The notes below the pieces were generated by a model that saw nothing but the letters and a program-made list of their open reading frames with translations, was not told where the DNA came from and made no database searches. 64,000 nucleotides of DNA from an uncultured Verrucomicrobiae bacterium (lineage in GTDB: Bacteria > Verrucomicrobiota > Verrucomicrobiia > Limisphaerales > Palsa-1400), in NCBI GenBank assembly GCA_963707025.1, contig CAVPOM010000006.1:480001-544000 (forward strand). Reading direction: 5' to 3'. The position numbers and the translations under genes are program-made. Position 1 is the first letter of the stretch. Each line of letters begins with the position of its first letter. Below are positions 1 to 64,000 of the stretch, piece by piece.

Positions 1-339
1 GCCGGAGGGAAAACCGCGCTCGGCTTCGATTTGCAGGTAGCTGTCCAGGTCCGCCCCGGCAATGCCGGGGAGCTTGGATTGGAGGGTCAAAACCCAGGTC
101 AGGGGCAAACAGACCACGCAGCGGTTTTCGCGCACGCCGGCGGTTTCGAGGTGATTGCGGATTTCGCGGCCGACCAATTCGGGATCGCCGGTCAGGGGCG
201 CCAGGGCCATGGCGGCGGAGACGCTTTGGCGGACTTGGAGAGAGCCGCCGCTGCGCCGCACGACCACCGCCTCGAGGCGGTTGCCGTCAATGGCAATACC
301 CAGGACGGAGGAGGCCCGTTGTTTTTTAAAGAGTTTCAT
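1..339 (-). CDS. GspL/PilM-like assembly platform protein, N-terminal part (runs off the window edge)
   Basis: Not in the ORF track. Manual translation from ATG 339 gives MKLFKKQRASSVLGIAIDGNRLEAVVVRR...LQIEAERGF, an actin-like GspL/PilM N-terminus. TAATG overlap with the gspK stop. Confidence 0.6.
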   Translation of the reverse strand, partial: MKLFKKQRASSVLGIAIDGNRLEAVVVRRSGGSLQVRQSVSAAMALAPLTGDPELVGREIRNHLETAGVRENRCVVCLPLTWVLTLQSKLPGIAGADLDSYLQIEAERGFPSG

Positions 340-1781
340 TATCTTAGAGTTCCAGCCAATAACTGGTCATGAATACGTTTGCCCAAAGCCCAGCCCAAAT
401 AGGTCAGGTCCTGACGATACACTATCTGCGGCACACCGCTGCTGCAATCAAAGACAAATTTGACACGGCGGTAGCCGCGGCCGAAGTGTCCGACCGCGGC
501 GACGTCCGCGGTAAATTGAAAGGTATGGGAGGTGACCCAGGGGCCGGCTTGGAGCATGGCATTGGTCCCCAGGCTGGCCATGCCGTCTTTGAGCCAGTAA
601 ATGGAATTGAGGCGGCCGGGAACGCCCTGGCGGTAGTTCAGGAGGGTTTGGGCGTTGTTGTAGCCGATGCCCGGGATGCAGGCCAGGGTGGTGGCGGTGG
701 CGGTGTTGACGTTGATCAACCCCATGGTGTTGGAACCGTAAAGATAAGGCTCGAGGGCGATGAAATCGGCTTCGGCGATGCCGCTTTTAAGGGCGAAATC
801 GAGCACGCTGGTGGGCGGCGTGGCCGCCAGGGCGGGAAGTTTTGAACTGAGCGTGCTGTAGATGGAGGGGAAATTGGATTGGATAAAACTGCTTAACCCG
901 GCGGCGTCGAGCACCGACTGGCGGTTGGTGGTGATATAGGTGTTGGCCATGCTGAGGCTGGGGACGCCGAAGTTGGTCGGCTCGTGAGTATAAACGGTGA
1001 CGTATTCGAGGAAGCCCGAATCCAGCATGCCATCGCTGTTATCGTTGGGCGGCAGGGCCGGGCCGTCATTTTCGTTCGGGTCCAGGGCGCCGTTGAGATT
1101 GATGTCTTCCCCGTAGAGGAGGTCCAGGTTCATGCCATAGACCATGCGCAATTCGCCGACGGTTTCATAATTGGTCTGTTTGCACAGGTAGGGAGGATTG
1201 AGGCCTTCATAGGTTGGGGACTTGGCCCCGTTCATCGTCTGGTTGGCATTGGAGGTGTTCCAGTCATACATGGCCGAGATCAGGGGCAGGGTCATCTGCG
1301 GCAGGTTTTGCAGCAAATTGGTGGAGGTGTCCGGGCTGGTATAGAGCTTGGTGTTGTTCAAATTGGCCTTGGAGGCCTCGTCCACCAGGCAAAACACCGG
1401 GTCGGGCGAGCGGTGTGAAAAATCCATGTCGTTGGTGTCGCGCCCGATCACCCAGAACATGCCTTCGCCGACCTTGACGGCGCCGGTTTTGTAATTGTTG
1501 GTCTGCGGGAGCATGTTCGGCTGCATCAGGCTGATCAAAATGTTGCTGTAATAAAGGGCCGCCGATTCGATGGCCTGGTCGGCTTGCAAGCTGGCCAACT
1601 GGTAGTCGGCGGCGCGCATGTTCATCTCCATGGAATGCCCGAAATAGAGGGCCAGGCCGACGACGCCAAAGGCAATCCACATCACGACAATCAGCACCGA
1701 GCCGGCCAGGCACGGGGCCGATTTGCCGTGCGGGAACCGTCTCCCGCCTTCCGCCAAAGAATTGCCGTGTCGAAGCTTCAT
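339..1781 (-). CDS. gspK: Type II secretion minor pseudopilin GspK
   Basis: GSVLIVVMWI N-terminal helix, DEASKANLN motif, GLINVNTA and HhH (CIPGIG) segment; position after gspJ. Confidence 0.8.
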   Translation of the reverse strand: MKLRHGNSLAEGGRRFPHGKSAPCLAGSVLIVVMWIAFGVVGLALYFGHSMEMNMRAADYQLASLQADQAIESAALYYSNILISLMQPNMLPQTNNYKTGAVKVGEGMFWVIGRDTNDMDFSHRSPDPVFCLVDEASKANLNNTKLYTSPDTSTNLLQNLPQMTLPLISAMYDWNTSNANQTMNGAKSPTYEGLNPPYLCKQTNYETVGELRMVYGMNLDLLYGEDINLNGALDPNENDGPALPPNDNSDGMLDSGFLEYVTVYTHEPTNFGVPSLSMANTYITTNRQSVLDAAGLSSFIQSNFPSIYSTLSSKLPALAATPPTSVLDFALKSGIAEADFIALEPYLYGSNTMGLINVNTATATTLACIPGIGYNNAQTLLNYRQGVPGRLNSIYWLKDGMASLGTNAMLQAGPWVTSHTFQFTADVAAVGHFGRGYRRVKFVFDCSSGVPQIVYRQDLTYLGWALGKRIHDQLLAGTLR

Positions 1782-2554
1782 GGCAGCGGGCTGGTGATAT
1801 TGGTGCTCATCTGGACATCCACCGGAATGACCAGTTCGTATAATTTGGGCGCAACCGCTCCCCGGCCATAGCCTTGCGGGGCCATCTCGATTTGCATCTT
1901 GATGGCGTTGGGCAAATTGGTTTGCTGGATGGAATCCCAGCTCTGGTCCCAGGAGGTGCCATCGTAGTAGGTGAAGATGACATTTTGCACGCCGTTTAAA
2001 AGGGTGCGCTTCTGGTCCGGTTGGGGCGGGCCGCTGATCTGCAGGAGGTTGCGCGTGACGGCGCGGACCAGGTCCATGCCGGCGTAGAGGCGGTTGGTCG
2101 GGGGCTGAAGCAAATAATCAATCTTCTCGACATCCCCCCACGGGACCAGGCCGTCGGGTTCGCCGCTGGTGGTGTAGAAGTCGGGGCCGACCTGGAAGGG
2201 CAGGACGTTGGTTTGGTTGATGGATTGGAAGGGGCCGACGAGGAGGCCGCCATTGGTGGAATTATTGCAGACCAGGCTGGCCAGATCGCGCTGGATGCCG
2301 GTCAGGACCTGCTCCACCGGCATGCTTTGCTCCAGGGATTCGGTCACGCCGTTGTTCAAGCGGAAGGCGATGTAGAGGACGCTGCTCATGGCGGCCAGAA
2401 TCAGGGACATGATGGAAATGGCCAGGATCAACTCAATGAGGGTGAAGGCGGAGGCAGGGCGGGCGCTCCGCTGGCCACCGCGGCGCGCATGGAGAGCGCG
2501 CCCAACCAGCCGGGGCCGGCAGGTTGTCTGAGAAGATGGCGGGGCGGTTTTCAT
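1778..2554 (-). CDS. gspJ: Minor pseudopilin GspJ
   Basis: AFTLIELILAISI prepilin motif; YYDGTSWDQSW and LPNAIKMQI C-terminal motifs. Confidence 0.75.
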   Translation of the reverse strand: MKTAPPSSQTTCRPRLVGRALHARRGGQRSARPASAFTLIELILAISIMSLILAAMSSVLYIAFRLNNGVTESLEQSMPVEQVLTGIQRDLASLVCNNSTNGGLLVGPFQSINQTNVLPFQVGPDFYTTSGEPDGLVPWGDVEKIDYLLQPPTNRLYAGMDLVRAVTRNLLQISGPPQPDQKRTLLNGVQNVIFTYYDGTSWDQSWDSIQQTNLPNAIKMQIEMAPQGYGRGAVAPKLYELVIPVDVQMSTNITSPLP

Positions 2555-2967
2555 TGTGTCGCCGGGGGCACCAGGGTGCTCAGTTGGACGTTGCAATGGC
2601 GGCCGGCCACGTTGTAGGCCACCGTGATGGTGGCCAGATACATGCGGCTGAGGGGGTCGGTGGTCCAGAATTCGCTGGATTGGGACCAGGTGTAGGAAAC
2701 GCCGTCTTCAGAGACGACACCGCGTTGTCCGCCGTTTTGCAACAAGTTTTCGACGCGCAGATCATTGATGATTTTGGTGGCCAGGCGGGCGGCCACCAGC
2801 TTGCGCTGGCCGGCCTCGCCGGCCATGCTGGCCACCCGCATGGCGCTCAGAGCGACCGGAATGACGACGACCATGAAGAGCGTCGCCACCAGCACCTCCA
2901 CCAGGGTGAAGGCACCGCGGCCGCGCTTAGTAGCGCGTGGATCTGGAATGGTTGAGCTCAATTTCAT
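2551..2967 (-). CDS. gspI: Minor pseudopilin GspI
   Basis: GAFTLVEVLVAT prepilin motif, 138 aa, located between gspH and gspJ. Confidence 0.72.
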   Translation of the reverse strand: MKLSSTIPDPRATKRGRGAFTLVEVLVATLFMVVVIPVALSAMRVASMAGEAGQRKLVAARLATKIINDLRVENLLQNGGQRGVVSEDGVSYTWSQSSEFWTTDPLSRMYLATITVAYNVAGRHCNVQLSTLVPPATQ

Positions 2968-3502
2968 ATCTCATGTGATTGGGATTCTGCACGATCCAGA
3001 TTTCCGGATCCTGTCCCTGGCGGAACCTGATGGTTTGGGGGCTGGTCTCGCTGATAAAGCCGTCGGGCTGAAAGCGGATGATGGGCAGGCTGGCGCCGCG
3101 CATGGCCGACGGGGTCCAAAAGTTGGACTGGGTCAGCGTCCCGTAGGACTGCGAGACCATGATTTGCACATTGTTGTCCGCCATAAACCAGGAAACATTG
3201 GTCTTGGTTTCGGTATAGCCGCCGACGGCGGCCAGCCAGTATTTGTTTTGTTTGATGTTGATCCCCAGATCCACGGGCTGCCCTTCGGACACGGCGCGGC
3301 TGGAGCCGAAACGGGTCAAGGACAGGAATCGCCGCGCCTCGTTTTCCAGGTTTTGCCCCTGCAAGAACGATTTGAAGGAGGGCGCGGCCACGCCGACGGC
3401 AATGACCATGATGGTCATGACGATCACCAACTCCACCATGGTGAAGGCGGCGCATGGCCCGGCCTTACTGCGCGTTGGCGGATGTCCAGTTGCCAATCGC
3501 AT
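2927..3502 (-). CDS. gspH: Minor pseudopilin GspH/FimT-like
   Basis: AFTMVELVIVMTI prepilin motif; IIRFQPDG motif. Confidence 0.75.
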   Translation of the reverse strand: MRLATGHPPTRSKAGPCAAFTMVELVIVMTIMVIAVGVAAPSFKSFLQGQNLENEARRFLSLTRFGSSRAVSEGQPVDLGINIKQNKYWLAAVGGYTETKTNVSWFMADNNVQIMVSQSYGTLTQSNFWTPSAMRGASLPIIRFQPDGFISETSPQTIRFRQGQDPEIWIVQNPNHMRYEIELNHSRSTRY

Positions 3503-3929
3503 CGTTGCCTCCTCTTCCGTCGGGTCCGAGGGAATAAACATCGTAACCATCCTGATTGTGCTTGCCGGGGTATTCATAGACATAAGGCCGGTTCCAAGGG
3601 TCATTGGGAACCTTGTCCACATCCAAAAACTTGCGCCACTTGTTCGAGGCCCCGCTGGGCTTGAAAACCAAGGCGCTCAAACCGGATCCCCTCGGTGGAT
3701 AACTGCCCATTTCGATTTCATACATGGACAGCGCGGTCTTGAAGTTGGAGATGTCGGTGGCCACGGCGGCCCGGCGGGCCTTGTCGCCGACCCCGCTGAA
3801 CTTGGGCAACACGATCCCGGCCAGAATCGCCAGAATGGTCAGGACGAGCAACAGTTCCACCAGGGTGAAGCCGCGCCGGCGCCAGCGATCGGCCCGGCCG
3901 GTTTTTGAAGTGAGGTGTGTTATTTTCAT
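3465..3929 (-). CDS. gspG: Major pseudopilin GspG
   Basis: RGFTLVELLLVLTILAILAGIVLP; DPWNRPYVY and SLGPDG...DAIGNW GspG motifs. Confidence 0.9.
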   Translation of the reverse strand: MKITHLTSKTGRADRWRRRGFTLVELLLVLTILAILAGIVLPKFSGVGDKARRAAVATDISNFKTALSMYEIEMGSYPPRGSGLSALVFKPSGASNKWRKFLDVDKVPNDPWNRPYVYEYPGKHNQDGYDVYSLGPDGRGGNDAIGNWTSANAQ

Positions 3930-3948
3930 AAAGCGTCCTTTCGATTGG

Positions 3949-5217
3949 TTATTTGATGTATTCCTGCAAACTGAAAATGGGAATGAGCATGCCGATAAAA
4001 ATCGTGCCGACAAAGGCCGCGATGCAAAAGAGCAGGGCCGGCTCGGCCAGGGCCACCGCCGTCTTCAGGTTCCGATCCAGGTCCGCCTCCGTGACCACGG
4101 CGATGCGGACCAATTCGGCGTCGAGCTTGCCGCTTTCCTCGCCCACGGAAATCATTTCCAGGACCGAACCGGGGAAGAGGTTGCGGCAATCCGACAGGCT
4201 GGTGCCCAGTTGCGCGCCTTCCTTGACCCGCTCGATGGAATTGGAAACGGCATCCACCAGAATCTGGTTGCCGATGGATTTGCGGGCCACGTTGAGGGCC
4301 TGCACCAGGGGCACGCCGGCGTTGAGCAGCGTGCCGAGCATGCGGCAGAAGCGCGCCATGGCGAACTGGCTGGTGAGAGGGCCGAGGACGGGCAATTTGA
4401 GGAGCAGGCCTTCCCATTTGCGCTTGCCGTCTTCTGATTTGACCCAGCGCCGCACCGAGAAGACGATGATGACAATGCCGGCCAGCATGTAGAGTCCGTA
4501 GGAGCGGATGGCATGGCTGACACCCACAATGATGCGCGTGATCAGGGGCAACTGGGCGTTAAACCCCTCGAACATCTTTTGGAAACGCGGAATAAAGAAG
4601 GTCATCAAGAAAATCAGCACACAAATGGCCAGAAACAACAAAACTGCCGGATACAGCACCGCCGCCATCACCTTGCCGCGCAAATCCCTTTCCCGCACCT
4701 GGAAATCGGCAATCTGCGCCAGCACCAGGTCCAAAAATCCGCCGGTCTCGCCCGCCGAGACCATCGCCACATAGACGCGGGGAAAGGTTTCGGGCATGGT
4801 GGCCATGGAGTCGGCCAGCGTCACTCCGTCCACCACCGAATCATAAACGGCCTTCCATTTGGCCTGGGCGACCGGATTGGAGGCTTCCTTGCAAAGAATG
4901 ACCAGCGCGCGGCTCAACGGCACGCCCGCCGCCAGCAAACTGGAAAGGAGCCGGGTGAAGTTTTCCAGCATCCGCGCCGAGACCTTCTTGGATCCCAGAT
5001 TTAAATTCAGCCCCGCGCCCGCGCCCGCCGGGGCGCTGCCCTCGCTGGCGGCGCCTTTGGCGCCGGCGACCTTGGGGGCCGCTCTCTCCGAAAGGCTGAT
5101 CGGCTTGAGTCCCTTTTCCTCCATTTGCCGGAAGGCCTCCTGCCGGCCCCCCGCCTCAATCTGGCCCTCGGCGACCCCGCCGGAGGATTGAAACGCTTTA
5201 TATTGAAAAAGTGGCAT
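3949..5217 (-). CDS. gspF: Type II secretion inner-membrane platform protein GspF/PilC
   Basis: Two repeats of the GspF domain (AGVPL...AGETGG; AGVPL...VGEESGKL) and three TM segments. Confidence 0.9.
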   Translation of the reverse strand: MPLFQYKAFQSSGGVAEGQIEAGGRQEAFRQMEEKGLKPISLSERAAPKVAGAKGAASEGSAPAGAGAGLNLNLGSKKVSARMLENFTRLLSSLLAAGVPLSRALVILCKEASNPVAQAKWKAVYDSVVDGVTLADSMATMPETFPRVYVAMVSAGETGGFLDLVLAQIADFQVRERDLRGKVMAAVLYPAVLLFLAICVLIFLMTFFIPRFQKMFEGFNAQLPLITRIIVGVSHAIRSYGLYMLAGIVIIVFSVRRWVKSEDGKRKWEGLLLKLPVLGPLTSQFAMARFCRMLGTLLNAGVPLVQALNVARKSIGNQILVDAVSNSIERVKEGAQLGTSLSDCRNLFPGSVLEMISVGEESGKLDAELVRIAVVTEADLDRNLKTAVALAEPALLFCIAAFVGTIFIGMLIPIFSLQEYIK

Positions 5218-5228
5218 GAGGTCTTAAA

Positions 5229-7029
5229 TCAATGTTTGGCCACCAGAATTTTCGGTTTGGCTTCGGCTTCCGAGACGACATCTATGTCGGGCTTCTCCAC
5301 CACGGCGGGCTTCTTTTCGGGGCCGAACAAAGTCTGGTCCTTGGTCACGCGCATCACTTCTTCGGGGGTGGTGGCGCCTTCGCGCACCAGGCGCCAGCCG
5401 TCGTCGCTCAAGCTCTTCATGCCGTTGCGGACGGCGGCCTCGCGGATGATGACGGCGGAGGAGTTTTTCAAGAGCAGTTCGATAATCTCGTTGTTGATGT
5501 CCATCCACTCGAAGATGGCCTGGCGGCCGTGAAAGCCGATCTGGCGGCATTCCCCGCAGCCGACGGCCTTGTAAAACACCTGGCTCTTGGGATAACCGAA
5601 TCTTTCTTTGAGAACGGAGGCGATATCCGATTTGTCCTCCGTCTTGCAGTGGGGGCAGAGGACGCGGACGAGGCGCTGGGCTAGGACGGCTTCGAGGGAG
5701 GAGGCGACCAGATAAGGCTCGACATGCATGTCCACCAGGCGGTTGAGGGCGCCGGGGGCGTCGTTGGTGTGCAGGGTGGAAAAGACCAAGTGGCCGGTGA
5801 GGGAGGCCTGCACGGCAATCTGGGCCGTTTCCTCGTCGCGAATTTCGCCCACCAGTACCACGTCGGGGTCGTGGCGCAAAATGGAGCGCAGGCCGCGGGC
5901 GAAGGTCAGGCCGGCCTTTTCGTTGACTTGAATCTGGTTGACCCCCTTCATCTGGTACTCGATGGGGTCTTCAATGGTGATGATTTTGGTTTCCAAATCA
6001 TTGATTTCGTTCAGGGCGGTATAAAGGGTGGTGGTTTTGCCGCTGCCGGTGGGCCCGGTGACCAGGATGATGCCATGCGGCAGGGCGAGGATGCGCTTGA
6101 AAGATTTGACTTCGTTAGCGCCCATGCCCAATTCGTTCATGCCCATCAAGGTTCCCTTTTGCCGGAGCAAGCGCAGGACGACCGCTTCGCCGTGGAGCAT
6201 GGGGATGATGGAAACGCGCACGTCCACTTCGTTGTTGGCCAGGCGGAGCTTGATGCGTCCGTCCTGGGGCAGGCGCTTTTCGGCGATGTTGAGATGGCTC
6301 AGAATCTTGATGCGGGAAACGATGGCGGGTTGAAAGCGCTTGAGTTGAGCCTGGCACGGGGACTTCCTGCAACACCCCGTCAATGCGGTAACGGATGCGG
6401 AATTCCTCCTCGAACGGCTCCAGGTGGATGTCGGAAGAGCGCAATTCGATGGCGTCGGTAAAGACCTGGTTGACGAATTTGATGATGGAAGCGTCTTCGG
6501 CGGCGCTTTCCAGGTCGGCATTTTCATCGCCCAACTCGTCCACCACCAGCAGCGGAGCGTCTTCGTCCAGAGTGTCAATGGTGTCGGCGCCGATGCCGAG
6601 GCGGGTTTTCATCTCGCGGCGGATGGCTTCGGCCGGGGCGAGGACGGGCTGGATTTTCAGGCCGGTCAGGGTCTTGAGGGTGTCCAGCCCCTGGGTGGCG
6701 AAGAGGCGGCTGGTGGCCACCTGAACGACGCCGTTGAGGCGCTGCAAGGGGAGCAACTCTTCCTTGAGCAGGACGCGGGCGGGAAAGAGGGAAAGGAGTT
6801 CGCGGTCCGGCTCGATGTTGTCCAAAGTGGTGAAATTCAAGTGGTATTCGCCGGCCAGCCAGCGCAGGACGCTGTCCTCGGACTGAACGAGTTCGGGCTT
6901 GCCCTTGGCGGACTGGGCGGAAAGAATGCTGGCATCGGCCACGGACAATTGTTTGGCTTCGACCATGCGATCCAGCAATTTGGCGGGAGGCGGGTCCGCT
7001 GGAGTTTCGATTTTCTTGCTCTCGTTCAT
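5229..7029 (-). CDS. gspE: Type II secretion ATPase GspE/PilB, split by a one-base insertion near 6351
   Basis: ORF 6115..7029 carries the N-domain and [11 protein letters not shown] 5229..6578 carries [39 protein letters not shown] and the CxxC pairs. Removing one G in CCAGGCT restores VPVPAQLKRF. Confidence 0.9.
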
Positions 7030-7156
7030 ATTGGCGTTGCTTTGACTTTCGGATTCAGCTCACGGCGGCGCTCGCCTTGGAGCGCCGCCGGGCTGCTTAA
7101 ACCCACCGGCGGCCCAGGCCGCCGATGCAGATTTTAGTGACTTTGATCACAGGATC

Positions 7157-7699
<543 letters not shown>

Positions 7700-7778
7700 A
7701 ACTTCCATTGGTTTAAGGTTCTGTTCGATTCGGAAGCGTACATTTCCCGCCCCGAATGCGGAACACCTTTTCCCTAAG

Positions 7779-7793
7779 GCAATTAGCGTGCCA
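7779..7793 (-). promoter_or_regulatory. Sigma54 (-24/-12) promoter
   Basis: Minus strand TGGCAC-GCTAA-TTGC matches the TGGCAC-N5-TTGC consensus, about 80 nt upstream of the 7699 start. Confidence 0.75.
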
Positions 7794-7857
7794 AGTGGGT
7801 AAAAGGCCGTTTTACCAGCAAAAGACCGTGTTTTTTGCTGAACGCACTGAGATAGAC

Positions 7858-7893
7858 GCGCAAACGTTGCGCGAAGTTGCGCAAAAAGTGCGC
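7858..7893. promoter_or_regulatory. Putative bEBP enhancer sites
   Basis: Palindrome GCGCAA-ACG-TTGCGC and adjacent TGCGCAAAAAGTGCGC, 65-100 nt upstream of the sigma54 box. Confidence 0.45.
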
Positions 7894-8002
7894 GGGAGCA
7901 AGAATGGCGATTTCTAACCGGTGGCACGGCCCCTGGGCCTGAATTAAAAGGGGGGCATTGCAACCGGCCTGTGCCGTTAAGCCGGAACGATGCAATTGGC
8001 AT

Positions 8003-8157
8003 CACGGATGAACGCAGATCAACACGGACAAGACAACGCGATGATGATGCCCTTTCTGTGACGGGATGGAGCCGCCAAATCGTGACCGAAAGGAGAACGG
8101 AGAAAGCCCCTTTTTCAGCGCTTTAGAATCCGAGTCCATGAGTGTTCATCAGCGGTT
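8003..8157. repeat. Degenerate inverted 10-mer array (CACGGATGAA-like arms)
   Basis: cacggatgaacgcagatcaacacggac (8003-8029) versus atccgagtccatgagtgttcatcagcgg (8128-8155). Confidence 0.5.
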
Positions 8158-8196
8158 CTCTTCCGCATGGATACGGTCAAGTGGTTGTGGCAGAGT

Positions 8197-8748
8197 TTAT
8201 TCCAACAAGCCATCGTTCAAAAGGATGGCCTCCTGGCGGATGGAGACGACGGCCTGCAGGTCAGCCTGCGCTCTGGCCATCTCGGCTTGTTTCCTTTTGC
8301 GAGCCTCGCGAACCTTGGCCATGGCGGCTTTGACTTCGGCGATGGGGGCATTGTCGTCCAGAGCCTTGGTCAACGCGTCGGCGGCGGGATCCGTGGCGCC
8401 AAAAAGGCCGGCAAAACCGCGCATGCCGCCTCCGCCACCTCTTCCTCCCATCATGCCGCCGCGCATGTTGGCCAGTCCCGCCAGGCCGACTTCGGCCCGC
8501 AATTGCATCACCTTGACCAGTCTTGGGGAGATGACGTTCCATTCATCGTCGTTCGTCACCGCCAGAGTCGGGCGCATGCTCTCGGCCTGCTGTTGCAATA
8601 TGGCGGTGAAATCAAAGCCGCCGCGGCCGCCGCCGCCGCCAAAGCCGCCGCCACCGCCGCCTTGCGCCAGGACGCTGGCGCCGGAAAAAGCCAGAGTGAG
8701 AGCGGTGCCGGTGACGGCCAATAATTGATTAAGTTTCTTCATAAGCAT
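8197..8748 (-). CDS. Secreted Gly-rich helical protein, paralogue 2
   Basis: Signal peptide ending VLA-Q, Gly/RGG tracts, DDEWNVISPRL, and LQAVVSIRQEAILL. Confidence 0.75.
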   Translation of the reverse strand: MLMKKLNQLLAVTGTALTLAFSGASVLAQGGGGGGFGGGGGRGGFDFTAILQQQAESMRPTLAVTNDDEWNVISPRLVKVMQLRAEVGLAGLANMRGGMMGGRGGGGGMRGFAGLFGATDPAADALTKALDDNAPIAEVKAAMAKVREARKRKQAEMARAQADLQAVVSIRQEAILLNDGLLE

Positions 8749-8963
8749 CTCCGACTGATTTTTCAGGGTGTTTGTTCAATATGATTGTCAAACAACAGTG
8801 ATCGTGTGTTTTTGAACTTCTTCGATTATACACGGCCTGGACGGTTTGGGAAACAGATAATTCCAGGACCGCATCCACCGATTAATGTCCGCCGAAACCA
8901 AAAACAGAACATCTTTTCTCTCCGCCATTGACCCGGCGGCAATTTCGGCGAAAATAATGGCCG

Positions 8964-9659
8964 ATGGCGTCTTTCTTGAAATTGCAGGATGTCTCCAAAT
9001 CGTATGACTCGGTCTTAAACGCTCCGCCGGTGCGCGTGCTGGAGGCCATCAGCCTGGAAGTCCAGGCGGGTGAGTCGGTGGCCATCGTCGGACCGTCCGG
9101 CTCCGGCAAAAGCACCCTGCTCAACATTATCGGCGCCCTGGATCGTCCAAGCAGCGGGCAGGTTTTTTTCCAGGGCGAGGATTTGGGAAAATGGCAGGAA
9201 CGGGAGTTGGCCGCTTTCCGTCATGGCCGCCTCGGCTTCATCTTTCAGGCGCATCATTTGCTGCCGCAATGCACGGTGTTGGAGAACGTGCTGGTGCCGA
9301 CGCTGGCGGCGCCGCAAAGCGCGGCCGGGCGTCAAAACGCGCTGGCCCGGGGCGGCCGGCTGCTGGAGCGGGTGGGGCTGGGGGCGCGCAAGGATCATCG
9401 CCCCGGCCAGCTTTCCGGCGGAGAACGCCAGCGGGCGGCGGTGGTGCGGGCGTTGATCAATCAACCGCAACTGCTGCTGGCCGATGAACCGACCGGGGCG
9501 CTGGACCGCCCGGCCTCGGAGGGTTTGGCGCGGCTGCTGTTGGAACTGAACAAGGAGGAAAATGTCACCTTGATCCTGGTGACGCACGCGCCGGAGCTGG
9601 CCGAACGGATGCAACGGCGCTGCCGGATTTTGGACGGGCGTCTGGAGCCTCAGAGTTGA
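8964..9659 (+). CDS. ABC transporter ATP-binding protein (LolD/MacB-type), no adjacent permease
   Basis: GPSGSGKS, LSGGERQR, LLADEPTGALD, VTH. Confidence 0.9.
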   Translation: MASFLKLQDVSKSYDSVLNAPPVRVLEAISLEVQAGESVAIVGPSGSGKSTLLNIIGALDRPSSGQVFFQGEDLGKWQERELAAFRHGRLGFIFQAHHLLPQCTVLENVLVPTLAAPQSAAGRQNALARGGRLLERVGLGARKDHRPGQLSGGERQRAAVVRALINQPQLLLADEPTGALDRPASEGLARLLLELNKEENVTLILVTHAPELAERMQRRCRILDGRLEPQS

Positions 9660-9937
9660 TCCGCCGCCCCAGGCCCGTCGAAACGCAGCCTTTGGTGCTC
9701 GTGCAAATGGAATTGCAGCAGCCGCACCCAGACGGCGCTGTCCTCGCCGGGCGGCAGGCCCGCGGCCAGGGCCTGCAATAGCTCCTCGCGCCGGGCCAGG
9801 GAGTCGGGCAGGGTGTTGAGAATATGGGCGACCAACACGGGCAGGACCGGGCGCGGCCCGCCGCCGCGCGGGGGCGGCGGGCCGGGCCGGCCGGGAACGC
9901 CGTGTTTTTCCGGTGGATGTTGCAATGAGGGCTGCAT
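9650..9937 (-). CDS. Small hypothetical protein divergent from the XRE gene
   Basis: 95-aa ORF with an upstream TTGACA-17-TAACGT promoter. Confidence 0.55.
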   Translation of the reverse strand: MQPSLQHPPEKHGVPGRPGPPPPRGGGPRPVLPVLVAHILNTLPDSLARREELLQALAAGLPPGEDSAVWVRLLQFHLHEHQRLRFDGPGAADQL

Positions 9938-9940
9938 AAT

Positions 9941-9977
9941 ATGAAGCTACGTTACATGAAGCTACTTCATTTGTCAA
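9941..9977 (-). promoter_or_regulatory. Sigma70 promoter overlapped by tandem operators
   Basis: ATGAAGCTAC at 9941 and 9956; palindrome ATGAAG-CTA-CTTCAT at 9956-9970; minus-strand -35 TTGACA at 9977-9972 and -10 TAACGT at 9954-9949. Confidence 0.65.
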
Positions 9978-10029
9978 TGGAAAAAGATTGACTGTTTTTG
10001 CCCGGGCCTGTAGTGGCTGCGGGAAAACC

Positions 10030-10470
10030 ATGAAAAGCAGCCTTGCAAAAGGGGTGGAGGGGGCGGACCTGAAGCAGGAATTCCGCGATTTGCTGCAGGC
10101 CTCCGGCTGGTCGCAGGCCGAGGCGGCGCGGCAACTGGCCATGACCCCCAGCGCGCTGAGCCAGATTGTGCGGCCCAACTCCCCGGTGCGGCCCAGCCCG
10201 GTGACGCTGCGGCTGTTCCAGTTGCTGCTCTGGCGGGAAAAACCGCAGGCCTTGCGGGAGGTGGCGCGGCGCAAGGCGCTCTCCGCCGCCGCGCCGTGGG
10301 AACAGGATTTGCTCCGCGATTTGCGGGGAGTTCCCCCAAAAGCCCGGCAATCCATCCTGCGCCAGATGCGCGGCCTGATCGCCGCGGCCAAAAAAAACGC
10401 GCCGGAGAGCCGGCGGGCGGGGATGAGGCGGCAGGAGCGGGGGCGCAGGATTAAGATTGAGATCATTTAA
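10030..10470 (+). CDS. XRE-family HTH transcriptional regulator
   Basis: GWSQAEAARQLAMTPSALSQI helix-turn-helix. Confidence 0.75.
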   Translation: MKSSLAKGVEGADLKQEFRDLLQASGWSQAEAARQLAMTPSALSQIVRPNSPVRPSPVTLRLFQLLLWREKPQALREVARRKALSAAAPWEQDLLRDLRGVPPKARQSILRQMRGLIAAAKKNAPESRRAGMRRQERGRRIKIEII

Positions 10471-10620
10471 GATTTGGAGTAAGATAAGGAGGGGGGTTGG
10501 GAGGGAGCAGCGGTGGCAGGGAAAGGAACGGGGAATTGGCCTTGGGAAACTTATTCACATGGAGAGGGGTGTCCAGGAGGGTGGGTGAAATTATGGGCAC
10601 GCGATGATGGAAAGGGTTTT

Positions 10621-10839
10621 ATGTCGAAGAAAGAACAGTTCCTGGCCTTTGTCTTCGTCGGAGCGATGGTCCAGGACAGCAGCACTGAAAGCAATGATTG
10701 CCCTTTGATTATGCACATGGCCAGCCAGATACCGGAGGAGCGAATCCCCGACAACGTGATGAACGCGGCCAAGGTTTTCCTGGCCTTTTGCAACGGCGTA
10801 TGCAAACGGCCCCATGGCTGGATGCTGGCCACGAAGTGA
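10621..10839 (+). CDS. Small hypothetical protein (72 aa)
   Basis: ATG after a purine-rich leader; protein-like composition (MSKKEQFLAFVFVG...PHGWMLATK). Confidence 0.5.
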   Translation: MSKKEQFLAFVFVGAMVQDSSTESNDCPLIMHMASQIPEERIPDNVMNAAKVFLAFCNGVCKRPHGWMLATK

Positions 10840-11035
10840 AGGGCCCGGGGGCGGCGGCGGGGACCATCATGGTGGACGAAACGGACATGGCGGACGCGGT
10901 GCATGGAGTTCGCGATGGGCCAGGAAGGCCGGGCGGGCGGCAGGCCGGCCCCCGCGGCGCGCACGGCTGGCCCGCCCTGCCAGCCAGGGCTGACGGACCC
11001 GCAAATTTGTAGTCGCGCGGGGCGGCCTTTGGTAT

Positions 11036-11293
11036 ATGGTGGGCGCTGTGCAGATTCGCATCTATTTTTTTGCGCGCGGCCGCGACCTGGCCGGTTGCGC
11101 GGAGGCGGTGGAATCCATGCCGCCGGGAAGTTGTGTGCGGGAATTGCTGGAAAATCTCTTCCGCCGCTTTCCCAAACTGGGGGAATTGGGAAAGTCCATG
11201 CGCGTGGCCGTGGGCGTGGACTACCAGAACGGCGACTACCTCCTGCAGGAGGGCGACGAGGTTTCCATCCTGCCTCCCATGCAGGGCGGATAA
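11036..11293 (+). CDS. moaD: Molybdopterin synthase sulfur carrier MoaD/ThiS
   Basis: YFFARGRDLAG, EGDEVSILPP, C-terminal GG. Confidence 0.9.
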   Translation: MVGAVQIRIYFFARGRDLAGCAEAVESMPPGSCVRELLENLFRRFPKLGELGKSMRVAVGVDYQNGDYLLQEGDEVSILPPMQGG

Positions 11294-11305
11294 ACCGGCG
11301 GAGCC

Positions 11306-11698
11306 ATGCAACGCGAGCTGACGATGACGATGGAGCCGATTGATGAGGCGGCCTGGCTGGCGCGACGGGCCATGCGGCGGGAGATGGGGGCGGCGGTTTA
11401 TTTTTCCGGGGTGGTGCGCGGCGAGGAAGGAGGAGAGACCATCGCGGCGATAGAGTACGAGGCGTTCGAGCGGATGGCGCGGCATCAATTTGAGTTGCTC
11501 TTCAAGACGGTGGAGGAGCGCTGGCCCGTCCAATCGGTCCGGGTGGCGCACCGGCTGGGGCGGGTGGGGGCGGGAGAGGCGGCGGTGTGGGTGGAAGTGA
11601 TCGCGCCGCACCGCCAGGAGGCGTTTGCCGCGTGTCAATTTCTGATTGACGAGATGAAACGGCTGGTTCCCATCTGGAAGAAGCCGCTGGCCCAGTGA
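11306..11698 (+). CDS. moaE: Molybdopterin synthase catalytic subunit MoaE
   Basis: GAAVYFSGVVR, YEAF, HRLG, PHRQEAF, VPIWKK. Confidence 0.92.
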   Translation: MQRELTMTMEPIDEAAWLARRAMRREMGAAVYFSGVVRGEEGGETIAAIEYEAFERMARHQFELLFKTVEERWPVQSVRVAHRLGRVGAGEAAVWVEVIAPHRQEAFAACQFLIDEMKRLVPIWKKPLAQ

Positions 11699-11810
11699 GG
11701 GCGGCGGAGGGAAGATGGAGGATGGAAAAGACTCAGAGGGCACGCCGGCGACGCCTGCGCCGCGCACGGAGGGCGCGCCCTGCCACCCATCACGACTGAC
11801 CTTCCCCTGT

Positions 11811-11897
11811 CCTAATCTTAATCTTAATCTTAATCTTAATCCGGTTGCACCGGAGATCAGGATTAAGATTAAGATTAAGATTAAGATTAGGATTAGG
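11811..11897. repeat. Perfect 32-bp inverted repeat built from (TAATCT)n/(GATTAA)n hexamers
   Basis: 11811-11842 is the exact reverse complement of 11860-11891 with a 17-nt loop; lies between convergent genes. Confidence 0.95.
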
Positions 11898-11921
11898 AGG
11901 GGACTGGCCAAAAGGGAGCGG

Positions 11922-14683
11922 TTATTTTCGGGCGATGGTGAAGGAGCGGGAGCCGCCCTCCATGGGCAGCGGCACGACAACCTCCCGCCCGCCGGCCAGG
12001 TTTACGGTGGCGATGACCCCGTTGGCGTCGCGAAATGTATATGGGCCGGAAGCGGAGGCGGAGAGACGCAAAGTGGCGGTGTGCGCGGCGGGATTGCCGC
12101 TCTCCAGGGAGAAGTCCACGGACGCGAGATCGCTTTTGACAGTGATGGGCCGGGCCGCGGAGAAATGATCGTTGTCAAGAATTAAACCAAGCCGGCCATT
12201 GTCAAGCATAGCATTAAAGCGGCGGCGCACCCCGTCCTTTGGCGTCACTTCCAGAACCGCGTCCCGTTTTGCGCCAGTCGCCGCCGTAGCAGAAGCGGCC
12301 GAAAATGGGGTCGTCGGCCAGGATGGTGGCGGCGGCGCGCAGGGCGCCGCAATAGCCGAGGTCAATTTCGGAGGCGTACATCCAGGAGCCGCGATGGTGG
12401 GCCTGGCCGAGCCAGGTGGTGCCGAAGGGGGCCGGCTCGAAGCCGCCGCCGGCGCCGCCATCCTTGTCCTGGCCGGGGAACCAGTAGCCGTAATTGGATT
12501 GGGGCGTGCCGGTGTTCATCAAGGCCCAGGCGCTGAGAATGGAGGCGTAGCCGAGGCGAAGGTAGTCCGCCGGGTGGGCCGCGAAATGGAGGCCATAATC
12601 CAGCACGCTCCAGCCGCCCATCTGCGACATGTAGGTCAGGGTGTAGGAATTGCCGCCGCCGCCGCGAATGTCGCTGCCCAGCAGATAATAAGCCGGGGTC
12701 AGCCAGCCGCGGCAGAAAATGTTGGCGGCCATCTGCTTGTCCAGGAAGGCGCGGGCCTTTTCCGGGGCAACGTCCCGCATGATGTCTCCCGCTTGGGGAT
12801 CGCTGTGCAGCATGGCGTATTTGGCCAGGGCCCCGGTGGATTCAAAGCCGGTGGTGTCGAAGGCGTACTCGGACTGGAACAAATTGGCCCTTTGATTGAC
12901 AAAGTAGCGGACTTTTCCCTCCCAATAGCCGCGCAGCTTGTCCGCCTGGGCCTGCATTCCGTTGTCTTCCAATTCCCGGATGATGTCAAGTATAACCAGT
13001 TCGTTGTAAAAGCCGGTGCCGTTGAATTCCCAGCCCCGGTCCAACTCGTGGGGCACGACGACCATGGCCTCGGCGGTGCCAGAGGCGCGCTCCAGGTATT
13101 GGCGGGCGGTCAGGGCGGTCTTGATTTCCGGATGGTATCGGGCCACGCGATACATGGCCTCGTACATGACCAGGACGTGCGGATAATCGGTACTCGCGCC
13201 AGAGATGGAGCTGGCCGCGCGGCCCGGTGTTGGTGCTGTCGCGGTTTTGCTTCCAGTCCGGTATGCCGTAGATGCCGTAGGAGTAAGTCTCGTTGGTGGT
13301 GCGCTGCAGGCCGCCCCAGACGAAATGTTGCAGGTAATAATCCATGGCCTCGACCTGGCTCTGCACGGGGAAGTCGGCGTTTTTGGCGGCGAGAAAGGCG
13401 GGTTTGCACAGGCCGGGATCGTCACAGGAAACCTCGTAAATGCGGAAGCCGCGGAGCAGGTCGTAATTATCCGGCCCGAGCAGCGACAGGGTGAGCATGT
13501 TGCGGTCGGAGATGAGGCCGTTGAACCACTTGGCGGGGTCGCGGTGCTGGCTGCGGGCGATGAAGGCGGCGCGCTTGTCAATCAGAGTTTCCAGCGGCTC
13601 GGTGGAGAAGAACTCCAGATACATCAACTGGTCGCGGTCGTAGTGGATGGCCAGGCGGTTCTCGCCGAGTTTGGCAAACTTGACCTGGTAGAGGCGGCAG
13701 GGGCCCCTGGCACCGAGGGACTGGATGGCGGTGGCTTGCGGAAATTCGGCCTCGACGCCGGTGATTTTGTGTTTGGTGTTCAAGGCGAATTGGGCGAAGA
13801 GGTCCGACGGCACGGTCATGCCGGGTACGACGTGGACATCCACCTTGCCGTCGTCCACGAGGTTTTTGCGGATGGCGTCGTAATCGCCTGCCCATTGGAG
13901 TTTGAAGCCGTAGGTTTTGGAGTCGCCCGGTTGGCCGGCGGGGGAGAGGGTGAGAGAGGTGTTGGGCTGGCGCCATTGGGTGCCACCTTCCCTGGCGGCG
14001 GCGCCCGCCACCGCCGAATGAATGAAGACCTGGTATCCGCCGCCGAAACCGCCGCCGCCCGCGCCGCCGCCGCGGCCTCCCGGCTCCCAGTATTCGAGCT
14101 TGGTGTGGTCGTCGGTGGTCAGCATAAGGGAGGGACCGATCAAATCCGAGCGCATCCAGAACAGGTAGGAATCGGAACCGGAGATGAAGCTATGCTTGAG
14201 CACGACCGGGCCGGCGGGCGCGCCCCGTCGTCCGCGGGCTGCGCCCACGGTCATCGGAATGGCCAGGTCGCCGATTTCCAAGGGGGAGCCGGTCTGGTTT
14301 TGTAAAGACAGCGTCCACACGATGTCCTGGTCATGCACGGCGAAATCAACCTGGAGGACAAGGGCGGGGGCGGAGTGGTTGGTGATTTGATAAACGGCCT
14401 TGGAAAGAGTGCCATTGGTGTTGGTGGAAAAAGTTGCCGCGCCGGCGGCGGCGAGGCTGGCGGTTTGAACCCTTTCCCAATCGCCCCCCGGCAGGCGGTA
14501 TTTTATGTTCAGATCGCCCAGCCTTTGGCCGACGTAATCAGTTTGGGCGGGATCGGGGTCGTGGTCGCGCCGCAAGCTGACGATGGCGCCATCGCGGAAT
14601 TTGACATCGAACAGCGAGCTGGCGCGGGCGGGCGCAGGGAAGAGCAAGGCGGCCAGGACAAGGATGACATGCGACGTTTTCAC
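11922..14683 (-). CDS. DUF5695-like secreted putative glycoside hydrolase, split by two one-base insertions (near 13189 and 12265)
   Basis: Signal peptide; three consecutive ORFs join into one protein (SCDDPGLCKPAFLAAKN, WREY|DYPHV, SEYAFDTTGFES, GGGFEP, PKDGVRRRF). Confidence 0.7.
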
Positions 14684-14855
14684 GGGGGGATATTAGGGGA
14701 AAATTATAAATGATAAATTATAAAATGGGGGACCGGCGAATTGAGCCAATGGCCGCCTCCTCCGCCGCCGCGGCTCCGGGGGGACACCATGGCGGATAGA
14801 ACTTGAAGGTTTTGAAATGTTGTTGGTTGCATCTGCACCCCCCAGGGGCCGGGAA

Positions 14856-14915
14856 CTGAAATTAAGTGAAACTAGGTGAAATTAGGTGAAACTAGGTGAA
14901 AATAACTGAAAATTG
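14856..14915. repeat. Six tandem 10-mers (consensus GTGAAAYTAG)
   Basis: ctgaaattaa gtgaaactag gtgaaattag gtgaaactag gtgaaaataa ctgaaaattg. Confidence 0.9.
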
Positions 14916-15160
14916 CGGGTGGCTTCGAACCGCCGCCGCCGCCGGACACTTTTTGCCTCGCCCTCATAACTTAACGTAAATTAGCATTTAATTCAGGGGT
15001 GGTCAAGGGGAAAGCGCGATTTTTTTGGCGAAATGTGGGAGGCCTTCCAACCGGCGCATCCGGGGCGGACCGGAGGGCCAGCCTGGGGGCCCTGGGCCCG
15101 CCGCCGTCATGATGGATTGGCGCAGCCGGGAATGGCGGCACAGAGCAGCGCGGGAGGCTG

Positions 15161-16454
15161 TTATTTGACGTTCAACAGGCCGAATGAGAAGTTTGGCTCG
15201 AAAGCAGAACCCAAAGGGCGGCCAGGCCGCCAGCATCGCGCAGCTCAGGCGGACGGTGTAAGCGCCGGGCATGAACGGGGCGGGCAGTGTCAGGACGTTG
15301 GACACCGTTTCCCCAACGGCCAGATTGGTCCAGGCGGGCGGCAGCGCCAAGTTGGTCGTGGCAGAGGATCCGGCGGAGAAATTGTTTGGCCGCCAAAAAA
15401 GGACAGACAACCGCGCGCTCAGGGCCGGTTCGGCGGGAGGGGAGGCGGGGACGCGCGGATCGGCGGCATTGCGCCACATGCGCACGGCGATTGTGATGCG
15501 CCCGCCCGGCTTGCACTCGGACGGTTCGATCACCGGCTGGTCCAGCACCAGGCCGGGCTGTTTGCGGGACAACAGCGGGACCGACCAGTAATTGGAGGCA
15601 TTATAGTTGCGAATGGGGGTCAGGCCGCGGCTGCCCCAGGGCGTGGGCATCGTCACATAATCCGCCGCGAGCCAGGCCGGCGGTTGGAAGAGCAGTTCGC
15701 CCGTCGCGCTGGCGCCTTGGAGAACAAGCCCGTTGCCAAGCGGGGAAGGGGAGAGGATGCACTTGTTGCCGGCGCCAGGTTTGCTCAAGCCCCATTGCAC
15801 CAGTTTCTGCGGCGTGACCGCCAGCGGAGTGGATCCGAGCAATTTGTCTTTGAGATAGACCTGGGCGCCCGGCGGCGGGGAATCAATCACCAGCAAGGCG
15901 TCCTGGTCGAACAGGGGCTTTGCCCAGCGCAGGCCGGCATAAACACCTCCGGCCACCACGGCGGCCAGAAAAACGATCTCGAAAAACCCGGCCAGGCGAT
16001 CCAGCCATCGCCCGGCGCCGACCGGGTACCATTTCTTGGCCAGCACCACCCACACCAGAACGAGCAAGAGGAGCGCCCCGAAATTCACTCCGCAGCCGGT
16101 GAAAGTCAGGAGCACAGGACCGGAGAAGAGCCTGCTGCCGAACCTCATGCAGACGATGTGCAGTCCGGGTTGCCAGGTCAACGGGCCGCTGGGATCCACG
16201 ATGAGGACCGCGGCCTGGGCCAGGAGCCAGAATTGCAGCAGGGGTTTCCACCAGGCGTCGCGCAGCAGCAACATCAGCCCGGCCATCACACCCACGCCGC
16301 CGAGTGCCGGCCGGGAAAGGACCGCCCAGCCCTGTGGATAGAAGCGGGCCGAATGGATGGCCAGCCCTCCGCAGATCAGGGCGTAGCCGCCCAGCACATA
16401 ACCCGGCCACGTTCTTGGCGCCGGAACAGGGTTATCCTGTTCTTCGAGGTTCAT
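15161..16454 (-). CDS. Membrane protein with PEGA-like domain; probable one-base insertion near 15215-15240
   Basis: Several TM helices followed by IDSPPPGAQVYLKDKLLGSTPL (PEGA-like). An alternative frame ends GSAFEPNFSFGLLNVK-stop at 15161, which looks more like a real C-terminus than the tail to 15003. Confidence 0.6.
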
Positions 16455-16520
16455 CGCGCTTGAGGATGCCCGGGAAATTCCAGCATGTCCATGTCATGGT
16501 AGTGCCTTAATTTCATTGTT

Positions 16521-16568
16521 GTAGTGTCGGCGCTGTGCGCCGAAGTCGAGCCACAGGCTCGACTCTAC
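16521..16568. repeat. GTAG-type REP doublet
   Basis: GTAG...CTAC ends enclosing hairpins TCGGCGC-TGT-GCGCCGA and AGTCGAGCC-ACA-GGCTCGACT. Confidence 0.7.
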
Positions 16569-16588
16569 ACCAAATTAAGGCACTGCCC

Positions 16589-16813
16589 ATGTCATCTCCG
16601 ATCCACAAGCAGCTTGGGCCGCCGGTTTCGAACCTGGCAAAAAAGGCGGATTGCCTGGGGAACAGAGATTCTGACGCACCGATTAGCGCACCAATTTGCC
16701 GGGCCTGCGCGGATTTGCAGAAAGTCATCGAGGCTTGGCCGGAACTGAGCGAACCATTGCGCCGGGCAATTCTCGCCATTGTTCTGACGGCCACGAAGGA
16801 GGGAAGCCGGTGA
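16589..16813 (+). pseudogene. Integrative-element end remnant peptide
   Basis: DLQKVIEAWPELSEPLRRAILAIV resembles the tail I recall beside PVC-superphylum integrases; preceded by a tRNA T-arm-like GGTTCGAAACC on the minus strand. Confidence 0.4.
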
Positions 16814-16821
16814 AAGAGACA

Positions 16822-16839
16822 TTCTCCACGTTTAGGCAC
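16822..16839 (-). pseudogene. Stub of a MazF/PemK toxin (VPKRGE only)
   Basis: GTG overlapping the antitoxin 3' end reads VPKRGE, the usual MazF start; similarity then stops. Confidence 0.45.
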
Positions 16840-17020
16840 GCGGAGTGTTCTCCTCCTCATCCAGTGCGCGGAAAGAGGCCGCCGCCAGAGCGGCGAAATC
16901 ATCGTCCGTCAAATCATCAGACATGGGAACCTGTTCGACAATGGCGCATCGAAGCTGTTGACGTTCCTTTTCCGAGAGCTGCTCCACCTCGCCAAGAATT
17001 TGGGCGACTGCTTGTGTCAT
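16832..17020 (-). CDS. Orphan antitoxin-like small protein
   Basis: 62 aa with an acidic C-terminus (DDLTDDDF...LDEEE); promoter TTGCGT-17-TATGTT ends 6 nt before the ATG. Confidence 0.65.
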   Translation of the reverse strand: MTQAVAQILGEVEQLSEKERQQLRCAIVEQVPMSDDLTDDDFAALAAASFRALDEEENTPRA

Positions 17021-17332
17021 GTCCTGAACATACAGGGACGGACAGAATTACGCAAGCGCGGGACCACGAACAAGGGGGGCCAGTGACTCCGGAGGCGCAG
17101 GTCGGCGCGATAAGTCGAGCAGAACCGGACCGCGCGCACAACTGGGGGTTCAGGAGAGGATGGAGCCTGGGCGGTGGTGGTCGAAGGGATTGCAATTGTC
17201 GCACGGCTATGGGTAATGGGGAGTGGCCCCCCGGCGGGGTTGCTTGAAGATGATCTATGCCCGGATGAGATTGAAGGATGGACACTCAAGGATGCCTCCG
17301 CTGCGGTCTGCCGATTAACCCTGTTTATTAAT

Positions 17333-18783
17333 CACAGCCATCCCACAGGAAATTGGAAAAAAGTGTTGGCTTGACCATTTGAACCTGCCACAAGGCAGGC
17401 ATGAAAAACAAAAAAATCAAACCAACACGGTCCCGGTTTAACGTTTTGCGCCAGATTTGCAATCTCATTCCTGCGCATGAAGTCTCCAAAATAGCGCGGG
17501 AGACCGGGGCTCTGGATAAGTCGCGCACCTTCAGTCCGTGGAGTCACACGGTCAGTTTGCTGGACGCGCAACTCACCCATTGCATCGGACTCAACGATCT
17601 GTGCGACTCGCTGCAATTGCATTCCGGGCCGCTGTCCACTTTGCGCGGCGCCAGCGCCCCCAGCCGCAACGGCCTCTCCCACGCCAACCGGGAGCGTCCG
17701 GCCCAGATGGCCGAACAACTCTTCTGGCGGGTCCTGGAGCATTTGAAAGCACAGACGCCCGGCTTTGCCGCGGGCCAGCGCCGTGGCCCCGCCTTCCGTT
17801 TCAAGATGCCCATCCATGTGATTGATAGCACGACCATGGAACTGGTGGCCAACTGCCTGGACTGGGCCAAGCACCGCCGGCGCAAGGCCGCCGCCAAAAC
17901 CCATATGCGGTTGAATCTGCAGAATCTTTTGCCCGGTTTTGTCATTGTGGACACTGCCGCCGAGCACGACAACCGACGGGCGCGGGAACTGTGCGCCGAC
18001 TTGAAGAGCGGCGAAATCGCCTTGTTCGACAAGGGTTATGTGGACTTCGGCCACTTGCGGGATTTGGACGGGCGCGGGGTCTTTTGGGTGACGCGGGCCA
18101 AGGAGAACATGGGCTATGAGGTGGTGCGGAAAATGCCCGCCTCCAGAGACCCGAAGATTTTGCGCGACGAAGTGATCGTCCTGAGCAACGAGAACAAACC
18201 CGCGCCGGAGTTGATGCGCCGGGTGGTGGCGCTGGTCGAGATTGATGGAGAGGAACGGGAAATGACCTTCCTGACCAACAACCTGGAGTGGAGTCCGCGC
18301 AGCGTGGCCGACCTTTACCGCTGCCGCTGGCAGATCGAAGTCTTCTTCAAACAAATCAAGCAGACCTTGCAGTTGGCGGATTTTCTGGGCCACAACGCCA
18401 ACGCCGTGCGCTGGCAGGTGTGGACGGCGCTGTTGACCTACGTGCTGTTGCGCTACCTCAGTCACCTCTCCAACTGGGCGCACAGCTTCACCCGGCTGTT
18501 CACGATTTTGCGGGCGGCGCTCTGGGAGAAATATGATCTGCTCAATTTGCTGGCGTGCTATGGGACAGCAGGCGGCAGCTTTCGCCACTTGGCGCGGCCC
18601 GAGCAGGCGTATTTCCCCGGCTTCCAATAAAGCTATGGGACAGCACACGCGCCCAAACAGGCGCATACCACACCCAAAAGCCAAACTCGGAAAAATCAAA
18701 ATCTCATTTTACCCCGAAGACCAATTAAACCCTTGCAAATGAACAGGTCAGCACCAGACTTTTCCCCTTATGAGACGGGTGTG
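17333..18783 (+). mobile_element. IS4-family insertion sequence
   Basis: Imperfect TIRs (CACAGCCATCCCACAGG / revcomp CACACCCGTCTCATAAGG) and a 9-bp target duplication TTTATTAAT at 17324-17332 and 18784-18792. Confidence 0.9.
17401..18630 (+). CDS. IS4-family DDE transposase
   Basis: IDSTT, FDKGY, and YRCRWQIEVFFK (YREK motif). Confidence 0.95.
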   Translation: MKNKKIKPTRSRFNVLRQICNLIPAHEVSKIARETGALDKSRTFSPWSHTVSLLDAQLTHCIGLNDLCDSLQLHSGPLSTLRGASAPSRNGLSHANRERPAQMAEQLFWRVLEHLKAQTPGFAAGQRRGPAFRFKMPIHVIDSTTMELVANCLDWAKHRRRKAAAKTHMRLNLQNLLPGFVIVDTAAEHDNRRARELCADLKSGEIALFDKGYVDFGHLRDLDGRGVFWVTRAKENMGYEVVRKMPASRDPKILRDEVIVLSNENKPAPELMRRVVALVEIDGEEREMTFLTNNLEWSPRSVADLYRCRWQIEVFFKQIKQTLQLADFLGHNANAVRWQVWTALLTYVLLRYLSHLSNWAHSFTRLFTILRAALWEKYDLLNLLACYGTAGGSFRHLARPEQAYFPGFQ

Positions 18784-18792
18784 TTTATTAAT

Positions 18793-19485
18793 CTAATAAA
18801 TGTCCCGTGTTCTTACTGCCTTTTTTTCAGGTTGGGAATCTGGGTTAATGGTAGCTTCCCGTCCCTCGTAACGTTGCACAAGGGGAAGCTGATAGTCACC
18901 CGCAGCCCACACATACCAATGTCCACCAATCGGCTTGAAGCCGCTGATACGCCCCGTAAAAATGTTGATTTTTGGATTATAGGCGACGCCGTTCAAGTCG
19001 TGGTGCCATCCTCTGAGCAAGACGTAGAGAACGCCGTTACAGGTAACCGCGCGAAAGTCACGGTCCTTAATTACAGACCACGGCAGACCACGGATTGGCT
19101 TCATAGGATGGGTGGCAGAAAATTCTCCAAATATATCGTTGGTTGCCATGTTCCACCCATTAGTCTTAGTGAAACTCTGAACGGCGTCCATAGCATGTAA
19201 ATTCGTCAATGTTGGCGGAGGGACCTCATCCCACGCCAAACCAAATGATGGGTCAACCACAACCCGATCAAAAAGAAGCCTCATCATATTCGTGTACGAT
19301 TGATTCCGGTTTGTGGGCATATCGTTTGACTCGATCTCAGTCATGATTGTCTCCATCTGAGCCATATACCTTTGGAAGAGTTTTTCGCGCAGCAGGCCGG
19401 AGTTTGTCGCAGGGGCAGGCTGAGCATTAAGATTGATCGTGAGTGCAATGAGAATAGCCCCCAAAAAAGTGTCGGCGAGTTTCAT
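18793..19485 (-). CDS. Secreted hypothetical protein, lower GC than flanks
   Basis: Signal peptide MKLADTFLGAILIALTINLNA; 230-aa ORF ending immediately at the IS target site. Confidence 0.65.
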   Translation of the reverse strand: MKLADTFLGAILIALTINLNAQPAPATNSGLLREKLFQRYMAQMETIMTEIESNDMPTNRNQSYTNMMRLLFDRVVVDPSFGLAWDEVPPPTLTNLHAMDAVQSFTKTNGWNMATNDIFGEFSATHPMKPIRGLPWSVIKDRDFRAVTCNGVLYVLLRGWHHDLNGVAYNPKINIFTGRISGFKPIGGHWYVWAAGDYQLPLVQRYEGREATINPDSQPEKKAVRTRDIY

Positions 19486-20029
19486 GTGGAAAGGCTTTTA
19501 CGAACAATTGAGCTTATGCTGCCGGGTATTAAATGCAAGGCTTTTTCCGCTTCGAGGTACAGTCAAACCACGGGCGCAAATTAGAAATCTGGCACTGTTT
19601 GCCGCCCCTCGCGGCGGCTGAGAGCGAGAAATGGCAGAGTCTGATTTTTCACCCTCCGCGACAGCGGAAAGCAAATCGACACCCCAAAGGCGGTGTTCCG
19701 GTCTGTCTTTAAATTCGTGGTGGTGATGGCGGTGGATTCGATGTTGCGAAGGGCAAACAGGGCGCAAGCTGGAATCCAGCGACTTCACGACCAGGCACTT
19801 GCCGGGGCAGAGCGTTCGGGTGTTGGCATTCGGCTTGGCCTTCGGGTCTTGAGCAAGCCGGATGACGACACGGGAACACGGAGCGGAGAAATCGTCGTGT
19901 TGCCGGAAATCTGATACTGCAAGCGGATACTGTTTGCCAGTTTCCGGGCAGATTCGGGATGAATCGGGAGGAGGCAAAATGTTGTAATACCGTTTCCAGT
20001 TCGTAACAGCACTATTGCCAAGGCAATTG

Positions 20030-20053
20030 GCGGCGGTCGCAGACCGCCGCTAC
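20030..20053. repeat. REP singlet
   Basis: GCGGCGGTCGCAGACCGCCGCTAC, same family as the copies at 54270-54334. Confidence 0.8.
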
Positions 20054-20137
20054 AGTGCAAAAGCAAACCGGAAAAGGTATAAGGCGTGGATAATGATGGC
20101 CGGGATGATGCGGGAGGACTCCTGATAAATAGTATTG

Positions 20138-21031
20138 TCAATTTCCAGGTTTGCTTTTTGCATCGGCCTCGTAATCGAAGGATGCTTTCGGCGCGGCCGG
20201 GTTGGCGTCGAAGGTTTCGTATTTTTCGGTGATGGAGCCTTTCATTTTTGAGCTCATGGCCTGCATGGATTTGACCATTTCCTTCATGCGGGCGATGGCT
20301 TCGGGCGTGGTTTCCTGACCGGTCATGCTGAGGGCCTTCTTGACGTCCTCGTCGGTCATTTCCGGGATCTTCATTGCGCCGCCCAGGACCAATTTTCTCT
20401 GTTTGAGGGAGTAATCCTTGGTGATCCAATAAATCATCGTTTGCCCGTTGAGATCCCCGGAAACGACGTAACAAAGATCATCGCCGATTTTTTCCTCCGG
20501 CAGCAGGGAGAGGTTCTGCAGGCTTTTCAACGCGTTGGTCTGGCGTTGGAAGAAGACCGGGGGCAGGGTGGAGGCCACACCGCCGGAAACCCCGGTGGCG
20601 GCCGCCAAAGCCATGTCCATGCCGCCCGGGATGGGCTGCTTTTTGCCGGCCAGCCAAAGGAAGTCGCCCTGGCCGCTGCACCAGGCGGCGCCTTTCTGGG
20701 TGAAACTGTCGGAAATCATTTGCGACCACTCGATGCGATACAAATCCGGCTTGGCCAGGCGGACGCTGAAGGTGGTCACTTTTCCCGCCTGGCCCGTATC
20801 ATAATTCATTTGGGCGGTTTGAGGCGCGGCGGCGGGATTTTTTCCGCCGGACGTGTCAATATCGGTAATGACCCGGCCGGTGACGGCCACGCTGGTCAGG
20901 CCGGCGTATTTGGCGGCAAATTTGGCCATGATGTCCGGGGCGGTTGGGACGGCGGCTGGCTGAGCGACGGCGACCTGGCCAAACCAGGCGCCACCCAAAA
21001 TGAGGAGCGCGAGAGCGGTTGATTTTTTCAT
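20138..21031 (-). CDS. Periplasmic LolA/DUF2092-like protein
   Basis: Signal peptide MKKSTALALL; AAKYAGLTS and FSVRLAKPDLYRIEW pattern, WIT..YSLKQ. Confidence 0.55.
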   Translation of the reverse strand: MKKSTALALLILGGAWFGQVAVAQPAAVPTAPDIMAKFAAKYAGLTSVAVTGRVITDIDTSGGKNPAAAPQTAQMNYDTGQAGKVTTFSVRLAKPDLYRIEWSQMISDSFTQKGAAWCSGQGDFLWLAGKKQPIPGGMDMALAAATGVSGGVASTLPPVFFQRQTNALKSLQNLSLLPEEKIGDDLCYVVSGDLNGQTMIYWITKDYSLKQRKLVLGGAMKIPEMTDEDVKKALSMTGQETTPEAIARMKEMVKSMQAMSSKMKGSITEKYETFDANPAAPKASFDYEADAKSKPGN

Positions 21032-21034
21032 GGG

Positions 21035-21108
21035 CTTAATCTTAAGCTTAATCCGAAGAAGATAAAGATTAAGATTAGGATTACGATTAAGATTAAGATT
21101 AAGATTAG
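21035..21108. repeat. Second GATTAA-hexamer inverted array
   Basis: cttaatcttaagcttaatc followed by eight GATTAA-like units ending GATTAGG. Confidence 0.9.
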
Positions 21109-21193
21109 GAGCGGACACCCAAGAAGTAAAGTGCGCCCCGCCAGGCGAGGCCGCGCCTGGCAGGAGGGCTGACGGTGCGGCACGTCTTTGATT

Positions 21194-22963
21194 ATGGATC
21201 CAGGAAAAGAATACCAAGAGCGGCTCGCCCAGTGGAGCCAGCGGGTGGATCGTTATGAATTGTGGCACCGGCGGACCGGGAATCTGCGGCTGCTTTTTGG
21301 CGCCGCCCTGGTGGTGGCGGCCGTGCTCCTGAGAAACACCGTCGCGGTGGGATGGCTGATTACCGGAGTCTTTGCCGGACTGTTTTTCAGCGGCATGGTG
21401 CATGACCGGATTCTGGAGAGGAGGGACACGGCGCGGCGGCTGGCGGGATTTTACACGGGTGGGCTCGACCGGCTCGGCTACCGCTGGGCGGGAAAGGGGT
21501 CCGCCGGGACGGAGTTTCTCGACAAGCAGCATCCCTACGCCGGCGATCTGGATATTTTCGGAACGGGCAGTCTTTTTGAGTTCGTCAACACCGCGCAAAC
21601 GCAGGCCGGGCGGACAAAATTGGCGGAGTGGCTGCTGCAGGGCGCGGACCAAGGCGAGATCGCGGCCCGGCAGGCGGCGGTGGCGGAAATGCGGGGGAAG
21701 GTGGACTTGCGCGAGGAATTGGCCGTGCGGGCGGGTGATCCGCAGGCGCATGTGGATACGGATGCGCTGGTGTCGTGGGCGGCCAAGCCGCCCAGCCTGA
21801 CAGGCCTGGCGGCGCGCGCCGGCGTCTTTTGTCTTCCCTTTGTCGCCTGGTCTCTTTACCTGATGGGCCAGGGTCTGCCTTGCGTGCTGGCCTTGAGCGG
21901 GCAATGCGGGCTGGCCCTGATTTACCGCCGGCGCACGGAGCGGACGCTTGGGGCGATGAAGTTGCCGGCGCGGGAGCTGCGGTGGCTGTCGGAACTGTTG
22001 GGCTGCCTGGAGGGCGAGAGTTTTCAAGAGGGCCGATTACAGGCCTTGCAGGGCAAATGGAAAGGGGACGGGGTTTGGGCGTCGGCCAGCCTGGGCCGGC
22101 TGGCCAAGCTGGTGGACTGGATGGACGCGCGCAACAATTTCGCCTTCGCAGTGATCGGCAAGTTTTTCATGCTGGGGACGCAGTTCGGCTTTGCCTTGGA
22201 GGCGTGGCGCGCGCGGCACGGGCCAGGGATGGAGGAGTGGCTGAAGGCGCTGGGTGAAATGGAGGCGCTTTCGTCGCTGGGGGGCTACGCCTTCGAGCAT
22301 CCGGCGGATGTTTTTCCGGAGCTGGCGGTCAAGTCGAATTCGCCAGTGCTCGAGGCGCAAGGGCTGGCGCATCCGCTGATCGCCGAAGCGCGCGCCGTGC
22401 GCAACGATCTGGTGCTGGAATCCAAGCAGCCCTTGCATGTCATCAGCGGCTCGAACATGTCGGGCAAGAGCACTTGGCTGCGGGCCATCGGGGCCAACCT
22501 GGTGCTGGCGCGGGCCGGGGCGCCGGTGCGGGCGCGCCGCTTTCGCATGACCGCACTGCAAATCGGCGCCTCCATTCGGAATGTGGACTCGTTGCAGGAG
22601 GGACTGTCGCGGTTTTATGCGGAGATCACCCGCCTGCGGCAGATCATGCAATTGACCGGGCAAGGCGAGGGGGTGGTTTTTCTGATTGACGAGATGTTGA
22701 GCGGAACCAACTCGCACGACCGCCGGATCGGGGCGGCCGGGATCGTCAAAGCGCTGGTGGCGCGGGGAGCGGTGGGTTTGATCACGACCCATGACCTGGC
22801 GCTGACGCAGGTGGTGGAGGAAGTCAAGCCGGCGGGCGCGAACTTTCACTTTGAGGACCAGTTGGTCAATGGCAAGCTCAGCTTCGACTACCGGTTGCAG
22901 CCCGGCGTGGTGACAAAAAGCAACGCGCTGGATTTGATGCGCTCAATCGGGCTGGAGGTTTAG
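21194..22963 (+). CDS. Membrane-anchored MutS-related ATPase (MutS domain V)
   Basis: N-terminal TM pairs; HPL, SGSNMSGKST, SRFYAEI, LIDEMLSGTNS, TTHDL. Confidence 0.85.
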   Translation: MDPGKEYQERLAQWSQRVDRYELWHRRTGNLRLLFGAALVVAAVLLRNTVAVGWLITGVFAGLFFSGMVHDRILERRDTARRLAGFYTGGLDRLGYRWAGKGSAGTEFLDKQHPYAGDLDIFGTGSLFEFVNTAQTQAGRTKLAEWLLQGADQGEIAARQAAVAEMRGKVDLREELAVRAGDPQAHVDTDALVSWAAKPPSLTGLAARAGVFCLPFVAWSLYLMGQGLPCVLALSGQCGLALIYRRRTERTLGAMKLPARELRWLSELLGCLEGESFQEGRLQALQGKWKGDGVWASASLGRLAKLVDWMDARNNFAFAVIGKFFMLGTQFGFALEAWRARHGPGMEEWLKALGEMEALSSLGGYAFEHPADVFPELAVKSNSPVLEAQGLAHPLIAEARAVRNDLVLESKQPLHVISGSNMSGKSTWLRAIGANLVLARAGAPVRARRFRMTALQIGASIRNVDSLQEGLSRFYAEITRLRQIMQLTGQGEGVVFLIDEMLSGTNSHDRRIGAAGIVKALVARGAVGLITTHDLALTQVVEEVKPAGANFHFEDQLVNGKLSFDYRLQPGVVTKSNALDLMRSIGLEV

Positions 22964-23595
22964 CGGGCCGGCGCGTCCTTTAACAGGCTTTCCGGCAGGG
23001 CCATCAATTCGGAGGCGGAGCCGTCCGGCCGCCAAAGAACGCGGCCATCGGGGAGGAGCCGGAGGATGACGCCGCGCGTCGAACCGCGAAAGGTCTTGAC
23101 GCGATCGCCCGGCTGCAAATCGGCGGAGGCGGAGAGGGATTGGACGATTTCCGCCATCGCTTCCCACGGCAGCACGCCGGCGATGTAATGGGCCACGGCC
23201 GACATGACTTCACGGCGGCGGGTGGTGGGAAGGTCGGCGAACAAGGCCGCCATGATTTGCCGGGCGACATCGGCAAAGGTGTTGCCGTTGAAAAACAGGA
23301 AAGGAGCGCGGCGATGGCACAGCCGCAGGAATTCTATGGCTTGAGCGAGCGAGCAGGCTTGCGGTCGTTTTTCTTCCCACTCTCTCTCGCACGCTTCTTG
23401 AGTCTCGCGATTAACGCCGTACTGCGCGCCTCCTCTTGAGCACGCTCCTCGATTGAGGCTGACGACAAGCTCCCAACGCCAGTTTTTGAGAAAAGCGGCT
23501 CGGGTTTGTAGCGGTGATTGTTCGCCAGGACCTCCTCGAGGATGTCCTCGTCGGTCAGATGCTCCAGCAGATCCAGTCTCAGCTTCATTGTTCAT
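22960..23595 (-). CDS. Divergent Fic/Doc-like protein with C-terminal SH3/KOW-like beta domain
   Basis: CHRRAPFLFFNGNTF resembles a degenerate HPFxDGNGR Fic loop; C-terminal LQPGDRVKT...GVILRLLPDGRVLW. Confidence 0.55.
   Translation of the reverse strand: MNNEAETGSAGASDRRGHPRGGPGEQSPLQTRAAFLKNWRWELVVSLNRGACSRGGAQYGVNRETQEACEREWEEKRPQACSLAQAIEFLRLCHRRAPFLFFNGNTFADVARQIMAALFADLPTTRRREVMSAVAHYIAGVLPWEAMAEIVQSLSASADLQPGDRVKTFRGSTRGVILRLLPDGRVLWRPDGSASELMALPESLLKDAPAR
23334..23588 (-). CDS. Small helical protein nested in an alternative frame of the Fic-like ORF (putative antitoxin)
   Basis: 84 aa with host-like codon use at the N-terminus; its ATG sits where the upstream promoter would start transcription. 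Confidence 0.6.
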   Translation of the reverse strand: MKLRLDLLEHLTDEDILEEVLANNHRYKPEPLFSKTGVGSLSSASIEERAQEEARSTALIARLKKRARESGKKNDRKPARSLKP

Positions 23596-23624
23596 AATTT
23601 AGCCCATTTTGCCGCGCAGGGCAA
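23596..23624 (-). promoter_or_regulatory. Sigma70 promoter, probably giving a leaderless mRNA
   Basis: TTGCCC-17-TAAATT, then 7 nt to ATG 23588. Confidence 0.55.
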
Positions 23625-23664
23625 TAGTGGAATGACGCCATTTGGGACAGCCCACAGTTAAAGG

Positions 23665-23991
23665 TCAATCAGGCGGGTCTTCCACGCCACGTTCCATGAT
23701 GCGCGCCACATCAAGGCGGCCATCCAATACCCTCTCAATGCTGACCCCCTGTTCATCCGGGAGATAGTAAATGAGAAAATTCGTTCTGCTGATGACCCAA
23801 AACCGCAAGGTACTGTGCCGGGTAGCCCAGCCGGGATGCGGACCCGCCAACGGATGTTGGACCAGGAACCGTGCCGCTTCCTGTGCCAACTCAAGAAATC
23901 GGTCAGCCGCGTTTGGGCCTTGCCGGACGTAAATGGAGGCGAAAATGCGCTCCAGGTCGGTCTGAGCCCGCGCACTGATCCTGGCTTTCAT
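23665..23991 (-). CDS. ParE/RelE-family toxin
   Basis: ISARAQTDLERI, AADRFL, HPLAG, FLIYY, IERVLDGRLD. Confidence 0.85.
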   Translation of the reverse strand: MKARISARAQTDLERIFASIYVRQGPNAADRFLELAQEAARFLVQHPLAGPHPGWATRHSTLRFWVISRTNFLIYYLPDEQGVSIERVLDGRLDVARIMERGVEDPPD

Positions 23992-24249
23992 CTACCCTTT
24001 TCCAATTTTGCGGGCGAGTTTCCTCCCGCGCCGGCGAATCCCCTCCCAAACCGAATCGGTCAGCGTGAAATGTTCGCTCTTTATTCCTTCGTTGATCAAG
24101 GCATCAAATTCGCCGGGATCGGAAGGTTCGTAGGCCCGCAAAATCAGCAGTTTCCCGCCCCGGGCAATGACCGTCGGATGGCCTTGCAGGGCATCGTCGG
24201 CCAATCGGCCCAGGGAACTCTTTGCTTGGCTCAGACTGCAGGTTTTCAT
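23992..24249 (-). CDS. Antitoxin (Phd/YefM-like N-terminus, ParD-like C-terminus)
   Basis: SLSQAKSSLGRLADDALQGHPTVIARGGK; stop abuts the toxin ATG. Confidence 0.75.
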   Translation of the reverse strand: MKTCSLSQAKSSLGRLADDALQGHPTVIARGGKLLILRAYEPSDPGEFDALINEGIKSEHFTLTDSVWEGIRRRGRKLARKIGKG

Positions 24250-24283
24250 TTTGCTCCAAAAATAGACTGTATTTGGACTATAG

Positions 24284-24820
24284 TCAACCTGAATTGAGGC
24301 GGGCCGCAACGCCTCCGAGCGCGCAGGCCAGTTCGGCCACGATTTCGCCGGGGGACTTGTCGCCGCCAAAAGTCAAGGCGTCCGCCGGCGGCTCGAAAAT
24401 CTCCAATTGGCTGGCCAGCAGGGACGGGGCCAGAAAATGGCCGCGCCTGGCCTGGAGCCGTTCTTCCAGCACCGGGCGCGGCGCTGTCAAGTGGACAAAC
24501 TTGACGCGGGGATCGCCGCCTTGGAGTTGATCGCGATATTTGGCCTTGAGCGCCGAACAAGTGATGACGGCGAATTGACCCGCGGCCAGCGAACGCACAA
24601 TGATTTCCCGCAAAGCGGCCAGCCATGGCGCGCGGTCGGCGTCGGTCAACGGCGCGCCACGGCGCATTTTTGCAACGCTTTCCGCTGAATGAAATTCATC
24701 TCCCTCGTAAAAAACCGCGCCGGTCGCCTTGGCGAAAAGGCCCGCCACCGTCGTTTTGCCCGAGCCGGCCACGCCCATGAAAATGAGAACCAGCGGACCC
24801 CGGATGGAGACAGGTTTCAT
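24284..24820 (-). CDS. gntK: Gluconokinase
   Basis: MGVAGSGKTT, EGDEFH, PLTDADRAPWL, CSALK..YR, GHF...LLASQ. Confidence 0.9.
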   Translation of the reverse strand: MKPVSIRGPLVLIFMGVAGSGKTTVAGLFAKATGAVFYEGDEFHSAESVAKMRRGAPLTDADRAPWLAALREIIVRSLAAGQFAVITCSALKAKYRDQLQGGDPRVKFVHLTAPRPVLEERLQARRGHFLAPSLLASQLEIFEPPADALTFGGDKSPGEIVAELACALGGVAARLNSG

Positions 24821-25003
24821 ATTCCGTCCAGCCAGACCTCGACGCAGCCGGCCCACAGTTGGCCGTGGCGGCGCAGGCCCAGGGGTGAGGAAAGGGTGAG
24901 TGTGACCGCCGCGGCCCGCCCCGCCGCCGGGAAAAGCGCTGCCAGCGCGAACAGGCAAAAAGAAAGGCGCAGCGTGTAAATCATACGACAGATGCGAACG
25001 GCA

Positions 25004-27346
25004 TTAACGTCCGTCCCAGCGGAGGGTTTTGCCTTTGGAAAAGCGCACGTCGCGCGTCGCGGAGCCGTAGCGCAGGCGGGCGGGATTTCCGGCGAGGGAA
25101 TGGATGACGGCCTCGGTAAAACGGCCGTCCTTCCAAGCCATGTCCACCTCGAAGCCGCCGCGGGCGCGGAGGCCCTGCACGCGTCCGTCCGGCCAGGCCT
25201 TGGGCAGGGCGGGGAGCAGCTCGATTTCGCCCTCGCCGCTTTGCAGCAACATTTCGGCGATGCCGGAAGCGCCGCCGAAATTGCCGTCTATCTGGAAGGG
25301 CGGATGGGCGTCAAACATATTTGGATAGGTGCGCTCGGGACTGAGGAGGAATTTCAAAATGTCGAAGGCGTGGTCGCCGTCCGCCAGGTGGTCCCAGAGA
25401 TTGATGCGCCAGGCGGTGGCCCAGCCGGTGGCCTTGTCGCCGCGAATTTCCAGCGATTTTTTCGCGGCGGCGGCGAATTCCGGCGTGCCGCGCAGGGAGA
25501 TGTCGTGGCCGGGGAAAAGCCCGTAGAGGTGGGAGACGTGGCGGTGATGAATGTCGGGGGCCTGCATGTCCCAGTCTTCCAGCCATTCCTGGAGTTGCCC
25601 GGCGGCGCCGATCTGGTTGGGCGCGAGGCGGGCGCGGGCGTCGGCGAGTTGCCGGCGGAAGGCGGCGTCCAGGCCGAGGATTTGGGCGGCCTGTATGGTT
25701 TGGGCAAAGAGGTCGCGGAGGATTTGCATGTCCATGGTCGGCCCGGCGCAAACGGCGGTGCCAAAGGGATGCTGGTGTTCGGGAGAGAGGGACGGATTGG
25801 TGACGAGCCAACCGTGTTTGGGATCCTCGACAAGCGTGTCAAGAAAAAAAAGGGTGGCGCCTTTCATGGCGGGATAAGCTTGGGCGAGGAATTTTTTGTC
25901 GCCGCTGAACTGGTAATGCTCCCACAGGTGGGTGGAGAGCCAGGCGCCGCCGGCGGGCCACATGCCGGAGTTGGGGCCGTCAATGGGCGCGGCGGCGCGC
26001 CAGAGATCGGTGTTGTGGTGGACGACCCAGCCGCGCGCGCCGTACATGGCCCGGGCGGTGTGGGCGCCGGTTTGGGTGAGGTCCTGCACCATGGCGATGA
26101 GCGGTTCGACGCACTCGGCGAGGTTGCACGTTTCGGCGGGCCAGTAGTTCATCTCGGTGTTGATGTTGATGGTGTATTTGCCGCCCCAGGGCGGGGACAT
26201 GCTGTTGTTCCAGATGCCCTGGAGTCCGGCGGGCTGGCAGCCGGGCCGCGAGCTGGAGATGAGGAGGTAGCGGCCAAACTGGAAATAGAGCGCGGCCAGC
26301 CCGGGATCATTGCCCTGGTTGAAATTGCGAATACGCTCGTCGGTGGGAAGCTGCATGGCCGGGCTGGCGCCGAGGTCCAGGGAAACACGCCGGAACAGGC
26401 GCTGATGTTCGGCGATGTGCGCTTGGAGCAACTTGTCGAAACTCTTTTTGCCGGCGGCGGCGATTTGACGGGCGACGATGGGGCCGGGATTGCCGCTGAC
26501 GTCGTGGAAATTCTTGAAGCTGGTGGCGACGGCGATCAGGAGGATGGCGGAGTCGGCATTGTTGACGGAAACAGCATCGGGCGAGGCGGTGGTTTGGCCG
26601 CCCTGGGCAGCCACGCGCACGCGCCCTTCAAATTTGAGGGCGGCCGGGACGCCCGAGGCCGCAGCGTTGACACCGCGCAACACCAGGGTGTTGCCAAGCT
26701 CCGTCTGGACCGTCGCCTTCTGCGGGGAATTGAGGCGGGCGGTGAAGGTGAGGGATTTGGACTTGTCGGCGGTGAGGCGCACGACAATCACCTGGTCCAC
26801 CGGGCTGGAAAAAATTTCGCGGGTGAACTTCACGCCGTTGGCGGTGTAGCTGACGCTGGCGACGGCGGTGTCAAGATTAAGGTCGCGGCGGTAGTCCTGC
26901 ACGGGGGCGGCATTGGGAAAGTCGAGGAGCAAATCGCCCACGGTTTCATAGGGCATCTGGCGGAGCGGCTTGGCCAGAATGCTGGCGCTGACGAGTTTGG
27001 CGGCGTCGGAGTATTTTCCGGCAAAAACCAATTTTCGCGCTTCGGGCAACGCGGCGGCGGCGTCAGGATTGACCGGATCGTAAGGTCCGCCCGCCCAGAG
27101 AGTGTCCTCGTTCAACTGCAACTGCTCCCGGCTGACGCCGCCAAAGATCATGGCGCCGAGTCGGCCATTGCCGATGGGCAGGGCGGAGTTCCAATCGGGC
27201 GCGGGCTGGGCGTACCACAGGGTGAGCGGTTGGTTGGATTGGAAATTGGTGGTGTCGCCGCGCGTGTCGCGGGGGAGCCAGCAGAGGAGGGCGAGCCAGC
27301 AGGTGGTTTGCAGGAATTGTCGGCGCGCGCAAGGTGGAGTTTTCAT
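25004..27346 (-). CDS. GH95 alpha-L-fucosidase with Tat-like signal
   Basis: RRQFL, LPIGNGRLGAM, NEDTLWAG, YTININTEMNYW, HRHVSHL, HPPFQIDGNFG. Confidence 0.93.
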   Translation of the reverse strand: MKTPPCARRQFLQTTCWLALLCWLPRDTRGDTTNFQSNQPLTLWYAQPAPDWNSALPIGNGRLGAMIFGGVSREQLQLNEDTLWAGGPYDPVNPDAAAALPEARKLVFAGKYSDAAKLVSASILAKPLRQMPYETVGDLLLDFPNAAPVQDYRRDLNLDTAVASVSYTANGVKFTREIFSSPVDQVIVVRLTADKSKSLTFTARLNSPQKATVQTELGNTLVLRGVNAAASGVPAALKFEGRVRVAAQGGQTTASPDAVSVNNADSAILLIAVATSFKNFHDVSGNPGPIVARQIAAAGKKSFDKLLQAHIAEHQRLFRRVSLDLGASPAMQLPTDERIRNFNQGNDPGLAALYFQFGRYLLISSSRPGCQPAGLQGIWNNSMSPPWGGKYTININTEMNYWPAETCNLAECVEPLIAMVQDLTQTGAHTARAMYGARGWVVHHNTDLWRAAAPIDGPNSGMWPAGGAWLSTHLWEHYQFSGDKKFLAQAYPAMKGATLFFLDTLVEDPKHGWLVTNPSLSPEHQHPFGTAVCAGPTMDMQILRDLFAQTIQAAQILGLDAAFRRQLADARARLAPNQIGAAGQLQEWLEDWDMQAPDIHHRHVSHLYGLFPGHDISLRGTPEFAAAAKKSLEIRGDKATGWATAWRINLWDHLADGDHAFDILKFLLSPERTYPNMFDAHPPFQIDGNFGGASGIAEMLLQSGEGEIELLPALPKAWPDGRVQGLRARGGFEVDMAWKDGRFTEAVIHSLAGNPARLRYGSATRDVRFSKGKTLRWDGR

Positions 27347-27577
27347 TTGGCAGTGCTTCTTAATGGCATGAATCAAACGCTGTGCCAAGCTTCCTTGCCA
27401 GTCGTGGGAATGAACTCTACGGGGCTGGGTGAGGCGGGAGGCGAGGCGCGGGCTGGCGGCAACGCGGGAGAGGGCGGTCCCTGGAAGCGTGATTGGCGGC
27501 CGTCATAAACCGCCGCTCCAGCGAAGCAGCCTGGCCTGGCCGGTCTGGAAATGCAGAATGCAGAACCTGAGGTAAAC

Positions 27578-29197
27578 TCAGGTCTCGACCTCCTCCTTCG
27601 CCGGGCTTATGGAGGAGAGGGAGTCCGGCCCTGCCGTCTTGGAATCGGAGGCGGAGCGGTAGCTTTGGACAACCCACTCGCTCAGGATTTTGTCGGGGGC
27701 GTTGACGGCATCCAGGTCAATGGTAAAGGTGTCCTGGCCGGTGTTTTTGGAGATGAGTTTGAGGCCGAATTGAAAGTCCTTGAAACGCTGGGCGCAGAGT
27801 TCGCGCACGGGCAGGCGCTGCTCCAAAGCCAGGGAGACCAGCAAATCGGCGGCGGCGTCGGTGAAACGGAGGGCGAGCTGGTGGTTCTCGCCGAAGCGCA
27901 GGGCGAAATCATGGACGAGCTGGCGGGCGACGACGCGCTCTTCTTTTTCGTGCTCGGCCAGGAGTTTCTGCAAATCGGCCAAAGGATTGTCCACCAGGTC
28001 GCGGGTGACGACGAAGCGGCGGACTTTGGTGGAGGGCAACTCGAATTTGAAGTCGCGGAAGATGCGTTCGCAGACGGTCATGAGGCCGCGGGCGCCGGTG
28101 GTCTCGGAGGAGGCCAGTTCGGCGATGCGGCGCAGGCCGTCGTCGCGAAAGAGGACTTCGATGCCGTAGGCGGCAAAGGTCTGTTCGTATTGGCGGATGA
28201 TGCTGCCTTCGGAGGTTTTGAGGATGGTGAACAGGTCTTCGGCGGAGAGTTGCTGGCAGACGACGCGGACGGGCAGGCGTCCGATGAACTCAGGCTCGAA
28301 GCCGAACTCGATGAAATCGCGGGTCTGGGCCTGATCGAGCCAGGAGGTTTCGGCGCCGGCCACGGGCTGGGTGGCGGCGCTGAAGCCGATGGTGGTGGAG
28401 CGGAGGCGTTTCTGCACCAGTTTTTCCAACCCGTCAAAGGCGCCGCTGACAATGAAGAGGATGTGGCGGGTGCTGATGGTGGAGGGGGGGCTTTTGCCGC
28501 GCTGGGAGAGGTCCATCATGGCCTGGATTTGGCCGCTGATGTCATTGGGGGAGCGGGCGGGGACTTCGGTTTCCTCCAGGAGTTTGAGCAGGTTGGTTTG
28601 GACGCCGCGCCCGCTGACGTCGCGGCCGTTCATGTTGGGGGCGGCGGCAATTTTATCAATCTCGTCAATGTAGATGATGCCGTATTGGGCCTTGTCGAAA
28701 TCGCCGTCGGCCCGGCGGAGGAGTTCGCGGACCAGGTCTTCAACATCGCCGCCGACGTAGCCGGTTTCGGAGAATTTGGTGGCGTCGCCCTTGATGAAGG
28801 GGACGCCGATGAGGTCGGCGGCGTTGCGGACGAGGTAGGTTTTGCCCACCCCGGTCGGGCCGATGAGAATGATGTTTTGCTTGGCGTAATTGGGTGTGTC
28901 CTGGCCCGCGCGGGCCAGGCGGACGTGATGGTAGTGGTCGCACAGGGCGACGCTCAGAACTTTTTTGGCCTCCTCCTGTTTGATGACGAAGCGGTCGAGG
29001 AAGGCTTTGACCTGGCGGGGCGTTTTATCGAAGAGGAACTCCTGTTCGGGCGGAGCGGGGGGAGGGGATTCCGGAGTGCCGGCCGGTTCGGGTTTGGGCA
29101 TGGCGCCGCCGGCCAGGTGCTGGCGCATGAATTCCTGCAATTGGCGCTGGAAATCCTCCGGGGAAGGCGGACCGTTGAGAGCTGTTTTCGGCATCAT
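27578..29197 (-). CDS. ClpX-like AAA+ ATPase lacking the N-terminal zinc-binding domain, with a C-terminal extension
   Basis: GPTGVGKT, GYVG pore loop, IYIDEIDK, RDVSGRGVQ, IGF loop, PEFIGRLP, TGARGL. Confidence 0.85.
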   Translation of the reverse strand: MMPKTALNGPPSPEDFQRQLQEFMRQHLAGGAMPKPEPAGTPESPPPAPPEQEFLFDKTPRQVKAFLDRFVIKQEEAKKVLSVALCDHYHHVRLARAGQDTPNYAKQNIILIGPTGVGKTYLVRNAADLIGVPFIKGDATKFSETGYVGGDVEDLVRELLRRADGDFDKAQYGIIYIDEIDKIAAAPNMNGRDVSGRGVQTNLLKLLEETEVPARSPNDISGQIQAMMDLSQRGKSPPSTISTRHILFIVSGAFDGLEKLVQKRLRSTTIGFSAATQPVAGAETSWLDQAQTRDFIEFGFEPEFIGRLPVRVVCQQLSAEDLFTILKTSEGSIIRQYEQTFAAYGIEVLFRDDGLRRIAELASSETTGARGLMTVCERIFRDFKFELPSTKVRRFVVTRDLVDNPLADLQKLLAEHEKEERVVARQLVHDFALRFGENHQLALRFTDAAADLLVSLALEQRLPVRELCAQRFKDFQFGLKLISKNTGQDTFTIDLDAVNAPDKILSEWVVQSYRSASDSKTAGPDSLSSISPAKEEVET

Positions 29198-29320
29198 TTG
29201 TGGGGAAGCTAAAACGACCGCGCGCAAATGGCAATAAGTTGCGGGAGGGAACCGCGCTTGCCAAGCCGCGCAAAAGACCTTACCGTGCCGGCGCTGGAGC
29301 ACAAACGCCATGCCAAGTTT

Positions 29321-30202
29321 ATGAAACTGATGAGACCAAAGAGGAGGAGCGGGTTCAGTTTGATTGATCTGTTCATCCTCATCGCGATTCTCGCCATTCT
29401 GGCCGCCATGCTGTTGCCGGCACTGGCGAGAGCCAAACAAAAGGCGCAACGAATTTCCTGCATCAACAATTTAAAGCAAATCGGCATCGCGTATCGCCTG
29501 TGGGAGGGCGATCATAATGACCTGCTGCCAGCCCAGCAAACCGTCGCCAAAGGCGGGTGGAAGGACGCCGGCGGGCCGGGCGCGGTCGTCGCCGGAGGGG
29601 TGATCGGCCCCGGCATCGGACAAGTGAATGGGGCCGGAGTGGCCTGCAATTACCGCCTGATGCAGAATGAAATGGGCCAGGCTCCCAAAATCGTGCTTTG
29701 CCCGTCAGACGAGCGCCTGGCGGCGCTGAACTTCAACGATGGATTCAGCGCGCGAAATGTTTCTTATTTTGTGGACTCTGGCGCCAGTGACACCTATCCG
29801 CAGTCCATGTCTGGCGGCGACCGCAACCTGGGTGGCGTGGCTGAAAACCCGGCCGGGCCCGACGCCGGTTACGGTTTCTCTGGAGAAAGCGCGGGCGATG
29901 CCGCCGGATCGGACGTGGTGGTGAATACGGGGGCGGCCACGATTGTGATTGTGAGCGGGGGCAACACGGCGTTCCCCAACACGACGGGAAACAAAGTGGG
30001 ATGGTCCCTAAAATTGCATTCTTCCGGCAACCCTGCGGGAGAGGGCAATATCCTGCTGGGTGATGGCAGCGTGCAGCAGGCGTCTTCGGGGTCTTTCGAA
30101 ATGAATTGGCTGAGAAACGCCGCGGACCAGGGTAATTGGAGCCCGGCCCAACAACAATTTGCGAAGGCGGTTCCAGCGGATGTTCGCCTTTGTTTCCCCT
30201 GA
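29321..30202 (+). CDS. PVC-type prepilin-like protein with H-X9-DG-like C-terminus
   Basis: [29 protein letters not shown]...[15 protein letters not shown]...[10 protein letters not shown]. Confidence 0.85.
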
Positions 30203-30281
30203 GCCGGGGCGGCCAGTCCGGTGCCGGGTTTTGGGGCGCATCTAAATTGACCCGGCGGGGTTAAATGATACAAATAAGGAC

Positions 30282-30950
30282 GTGAATAACATCGCAAAAG
30301 TGGGAAAGAGGCTGGCCCTGGCGATGGTTTTGGCGACGGTGGCCATTGGCGCGGGGCTTTTGATCGCCTTGATTATGGGCAAGCACGAGGGCGTGCCGCC
30401 GGTGGTGGCGGCTGAAACGATCCAGCTTCCCGAGCCAACCATTCCGGGACCTGCCTTTGTGGGACCGGTCAAAGCTTCGGCCAATGGCCTGGCCCAGCGG
30501 CCGGCGGGGCAGGGCTGGACAAACCCGGCGGAAGCCCCGGACAGCCGGCCTTGGGAACAAAGGCTGGACGGCATCCTGCTGGGCGGCGGAGAAGCCAACG
30601 ACAAGGCGGACATGATCCGCAAACTGATGAAGGACGCGCCGGCGGAGGCGCAGGTGGAGTTGGCCCATCATTTGATCAACATGGTGCAGGACGATCACTA
30701 CGACGGGGCGGCGGAATTGCTGACCAACGCCAGCACCCAGCCGGAGGTGGCCACCGTGCTGATGAATGACTTGCTCAACCGGCGGAACACGCTGAAACTG
30801 CCGATGCTCCTGGCCATCGCGCGCAATGATGATCACCCCCTCAAGGACCAAGCCAAGGATATGCTGGAGCTGTTTCTCCAGGCCGATTATGCCACCAACT
30901 GGGACCAGTGGGCCAGCGCGGTGGATAGCTGGCTGCAACAAAACCAGTAG
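30282..30950 (+). CDS. Membrane-anchored helical hypothetical protein
   Basis: N-terminal TM, Pro-rich linker, all-helical C-terminal domain. Confidence 0.7.
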   Translation: MNNIAKVGKRLALAMVLATVAIGAGLLIALIMGKHEGVPPVVAAETIQLPEPTIPGPAFVGPVKASANGLAQRPAGQGWTNPAEAPDSRPWEQRLDGILLGGGEANDKADMIRKLMKDAPAEAQVELAHHLINMVQDDHYDGAAELLTNASTQPEVATVLMNDLLNRRNTLKLPMLLAIARNDDHPLKDQAKDMLELFLQADYATNWDQWASAVDSWLQQNQ

Positions 30951-31066
30951 GGGAATTGCGGACCTATTTTCGCTACGCTGCGGCGCGGCATGTTGCGGAT
31001 TGCGAATTGTGAGAAGGAACGTTTGGAGGGGTGTGGGTGGTTGTCATTACATGCCGGAATAATAAT

Positions 31067-32281
31067 ATGAAACAGAATCAACCAAATGACGCGAGGCTGT
31101 TGCATGAGATACGACCGACGAACCTGCTTTCTTTTGGTCCTGACACGGCGGCATTGCCCCTGGAAAATCTGAACGTGTTGATCGGCCCGAACGGGGCGGG
31201 CAAGTCGAATTTGATGGAGGCTCTGGCGTTAATGCGGGCGACGCCCATTGCCTCACAAACAACTTCCAACGCCGATGTGCGAGGGGTGGTGCGGCGCGGT
31301 GGCGGCGCGCCGGAGTGGATTTGGAAGGGAGGGAAAGACCGGCCGGCCTGCGTGGAATTGGTCATCAACAATCCGAAAGGCAAGCAACCGCTGCGGCACA
31401 TCTTCGCGTTTGGCGGCGACTCGCATGGATTCAGGTTGCACGACGAGCGCGTGGAGAACGAATTGCCTTACGGCACTCAGACCGAGTCGTATTTCTATTA
31501 TCACTTCCAAGGCGGGCGTCCGGTTATCAATACTGCCGGTCAAGAGAAGCGAAAGCTGGCACAGGAGACGGTCAACCTGGAACAATCAATTCTTTCGCAG
31601 CGGCGCGACCCGGAGCTATACCCTGAAATCACGTATCTGGCGGAGACCTACGAGAAGTGGCGCATCTACCGGGAGTGGGCGTTCGGCCGGAACACGGTTT
31701 TCCGTGAACCGCAAAAAGCAGACATGCGCAATGACCGGCTGGAAGAGGATTTTTCAAACCTGGGGCTTTTCCTCAGCCGGTTGCGCAAGACACCCAAGGC
31801 GAAGAAGGCCATCCTGGATGGACTCAGCAACCTTTACGAGGGTCTAACCGACTTCGAGCCATTCGTTGAGGGCGGAAGTGTTCAGGTAATCTTCACCGAG
31901 GGTGATTTCTCCATTCCGGCGACACGGCTGTCGGATGGCACGCTTCGTTACCTGTGCCTGCTGGCGATCCTTTGCGATCCCACGCCACCGCCGCTGATTT
32001 GCATCGAAGAACCGGAACTGGGATTGCACCCGGACATCCTGCCCAAACTGGCCGACTTGCTGGTGGCGTCTTCCCAGCGAGCGCAGATCATCGTGACCAC
32101 TCATTCGGACATTTTGGTGGACGCGATGACCGAGCGGCCGGAAGCGGTCGTGGTGTGCGAAAAGCACGAAGGGCGAACTGAGATGCGCCGCTTGAAAAAA
32201 GACGAATTGGCAAAATGGCTGGAAAAATACCGGCTGGGGCAATTGTGGACCAAAGGACAGCTTGGAGGGACGCGCTGGTGA
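31067..32281 (+). CDS. AAA_21/OLD-like ABC ATPase (copy 1)
   Basis: GPNGAGKSN, LSDGT signature, ICIEEPELGLHP, TTHS. Confidence 0.88.
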   Translation: MKQNQPNDARLLHEIRPTNLLSFGPDTAALPLENLNVLIGPNGAGKSNLMEALALMRATPIASQTTSNADVRGVVRRGGGAPEWIWKGGKDRPACVELVINNPKGKQPLRHIFAFGGDSHGFRLHDERVENELPYGTQTESYFYYHFQGGRPVINTAGQEKRKLAQETVNLEQSILSQRRDPELYPEITYLAETYEKWRIYREWAFGRNTVFREPQKADMRNDRLEEDFSNLGLFLSRLRKTPKAKKAILDGLSNLYEGLTDFEPFVEGGSVQVIFTEGDFSIPATRLSDGTLRYLCLLAILCDPTPPPLICIEEPELGLHPDILPKLADLLVASSQRAQIIVTTHSDILVDAMTERPEAVVVCEKHEGRTEMRRLKKDELAKWLEKYRLGQLWTKGQLGGTRW

Positions 32282-32874
32282 GCGCGATTCTCTATCTGGA
32301 GGGAGGCGGCGATTCCAAAGAGTTGCACGCGCGCTGTCGTGAGGGATTCCGCCGGTTGCTGGAGGGCTGTGGTTTTCAGGGTCGGATGCCCCGATTGGTG
32401 GCGGGCGGCGGACGCGATGCGGTTTTCGGCGACTTCATCTGCGCGCACACTGGTAAAAAGGCGGACTTCGTCGCCATGTGGATTGACAGCGAGGATTTCC
32501 CAGCCGACCTGGAAGCCGCGTGGGCGCACTTGAAAGCTCGCGACGGGTGGACGCAGCCAGCAGAAGCGGAAGAGGATCAGGTTTTATTCATGACGACCTG
32601 CATGGAGACCTGGCTCGTCACGGACAGAGTGGCATTGAGAGACTATTTTGGAACTCAATTGCAGGATTCGGCGCTACCGCCTCTTAACCAACTTGAACGG
32701 CGAGAACGGCATGACGTTCAGGACAGGCTGGCGCATGCGACCCGCCAATGTGTAAACCCATACTTGAAGGGAAAACGATCATTTGGACTGCTCGCCCAGT
32801 TGACCCCGGCGGTTCTGGAGCAGCACCTGCCAAGCTTTGTCAGAGTCCGCCGAATCTTGAACGAGAAGTTGTAA
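32278..32874 (+). CDS. DUF4276-like TOPRIM-fold protein (copy 1)
   Basis: GTG overlapping the ATPase stop (GTGA); LYLEGGG, IDSED, CMETWL. Confidence 0.75.
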   Translation: MSAILYLEGGGDSKELHARCREGFRRLLEGCGFQGRMPRLVAGGGRDAVFGDFICAHTGKKADFVAMWIDSEDFPADLEAAWAHLKARDGWTQPAEAEEDQVLFMTTCMETWLVTDRVALRDYFGTQLQDSALPPLNQLERRERHDVQDRLAHATRQCVNPYLKGKRSFGLLAQLTPAVLEQHLPSFVRVRRILNEKL

Positions 32875-32955
32875 CCGGAATTGCGGGCCAGCCTTCGCTT
32901 CACTTCGGCGCGGCAAGTTGCCGGTCGCGAGTGCTGAATGGTTTCGGAAGGCACT

Positions 32956-35193
32956 TTACAATTTCACATCCATTTTTTCCCCTGCAAAGGACACCGTCTT
33001 GGGTGGAGCGGAGGAGCCAGGCAGCTCGACGGCGTAATTTCTGGCGGGGCCGGGCCATTTTATCATGCGGGGGTCCGGTTCCACGGTCAATTGGCGCGCC
33101 CGGTCGTTCCAGTGGAAATGAATCCAAACGGTGCTGGGGTCCGAGCCGTCGCGATAGCCGAGGCTCTGGCCGTCGTCATCGTAAAGGGTGAAATCTCCGT
33201 CGGCGCCGGGATAGACCCGCAGGGTGGTGGGCGCGGTGACGGACTGGGCGGTGAATTGGCGGACGGGATCCAGCGGGATGATGGCGCCGGCGCGGGCGTA
33301 AATGGGCATGGTGGCCAAATCCACGGGGCGATCCACCCATTTTCCGCCCTCGACCTTTTCGCCGGTCCACCAGTCGCGCCAGGTTCCGGCGGGGAGATAG
33401 AGGTGGCGGTTGGTGGCGGCTTTTTCCACGACGGGTGCCACGAGCAGGTCGGCGCCCCAAAGGAATTCATCGCCGAGTTTGGCGGCCTGGGCGTCTTTGG
33501 GATAATGAAGCCAAAGGGCGCGCATGGCGGGAAGGCCGAGGTCAACGGACTGGCGCATCAAGGTGTAATTGTAGGGGAGAAGGCGATAGCGCAGTTCGAG
33601 GTATTGGCGGCAGATGGGTTCGATTTTGTCGTTGTGCAATTCTGATGGGTCCACCACGTCGCGATCTTCGATTGGCCCCATCTCGCCTGTGTTCCATCCC
33701 CAGGGCAGGCGGAGATGCCAGGTGCGGCCGTGGGAACGGAAGAGGGGGTTGAAGGCGGCGAACTCAAACCAGCGCGCGTAGAGTTCGCCGGTCAATTCGC
33801 GGGTGGGCACAAATCCGCCGATGTCCGATCCCCAGAACGGGGTCAAACTCAAGGAACTGTTGAGGCCCACCGGAACGTGAGCAGCGAGTGTGGCCCAGCG
33901 GGATTGGGTGTCGCCGGACCAAATCCAGCCGCCGAAGCGGAAGGCGCCGGCATAGCCGTTGCGATTGAGGCTCCAGGGGCGGACGTTGGGGCGGGCTTGG
34001 AGCGGGCCTTCGTAGTAGCAAAGATGCCGGGCGAGGCGGGCTTCGATGGGCAGTTCGTCGCCGTCGTCGGGCCACCAGGCGTCCACGCCCAGGGCCATGT
34101 CGGCAAGATGCCGTTTCCAATAATTGCCGATGTAGAGGGGACTGGCCGAGTCGTCCGTCATGGTGGCGCCGAAAAGATTGCGGGGCGCGGCGTTGATGTG
34201 CAGGACAACTTTGAAGTGCAAATTGTGGAGGGCGTTGAGTTGTTGGGCCGGATGAGGGAAGGCGTTTGAGTTAAACTCCAGAGAGCCGTGGCCCAGATTC
34301 CAGCCGTTGGTGCAATAGCCGGTGCCGAGGTAGATCACGGCGTCGCAGGGCAGGTTGTCGGCGCGGAGTTTTTCGGCGATGTGCAAGGCGTCCTCCGGTC
34401 CAAGGAGAGTGCGGTGGGATTGCATGTAGCCCAGGACCCACTTGGGTGGCAGGACCGGATGGCCGGTAAGGCGGACGTATTCGGCGAGGGCGTCGGCCGG
34501 TTGGTCCAATTCCGAGAGGTAAACGGTGAGCGGCTCGCGGCCCAGGGCCGGCCTGCGCGGGATGAAAAGACCTTGTTGGCCGCGCAAATCAAATTGTCCC
34601 CACGGGCCGCGCACGAACATGGACCAGCCATCGGCGCCGATCAAAAAAGGCACCGGAATGGTGGCGCCATGGGTGGCGAGCAGGCCGAGCTGGCCATTGA
34701 CCATCTGGTAATTGGTGCCGCGTCGGTCAAATTGATGCTGGCCTTCGCCCAAGCCGTACACCGGCGCGTCGGTATGAAAGCTCATCGCGCCATTGGTGAC
34801 ATCCTCGAAAGCCAGTTCCTGCAGCAGGCTGCCGTCGGCGCGATGGACGGAAATGGTCAGCGGCTGCGCCTTGATCGTAAAACGCATTTTGCCCGCCTGG
34901 ACATCCCGCGTGCCGGCAATGTCGCGCGCGCGAAATTTTTCGGTGATGGGAAAAGAAACAAACGCAGCCGTGGGTGGAACGGGACGGGGCTGTCCCTGAT
35001 CATCGAGCGGGGAGATGACCAGTTGCGCCGTGCGCTCGCTGACTTGGGCGAGGGAGATTTCGCAGTTGGCGCCGGCCCAGAGGAAGGCGGAATTGGTGTC
35101 GGCGCGGGCGGAGAGTTGCGCAGCGCAAAGCAGCCCGGCGAGCAGCGCGAAAATCGGCCGGGCTGAACGCAGGACAGAGTGAGGGAATTTCAT
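32956..35193 (-). CDS. GH31 alpha-glucosidase/xylosidase family protein
   Basis: YGLGEG, PPKWVLGYMQS, WWPDDGD, WSGD, WGSDIGGF, FNPLFRSH, LLVAPV. Confidence 0.9.
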   Translation of the reverse strand: MKFPHSVLRSARPIFALLAGLLCAAQLSARADTNSAFLWAGANCEISLAQVSERTAQLVISPLDDQGQPRPVPPTAAFVSFPITEKFRARDIAGTRDVQAGKMRFTIKAQPLTISVHRADGSLLQELAFEDVTNGAMSFHTDAPVYGLGEGQHQFDRRGTNYQMVNGQLGLLATHGATIPVPFLIGADGWSMFVRGPWGQFDLRGQQGLFIPRRPALGREPLTVYLSELDQPADALAEYVRLTGHPVLPPKWVLGYMQSHRTLLGPEDALHIAEKLRADNLPCDAVIYLGTGYCTNGWNLGHGSLEFNSNAFPHPAQQLNALHNLHFKVVLHINAAPRNLFGATMTDDSASPLYIGNYWKRHLADMALGVDAWWPDDGDELPIEARLARHLCYYEGPLQARPNVRPWSLNRNGYAGAFRFGGWIWSGDTQSRWATLAAHVPVGLNSSLSLTPFWGSDIGGFVPTRELTGELYARWFEFAAFNPLFRSHGRTWHLRLPWGWNTGEMGPIEDRDVVDPSELHNDKIEPICRQYLELRYRLLPYNYTLMRQSVDLGLPAMRALWLHYPKDAQAAKLGDEFLWGADLLVAPVVEKAATNRHLYLPAGTWRDWWTGEKVEGGKWVDRPVDLATMPIYARAGAIIPLDPVRQFTAQSVTAPTTLRVYPGADGDFTLYDDDGQSLGYRDGSDPSTVWIHFHWNDRARQLTVEPDPRMIKWPGPARNYAVELPGSSAPPKTVSFAGEKMDVKL

Positions 35194-35297
35194 TAGGGTA
35201 AGGCGGATTGTTAGCGAGCTGTTTGTCTTGCGCAATGAGAAAACGGCAGACCCGGGGACTTGCGATTGATTTGTTCCGGCCTTTTGCATTCTGCATT

Positions 35298-38200
35298 TTA
35301 AGGCGGCGGTTTGGCGGGGTCGGACGATTGGCCGGCGGCGGGGTGGGTTTTTTTGTGGAAAGGTTCGAGGATGAGGGTGAGGGCCTTGGGAATGTAAAGG
35401 GGACGGTAGGTGGGGGCATCGAGGGTGCCGCCGACTTTGTATTCGAACAACTTGCTCAACGGGGCAACGGCCCAACTGAAAACATGGCCGAGAATGGGGA
35501 AGTCGCGCAGGACCTGGGCCTCGACGCGGGCGTCGAGTTGCTTTTCCGTGTTCAAGGTGCCGCGATAAAGGAGGCGAAAATCGGTGGAGCGGATTTGCAG
35601 GTTGTCGGTCGCGACCAGGCCGTTGGTCAGGACAAAATCGGCCGTGGCCTGATAGGCGCGGTTGTTGCCGGAGCCGGGGATGATGCCGTTGAGCATGGGG
35701 GAGAAAATGCCGAAGAGCCGGATGTTCCAGAGCACGGCGTGATTGACCGAGAGGTGGCCGGAACCGGTCCAGCTTTTTTTGTTGGCGGAACCGCCGCCGG
35801 TGATAAAAACGTGGCCTTCCAGCACGCCTTCCAGGCGTTTGGATTTTGCATTCCATCCCTGCACCAGCGCAGGCAGTTGGATGCCGGCCAAAAAGACCTG
35901 CCCGCGAAATTTAGTTCCCATTTTAGGGTCGTGGTCAAAAACGCCCCAACCCTGCAAGGTTCCCTCGTAGAGGCCCGCCTGGATATTGGTCAGGGCGACG
36001 CTTTGGCCGGTCCAATTCACCTCGCCGGAGGCCGTCCCGGCCAGCAGTTTGGTGTAACGGAAATTGTGGCCGGACACGGCAAAATGCAGGTCGGTCGCCA
36101 TCGGGTCGTGGAGGACAAAGGATCCCCCGGCCCGGATGGACGGCGGGGTGTCAAATCCAATGGCCCGGAGCCAAGACGGGGCCTGCGCGCCGAGCAAGCG
36201 CACGGCGATGTTCTTGTCGAGGGTGCTGACGACGTTGCTCAGGGAAATTCTTTTGGCGTTCCAATCCATCTCGGCCAACGGCGCCGCCAGTTCACCGCCG
36301 TCCTTGAAAAGGCGGGCGTCCCTGAGCCGGAGAAGAAGATTGGTGTATTCCAGCGCGGTTTCCAGGCCGTCCACTTTTTCGCCGCGGAAGGTCAAATTGG
36401 TGGCGGCCAGCCGGGCGTTGCCGGCCAGATTTGCCGGTTCGTCCCACGGGCCGCGGATGGCCACCGTGGCCTCCAGGCCGTCCACCGTTTCGCCGTGGGC
36501 GGTGAAATTGGTGGCGGCCAGCCGGGCGTTGACGGCCAGTTTTGCCGGTTCATGCCAGCGGCCGCTGATTTCGGCGTGGATGATGGGCGGATTGGTTTCG
36601 GAAAAGACCGCCTCGTCCAGGAGCGGCTGTTGCTTCTCCGGCAGGAGCGGACGGAGGCCGGCGGGGTCGAGATGCGAGTCAATAATAAAAGAAAAGGCGC
36701 CGGTTTCATCGCTGGCGGTGAAAGCCACATCGGCCTGGCCGCCGGGCCGGACCAGATGGAGGCGGGGGATGTCCCAGACCTGGTTGGAATAGGCCAGGCG
36801 GGCTTGGACGGAGTCGAGGGAAAACCCGCGAAAGGAGGAGGGGCCGAGGGAAAAATCCCCGGTCAATTGGAGCGAAGGCAGCAGGCGGTCGGCCCAATCG
36901 GGCGGCCGGTTGGTCCAGGAGGGCAGCAGGACGCGGGCCTGCAAGGCGGCCCGGGGCGGGCGTTGCCACTGGATTTCCCGGAGCCGGGTTTGCAGAACGG
37001 CGGGGAGGAGATGGGAAAGCTGGTGCGCCTCAAAATCAAAGCTCGCGCCGGCGTTGAGTTGGCGCGTGGCGACGTCCAGACGGGCGCGGCCCGACAAGGC
37101 CCCGCTGTAAAGCGAGGCGTCCACGTTTGTCAAGACGAGTTCCGGGGCGCGCCAGGAGCCGGCGCAGAGGAAGCGGTCCAATTGCAGGTCGGGAGTGACG
37201 ACCTTGCCCAGGTCGGCCTGCCAGTCCAGGGCCCAACGGTTGAGATTGGCCCAGAAACCCCAGGAAGCATCGGCGGCCGGGGAGCCCGGGACCTTGGCGA
37301 CGCTGCAGGTGACGGCGGCGGAGCCGGATGAGCCCCAGCGTGTGCCAAGACGGGCGGCCTGCAATTCCCCGGACGCGGCCAGCAACACCAGAGGAGAGGG
37401 TTGCAGCGTCACGCTGCCATGCCAAGTGAGGCTGGAGGCCTTGAGTTCGTTGGTTTCGGCGCCTCCGGCCGGGCGGCCCGCGAAATCGGCGACGGTAAAG
37501 TCCACGGCGGCTTGCAAATTTGATCCGGCGGCGCGGAAAATGTCGGCCGTCAAATCCAGGCGCGTGCCCTGCGCCTGGGGCGTGGTGAAAGCGCTGGCGA
37601 AGAGGCGGGCTTTGACGAACGGGCTGGAGCCGGGGTGGATCGGCCTGGCGCAGTCGGCCGCCAGGTTTAATCCCGCGGCCTGGCCCCAGGGAGTTTGGAC
37701 GCCATCGGAATCGAGCGATATTCTCATGCGCAGCGTGTCGGGATCGCGCCCGTCGGCGGTCAGGTTGAGGTCCAGGCGGGGCGGGGCCGGGAAATGGATT
37801 TGATTGAAGGTGGCAGCGAACTGGCGCAGGGAATTCTGCGGCGGGGCGGCGGCGGGCGCGGGGTTGGTGGCGGAGGGGATTGGGTTGGTGGCGGCGGGCC
37901 AGAGGTTGACCTTGCGGGTGGCCATAAAGTTGGTGACCGTGCCGCGCAGGGTCAATTGAATGCCGTGGAAGGAGGCATGGCCGTTGCGGAGTTGGATGGT
38001 ATCGTTGGGCAGCAACGCCAGGTCCAGGTAAACATCGTTGACAGCGATGGAATCGCCGGCGGCTTCGGAGAAGGGGAGCAGGAGGCTGCCTTGGGAGATG
38101 AGCAAGGCATCCAGGCTGACGCGGCGGCGGAGGAGTTTGGCCAGGTTGAGCCGGACGCGGGTTTGACCGGCGGACAGGCGGGGGCTGAGCGGCCGGTCGG

Positions 38201-38459
38201 AGCGGTGAAAGGCGGCGTTATCCACCACCACGTCCGGCCCCCAGCCCAGGCGGGCGCTGGTGAATTGCACCTCAAATCCGCGCTCGCTCAGGTGGTCCAG
38301 CAGGTCCCGTTTCAGGAAATCGGGCAGGCCGACCAGATGGAGATAAGCCCCGGCGGCCACCAGCAGAAAAATGGCGAACCAGATCGTAATGCGCACCCAG
38401 CGAAAGACGGCGCGGCAACGGCGGAAGGACCGGCTTTTGAAGATGGCGGCAAGGGACAT
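35298..38459 (-). CDS. AsmA-like / bridge-like lipid-transfer family protein
   Basis: N-terminal TM anchor, about 1050 aa of beta-rich repeats, and an AsmA_2-like C-terminus (YKVGGTLDAP). Confidence 0.75.
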   Translation of the reverse strand: MSLAAIFKSRSFRRCRAVFRWVRITIWFAIFLLVAAGAYLHLVGLPDFLKRDLLDHLSERGFEVQFTSARLGWGPDVVVDNAAFHRSDRPLSPRLSAGQTRVRLNLAKLLRRRVSLDALLISQGSLLLPFSEAAGDSIAVNDVYLDLALLPNDTIQLRNGHASFHGIQLTLRGTVTNFMATRKVNLWPAATNPIPSATNPAPAAAPPQNSLRQFAATFNQIHFPAPPRLDLNLTADGRDPDTLRMRISLDSDGVQTPWGQAAGLNLAADCARPIHPGSSPFVKARLFASAFTTPQAQGTRLDLTADIFRAAGSNLQAAVDFTVADFAGRPAGGAETNELKASSLTWHGSVTLQPSPLVLLAASGELQAARLGTRWGSSGSAAVTCSVAKVPGSPAADASWGFWANLNRWALDWQADLGKVVTPDLQLDRFLCAGSWRAPELVLTNVDASLYSGALSGRARLDVATRQLNAGASFDFEAHQLSHLLPAVLQTRLREIQWQRPPRAALQARVLLPSWTNRPPDWADRLLPSLQLTGDFSLGPSSFRGFSLDSVQARLAYSNQVWDIPRLHLVRPGGQADVAFTASDETGAFSFIIDSHLDPAGLRPLLPEKQQPLLDEAVFSETNPPIIHAEISGRWHEPAKLAVNARLAATNFTAHGETVDGLEATVAIRGPWDEPANLAGNARLAATNLTFRGEKVDGLETALEYTNLLLRLRDARLFKDGGELAAPLAEMDWNAKRISLSNVVSTLDKNIAVRLLGAQAPSWLRAIGFDTPPSIRAGGSFVLHDPMATDLHFAVSGHNFRYTKLLAGTASGEVNWTGQSVALTNIQAGLYEGTLQGWGVFDHDPKMGTKFRGQVFLAGIQLPALVQGWNAKSKRLEGVLEGHVFITGGGSANKKSWTGSGHLSVNHAVLWNIRLFGIFSPMLNGIIPGSGNNRAYQATADFVLTNGLVATDNLQIRSTDFRLLYRGTLNTEKQLDARVEAQVLRDFPILGHVFSWAVAPLSKLFEYKVGGTLDAPTYRPLYIPKALTLILEPFHKKTHPAAGQSSDPAKPPP

Positions 38460-38463
38460 AGGC

Positions 38464-40311
38464 CTATTGGCGCCAGCGGTCCGGCGAAGGAATGCCCAGG
38501 TAACGGACCACCAGGTTGGAGTACAAATCAACCGGAAATTCAAAAATCAGCCGCCGCCCGTCGCGCAGAACCGAGGCGTAGGGATGGAGGTAAGGGGATG
38601 GCTTGCCGAATTGGATGGTGTTGGTTTCGATTTGCCCGTTTGTTTTGATTTCCAAGGCGATCTGGTAATCGGTCTGGTCGAAACCAAACCGCTCCAGATG
38701 ATCGTCGCCCTCGCCGCTCCAATAGATGGCGGTCAACTGCCCCAGGCGATAGAGCGTTTCCTCGATGGCGGGCTGCACCGGAACGAGCAGGGAACCGGGC
38801 GGCAGGGTCCATTGGTCATTGGTGCCGCGGGTCAAACGGAGGTGGTGGCCCAGTTGATGAATGTCAATGGCGACAACCTGGTTGGACTGGAAACGCCAGA
38901 TGGCGCGGTCGCGCAACTGCCAGAAGGCGTTGGGCAGGAAGTCGAATTGCCGGGGATCAAGGGAATTGACGTAGAGCTCGTCGTTGCCCATCTCGAAGAT
39001 CTTTGGAGGCTGGTTGGTGCCCAGGCCAAAGAGCAGGTCCGCCTGGAGCGGGTTGGCCTGGCCGGCGGGGCGGGCGTAAATGAACTGATAGTGCAGCAGC
39101 GCGCTGGCGGGATTGTCCAGTCCGTAAGGGGATTTGTCGGCGACCGGGGAGAGTCCAGGGACAACCTGGAGGTTGGTCAAGGCGGAGAGCCATTCCTTCA
39201 TGAGTAATTCGTCCGCCAGGAAGGTTTGGCCGTTGGTGCAAGACAGGCGCCAGAAGCCCTCGGCGGTTTTTTGCACGGTAAAAGTCGCAATGCCCCCGCC
39301 TGAAACCTCGATGGAAGCGATCCAGCCCGGCTCCAGGCTGAGGAGATGGCGGTCGAGAAAATTGGTGTAATTGCCGGCCCAGGGCAGGAGCGGCGCTTTT
39401 TCAATCTCGATCAGGCCGGGCGGTTGCAGCCGGCGGGCATAGGCCAGGTTGGTCTGGCCGGCGGGACTGCCGCCCACCTGCAATTCGAAAGCCTTGTTGG
39501 TTTCGCTGGAGTCGCGCAGAAAAGTCAATACTAATTGCTGGGTGGGCGGAGGGCCGGGCATGCCGGAGGGGTCCGTTTCCTGCGTGTTGTCCGGGAGGAA
39601 CCCTTGCACGCGCAGGGCCAGAAGTTGTCCGAGCCATTGGTTGATCTTGGGCGAGTCGGCGCGGGCCTGGATTGGCTTGGTCATTTTCCAGAGGAGGCTG
39701 GCCGGGTCCACTTCCAGGGACATCAATTCCACGTTGGTGGAGTGGACTTGGAGTTTCTGGAAAGGAGCGCCGGCCAGAGGCAGCACCGTCCGGTCGCGCC
39801 ACTGGAGCTGGTTGGTGGGAATCCAGTTGAGCACCTCGGGGCTGGCCACCAGAATCTGATCGCTGCCCCGGGCGTTTAAATATACCTGGTCCGCCGCCGG
39901 GGAGAGGTGGCCGATCTTCAAGGTGCGTTCCCGGCCGTTTTCCTGGAGGAGGAGGGTGAACTGGTCGTTGACCAGCCCGTATTCCTCGAAGGAACTGGGG
40001 TGGTCAATGGACGATTGCCAATCCCATTGCGCCAGTTCTTGCAGGAGTTTCTCGATCAAGGCCCCGGCGGCCGGATAGGCATCCGGCTTGGTCAACTGCC
40101 AGAGTTGATTGGTCTTATCGGCGCGGATGCTGCGCGCGCCGCCCGCGACCTGAACCTCCACGGCGGTGATTTTGGCGGGGTCCAATTCCGGCAGGACCCG
40201 GCGGGTGGGCGGAATGAGGGCGGCCTGGCGGAGGGGCCGTTCCACCCAATAAATAAAAGCGAACAGCACAGCGGCGGCGGCGAGAAGAAGGCCGGTGGAT
40301 TTGGTGTTCAC
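38464..40311 (-). CDS. DUF4340 multi-domain periplasmic protein
   Basis: N-terminal TM; repeated WQLTKP/WKMTKP...AD and YGL motifs. Confidence 0.75.
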   Translation of the reverse strand: MNTKSTGLLLAAAAVLFAFIYWVERPLRQAALIPPTRRVLPELDPAKITAVEVQVAGGARSIRADKTNQLWQLTKPDAYPAAGALIEKLLQELAQWDWQSSIDHPSSFEEYGLVNDQFTLLLQENGRERTLKIGHLSPAADQVYLNARGSDQILVASPEVLNWIPTNQLQWRDRTVLPLAGAPFQKLQVHSTNVELMSLEVDPASLLWKMTKPIQARADSPKINQWLGQLLALRVQGFLPDNTQETDPSGMPGPPPTQQLVLTFLRDSSETNKAFELQVGGSPAGQTNLAYARRLQPPGLIEIEKAPLLPWAGNYTNFLDRHLLSLEPGWIASIEVSGGGIATFTVQKTAEGFWRLSCTNGQTFLADELLMKEWLSALTNLQVVPGLSPVADKSPYGLDNPASALLHYQFIYARPAGQANPLQADLLFGLGTNQPPKIFEMGNDELYVNSLDPRQFDFLPNAFWQLRDRAIWRFQSNQVVAIDIHQLGHHLRLTRGTNDQWTLPPGSLLVPVQPAIEETLYRLGQLTAIYWSGEGDDHLERFGFDQTDYQIALEIKTNGQIETNTIQFGKPSPYLHPYASVLRDGRRLIFEFPVDLYSNLVVRYLGIPSPDRWRQ

Positions 40312-40334
40312 GGGGTTCTCCAGGCCTGAAGCAT

Positions 40335-41855
40335 TCAACTGCGGCGGCGCAGCCAGACCAGGCTGCCCAGGAAAAGGACCGAGCCGGGCATGGCCGCCAG
40401 AAACAGCCAGCCCAGCTGCCGTCTTTGCGACTGGGGCATGAAGAGCTGGTATTCCTTGATGGGACGCGGCCCAACGCCCGCCACCAGCGCCCCCGGCCGC
40501 TGCAGAAGCCAGTCCAGAGTCTGGCTGGCGAAGGTATGGTTGGCGGCGCTGTCAATCAGTTGGTCGTCCAAAAAATCAGAGTCACCGGCCACGACGATGC
40601 GGGTGCCGCCCAGGCCGTTGATGACGTTGTGTTCGATGGCGGCGATGAGGACGTATTGCGCGGGCGCCAGCGGGCTTCCGTTGGTGCCGGTGACCACCGG
40701 CTGCTCGCCCGGCAGTTGAATTCCCATGGGGCCGGTGGCGGCCACGGCCGTGAGAGTGGGCGCGCCCGGATCGCGGGGTTTGTCCGGGGGCCGGAAGATA
40801 GGATGAGGGGCGAGCATGTGAATGTTGAGATGTTCCCAGAACAGCGCACTCATAATCGGGTGCAGGGAACCGCTGTCCTTGCCCACCGCCGGGGTCGCCA
40901 GAAAATCGCCGCCGCTGCTCCAGACCGCCGGGTTCCGATCAATGACATGCCAGTTGGCCAGGATGACGTTCCACTCCGCCAGGAGCCGATCCAGCCCTTC
41001 GGTGTTGTCCAGCAGCGCCAGCAACCGGCCATTGCCGTGGTCCAAATAGGTCTGGATTTGGGACAGTTCATGGGGGGAAAGGTAGGCTTTGGGCTGGCTG
41101 CCGCGGGTGGCAATGATGAGCAGGTTGCAATCCGCCGGAATGGAATCGGTCTGGGTCAAAGCCAGGGTGCTCCAGTCGCAGGCCAATTCATCCTTGAGGA
41201 TGGCGGCCAGATTGGTGCAGCCCGAGCCGTCCGATTGGGACTGATCGGTCGGGTCGCGCTCGCCATGACCGGTGAGGAAACAGGCTTTCTGGCTCACCGG
41301 GTGGCTGAGGAAATTGATGGCGGCGGTGAAGTACATCTCACCCCGGAAGGCGGTGCGGCGAATTTCCCGGTTTTGCAGCAGGTCGTTCAAATTGTAATCC
41401 ACCAGTTTGCTTTCCGCGAAAATCTGGTGATGGCCGTCGCTCTCGAAGGCGACGAAGTTCTTTCGATCCGGCGCCAGATGGAGCCGGCCCAGCAAATTGC
41501 GCGCTTCCTCCGGGGATCGGATGTAGTCCAGGTCCACCTTGTGAATATGGGCGGGGTTGGCCTGCTGGTACTCGGCCAGCAGGGCGGCGACCATGGTGTA
41601 AACATCGGCCCTGTGCTCGTAGAAAATGGTGACGGTAACGTCATTGGTCAGGGCTTTCAAGACGCGCAGGGTGGCGGGGGAGAGTTTGGAATTGGTGGCC
41701 TCGGCCCAGAAGAAGCGTTTGAAATGTCCCTGGGCCAGGTAGTTGCACATGACCACCAGGGCCAGGGTGGCGGCGGTGGCCAGGAGCAGATTCAGGGTGG
41801 TGAGCCAGCGGCGGCCCTGGGAGAAACCGGAAGGATGGGAATCGGGCGGCGGCAT
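40335..41855 (-). CDS. GldG-like ABC-associated protein (GIFT/IFT52-like domain)
   Basis: TM, KLSPATLRVL, FLTGHGE, RIVVAGDSDFL, C-terminal TM ending WLRRRS. Confidence 0.82.
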   Translation of the reverse strand: MPPPDSHPSGFSQGRRWLTTLNLLLATAATLALVVMCNYLAQGHFKRFFWAEATNSKLSPATLRVLKALTNDVTVTIFYEHRADVYTMVAALLAEYQQANPAHIHKVDLDYIRSPEEARNLLGRLHLAPDRKNFVAFESDGHHQIFAESKLVDYNLNDLLQNREIRRTAFRGEMYFTAAINFLSHPVSQKACFLTGHGERDPTDQSQSDGSGCTNLAAILKDELACDWSTLALTQTDSIPADCNLLIIATRGSQPKAYLSPHELSQIQTYLDHGNGRLLALLDNTEGLDRLLAEWNVILANWHVIDRNPAVWSSGGDFLATPAVGKDSGSLHPIMSALFWEHLNIHMLAPHPIFRPPDKPRDPGAPTLTAVAATGPMGIQLPGEQPVVTGTNGSPLAPAQYVLIAAIEHNVINGLGGTRIVVAGDSDFLDDQLIDSAANHTFASQTLDWLLQRPGALVAGVGPRPIKEYQLFMPQSQRRQLGWLFLAAMPGSVLFLGSLVWLRRRS

Positions 41856-41856
41856 G

Positions 41857-42608
41857 TTATCTCCAGCGGCGGCTTTGCACCACGCGGTGGGTGAGGAACA
41901 AAAAGAAGGCGCTCGAAGTCAAGTAGAAAACCAGGCAGCGCGTGTCCACCACCCCCTTGGCGAAATCCTCCATGTGCGACCGCAGGCAGAGGTAGTTGAG
42001 GGTGGCGGTGGCCCAGGTCTGCTCCACCGCCAGCCGGTCGGCCGCATAACTGAGGATGAACAGGCCCAGGCCCAGGGCAAAGGCGATGACGGCGGCCACA
42101 ATTTGGCTGCCGGTCAGCGAGGAGGCGAAGCAGCCCAAACTCATGAAAAGGGTCCCCAGGAGGAAGAGCCCCAAAAAGGTGGCGGCGAGCGTGCCGGGAT
42201 CCAGGAAGGTCGGGTCGTGGGCGGCATGACTCAGAATAAAAATGAACCCCAGCAGCGGCAGCCAGATGATGCAGTAGAGAAGGAGGGCGGCGCTGAATTT
42301 GGCCAGGACCACCGCCAGGTCGCTCACCGGGGTGGTCATGAGGGTTTCGAAGGTGCCGGAAGCTTTTTCCAGGGCAAAGAGCCGCATGGTGATGACCGGG
42401 GCGGAAAAAAGCAGGATCAGCCAGAGGTATTCCGAACGCAGGAACAATTCGGTGACCGGCGCGGGGGTGGGGATCTGTTGGAGGTTGGCCACCACGATGA
42501 CGAAGCTCAGGCCCATGAGGAAGACGGCCCCGGCGATGACGACATAGCCGATCCAGGAGAAAAAGAAGGCGGCCAGTTCCCGCCGGGTCAAAGTCAGGTA
42601 GGCCCGCA

Positions 42609-42609
<1 letters not shown>
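41857..42609 (-). CDS. GldF-like ABC-2 permease
   Basis: RRELAAFF, PVITMRLFALEKASGTFETLMTTPV, six TM segments. Confidence 0.88.
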
Positions 42610-43574
<965 letters not shown>

Positions 43575-43810
43575 GGGCGCTCAGCTTCCTGGTGAGGTGT
43601 CCGGGCCGGACAACGGGCCGAAACCGGAACAACCTGTCCCATCTTAAACGCCGCCGCCGCCAGTTGGTAGCATAAACTTTGGTTTTTCCGGGATGCGCCG
43701 GTCATGGACGCGTCGCGAAAGGCTTGCGACTGGTTTTTTCGGTTGGCCAGCAAGTGTGGGTGGCGACTTGTTCGACGCCCACTCTTGCAGGCAGGGTGAG
43801 ATGCGCCACA

Positions 43811-43890
43811 CCCGTTACACCGTTACAGTTGTTGATTACCAACGGTTTACGAAAACCGCCCCCGTTACACCCCGTTACATTTTGTTACAT
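43811..43890. repeat. Five GTTACA boxes around a GTTG-ATTAC-CAAC core
   Basis: GTTACA at 43814, 43822, 43864, 43874 and 43884. Confidence 0.75.
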
Positions 43891-43931
43891 CCAACTTTCC
43901 CTGCCGCAACAAATCGGTGAGGTCGTTGATT

Positions 43932-44172
43932 AGGGTCCCGGAAGGCCGGGACCGCCCGCCGACGGGCATTGGCAGAGGGACCAACGTCGCACCGCCGTCG
44001 TGCGGCGGGTCCCGATATTTCGGGACCCGCCCTACCACCGACGACTGACTCATTGCGGTTTTCCCGGATTGTCGCTCCAGCCCATGGAACGGCGTGCAAG
44101 ACAGAATTCTTCGTTCGCATGGCAGGGACGCCTCGCCGAAGCGTCCGGGCGTCCCGGCGGGACGCCCCTACC
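43932..44172. repeat. Cluster of REP-like palindromes
   Basis: GGTCCCGG-AAGG-CCGGGACC; GGCGGGTCCCGA-TATT-TCGGGACCCGCC followed by CTAC; GGGCGTCCCG-G-CGGGACGCCC followed by CTAC. Confidence 0.7.
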
Positions 44173-44294
44173 AGAAGAAGAATTTTGTCCTGCGCCCCAT
44201 GGAACCCTGCGAGGGCGGCCAAGTTGCGCCAGACGGCGATTCCAGAATCATTGAGTTTTGGTCATTGAAAATTGGTCATTTGTCATTTAAAGGG

Positions 44295-45735
44295 ATGGGC
44301 GTGGCCGGGACCGACTCCAATTTCTACGCCCGCTGGCGGGCGCAAAATGAGGCGCGCCTTTTCCTGGGGGAGCGCGACGCCGCCCATCCGCCGGAACGGC
44401 TGCTGCAAAGCATCTGGCTGCATCAGCGGCTGCGGCGCGAGCATTTGCAAACGCTGGACGGCCAGCCTTTGCGCGTGCTCCATCCCGGCTTTTGGAACCG
44501 GGCAGGCCGGCCCTGATTTTCGCGGGGCGGTCCTGCAATTCGGCCAGGAACCGGCGCGGACGGGCGATGTGGAAATTGACTGGGTTCCGGGCAACTGGCA
44601 GGCGCACGGGCACCAGGACAATCCGGCCTTTGCCGGCGTGATTTTGCAGGTGGTGTGGGATGGCTCCGCGCGCGGCGCGCATCCCGTGCCCGCCCTGGCC
44701 CTGGAAAAGTTTGTGGACACGCCGCTGGCCGAAATGCAGCAGTGGGCCGGGAGCGGCGCGGCGCAGGACTGGCCCGCCGCCTTGCAGGGCGCGTGCTCCG
44801 CGCCGCTGGCCGAACTGGCGCCCGAACAAACCGCCGAACTGCTGCACCAGGCCGCGCGCGTCCGTTTCGAGCGCAAGGCCCGCGAGCTGGAGGCGCGGGC
44901 GCGGGAGAGCGGCTGGGAACAGGCGCTGTGGGAGGGGCTTTTTCGGGCGCTGGGTTACCAACAGAACATCTGGCCCATGCAGCGCCTGGGAGAATTGCTC
45001 CCGCGCCTGCAAAGCCCCGCCGGCTCCGTCGCGGCCTGGCAGGCCCGTTTATTGGGCGTCGGCGGCCTGCTGCCGCCGGATGTTTCCAAGGGCGGCCCGG
45101 ATGAATATCTGCGCAAGCTCTGGGACCACTGGTGGCGGGAGCGGGAGGGGTTGAGCGAGGTGGTTTTGCCCCGCAACCTCTGGCGGTTTGGCGGCCTGCG
45201 CCCGGCCAATCAACCGCAGCGCAGACTGGCGCTGGCGGCCCACTGGCTGTCAACAAAAGATTTTCTCCCCCGCCTGGAACGCTGGTTCACCGCCGCGCCA
45301 GCGCAGGCCGCCCCGGCCGGTTCGCTGCTGGCCTGCCTGCAAGCGCCGGAGGATGATTTCTGGTCCTGGCACTGGGGCCTGCGCAGCGCGCGCCTGGGCC
45401 GGCCCCAGCCGCTGCTGGGCGCGACCCGGGTGACGGACCTGGCTGTCAATGTGATTTTACCCTGGTTTTGGATGCGGGCGCAGGCGGGCCGGAACGAGGC
45501 GTTGCGGAAGATGGCCGAGGAGCGGTATCGGGCGTGGCCGGCGGGGCAGGACAACGCGCCGCTGCGCCTGGCCCGGCGGCGGTTGCTGGGCCGGGGCGGT
45601 TCGGCCGGCATCCGCTCGGCGGCCGGGCAGCAGGGCCTGCTGCAAATCGTGCGCGATTTTTGCGACCACTCCAACGCCATCTGCGCGGATTGCCAGTTTC
45701 CCGGCCTGGTGCGCGAATTTGCGGGCTGTGGCTAG
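44295..45735 (+). CDS. DUF2851-family protein, split by a one-base insertion near 44500
   Basis: PERLLQSIW, HPGFWN|AGPDF, GDVEID, HGHQDNPAF, RPANQPQRRL, QQGLLQI, C-terminal Cys cluster. Confidence 0.8.
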
Positions 45736-46740
45736 AGCATTTCCATAAATCATGTAGCGTAGCGGGCGTTTAAAAAGAAGCCCCGGCAATCGGCGGTGGA
45801 GATGGCTTCAAAGGCAATCTTCGCCGCTTGGAGCAGTTCCTTGGCGGTTCGCGGCGCGAGACCTCGCATAATTTGTTTGACCTTGCTCCACATATTTTCG
45901 ATGGGATTAAAGTCTGGCGAATAGGGCGGCAGATACAGCAGCGTTGCCCCGGCCTCTTCGATGGCTTGGCGGACTCCGGTCACCTTATGCGTGGCCAAGT
46001 TGTCCATGATGACCAAGTCACCCTTGCGCAACTCCACCACCAGCCCCTGCTGGATCCAGGCCAAAAACATTTCCCCGTCCATGGCCCCCTCAAAGAGGCA
46101 GGGGGCCGCAGGCCCGGCCAGACGAATGGCGCAGACCAGGGTGGTGGTCTGATAATGTCCCTGCGGGACGTGGGCCGCCAGTCTTCGGCCCACGGGTGAC
46201 CGCCCGCAAAAACGGGTCATCTTGGTGTTGGCCCCGCTTTCATCCACGAAGACCAGTCGGGCAGGTGGGTCACTTGCCAGACGCTCATGCCAATGGGCCC
46301 GCTTTTCGGCCACGTCCGGACGGTTCTGCTCGGCGGCGCAGAGCGTTTTTTTTATAGCTCAACCCCAGTTTGCGCAGCCACAAATCCACAGTGGAGGTCC
46401 CGAAAGGGCGGTCCAGACGCGCCCCCAACTCGGCCAACGTCGCGTCGGGCTGGGCCGCCACCAGCTTTTGCAGGCGAGCCTGGCGTCCGGCGTTCAGCAG
46501 CGTTTTGCGCCCGCACAAATGGGTTTGCGGCTGGAGCGTGCCGCGCTCTTGGAACTGCTGCCGGACCCGGCGCACCGCCGCCACGCAAAAGCCGAAAAAG
46601 TCCGCGATCTCGCGGGTGCTTTTGCCTTGTTCATAGAGTTGCAGGATGCGCTCGCGCGCAGACACGGGTATCGCTCGCATGGCTCAAGCCTGCCAGCCCT
46701 CTCGCCCCAGTCAAGCTATATCATTTATGGAAACGCTCTA
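45733..46740 (-). mobile_element. IS630-family insertion sequence
   Basis: Ends TAGAGCATTTCCATAAAT and revcomp TAGAGCGTTTCCATAAAT (17/18, including the duplicated TA). Confidence 0.93.
45750..46680 (-). CDS. IS630 transposase in two frames joined at an A8 tract (46346-46353)
   Basis: HTH ORF ending SYKK; DDE ORF with FVDESG, MDNL, YLPPYSPDFNPIE. Confidence 0.9.
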
Positions 46741-46792
46741 AAAGCCGGCTTAATCAGCAAACGCAACCAAGTTCGGTGGAAACCAGTTGTTT

Positions 46793-47056
46793 TTACTCTT
46801 TCGCTGCGAGTTGCTTGAGTTTCTCCAGGTTCAGCAGGTGCCAGCCGCGGATGCGGTATTCGGTGATTTGTTGACGGAGCAGGCGGTAAAGAGCGGGATC
46901 GGTTTGAGCCAGGTCGTCCGGCACGTCCCTGGCCGCGAATTCGGCCACGACCACAACTTCCGCCCATCGCTTCTCTTTGAGCAGGACCGGAATCTCATCC
47001 TGATGGGCCAGGAGGTGACGGGCCTGCAGTTCTTTTTGTCGCGCGCTTTGACTCAC
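46793..47056 (-). CDS. Hypothetical helical protein (87 aa)
   Basis: Host-like codon usage and protein-like composition. Confidence 0.55.
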   Translation of the reverse strand: MSQSARQKELQARHLLAHQDEIPVLLKEKRWAEVVVVAEFAARDVPDDLAQTDPALYRLLRQQITEYRIRGWHLLNLEKLKQLAAKE

Positions 47057-47316
47057 AAATCAATCCATGCGTCTGATTGTAATGGGCTGGGGTTCTCACT
47101 CAAGCCTGGTCTTTCCGTGTAGTTTCGAATCGGGACTGCCCGGCTCGTCCAGGATGGGTGATGTGCATTTCGTTCTTTCAATAAACAAAGCGGAGGTTGT
47201 ATATCAAATCGGACTCGGCCGGGGTCAAATTGTTCGCTTGAGGCGATGAGGCAGATGGGGAAGACCGACACATAAAACGCCCAGTCCATCGTCCAGAAAG
47301 GATTCCATCAGGCGGT

Positions 47317-47345
47317 TTGACAAAAGGCCACGTTTGGGCCACAAT
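47317..47345 (+). promoter_or_regulatory. Sigma70 promoter of the TA operon (leaderless)
   Basis: TTGACA-17-CACAAT, then 6 nt to ATG 47352. Confidence 0.65.
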
Positions 47346-47351
47346 GGGCAC

Positions 47352-47570
47352 ATGAGCGCAATTGCCAAAAGCCGTATTGACCCCGAATTGAAGCGCCAGG
47401 CTGAAGCCGTGCTGGAAGAGATCGGACTGAAACCACGGGCCGCATTGGAACTTTTTTACAAACAGATCATCAAGCGCCGGGCCATCCCGTTCCCTGTGCA
47501 AGCAGACAGCCCGGAGGATGAGGTTTTGAGCCCTGCCACCCGCCGCAATAGGCTGGCTGATGAGTTTTAG
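47352..47570 (+). CDS. RelB/DinJ-family antitoxin
   Basis: RIDPELKRQAEAVLEEIGL...FYKQII...IPF. Confidence 0.85.
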   Translation: MSAIAKSRIDPELKRQAEAVLEEIGLKPRAALELFYKQIIKRRAIPFPVQADSPEDEVLSPATRRNRLADEF

Positions 47571-47572
47571 GG

Positions 47573-47896
47573 ATGAGAACTGTCCCGCAACCCGGCGAAG
47601 TTTGGTTCATTGACTTGGGCATGGTTGGCAAACCGCGCTCTGCGCTCGTTCTGGCGGCTCAAACCGATGCCCGGCTGTCACTGGCCAGCGTGGTTTTGAT
47701 CACCAGACAGTTTGAGGACACGCCTTACGAGGTGACATTGCCACGCGTGCCGTGGTTGCGGGAGCAAAGCTACATCAACGTCCAGAGCATCCAGCCGGTG
47801 AAGTTCACTGAATTTGTCCGCAAAGCTCCCGCAAAATTTGAGGCTCGCGTCATGAGCGAAGTGAAAGCCGCGCTCAAACGCTGGTTCAGGCTCTAA
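47573..47896 (+). CDS. MazF/PemK-family toxin
   Basis: PQPGEVWFIDLG...KPRSALVL, INVQSIQPV. Confidence 0.8.
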   Translation: MRTVPQPGEVWFIDLGMVGKPRSALVLAAQTDARLSLASVVLITRQFEDTPYEVTLPRVPWLREQSYINVQSIQPVKFTEFVRKAPAKFEARVMSEVKAALKRWFRL

Positions 47897-47999
47897 GAAC
47901 CCACCAAACCCTGCCGACCGACCCAAAAGTGTCAAAATTGAATTACCATCTCACAATTTGTTGATGACAAGAAGCAGGCGCGCTGGCACCTTCACACTT

Positions 48000-48326
48000 A
48001 TGTTCATCACCACCACGTTCAATATCGAAGGATACCACATCACCGACTACAAAGGGCTGGTGCGCGGCATCATTGTGCGGGCGCCCACCATCGCGCAAGG
48101 CATTGTGGGCGGGCTCAAGAACATCATCGGAGGGAGGATCGGGGCCTACACCGAGATGTGCGAGCAGGCGCGCCAGCAGGCCTTCGATGCCATGTTGACG
48201 CACGCCGAGGCGCTGGGAGCCAACGCGATTGTCGGTGTCAGATACGACGCTTCCGAGGTCGTGAGCAAGGGGTCGGCGACCGAAGTGTTGTGTTATGGCA
48301 CGGCGGTTGTCATTCAGAAGTCGTGA
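48000..48326 (+). CDS. YbjQ/UPF0145 family protein
   Basis: ITTT..IEG, GLVRG, GANAIVGVRYD, YGTAV. Confidence 0.9.
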   Translation: MFITTTFNIEGYHITDYKGLVRGIIVRAPTIAQGIVGGLKNIIGGRIGAYTEMCEQARQQAFDAMLTHAEALGANAIVGVRYDASEVVSKGSATEVLCYGTAVVIQKS

Positions 48327-48379
48327 GCAGCGCGGCTGGGTAAAGATTACGATTAGGATAAGGGACTGAAAGCGCCGCC

Positions 48380-48514
48380 TAGAGCGGTGTCACAAATACT
48401 GTAGCCACATTACGCGGTAGGGTCCCGGCAGGCCGGGATTGCCCGCCGCGGCGCGCACGGAGTGCGCGCCCTACCATCTTCATTCACGGCTACACAATCT
48501 CTTAAACCGCCCTA
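48380..48514. mobile_element. IS630-like MITE carrying a REP doublet
   Basis: TA-ended 27-nt imperfect TIRs (20/27 identical by eye) enclosing GTAG...CTAC palindromes. Confidence 0.55.
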
Positions 48515-48584
48515 AAAAAGGGAAAGGCGCCCGACGAGGTTTCCAGCGGGAACCTGCCGGTCTAAAGCCGGCACCACAGTTTCT

Positions 48585-49337
48585 TCAGGCGGGCACTTCC
48601 CCAAGGGCCGACCCTTGGCTGTCAAATTCCTGCTGCGGAGGCGCGGCCTCCAGGGACTCTCCCTCCGGGATGGAATCGTTTTCGGGAGGGGAGTCGTTTT
48701 CCGGCGGCTCGCCGCTGGCGGCGGCGGCGGCCCGCTCGGCCGCCAGTTCGATGTCGCGCTCGGCCTGGTGCGGATTTTTGGCGCGTTTGGCCCTGGGCAA
48801 GGGGCTGAGCATGACGTTGATGCCTTTGCCGATCAGTTTGGGCGGGGCGTCCGGGTGGCCGTAAGGGATCAGGCTCTGGGCAAATTTCTCCACCTGCTGA
48901 AATCCCAATTCCTTGTGGGCCATCTCGCGGCCGCGAAAGCGCAGGGTGATCTTCACCTTCATGTCTTCGCAGAGAAAATCCACCGCGTGCTGCAATTTGA
49001 CGCCGAAATCATGCGGGTCAATATTGGGGCTGAGCTGGACTTCCTTGACCTTGTTGGCGTGCTGATGTTTGCGGGCTTCTTTTTCCTGCTTGGCCAGTTC
49101 GTAGCGGTATTTGCCGAAGGCGATCAAGCGGCAGACGGGCGGGGTGGCATTGGGGGCGATTTCCACCAAATCCACCGCCTTGGAGCGGGCCAGGCTGATG
49201 GCCTCGGGCAGCGACATCACGCCCAGCATTTTCTTTTCCCCGTCAATGACGCGGACCTCGCGGGCGCGGATTTTCCCGTTGACGCGCGTGAAAGAGGCGG
49301 CGGAAGGAGGGGTACGAGGAGAAAAAGGGCGACTCAA
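48585..49337 (-). CDS. infC: Translation initiation factor IF-3 (probable TTG start)
   Basis: RVNGKIRAREVRVI, DLVEIAPNATPPVCR, LRFRGREMAH. Confidence 0.95.
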   Translation of the reverse strand: MSRPFSPRTPPSAASFTRVNGKIRAREVRVIDGEKKMLGVMSLPEAISLARSKAVDLVEIAPNATPPVCRLIAFGKYRYELAKQEKEARKHQHANKVKEVQLSPNIDPHDFGVKLQHAVDFLCEDMKVKITLRFRGREMAHKELGFQQVEKFAQSLIPYGHPDAPPKLIGKGINVMLSPLPRAKRAKNPHQAERDIELAAERAAAAASGEPPENDSPPENDSIPEGESLEAAPPQQEFDSQGSALGEVPA

Positions 49338-49534
49338 GAGGCCCTCACCAGTGCTAGGATGTTCATGTATGCTTCAAATGACTTCTGTGCGGGCCCTGCT
49401 GTTGGGCAGAGCGCCGCTATCACCCATCGTCTATAAACTAAAACCCAAGCCCGGTTTTTGCAAGTTAAAAAATGTGTCGGACAAGGGCCGGGTGGCATGG
49501 CACAAGGGGGGTTAAGATCAGCAGGTCCGGGGGG

Positions 49535-50557
49535 CTAGGTTTTGAGGGTTTCCACGATTTTTACGGCCAACTGCCGGCCGGAGGTGCCGAGCTGGCCGGT
49601 GAATTTGGGCATGGACTCCAGGGATATTTCGACTTGACTTGTGGCAGCCTGGGACAAGGGCAGCAGGTCGCCGGGTTTCAGGCCGGCGAGTTGGCGGGCG
49701 CTGATGGCCAGGCCGCGCCAACGGGCGCTGACCTGGACGCGGACCTCGTTGAGCGCCGGATTCCAGCGGGGGGCCGCGCCGGTTGGAGCGGCGGGTGTTC
49801 TTTGGCCGGAAGGGAGGTCGGAGCTGATTTTGGCCAGGAGCACTTCCAGGATGGATTGGGGGAAGGCGATCTGGATGGTCTCAACCGTCTGGGCAAAGCG
49901 CACTTCCAGGCCCAGGCAAAGGAACATGGTTTCAGGGGAGGCAAGGTTAAGGAAGCGGCCCGAGGTTTCGTGGCCAAGCAGGGCGGGGCGCATGGGGAGG
50001 GCGTCGGCCCAGGCGCTGCACCATTCGGCGACCATGAGGTTGACGACCTTGGCGGCCAGCTTGGTCTCGATTTGGGTCAGGTCGCGGATGTCGTCCTGGC
50101 AAACCGCCGGGCCGCCCAGTTCGCGGTCCACGATGGTCAGACCCAGCCGGGCCGGCATGTCCAGGAGGCAGACGCCTTCCAGCGGTTCGATTTTGAAGAG
50201 AGTCAAATAAGTCGGGTTGGAGAGGGAATCCACGAACGGCTGAAAGCGGAGGGCATCCAGTTTGGTCAATTGCAGGGAGCATTCCAAACGGAGATGAATG
50301 GAGAGGCGGGCAGTCAGGGAACTGACAAACGAATCGCAATGCATGCGCAGTTTGCGCATTTCGCCGGTGCCGAAGGAGCAGACCTTGGGAAAAGCCACGC
50401 GCGCAGTCGCATCCTGCCCGGTCCCCGGCTCGCCGCCCGGCCCGCCCGCCAGCGCATCGCTTTCACTGACCGAGGCCAAAAGCTGTTCGACCTCGGATTG
50501 GGACATGGCCGTTGAGACCGGGCTGGCCGGGGGTGTTTGAGTGGGGGAGGCGAACAT
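49535..50557 (-). CDS. fliM: Flagellar motor switch protein FliM
   Basis: MSQSEVEQLL CheY-binding-like peptide, CheC-like middle (DRELGG, RDLTQIE), SpoA C-terminus. Confidence 0.85.
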   Translation of the reverse strand: MFASPTQTPPASPVSTAMSQSEVEQLLASVSESDALAGGPGGEPGTGQDATARVAFPKVCSFGTGEMRKLRMHCDSFVSSLTARLSIHLRLECSLQLTKLDALRFQPFVDSLSNPTYLTLFKIEPLEGVCLLDMPARLGLTIVDRELGGPAVCQDDIRDLTQIETKLAAKVVNLMVAEWCSAWADALPMRPALLGHETSGRFLNLASPETMFLCLGLEVRFAQTVETIQIAFPQSILEVLLAKISSDLPSGQRTPAAPTGAAPRWNPALNEVRVQVSARWRGLAISARQLAGLKPGDLLPLSQAATSQVEISLESMPKFTGQLGTSGRQLAVKIVETLKT

Positions 50558-50575
50558 AGGCGTGGGAGGCAGAGG

Positions 50576-51613
50576 TCAGGCCTTCTTGCGGATTTCCTCC
50601 AAATCTATGGTGCCGTCGCTTTCCAGGCGTCGGACCGTTTCGATGATCTCCATTTGGGCGGCGTCAATTTGGCTGAGTTTGATCGAGCCGAGGAAGCTGA
50701 TTTCCTCGCGGACGTTGTCGGCGGCGCGTTTGGAGATGCTGGCGAGCATCTTGTTTTTGACGTTGGCCGGGGCGGCCTTCAAAGCAATGGCCAGGGTGCG
50801 GAAATCCACTTCCTGCAGGATCTTCTGCAGGGTCTTGGTTTCCAGGCGCTCCAGTTCCTCGAAGGTGAGCATTTTTTTCAGAACGGCGTCGCCCAACTCG
50901 GCGTTGTGCTCGCGCAGGGAGTTGAGAATGGAGTCGCTGACGTTTTTGGGCAGGGCGTTGAGCAGATCGGCGGCGACCTTGACTCCGCCGGTGTGGCTGA
51001 GGGCGCGGGTGGGGTTGCCGGCCAGCCTGGCGTGGAGCGACTCGGCCACGCTTTCGACCACATCCAGGGAAGTGGGGGACAGGGTGGCGAGGCGTTCGAC
51101 CACTTGCTCGCGCTGTTCTGGGCGGACCAGTCCCAGGAATTGGGAGGCCTTTTCCGGCGGCAGGTAGCTGACGACCAGGGCCATGGTTTGCAGTTGCTCG
51201 TGGCGGAGGACGTTGTAAAGGGCGCGGGGATCCATCTCGATGATTTCCTGCATGGCGGCCACCGACGGCCGCTGCACGGAAACCCGGCCGATAATGTCGG
51301 AGGCGCGGAACAAACCGACGGCTTTTTCCAGGATGATTTTGACGCGGTCCACCCCGCCCGGGATGGCGGTGGTGGCCTGCAGCGCGACGGGCAGGAACTC
51401 TTCCATGATCTCGTTCTGCAGTTGGTGGGAGATGGCGGAGAATTTGGCCATCTCCGCGGAAACGGCCTCCAATTCCGAGGCTTCCAACTGTTCCATGATG
51501 TGGGCGGCGTTGTCCGGCTCCAACATCAAAAGGAAGCCGGCCAGCTTCTGCAACTGGTTCAGCTTGGAAAACTCCGTGGTTTCCTGGCTCGGCGCCTCTT
51601 CGGTGGCATTCAT
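50576..51613 (-). CDS. fliG: Flagellar motor switch protein FliG
   Basis: QKLAGFLLML, PGGV, EQLQ (EHPQ-like), GGVKVAADLLN, MLTFEEL, ISKRAAD. Confidence 0.92.
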   Translation of the reverse strand: MNATEEAPSQETTEFSKLNQLQKLAGFLLMLEPDNAAHIMEQLEASELEAVSAEMAKFSAISHQLQNEIMEEFLPVALQATTAIPGGVDRVKIILEKAVGLFRASDIIGRVSVQRPSVAAMQEIIEMDPRALYNVLRHEQLQTMALVVSYLPPEKASQFLGLVRPEQREQVVERLATLSPTSLDVVESVAESLHARLAGNPTRALSHTGGVKVAADLLNALPKNVSDSILNSLREHNAELGDAVLKKMLTFEELERLETKTLQKILQEVDFRTLAIALKAAPANVKNKMLASISKRAADNVREEISFLGSIKLSQIDAAQMEIIETVRRLESDGTIDLEEIRKKA

Positions 51614-51702
51614 TGATTTCTTTGTGATGTTCACCTGGGGCCGTCCGGGAACGCCCGGCACGGCAATGCCGCCCGCCACACCACGCGCGAGCGCTTATTA
51701 CA

Positions 51703-51729
51703 GTATCGGCAGGATCCCGCGATCATTTA
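51703..51729 (-). promoter_or_regulatory. Sigma28 (FliA) promoter upstream of fliG
   Basis: Minus strand TAAA-N15-GCCGATAC. Confidence 0.75.
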
Positions 51730-51772
51730 GCGGCTTTTTAGCGGGGAGCGGGCCTTTTTTCCCCCCCTTCGG

Positions 51773-51799
51773 TAAAGGAATCGGCGTGGCCGCCGATAG
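51773..51799 (+). promoter_or_regulatory. Sigma28 (FliA) promoter, divergent
   Basis: Plus strand TAAA-N15-GCCGATAG. Confidence 0.72.
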
Positions 51800-51810
51800 C
51801 TTGACTACAG

Positions 51811-52029
51811 ATGGATTCCACCGCCCAGATCCCAGGCAGTCCGCCCCCGCCCCAGGGGGTCCCGCCGCCATTGGGCCGGGCCGGAGTGGAAGGCAAGGTT
51901 GAAGAGGCGGCCGGCGAAGGAGGCGCGCGACCGCCCGCTCCAATGGCCGTCCCGCGCAGTCCGGTTCTTTACCTGATGAGCTTGCGCTCGGGTCGCCGTC
52001 CGCGCCAGGAAAAGCCAAAGGAACAGTGA
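51811..52029 (+). CDS. Small Pro-rich hypothetical protein downstream of a sigma28 promoter
   Basis: ATG 11 nt after the -10 box; 72 aa. Confidence 0.4.
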   Translation: MDSTAQIPGSPPPPQGVPPPLGRAGVEGKVEEAAGEGGARPPAPMAVPRSPVLYLMSLRSGRRPRQEKPKEQ

Positions 52030-52039
52030 ATTTTGAAAT

Positions 52040-52119
52040 GCCGGTCTTTTCCCGATACGAGTCAATTTGTTTTAGCACGTCGGCCCAAAAAAATCCGATT
52101 GGCGGGCTTCCCGGATCAT
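52040..52119 (-). pseudogene. Truncated ParE-like toxin
   Basis: ATGA overlap with the antitoxin stop; reads MIREARQSDFF|WADVLKQIDSYREKTG across a T7 frameshift, then similarity ends. Confidence 0.5.
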
Positions 52120-52367
52120 GCAGTCACAGACCCTCGGGCGCGGGAGCGAAGTTGATTAAAATGTTTCGCGGTGAGAGGCCGATGCGGACCTGGCACGGCG
52201 GCGAGCAGCAATTCCGCCAATTCCTGGCTGTCAACGACGGCGGGATCATCTTTGGCTTTTAAATCGCGCAAGGCTTCCCGCACCACTTCGCCCGCATCGG
52301 CGTAGCCGGCATTCTCAACCTTTTCGGCAATGAATGCTTCCAGTTCTTTGTGCAGCGTCACCTGCAT
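52116..52367 (-). CDS. ParD-like ribbon-helix-helix antitoxin
   Basis: MQVTL..ELEAFIAEKV...GYADAGEVVREALR. Confidence 0.85.
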   Translation of the reverse strand: MQVTLHKELEAFIAEKVENAGYADAGEVVREALRDLKAKDDPAVVDSQELAELLLAAVPGPHRPLTAKHFNQLRSRARGSVTA

Positions 52368-52474
52368 GAACTTATTGTTGCCCAGGGTTCGCCTGCTGCC
52401 AATCCGGCTTAACCTCGCGATTCTGGAAAAAAAGGGTTGACCGGGAGGCGCTGTTGGGGTATCTGTTGGGCGTG

Positions 52475-52543
52475 ATGATGAATTTGAGCCTTCGACTGTC
52501 GCTTGGCGCGCTGCTAATCAGCCGCGCGGCGGTTGAGGTTTGA
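52475..52543 (+). CDS. Leucine attenuator leader peptide
   Basis: MMNLSLRLSLGALLISRAAVEV with six Leu codons (TTG, CTT, CTG, CTT, CTG, CTA). Confidence 0.8.
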   Translation: MMNLSLRLSLGALLISRAAVEV

Positions 52544-52562
52544 ATTGGCCGAGTGATTTTTT

Positions 52563-52599
52563 AAACCCCATCGCCCCTGGCAGGCGATGGGGTTTTTTT
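52563..52599 (+). terminator. Attenuator terminator hairpin
   Basis: AAACCCCATCGCC-7nt-GGCGATGGGGTTT followed by a T run. Confidence 0.9.
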
Positions 52600-52700
52600 G
52601 TTGCCGGGCGGGACGGCGGGGAAAGCGGGCGCGCCAGCAGCCTGGGACGGACCGGGCGGGCGGGCTGGGAAAGAAGCAGAACAAGATGAGGAGCAAGAAT

Positions 52701-54236
52701 ATGAAGAAGAACCGAATTATTATATTTGACACGACGTTGCGCGACGGGGAGCAGTGCCCCGGCGCTTCCATGAACTTGCGGGAGAAACTGGAGATCGCCC
52801 GGCAGTTGGCCCGGCTGAAGGTGGATGTGATCGAAGCGGGATTTCCGGTGATCAGCGACGGGGATTTTTTGTCGGTGCGGACGATTGCGCGGGAGGTGAA
52901 GGGGCCGGTGATTTGCGGGCTGGCGCGGTGCCTGGCGCAGGACATTGATGCGGCGGGGGAGGCGGTCAAACCGGCGGGGCGGCGGGGGCGCATTCATGTG
53001 TTTTTGGCGACGTCGAAGATTCACCGGGAGTTTAAGCTGGGCAAGGCGCAGCATGAGATTTTGCGCCTGGCGGTGGAGGGGGTGAAGCGGGCGAAGACTT
53101 TGGTGGACGACGTGGAGTTTTCGCCGGAGGACGCCTCGCGGACGGAGCCGGAGTTTTTGGTCGAGGTGAGCAAAGCGGTGGTGGCGGCGGGGGCCAGGAC
53201 GGTCAACTTTCCGGACACGGTGGGCTGGGCGGTGCCGGAGCAGTATGGGGCGTTGATCGGGCATCTGTGCGAGGCGGTGCCGGAATTCCGATCGGGGGCG
53301 GCCATGGTCAGCGTGCATTGTCATAATGATTTGGGTTTGGCGGTGGCCAATTCGCTGGCGGCGGTGGGGCAGGGGGCGCGCCAGGTGGAATGCACGGTCA
53401 ACGGCATCGGCGAGCGGGCGGGCAACGCGGCGCTGGAGGAGATCGTCATGGCGCTCAAGACGCGGGGGGACTTTTACGGGGGGTTTGAATGCGGGTTGCA
53501 GGCCAGGGAGATCGTGAAAAGTTCGCGCCTGGTGGCGCGGATGAGCGGGTTGGCGGTGCAGCGGAGCAAGGCTATTGTGGGGGAGAACGCCTTCGCGCAT
53601 TCGGCCGGGATTCATCAGGACGGGATTCTGAAGAAGCGGGAGACTTACGAGATCATGGACCCGGTGGCGGTGGGCTGGGGGGGGACGGAGATGCCGCTGA
53701 CCAAGCACAGCGGGCGGGCGGCGGTTTCGGCGCGCCTGCGGCATCTGGGCTTCAAGATGAGGGAGGGGGAAGTGGAGGCCATCTTCGCCCGCTTCAAGGA
53801 GATAGGAGACAAGAAGAAATTTGTTTATGACGACGATTTGGCGGCGCTGGTGGAAGGGCAGATCACCGAGGTGCCGGAAACCTGGTCGCTGGACTATTTG
53901 AGCGTGACGAGCGGCAACCGCATGGTGCCGACGGCGACGGTGCGCCTGCAAAAACTGGCCGGCAAAAAGGAGTCGGCGCAGGACGCGGGGATCGGCGACG
54001 GACCGGTGGACGCGGCGCTCAAGGCGATAGACCGGCTGACCGGCCGGCCGGGCAAGCTGATGGATTATGCCTTGCGGGCGGTTTCGCAGGGCAAGGACGC
54101 GCTGGGGGAGGTGACGGTGAAGGTGGACTTTGGCGGGGGGAGAATGGTCGCGGGCAAGGGGGCGAGCACGGATGTGATCGAAGCCAGCGCGCGGGCCTAT
54201 TTGAACGCGGTGAACCGGTCGCTGGGAGAAAAGTGA
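52701..54236 (+). CDS. leuA: 2-isopropylmalate synthase
   Basis: [37 protein letters not shown] regulatory domain. Confidence 0.97.
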
Positions 54237-54239
54237 ATG

Positions 54240-54354
54240 GAAACCTCTGCAAAACCTGCTCCCACGACTGTAGCGGCGGTCTATGACCGCCGCAAAACTG
54301 GGCAAATCGGGCGGCGGTCATAGACCGCCGCTACAGAAGTTTTGTGGAGGTTTC
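54240..54354. mobile_element. MITE-like element enclosing a REPIN
   Basis: Outer IR GAAACCTCTGCAAAAC / revcomp GAAACCTCCACAAAAC (14/16); inner inverted pair GTAGCGGCGGTCTATGACCGCCGC. Confidence 0.65.
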
Positions 54355-54386
54355 AAACAGTGAATTTGAATCGCGAATGGTGAATC

Positions 54387-55472
54387 ATGAACGGAGCAAA
54401 AAAAACGCGGGTCATCGTCGGGATGAGCGGCGGGGTGGATTCCTCGGCGGCGGCGGCGCTGCTGCTGGAGCAGGGCTATGAGGTGGTGGGGATCACCCTC
54501 AAGCTCTGGCCGCAGGATTGTGTTTCGCGGGCGGAGGACAAGTGCTGCGGGCCGCAGGCGGTGACCGACGCGCGCAGTGTCTGCCACCAGTTGGGGATTC
54601 CGTATTACCTGATTGACGAGGCGGAGGCGTTTCAAAAGCAGGTGATCGGCTATTTTGCCGAGGAATACAAGGCGGGGCGGACGCCCAATCCCTGCGTGCT
54701 GTGCAATGAGAAGCTCAAGTTCGGCGCGCTGCTGGATCGGGCGCGCCAGTTGGGCGGGGATTTTATTGCGACCGGGCATTTTGCGCGGGTGGAGAAAAGC
54801 GCGGACGGGCGGCGAACGCTTTTGAAAAAAGGCCGGGACCCGCGCAAGGACCAGAGTTATTTTCTTTTTTCACTGCGGCAGCATCAACTGGCGCGGTCGC
54901 TCTTTCCGCTGGGGGAAAAAACCAAGCAGGACACCCGCCAGGTGGCGCGGGAGTGCCGGTTGAAAACGGCGGACAAGGAGGAGAGCATGGAAATTTGTTT
55001 CGTGCCGGACAAGGACTACGGGAAGTTCCTGGAAGCCGCCAAACTGGCGCAGCGGCACCGGGGTGAGATTGTCAACCTGCAAGGCCAGGTGCTGGGACAC
55101 CACGACGGAATCGAGTTTTACACCATCGGCCAGCGCAAGGGGCTGGGGCTGTCGTCGCCGAAACCGCTTTATGTGATCGAGCTGGATAGTGTCAACAACC
55201 GGGTGGTGGTGGGGGACGATGGGGCGCTGGACCGGGAGGAATTTACGGTGGAGCGATGCAACTGGATCCCGTTCGACGAGCCGCCGGAAGAGATGCGGGT
55301 GTCGGCCAAAATCCGGTACAATCATCCGGGCACGCCGGCCGTGGTCAGGCCGCAGCCGGGCGGGGGCGCGCAGGTGAAGCTGCTGACGGCCCAACGCGCC
55401 ATCACGCCTGGCCAGGCGTGTGTCTTTTACGACGGCGATTTGGTGGTCGGCGGCGGGTGGATCGTGGGGTGA
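54387..55472 (+). CDS. mnmA: tRNA 2-thiouridylase MnmA
   Basis: MSGGVDSS, TPNPCVLCN, ATGH, KDQSYFL, YTIGQRKGL, TPGQ. Confidence 0.97.
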   Translation: MNGAKKTRVIVGMSGGVDSSAAAALLLEQGYEVVGITLKLWPQDCVSRAEDKCCGPQAVTDARSVCHQLGIPYYLIDEAEAFQKQVIGYFAEEYKAGRTPNPCVLCNEKLKFGALLDRARQLGGDFIATGHFARVEKSADGRRTLLKKGRDPRKDQSYFLFSLRQHQLARSLFPLGEKTKQDTRQVARECRLKTADKEESMEICFVPDKDYGKFLEAAKLAQRHRGEIVNLQGQVLGHHDGIEFYTIGQRKGLGLSSPKPLYVIELDSVNNRVVVGDDGALDREEFTVERCNWIPFDEPPEEMRVSAKIRYNHPGTPAVVRPQPGGGAQVKLLTAQRAITPGQACVFYDGDLVVGGGWIVG

Positions 55473-55507
55473 AATGCAGAATGCAGAATGCAAAATGAAG
55501 AATGGAA
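55473..55507 (+). repeat. Heptamer array (AATGCAG)n
   Basis: Five degenerate units right after the mnmA stop; shorter copies near 27549-27564 and 35283-35298. Confidence 0.8.
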
Positions 55508-55591
55508 CAGGGAAGCGGAGGACGACATTGTTGACGCGGATATTGCCATGTCAGTTGCCATTTGCCAGAGCGATATGGCATGGTTGATTCC

Positions 55592-55873
55592 ATGAGAGAA
55601 AACACAGTGCAAATTGATCGAACTGGCCGCGTGGTTCTTCCAAAACTGGTTCGTGACCGGCTTCAACTGCGCGGCGGCGACACTCTGGCAATTGCCGTGC
55701 GCCGAGATACAATCGAATTGCGTCCGACAAGTGCGACTGGACAGTTAAAGCGGGTCAACGGAGTGCTGGTATTCACCGGTCCGGTTCCGTTTGCAAGCGG
55801 CGAGGATTTTGTCGCCCAAGCCCGCGACGAGCGAATTGACGACCTGCTGCGCGAAGCGAAGGCGGGGCGATGA
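55592..55873 (+). CDS. AbrB/MazE/SpoVT-type antitoxin
   Basis: IDRTGRVVLPKLVRDRLQLRGGD. Confidence 0.85.
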   Translation: MRENTVQIDRTGRVVLPKLVRDRLQLRGGDTLAIAVRRDTIELRPTSATGQLKRVNGVLVFTGPVPFASGEDFVAQARDERIDDLLREAKAGR

Positions 55874-55943
55874 AAATTTCAACGTGGCTCATTTCCAAAG
55901 CCTGGCAGACGATGACCTCCGCAAACGCATCGTGGCCCCCTAG
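55870..55943 (+). pseudogene. Internally deleted PIN/VapC toxin
   Basis: ATGAAAA (ATGA overlap) joined out of frame to FNVAHFQSLADDDLRKRIVAP-stop, a typical PIN C-terminus. Confidence 0.6.
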
Positions 55944-55993
55944 CAACGCGTTTGAGGTTCTGTCTTTTGGCGTTATTGCCATTGACATAATGC

Positions 55994-56176
55994 TCATTTC
56001 TGTTTGCGCTTGAGCTCTTCGAGTCGCTTTCTGAGTTCTTCCCTTAACGCGTTCAGAGGTTCAGGTGATTCGTCGTCATCGGCAAGGCCTCTGGCGGTTT
56101 TCTTGGGCGGCCTGGGCGGGCCTCCGGCGGATGAAGGTTGGGTTTTGGGTGTGTGTTTCTCGCTCGAATCGCTCAT
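55994..56176 (-). CDS. Small charged hypothetical protein
   Basis: 60 aa; Pro-rich segment followed by a coiled-coil-like tail. Confidence 0.4.
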   Translation of the reverse strand: MSDSSEKHTPKTQPSSAGGPPRPPKKTARGLADDDESPEPLNALREELRKRLEELKRKQK

Positions 56177-56320
56177 AAAGAATGATGGAAATCAGGATAC
56201 TGGGCGGCAAACCGGAATGCAAAATAACAAAGGCAACAACAGGTTGGTGTTTGTTCTGGGAAATTGGTTACGTTTGCGATTAGCATTCCGAGTGGTGGCT
56301 CAACCAGGTGAAATGCGCTG

Positions 56321-57319
56321 ATGGCCTTTCCTGACAATGTTTTCGCGCTCGCGCTGATCTGCGCCGGAGTGACGACGGCGGTTTCGGTGCCGTTCTGGCG
56401 GCGTTGGTGCCGGCGGGTCGGCGTGATGGATGACCCCGGGCAGCGCAAATTGCATGCCGCGCCCGTGCCGCTGGCCGGAGGATTGGCGGTGATGACCGGT
56501 CTGCTCGTGCCGCTGCTGGCCGGGGCGCTGCTGACGCTGGCGCGGGCCGGGCTGGGGCGGTCGCTGCTGGATGCCGGCACGGCCAGAATCTTCGCGCATG
56601 GCTTGGACAAGGAGGCGGTTCAAGTGGCCGCGATTTTTGCCGGGGCGCTCGGCATGCTGCTGATCGGTTTGTGGGACGACAAGTTTGAATTGCGGCCCGC
56701 GGTCAAATTCAGCGGCCAATTCCTGGTGGCGCTGGTCGTGGCGTGCGCCGGGGTCCGCATCACCTTGTTCGTTGCCAGCCTGTGGTTCCACTACGCCATC
56801 ACCATTTTGTGGATCTTGACGGTGGTCAACGCCTTCAATTTCATGGACAACATGAACGGACTTTGCAGCGGGCTGGGAGTGATCGGGGGGTGGTGCTTCG
56901 GGATCATTTCCGCCAGCCAGGGCCAGTTCCTGGTGGCCACGACCTGCTTTCTCATCACGGGGGCGCTGGCCGGATTTGTCCCGTTCAATTTCCCCAAGGC
57001 CAGCGCTTTCCTGGGCGACGCGGGCAGCCATTTGACGGGCTACCTGATGGCGGTGCTGGCGGTCCTGCCCCATTTCTACACGGTGAAACATCCGCAAAAG
57101 TGGGCGGTCTTGACGCCGTTGCTGGTGCTGGCGGTTCCGCTGGGCGACCTGGCGTGGGTGGTTTTGCTGCGCTGGAAAATGGGCCGGCCCTTTTATGTCG
57201 GCGACACCAACCACTTGTCCCATCGCCTGACGCGCCGGGGGTTGAGCCCGACGCGGGCGGTGCTGCTCATCTGGCTGCTGGCGGTGGCGCTGGGGGCGCT
57301 GGCGTTGCTTTGGCAGTGA
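56321..57319 (+). CDS. WecA/TagO/MraY-like glycosyltransferase family 4
   Basis: DDPGQRKLH, GLWDD, NAFNFMDNMNGL, FLGDAGS, HLSHRL. Confidence 0.92.
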   Translation: MAFPDNVFALALICAGVTTAVSVPFWRRWCRRVGVMDDPGQRKLHAAPVPLAGGLAVMTGLLVPLLAGALLTLARAGLGRSLLDAGTARIFAHGLDKEAVQVAAIFAGALGMLLIGLWDDKFELRPAVKFSGQFLVALVVACAGVRITLFVASLWFHYAITILWILTVVNAFNFMDNMNGLCSGLGVIGGWCFGIISASQGQFLVATTCFLITGALAGFVPFNFPKASAFLGDAGSHLTGYLMAVLAVLPHFYTVKHPQKWAVLTPLLVLAVPLGDLAWVVLLRWKMGRPFYVGDTNHLSHRLTRRGLSPTRAVLLIWLLAVALGALALLWQ

Positions 57320-59165
57320 TCTCGGTCGAGGAGGTCATCTTGGTGCCGGCGGAAATGGCCTCGGAGAGCACGGCCAGGCCCTCGGCCCGCGGCATGGAGC
57401 CGATGAGGCGGTCGTCCTCAAAATTATTGACGACAGGAATGTTGCGCTGTTCGCTGGCCAGGAGGAGCGGCAGGGCGTCGAGCAAGCTCTGCGCGGGCCG
57501 CAGGCGGGGCGGCAGGGGGCGCATCACATCCGCCGCGATGACGGCGCTGAGTTCCCGGCCGGCGCCCAGGTATTCCTTTAAATCCTGCAGGGCGACCACG
57601 CCCAGCAGGCGGCCCTGGGCGTCCACCACCGGGAGAAAATTATTGGGGCTGCCGAGAAAGCGGCCGGCGATCTCCGGCAGCGGGGTGTTCTCGCGCACGG
57701 GCGGCACGGGGGCGCGCATCAAATCCCCGACGGTCTGCTCGGTGGCCGCGCCCAGCCGCGAGCTTTCCACCTCCAGACTGCGCAAGCGCAACGGCTCGGT
57801 GTAAATGGAATTGGGATGAAGCCGGCGCGAGACGATGATGGAAATGGCGCAGCCGAGCATGAGCGCGGGCATGAGCGAATAATTGAGCGAGATTTCCAGG
57901 ATCATGACCAGGGCCAGCAACGGGGAGCGGGTGGTTGCGGCGAAAACGCTGCCCATGCCCACCAGGGCAAATATCCCCATCGGCAGATCGGCGGGGATGA
58001 GTCCGAAGTGCCGCAGCGCCACGCCGAGAATGCTCCCCAGCCCGGCGCCCAGGAATAAGGTCGGCGTGATCACCCCGCCCACCGCGCCCGAACCGACGGT
58101 GATGACGGTGGCCAGCAGTTTGGCCAGGAAAATTCCGACCAGGACCTGCTCGGTGGGACCCGGCGCAACGATGCTGGCATTGTCCAGCCGCTGGATAAGG
58201 CCGTTGGCGATGGTGTAGCCATTGCCCCAAACTTCCGGGAATTTCAGGGCCAGGACTCCCACGAGCAAGCCGCCCAGCGCCATGCGCATCGGCAAGGGCC
58301 CGGCCTTTTTGAAAAGGTCCTCGCTGCGGCGCAACAACTTGAGAAAAACCGCCCCCAACACTCCCGCCAGAAAGCCCAGCGCCAAAAACCACGGCAATTG
58401 CGCCATGCTGGTGAATTCGTAACTGGGCACCGCATACCAGAGCCGCACCCCGAAAAAACTGCGGGACAACATCGCCGCCACCACCGAGGAACAGAGCAGC
58501 GGCGCGAACAGGTTCATGGAAAAATTTCCCAGCACGATATGCGCGGCGAAAATGGCCCCGGTGATCGGGGCGTTGTAGGCTGCGGACATCCCGGCCGCCG
58601 CCCCGCAAGCGACCAGCAGGCGCAGGCGATAAGGCTGCCAGCGCGCCAGTTGTCCCCATTTCGAGGCCGCCGTGGCCGAGAGCTGGGTGATGCCCCCTTC
58701 GCGTCCGATGGAAGCCCCCGTGCTGATGCTGATGAGCGAAGAAATGGATCGGATCACGCCCACGCGAAACGGCAGCCGCCCATCGCCGGCCACGACCACT
58801 TCGAGCAAATTGGTCGTGCGGTATTTGCCGGCGAAACGAAACCCCCAAAACAAAACCAGCCCGGCGCCCAGCCCTCCGAGCGTCGGCACCAGGACGCGGG
58901 AGGTAGTGTTGAACGCCGCGAGCAAGGCGGTCAAATCGCGGCCCAGGTGCCTGGAGAAGAGGTCTTGCACGCCTTCGACCACCGAGTAAAAGAGAAGGTT
59001 GACCAAGCCGCCGAGAACTCCCACCCCGCCGGCCAGCAAGAGGTGGAAGGCCTCTTCGCTCAGGACCAGCTTCTGGCGCACCCGCAAAGCCTGCTGCCAG
59101 TGGCGGCGCAGGTAGGCCCGCACTGTGCCCAACAGGCTTTCCAATGTTTTTGGCCATGTGCCCAT
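57267..59165 (-). CDS. ClC-family chloride channel/transporter with CBS domains
   Basis: GASIGREG, AYNAP, GGVITP, and two CBS repeats. Confidence 0.92.
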   Translation of the reverse strand: MGTWPKTLESLLGTVRAYLRRHWQQALRVRQKLVLSEEAFHLLLAGGVGVLGGLVNLLFYSVVEGVQDLFSRHLGRDLTALLAAFNTTSRVLVPTLGGLGAGLVLFWGFRFAGKYRTTNLLEVVVAGDGRLPFRVGVIRSISSLISISTGASIGREGGITQLSATAASKWGQLARWQPYRLRLLVACGAAAGMSAAYNAPITGAIFAAHIVLGNFSMNLFAPLLCSSVVAAMLSRSFFGVRLWYAVPSYEFTSMAQLPWFLALGFLAGVLGAVFLKLLRRSEDLFKKAGPLPMRMALGGLLVGVLALKFPEVWGNGYTIANGLIQRLDNASIVAPGPTEQVLVGIFLAKLLATVITVGSGAVGGVITPTLFLGAGLGSILGVALRHFGLIPADLPMGIFALVGMGSVFAATTRSPLLALVMILEISLNYSLMPALMLGCAISIIVSRRLHPNSIYTEPLRLRSLEVESSRLGAATEQTVGDLMRAPVPPVRENTPLPEIAGRFLGSPNNFLPVVDAQGRLLGVVALQDLKEYLGAGRELSAVIAADVMRPLPPRLRPAQSLLDALPLLLASEQRNIPVVNNFEDDRLIGSMPRAEGLAVLSEAISAGTKMTSSTEITAKATPAPPAPPPAAR

Positions 59166-59208
59166 AGGCGTTTTCTTATTGGCCGCTCTGGCGGGCGTTG
59201 CTCACGCC

Positions 59209-59817
59209 TTACGATTGGATTTTCGCCGCCACTGCCCTGAACAGCCGGTCACAATGATGACACCGGGTTTTCGCCTTCTCCTGGCTCACGCGCTTTAACA
59301 GTTCGCTGGCATGTCTGATTTTGCCGTAGCTGCCCTTTTGCGTCTGTTGTGTTGCTGCTTCCAACGCCGCGTAGATTTGCGGTTTCGGCTCTTCCTCCAA
59401 ATTGGTTCTTCGCGGCAAGGCCTTCGCATTAAATCCCTGATCGTAATACTCCCCCAGCGCCTCGGGGTCGGCCACCAGCCAGGTTTCCATGCACTGCGCC
59501 ATCAGATGCACTTGCTCTTCCTGCGCGCCCTGGAGATTCCATCCATCGCGCTGCTCAAGGTGAGCGCGAGGCAAGCCTTCCACCTTATCCTCCGAGTCCA
59601 CCAGAAGGACATTGCACTTTCCGGGTTCTTTTTCGAGGGCATCGGTAAAAGCAGCACGCGCCTGGTCGCGTCCTCCGCAAGAGGTGATTGACCAGCGGCA
59701 GCGTCGTCGCCGGGCCAAGTCCACCAGGGGTTTGAGAAAGGCGGACATCCCCTGGCGGAGGGCGGCCTTGGTTTCCGCAGAATTGCCGCCGCCCTCGAAA
59801 TAGATGGAAATTTCCAT
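59209..59817 (-). CDS. DUF4276-like TOPRIM-fold protein (copy 2)
   Basis: IYFEGGG, CGGR, LLVDSED, CMETWLVAD, YGKIRHA; TGATG overlap with the ATPase. Confidence 0.8.
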   Translation of the reverse strand: MEISIYFEGGGNSAETKAALRQGMSAFLKPLVDLARRRRCRWSITSCGGRDQARAAFTDALEKEPGKCNVLLVDSEDKVEGLPRAHLEQRDGWNLQGAQEEQVHLMAQCMETWLVADPEALGEYYDQGFNAKALPRRTNLEEEPKPQIYAALEAATQQTQKGSYGKIRHASELLKRVSQEKAKTRCHHCDRLFRAVAAKIQS

Positions 59818-61046
59818 CAGATGTTTCCCCCCAGTTTGCCCATGCGCCAGATTTCGCCGAGGCGGTATTGCTCCAGCCAGTGTTGCAATTTCGCCGATTC
59901 CAGCCGGCGGAACTCCGTGCCGCCGACATAATCGCAGACCAGCACCGATTCGGCCTGCTCGCTGAGGGCGGACACCAGCACGTCGGAGTGGGTGGTCACG
60001 ACCACCTGCGTCTTGGTCTTCGCTTCCACCAGCAACTCGGCGATGATGGCCAGCGCGTCAGGATGCAGCCCCAGTTCCGGCTCTTCAATGCACAGCAACG
60101 GCGTTTTGTTGGGATGCAGGAGCAAGGCCAGCAAAGCGAGAAAACGAATTGTACCGTCGGAAAGGCGCGTGGCCGGAACGGGGGTTTTGAGTCCGTCCTC
60201 GTGCAGGTAGATTTGCACCGAGCCGCCCTGTATCTTCGTGGTCAGCCGCGTAAACCGGGGCAGAAAACGCTGCATCAATTCTAGGAATCGCGGCCACGAA
60301 TCCTGATGTTCCAAGTCGTTCAACACATGACCGAGATTCACCAGGGTCGGCAGCAACGCATCACTCGGCAGGTTGGCCGGCTGCGCCTGGCGCAACGAAG
60401 AGGAGCGGCCAAAGCCCCACTCGCGAAAAATCTGGATGCGTCCGAACTGCTCCGCCACATGGGTAAGGTCTGGATAGAGGTCAGGATCTTTGCGCTGAGA
60501 GAAGATGGATTGCTCGGCGTTGAGACTTTTGGTTTCGATGAGATGTGGGGCGTACTTCGTTTTAGATTCATCATCCTTAATTTTTACTTTCACGTTAATG
60601 AGGGAGTTGCCCATGAGGCCGCCTCCTCCACCCTTCCGGCGGAAGAAGACATCATTCCGAAACTCTCTATCCAGCCCGCTTTCAAGGGTTTCGTCAACAA
60701 TCTCAATCCGACCACGCGTTTCGGTGAATGCCAGAAAATAAAGAATTTCCAGGGCCGCCGTTGTGGACCAAAGTCGCGCTGCAATACTGGCAGGTTGCGC
60801 CGGGGATGATCCCTTCCAAAGCCATTCCTCCGCTGTTCCGCCAATTCTGATGGCCTCGGCAAGATCGGTTGGCGTGGCGTGGAGCAGTTCAATGGCTTCA
60901 ATGAAATTGGATTTCCCCGAGGCGTTCGGCCCAATCAGCACGTTTAAAGGCGTCAACTCGATTTCCTTGCTGTCCGGGCCAAACGACAGGAAGTTGGTCA
61001 GTTTCAGACTCCTCAGAAATTGATTGCTCATGTCTTTTTGTGCCAT
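59817..61046 (-). CDS. AAA_21/OLD-like ABC ATPase (copy 2)
   Basis: GPNASGKSN, LSDGT, LCIEEPELGLHP, TTHS. Confidence 0.88.
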   Translation of the reverse strand: MAQKDMSNQFLRSLKLTNFLSFGPDSKEIELTPLNVLIGPNASGKSNFIEAIELLHATPTDLAEAIRIGGTAEEWLWKGSSPAQPASIAARLWSTTAALEILYFLAFTETRGRIEIVDETLESGLDREFRNDVFFRRKGGGGGLMGNSLINVKVKIKDDESKTKYAPHLIETKSLNAEQSIFSQRKDPDLYPDLTHVAEQFGRIQIFREWGFGRSSSLRQAQPANLPSDALLPTLVNLGHVLNDLEHQDSWPRFLELMQRFLPRFTRLTTKIQGGSVQIYLHEDGLKTPVPATRLSDGTIRFLALLALLLHPNKTPLLCIEEPELGLHPDALAIIAELLVEAKTKTQVVVTTHSDVLVSALSEQAESVLVCDYVGGTEFRRLESAKLQHWLEQYRLGEIWRMGKLGGNI

Positions 61047-61196
61047 CCGCGTCTTTTATGATTCACTCAGAGGCATTTTACAAGAAATCCTCCTGTTTTC
61101 ACGCAAATTCCGGGTTCGCATTTCGCCAGAATCGCCGAGCCGACCCGCCAGTTGCCAGTTGCCAACTTTTCTCCGCTGGCCCAAAGTATCGGGCGA

Positions 61197-62750
61197 ATGA
61201 GCAAATGTTTTTATGTGACTACGGCCATTGATTATATCAATGGCCAGCCGCACTTGGGCCATGCCTATGAGAAGGTCATCGCCGATGTGGTGGCGCGAGC
61301 CAGACGCAGCCTGGGCGAAACGGTTTTCTTCCTGACGGGACTGGACGAGCACGGGCAGAAGGTCCAGCAGGCGGCGCTGGCGGAAGGCAAGAATCCGCAG
61401 GAATACTGCGACGGGCTGGCGGTGACGTGGCGGGAGCTTTCCCGGAAGCTGGGCCTGTCGAATGATGATTTTGTCCGCACCACCGAACCGCGGCACAAAC
61501 TGGTGGTGCAGGCGTTTTTGTCGCGGTTGCACGCGGAGGGGCAGTTTTACAAGAAGACCTACCAGGGATTTTACTCGACCACCGCCGAAACATTTTTGAC
61601 AGAGAAAGACCGCCTGGCGGACGGCTCGTTTGATCCGGCTTACGGGAAGGTGGTCGAGCTGGAGGAGGAGAATTACTATTTCAAGCTGGGGCGGCACCAG
61701 CAGTGGCTGATTGATTATGTGCAGGCCAATCCCGCCTTCGTCGTGCCGGAGTCGCGTCGCAATGAGATTCTCGGATTTCTCAAGAACAACGAATTGGAGG
61801 ACCTGTGCATCAGGCGGCCCGCCGCGCGCTTGAATTGGGGAATTCCATTGCCCTTTGATCCGGCTTTTGTGACTTGGGTCTGGTTCGACGCGTTGACAAA
61901 CTATATCAGCATCCCCGCGGCCCACGGCGACCCGGCCGTGACCAACGCCCTGCCGGCGGCCATCGGCCAGCCGCCATCGGCCATTGAGCTGTGGCCCGCC
62001 GATGTCCAGGTCATCGGCAAGGACATTCTGAAATTTCACGCGGTCTTCTGGCCGATCATGCTCAAAGCCATGGGGCTGGAGATGCCCAAACAAATCCTGG
62101 TCCACGGCTGGTGGCAGAAGGACGGGGAAAAACTGAGCAAAAGCACGGGCAACGTGGTGGACCCGGTGAGGGTGATCGAGGAGTGGGGCTTGGATGCGTT
62201 CCGCTATTATGTCATCCGCGAATTGGACATAGGGCCGGACGGGAATTGGACCGATGCCGGTTTCCGCTCGCGTTACCAGGCCGAACTGGCCAACGGGCTG
62301 GGCAACCTGGTCAACCGCTCCCTTTCCATGATCCAGCGCTATCGCCGCGGGCGCGTGCCGCGCGGGACCAACCAACTGGCGGGGGAGATCGCGGCTTGCC
62401 GCGCGCGGGTGGTGGCCTGTTATCGCGGCCATCTTTTGCAGGAGGCCTTGCTGTGCGTCTGGGCCTTGATCACGCGGGCCAACCAATACATTGACCAAAC
62501 CAGCCCGTTCAAGCTGGCCAAGGAGCCGGCCCAGACCGCGCGGCTGGATGATATACTTTACACGCTGGCCGAGGTTTGCCGGACTTTGGGGGTTCTGCTT
62601 TGGCCGGTCATTCCCGGCACGGCGGAAAAACTCCAGCGGCAACTGGGTTTTGCCGAGGTGACGCCCCCTCTGGCCGAACCGACGGCGCCCATTGCGGAAG
62701 GCCACGAGTTGGGGGAAGTCTTTGCCCTTTTCCCTCGCAAAGAAGGCTGA
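61197..62750 (+). CDS. metG: Methionyl-tRNA synthetase (short form)
   Basis: HLGH, GLDEHG, IGKDILKFH, KLSKS; no CxxC zinc knuckle and no C-terminal Trbp domain. Confidence 0.95.
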   Translation: MSKCFYVTTAIDYINGQPHLGHAYEKVIADVVARARRSLGETVFFLTGLDEHGQKVQQAALAEGKNPQEYCDGLAVTWRELSRKLGLSNDDFVRTTEPRHKLVVQAFLSRLHAEGQFYKKTYQGFYSTTAETFLTEKDRLADGSFDPAYGKVVELEEENYYFKLGRHQQWLIDYVQANPAFVVPESRRNEILGFLKNNELEDLCIRRPAARLNWGIPLPFDPAFVTWVWFDALTNYISIPAAHGDPAVTNALPAAIGQPPSAIELWPADVQVIGKDILKFHAVFWPIMLKAMGLEMPKQILVHGWWQKDGEKLSKSTGNVVDPVRVIEEWGLDAFRYYVIRELDIGPDGNWTDAGFRSRYQAELANGLGNLVNRSLSMIQRYRRGRVPRGTNQLAGEIAACRARVVACYRGHLLQEALLCVWALITRANQYIDQTSPFKLAKEPAQTARLDDILYTLAEVCRTLGVLLWPVIPGTAEKLQRQLGFAEVTPPLAEPTAPIAEGHELGEVFALFPRKEG

Positions 62751-63020
62751 TTTCTGAAAGGCGATGGAAGGCGAGGCTGGACAATGGAAGATTGCGGATG
62801 GCGGATTGTTGACCCTCCGCAGGCTCGGCGATGGAGGGCGGATTTCCTCCTCCGCCAAAGCCACGGAGGACAGGGCGGAAGGCGGATTGCCGATGCAGAT
62901 GAGGCCTGGTTGGAAGCGGCGCGTCTTTGCCATCCTCCACCTTCCATTCTCCCTTCCCGCCCGCTCTTGCCTCTTGCCTCCCGCATGAACAGAAGCAACT
63001 ATTAGACTGTCTTGGTTATT

Positions 63021-64000
63021 GTGAACCGTTTGGAGCCAAACATGCGCCTTCGCCAGCCGACCCTGCGGATGCCGGAGGGGTCCGGTGGCCGGATCTTCCC
63101 GGCGGGGCTGTTCCTGGCGGGCTGGTTGCTGGCGGCCGCATCCGCGCTGGCCCAGGCGAAATTTGAGGCCACCTTGGACCGCGACTCGATCAGCCTGGGG
63201 GAATCCACCACCTTGACCATGACGGTGGAAAACGGCTCGCTCCAGGGCCAGGTCAACCCGCCGCCCGTGCCGGGCCTGCAATATGGCGGCACCAGCACAC
63301 AGCAACAGACGCTCTTCGACGGCGCGCATCTTACGGTCAAGACCATTGTTTCGGTGGAGGTCCAGCCCACCCGCGAAGGGAGTTTTACCATCCCCGCCAT
63401 CCAGGCCGCCGTGGATGGCCGGCGTTTGGCGAGCAAGCCGCTGACCTTAAGAGTGGCCAAAGGAAATCTGCCGCCGACGCCCGACAAACTGGAAGGTGCT
63501 TTTGTCAGACTTGCCGTGCCCACCAACACCATTTATGCCGGCCAGGTCATCCCGCTGGAGATCAAGTGTTATTGCCAGGCGGTCTCCCGGGTGGAGCCGC
63601 CGCAGTTGAGCAGCGACGCCTTCATCATCGGGGCCATGCCGGAGGTTCCCCAGCGCGCGCCCCAGGTCAACATCAACGGCACGATTTACAATTTTATTAG
63701 TTTCCGCCTCCCGGTCACAGCCACCAAGGCCGGGGACATCACCCTCGGTCCGGCGACTTGGAGCGTGACGCTGGTGACGCGGCGGGATTTTTTTGGCAAC
63801 CCTTTCAGCACCGCGCCGGCCAATCCCAGCAGCGACACGCTGGCCTTTCATGTCCTGCCCATCCCGACCAACAATGTCCCTCCCGGCTTCCATGGCGCGG
63901 TGGGCGAATTTTCCCTGGCCCAATTCGAGGCCGGTCCCGCCACCGTGGCCGTGGGCGACCCGATCACCTTGAAAATCCGCTTCGCCGGCAAAGGCTCGTT
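63021..64000 (+). CDS. BatD-like protein (runs off the window edge)
   Basis: Not in the ORF track. Manual translation gives a signal peptide, ATLDRDSISLGES, PTREGSFTIP, GFHGAVGEF, VGDPITLKI. Confidence 0.75.
   Translation, partial: MNRLEPNMRLRQPTLRMPEGSGGRIFPAGLFLAGWLLAAASALAQAKFEATLDRDSISLGESTTLTMTVENGSLQGQVNPPPVPGLQYGGTSTQQQTLFDGAHLTVKTIVSVEVQPTREGSFTIPAIQAAVDGRRLASKPLTLRVAKGNLPPTPDKLEGAFVRLAVPTNTIYAGQVIPLEIKCYCQAVSRVEPPQLSSDAFIIGAMPEVPQRAPQVNINGTIYNFISFRLPVTATKAGDITLGPATWSVTLVTRRDFFGNPFSTAPANPSSDTLAFHVLPIPTNNVPPGFHGAVGEFSLAQFEAGPATVAVGDPITLKIRFAGKGS

Follow-up and report, generated by a model that had tools for sequence, protein, structure and literature searches.

How does a cell obtain two proteins from one stretch of DNA when the conserved promoter lies between their start codons? 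The question is raised by a locus on the minus strand of the window analyzed here, a 64,000-nucleotide stretch from an uncultured Verrucomicrobiae bacterium. Gene B (22960..23595, minus strand; 211 aa) fully contains gene A (23334..23588, minus strand; 84 aa), a candidate antitoxin or partner read in B's +1 frame. B comprises a disordered N-terminal extension (residues 1-27), a Doc-like Fido domain (~28-156) and a KOW/SH3-like domain (157-208) whose predicted beta-barrel is encoded at 22972..23127 (minus strand). The two ATGs are 7 nt apart, and that of B (23593..23595, minus strand) lies within the discriminator of the cassette promoter. The -35 hexamer TTGCCC (23619..23624, minus strand) is followed after 17 nt by the -10 hexamer TAAATT (23596..23601, minus strand), which abuts ATG 23595. 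Transcription is predicted to start at 23588..23589 (minus strand), at a pyrimidine-purine step on the seventh base after the -10 and 0-1 nt before A's ATG, and would thus exclude the ATG of B. Because the -10 opens with TAA, a stop codon in B's frame, no start of B is possible farther upstream at this locus. The next in-frame ATG, GTG or TTG after codon 1 is codon 115, beyond the putative active-site loop. The first-pass annotation of this DNA had described the nesting, the promoter, a transcript expected to begin near ATG 23588 and the absence of another start codon before the loop, and our analysis agrees on each point.

The relatives of the two proteins suggest what A does. Searches yielded 1,623 relatives of B among 2,019 candidates and 1,845 relatives of A among 1,854, both forming large, unnamed families of the Verrucomicrobiota. 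The A family is marked by the motif R[FY]xxEPxxx[KR]TGxGxLxS, common to nested, tandem and fused partners; in the window it reads RYKPEPLFSKTGVGSL (23466..23513, minus strand; A residues 26-41), and the same bases encode B residues 28-44. The motif always accompanies B, whether A is nested, stands upstream as a gene of its own or is fused in frame to the N-terminus of a B-like protein, and its retention in the latter two forms identifies A as B's partner. In tandem relatives, a leaderless A' gene is followed by a coupled B' gene. A model of a natural fusion places the A-like helix beyond the match to Doc but within the matches to full Fic proteins, as judged from aligned ranges only, with residues 35-60 at a pLDDT of ~55. 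SASIEE in A, which had been proposed as a Fic inhibitory helix, does not fill that role: the FicA motif [S/T]xxxE[G/N] is absent from all 122 nested partner segments and present in just one of 94 tandem ones, and the conserved motif lies elsewhere. A had no Pfam match at E<=1 and no Atlas match, and neither resource recognized an N-terminal Phd/YefM DNA-binding domain in it. As in type II toxin-antitoxin systems, the partner gene is small and linked, and its predicted leaderless promoter would favor its expression; by its nested, tandem and fused linkage, the pair does look like the toxin-antitoxin-like module that had been suggested.

Structure models point to the nature of B. When the fusion model was searched, the first 23 of the 50 matches listed were all Fic, Doc or AvrB, with Z scores of 7.7-5.4 that are middling for a helical protein; the next match scored 4.7. 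Residues 1-123 of Doc (3dd7) aligned with B residues 34-156 (Z 7.0, rmsd 3.6, 115 residues) and also with residues 70-191 of the fusion. Foldseek ranked Fic proteins first to eleventh, but at E values of 0.13-0.49, and returned no match at E<=0.001 for either the B or the fusion model. The match list for full-length B was filled by its KOW domain, and the tenth-ranked Atlas cluster (score 0.91) carries PF02661 on 45% of its members. The modeled helical fold, with the motif loop between its central helices, places B in the Fido superfamily (Fic, Doc and AvrB) as a Doc-size, incomplete version of the fold.

The Fic-like label given to B at first therefore holds for the predicted fold, but not for a canonical Fic enzyme. 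The loop that takes the position of the Fido signature, HRRAPFLFFNGNTF in the window, reads H94-x-x-A97-P-F-x-F-x-N-G-N-T-F107 (23275..23316, minus strand), and the catalytic His that should precede PF is found in none of the 108 partner-bearing cores. Position 97 is Ala in 96 of them, Ser in nine, Gly in two and Asn in one. The loop also lacks the motif Arg of Fic and Doc, and B lacks Doc's kinase motif HxFxD[A/G]NKR, local alignment with Doc setting Ala on His and Thr-Phe on Lys-Arg. A profile comparison of B with 10 Doc proteins was not significant (probability 0.2%). Scans of Pfam, NCBIfam (including TIGR01550), PADLOC, PHROGs and PDB sequences matched neither A nor B, an Rfam scan of 22000-25000 returned nothing, and relatives appeared neither in viral contigs, where one pattern was searched, nor in plasmids. 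B represents an undescribed Doc/Fic-fold family with an undescribed motif and partner.

We propose, with confidence that is evenly balanced, that A and B make up a small, mobile cassette that resembles type II toxin-antitoxin modules and belongs to an undescribed Fido family, the gene of the partner having come to lie within that of the Fido protein; the promoter would make A only, and B would come from longer transcripts. The cassette sigma-70 promoter would start transcription at ~23589 and yield a leaderless mRNA able to make A only, while B would be made only from longer transcripts entering from upstream, by operon read-through or from weak upstream promoters. A would thereby stay in excess over B, and the 5' end of the transcript would decide which of the two is made. 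By analogy with Phd on Doc, A would bind B with its first helix in Phd's place, and would block a putative active site (H94, N103-G104-N105, R112 and H136) whose chemistry would not be canonical AMPylation. The KOW domain would most likely dock B on a nucleic-acid or ribosome/RNA-polymerase target, a guess from its fold only. A bolder version, which we put forward tentatively and with some doubt, is a naturally entangled toxin-antitoxin gene: an ordinary two-gene operon would have contracted until the same bases came to encode both the motif by which the antitoxin binds and the first helices of the toxin. A promoter between start codons 7 nt apart would let the 5' end of the transcript pick the product, the short mRNA giving antitoxin only and the read-through mRNA the toxin; H94, NGN and H136 would make up a new active site of a Fido enzyme, and the cassette would sense transcription of whichever operon precedes it.

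Without the catalytic His and Arg of Fic and Doc, B might not be an enzyme, or not a toxin. The same architecture and starts could then belong to a catalytically dead or non-toxic Fido protein that forms a regulatory or sensing complex with A, a reading that we consider unlikely. The invariable absence of His at position 97, the missing motif Arg and the lack of any family match for A or B would fit it, but Fido proteins with divergent motifs, such as AvrB and EcFicT, can have other chemistry, according to the available parts of PMC10866546 and PMC5033356. Eight of 27 orphans retain the full motif without a partner; set beside the 105 of 108 partner-bearing cores in which H94 and NGN are intact, however, they show motif decay tracking partner loss. 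B is also broken more often than A (18 of 121 scorable loci versus 2 of 122), and although A has neither a FicA motif nor a recognized DNA-binding domain, a small leaderless gene followed by a coupled Doc-size gene is the layout of Phd/Doc.

The proposed cassette includes a start codon for B that its own promoter would leave untranscribed, and we compared this codon across loci. A B-frame start is present in 115 of the 122 non-redundant nested loci, as ATG at -7 in 108, ATG at -4 in six and GTG at -7 in one, so that where it has moved it stays in frame. B is broken in four of the seven loci without it versus 14 of 114 with it (p=0.009; the loci are related to each other, so that this and the p-values below overstate significance). 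Stop codons in B codons 4-25 were seen four times versus 72.6 expected at 589 sites; in a control, T at 1,190 harmless sites was seen 195 times versus 237.5 expected. Comparison across loci shows that ATG 23595 acts as a real, selected start of B. The "no accessible start codon" of the first-pass annotation is thus true of the predicted promoter transcript only. Two groups of loci count against our model: L304, L305 and L307, from one genus, keep B intact without a B-frame start, and L016, L083 and L229 carry a stop within codons 4-25 of a B that otherwise appears whole.

How longer transcripts would arise is suggested by the neighboring genes. According to a home-made gene caller, the upstream gene is co-oriented in 56 of 80 distinct contexts, versus 90 of the 199 leaderless genes of the genome (p=2e-4) and 17 of 34 tandem forms (p=0.055). 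In favor of our model, one divergent lineage retains a second element, TTG-N20-TAyGA, ~80 nt upstream in six of six loci. The upstream gene is divergent in the other 24 contexts, which counts against read-through; the nested locus L072 of a cultured carrier, Chthoniobacter flavus Ellin428, has a context of this kind. In divergent contexts, second-promoter scores were no higher than those of controls (p=0.45 and 0.38), and B is not broken more often (four of 30 versus nine of 68), a lack of excess that also counts against our model. Terminator counts (1/55, 3/43 and 1/16) were uninformative.

A -1 frameshift or a non-canonical start had been suggested as the general route to B, which does not agree with a B frame open from a conserved upstream ATG; conservation of that ATG, together with open codons 4-25, makes a downstream -1 shift unlikely. 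A very early shift on the A transcript, by slippage of the ribosome, or of RNA polymerase at the AAA in ATG AAA, would likewise keep these codons open and would make the upstream ATG secondary. It would suit a sole conserved promoter that excludes B's ATG, as well as the persistence of B in divergent contexts. We nevertheless judge it improbable, as it accounts neither for an ATG that 108 of 122 loci have at -7 and six have moved, in frame, to -4, nor for the loss of this codon mainly in broken copies. Stops are avoided already at B codons 8 (0 seen, 13.9 expected) and 11 (1 seen, 15.1 expected), which makes a later shift impossible, and that early stretch holds no slippery heptamer. The three start-less loci with a whole B all have ATG AAA, but they appear to be mosaics and could stem from recent swaps of alleles, while in 21 of 124 loci, the window's among them, A continues with AAG after its ATG.

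We infer that a conserved sigma-70 promoter gives A a leaderless mRNA. In counts over 124 loci, which add the two tandem loci L173 and L176 to the nested set, the TTG of the -35 is kept in 119 and [TC]AnnnT at the -10 in 114. In the window, the promoter was the best-scoring site with a genome-trained matrix (14.4); it was not among the sites returned by a simple consensus scan. According to the available part of PMC5730371, the preferred start is 7 bp after the -10, and transcription rarely begins more than 1 bp upstream. Leaderless promoter geometry in the window's genome peaks at a 6-nt gap. An ATG directly after the -10 is rare there (3/132, 1/73, being the present locus, and 0/54 leaderless-type promoters), so it is no general trait of promoters. 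RNA structure around the starts was unremarkable (z 0.31, -0.47 and -0.06). A Shine-Dalgarno (SD) site for B's ATG appeared in a first test (p=0.003) and was lost against tandem-promoter and shuffle controls, anti-SD pairing upstream of B being -3.65 versus -3.69 for tandem promoters and -3.79 for its own shuffles.

Both proteins might instead come from a single upstream transcript, made with another sigma factor or from an unrecognized promoter, with ribosomes dividing between the two starts as in Thermus rnpA/rpmH and the sigma-70 match standing idle. A self-contained promoter of this kind would explain a cassette found in many unrelated contexts; however, nothing is conserved across loci from -120 to -47, nor is a second promoter at a fixed upstream distance. 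Six loci have the Thermus spacing of 4 nt (ATGxATG), but the genes of the window's genome show no SD signal. The -10 is shifted so as to make B leaderless in only 1 of 108 loci (control, 1 of 97), and the tandem relatives share the TTG-17-TAnnnT promoter, in leaderless position, in 31 of 39 cases. This arrangement is hardly probable.

Comparison of loci shows that the A and B frames both encode selected proteins. Over 88 intact, gap-free loci, four-fold synonymous divergence in the B frame is 0.08-0.25 (codons 4-70) versus 0.61 outside the overlap, and in the A frame 0.28-0.39 over codons 2-66. The homologues thus keep the overlap and suppress synonymous change in both frames, and the ~180 nt in which both had been read as protein-like extend to ~70 codons (210 nt) of dual constraint; the last 15-18 codons of A are free. 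In one locus, L242, the ATG of A has become ACG while B is kept, which counts against our model. That one frame merely mirrors the other and is no gene is most improbable: the conservation of each protein is partly forced by the other frame and A residues 43-57 have no counterpart in tandem partners, but synonymous change is suppressed in both frames, the third frame is interrupted by stops in every one of 77 loci, and the tandem and fused relatives, with both families as separate, non-overlapping genes, already refute it. Separate hit lists for A and B suggest that gene callers mostly list just one of the two frames per contig, which would make the system invisible in annotations.

The Phd/YefM-like and ParE-like pair upstream (24249-23992 and 23991-23665, minus strand) has its own promoter (24287-24259); read-through from a ParE-type operon upstream had been offered as one of three routes to B. 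Read-through remains the best route to B; a role for ParE in the system did not hold. The 81 distinct genes that lie upstream are for the most part unrelated housekeeping genes, and a same-genus genome carries the module without the pair, which by these comparisons is a local insertion outside the A/B system. With no terminator found between the ParE-like gene and B, this operon is a possible source of read-through in the window's genome.

Lambda Rz/Rz1 and mammalian XLalphas/ALEX are overlapping frames whose products act as one complex. The former serves phage lysis and the latter eukaryotic signaling, neither being a toxin-antitoxin, and the A-B complex is putative. With full nesting, adjacent start codons and selection on both frames, A/B is a same-strand nested pair of the rnpA/rpmH kind. 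In Thermus thermophilus rnpA/rpmH, as given in the available part of PMC9841429, the short gene is likewise fully nested on the same strand, and the long gene starts 4 nt upstream (4 or 7 nt in A/B) with a filler N-terminal extension. In Thermus, a single SD site is used for both starts of one mRNA, whereas A/B has no SD signal and a promoter between the starts; moreover, its products are, by analogy, probably toxin and inhibitor, and the Fido domain itself is dual-coded. That source calls rnpA/rpmH the sole described dual start site, and the available part of PMC11230408 names only comS and rpmH as same-strand nested pairs before 2019; few such protein pairs have been characterized in bacteria. 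Shigella VirF30/VirF21 resembles A/B in its internal promoter, a leaderless mRNA that begins 1-2 nt ahead of the ATG and a short negative regulator of the long product, but its products share one frame, whereas A and B are unrelated proteins in different frames (PMC5101355, available part).

Phd/Doc of phage P1 is similar in that the match to B's helical domain spans the whole chain of Doc (3dd7), the small partner gene lies upstream in the tandem relatives, and the modeled position of the fusion's A-like helix fits completion of the fold as by Phd (PMC2686095, available part). It differs in that B lacks HxFxD[A/G]NKR and a TIGR01550 match and has a KOW domain, A is not Phd-like and has no recognized DNA-binding domain, and the genes are nested. 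FicT/FicA pairs (VbhT/VbhA and EcFicT/EcFicA) and Fic classes with a separate or fused inhibitor have the Fido fold in common with B, and the partner occurs both as a separate protein and as an N-terminal fusion, but B lacks the catalytic His or Arg and A lacks [S/T]xxxE[G/N]; a divergent motif with an unknown substrate has a precedent in EcFicT (PMC5033356, available part).

In A/B, a probable toxin and its antitoxin would be encoded within each other, which is rare in nature. The nesting is widespread, in more than 1,000 sequence clusters, and would offer a testable way to set a toxin:antitoxin ratio by promoter position. Non-overlapping versions are extant as tandem, tandem with KOW, fused and orphan forms, and their coexistence with nested ones makes it possible to study directly, in both directions, how two functional proteins come to share one sequence. 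An A-like [ST]GxG occurs in the +1 frame of only three of 25 tandem B' genes. In two quick unrooted trees, the nested and deep KOW forms split from the tandem, fused and orphan forms with a support of 99-100.

In the window, the 211-aa gene B (minus strand, 23595-22960) encloses the whole of the 84-aa gene A (minus strand, 23588-23334), which is read in the +1 frame of B. The ATG of A lies 7 nt past that of B, and a TTGCCC-17-TAAATT promoter abuts the ATG of B directly; this layout, already described in the first-pass annotation, was found again. Once past its start, B has no in-frame ATG, GTG or TTG before codon 115. Upstream lie a Phd/YefM-like gene, whose Pfam match is weak (E 3e-4), and a ParE-like gene (together 24249-23665, minus strand, promoter TTGACT-17-TATTTT). 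Downstream, the plus-strand gene for a 591-aa MutS_V-domain protein (21188-22963) converges on B, and the two stop codons overlap by 4 nt. The Phd-ParE pairing is unusual; it is missing at the same site in one genome (G666) and present elsewhere in another (G974).

Relatives of B made up 1,623 of 2,019 candidates and relatives of A 1,845 of 1,854; the named matches of both are hypothetical proteins from Verrucomicrobiota. Among the best 79 loci of the 240 relatives from a genome scan, every sufficiently long locus keeps both frames in identical register, and the third frame is interrupted by stops in every one of 77 loci. Across 88 intact loci free of gaps, the B frame shows a four-fold synonymous divergence of 0.12 over codons 4-25, 0.08 over codons 26-45 and 0.25 over codons 46-70, compared with 0.61 beyond the overlap. 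In the A frame (codons 2-66), it is 0.39, 0.36 and 0.28 in successive parts. Homologues thus keep the overlap and suppress synonymous change in both frames, which answers a question raised with the first-pass annotation, and A/B is a conserved dual-coding module. The Fido domain assigned to B below was present, whatever the architecture, in 146 of 351 genomes from the order (a tally that takes in the unpublished genome G709), 72 of 401 from the class and 7 of 401 in a phylum sample. Seven loci (L014, L026, L046, L058, L064, L065 and L076) are recorded as Anaerolineales, Bifidobacterium, Klebsiella or Akkermansia, and their sequences group among Verrucomicrobiota. One contig (G677:C17) carries two nested cassettes with different A subtypes about 2.3 kb apart (L244 and L258).

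When 168 nested loci were reduced to 122 at 97% identity, 115 had a B-frame start within the discriminator: ATG at -7 in 108, ATG at -4 in six and GTG at -7 in one. B is broken in 4 of the 7 loci lacking such a start versus 14 of the 114 with one (p=0.009). An ATG straight after the -10 box is rare elsewhere (3/132; 1/73, the one being this very locus; 0/54; window genome promoters), and its position in B is explained by the -10 box, whose first triplet belongs to the B frame and reads as a stop in 33 of 74 promoters. Synonymous T residues that would create a stop in B codons 4-25 number 4 against 72.6 expected, whereas T at harmless sites numbers 195 against 237.5; loci with such a stop number 4 against 57 expected (expectations from dicodon usage of the window's genome; n=124, including two misfiled tandem loci). 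These patterns argue that B's start codon is a genuine start, and it is very probable that both proteins are made and that B begins at 23595. At L242 (the same locus as L302), A starts with ACG, and the ATG and frame of B are retained.

The -1 frameshift earlier proposed as one route to B is unlikely to be the general one: the B frame is already shielded from stops at codon 8, so that any frameshift would be confined to A's first five codons, which hold no slippery run (21 loci have AAG as codon 2), and the start codon is conserved. An early slip is conceivable at three loci, L304, L305 and L307, where B is whole and has no B-frame start. Together with L320, which has ATG at -4, they belong to one genus and share a promoter and C-terminal KOW sequence with very different cassette middles, suggesting recent allele exchange.

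Relative to the ATG of A, the conserved upstream signal comprises AA (-45/-44), TTG (-36), TAnnnT (-13 to -8), ATG (-7), a pyrimidine (-2) and a purine (-1), and no upstream conservation beyond this pattern was found across loci. TTG is present in 119, the -10 element in 114 and the purine at -1 in 121 of 124 loci. Such promoters are commonest 6 nt ahead of an ATG in the window's genome (187 sites versus 28-56 at gaps 0-5), a spacing that is leaderless geometry. According to PMC5730371, E. coli start sites favour the 7th base after the -10 element and seldom lie more than 1 bp further upstream. The 5′ end of the cassette-promoter mRNA is predicted at 23589, past ATG 23595, so this mRNA would yield A only, in line with the original proposal that the promoter's transcript leaves out the start of B. 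Tandem relatives, in which a separate partner gene A' precedes B', have a matching promoter type and a leaderless A' in 31 of 39 cases. Leaderless-type sigma-70 promoters are numerous in the window's genome, where no Shine-Dalgarno signal precedes 1,202 long ORFs despite CCUCC in the 16S tail.

The genes found upstream, 81 distinct ones, are unrelated and mostly housekeeping; the cassette travels together with its promoter. In a same-genus genome it stands right behind a gluconokinase-like gene, with B truncated and the Phd-ParE pair missing; the ParE operon, which the first-pass annotation had tied to the module, thus drops out as part of it. We consider it likely that B depends on longer transcripts, which would enter from upstream. 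In contexts drawn from a home-made gene caller, 56 of 80 have an upstream gene that runs in the same direction as the cassette; the corresponding figures are 90 of 199 among the genome's leaderless genes (p=2e-4) and 17 of 34 among tandem forms (p=0.055). Twenty-one of these 56 upstream genes end no more than 60 nt away, and in the window the stretch from ParE to B showed no minus-strand terminator. As a full account of B, however, read-through is weakened by the 24 divergent contexts, which have neither a stronger second promoter nor more broken B, by the lack of a B-specific Shine-Dalgarno sequence in a genome showing no such signal at all, and by the three loci with a whole B but no start. 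One divergent lineage has a TTG-N20-TAyGA element about 80 nt upstream, kept in all 6 of its loci. The complete model, in which the promoter serves A only, longer transcripts supply B and the pair is a toxin and antitoxin, has roughly an even chance of being correct.

The predicted model of B (pLDDT 75.8) has disordered residues 1-23, then a helical domain resembling Doc (3dd7; Z 7.0, rmsd 3.6, 115 residues) and a beta-barrel resembling KOW/Tudor domains (best Z 8.5). For P0357, a natural KOW-less relative (pLDDT 84.0), the top 23 structure matches all belong to Fic, Doc or AvrB (Z 7.7-5.4; the next is 4.7), and Foldseek gave E-values of 0.13 or worse. A profile comparison with ten Doc proteins reached no significance. 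The Fido assignment thus stands on agreement among structural matches of middling Z. Set against the canonical motif, taken from PMC2686095, the B loop (HxxAPFxFxNGNTF) lacks the Arg, and the catalytic-His position is Ala in 96, Ser in 9, Gly in 2 and Asn in 1 of 108 cores. The description of B as Fic-like holds for the fold and fails for the motif, by which B falls outside both Fic and Doc; in working manner, it may act as an incomplete, Doc-type Fido domain. In partner-bearing cores, W41, N48, C52, W73, H94, N103, G104, N105, T106, F107, R112 and H136 are 95-100% conserved. In P0375 the domain is fused behind a GntR-type winged helix, and the B' frames of L206, L208 and L220 run ~260-390 aa from the domain start, some with long C-terminal extensions.

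The motif of A, R[FY]xxEPxxx[KR]TGxGxLxS, recurs with distant B relatives in other arrangements: as an in-frame N-terminal fusion (seventeen protein clusters and P0368), or in tandem, as an A' gene of ~60-70 aa directly upstream of a B' of 125-135 aa, often with overlapping stop and start. By redundant, query-dependent counts, 196 loci with a B match comprise 99 tandem, 80 nested, 3 fused, 10 partner-less and 4 cut, and 80 further loci comprise 49 nested, 9 tandem, 21 partner-less and 1 cut. None of 122 nested segments and one of 94 tandem segments carry the Fic inhibitory motif [S/T]xxxE[G/N], so the SASIEE segment of A, once compared with that helix, is not its functional analogue. The A-like helix of the P0357 fusion model (residues 9-34) falls outside the range matched to Doc (70-191) and within those matched to complete Fic proteins; PMC2686095 describes Phd as standing in for helices missing from Doc. 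These aligned ranges and the role described for Phd suggest that the A helix may complete the fold of B as Phd does for Doc. Partner-bearing cores retain both H94 and NGN in 105 of 108 cases, orphans in 8 of 27 (p=4e-14, overstated since the orphans are confined to few clades), and among nested loci 18 of 121 scorable copies of B are broken, as are 2 of 122 copies of A. Such decay and breakage would fit a protein that is active and harmful, paired with its inhibitor, and we regard A/B as probably an antitoxin and its toxin. The partner-less relatives, possibly domesticated pseudo-enzymes, include a clade of 150-170 aa proteins in which NNGNTF is kept and H94 often lost, and a KOW-bearing group with decayed NGN (members of the two: L086, L172, L183, L189, L190, L194, L197, L198; L273, L275-L279).

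Two quick unrooted trees (rows dereplicated; contexts unknown for 30 protein-only rows) place nested and deep KOW forms apart from tandem, fused and orphan forms. We lean toward a derived nested form because the tandem form has the usual Phd/Doc layout and is more varied, because 12 of 25 tandem cases have A' in frame +1 relative to B', and because a KOW-bearing tandem form with a nested-like A' motif exists; the KOW domain was found in one tandem locus, L327. A deletion that kept the phase would bring the A motif onto B's first helix and compel B to take the first upstream ATG as its start. The opposite direction, in which a nested ancestor was duplicated and divided into the tandem form, is a conceivable alternative to this derived origin.

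Rz/Rz1 and the Fic-protein class scheme offer points of comparison. A/B probably resembles Phd/Doc and FicT/FicA in working manner; it resembles Thermus rnpA/rpmH in build (PMC9841429), and its regulation may resemble that of VirF30/VirF21 (PMC5101355). PMC5033356, PMC10866546 and PMC11230408 were also consulted. By motif, A/B matches none of Fic, Doc, FicA and Phd. A literature search, mostly of listed records and of main texts from openly available journals, turned up no description of the A/B family and none of a natural same-strand antitoxin nested in its toxin. A/B is probably a variant of the Fido toxin-antitoxin kind. The window's genome also carries a canonical Doc-family gene with the motif HPFVDGNKR (L365, G000:C18).
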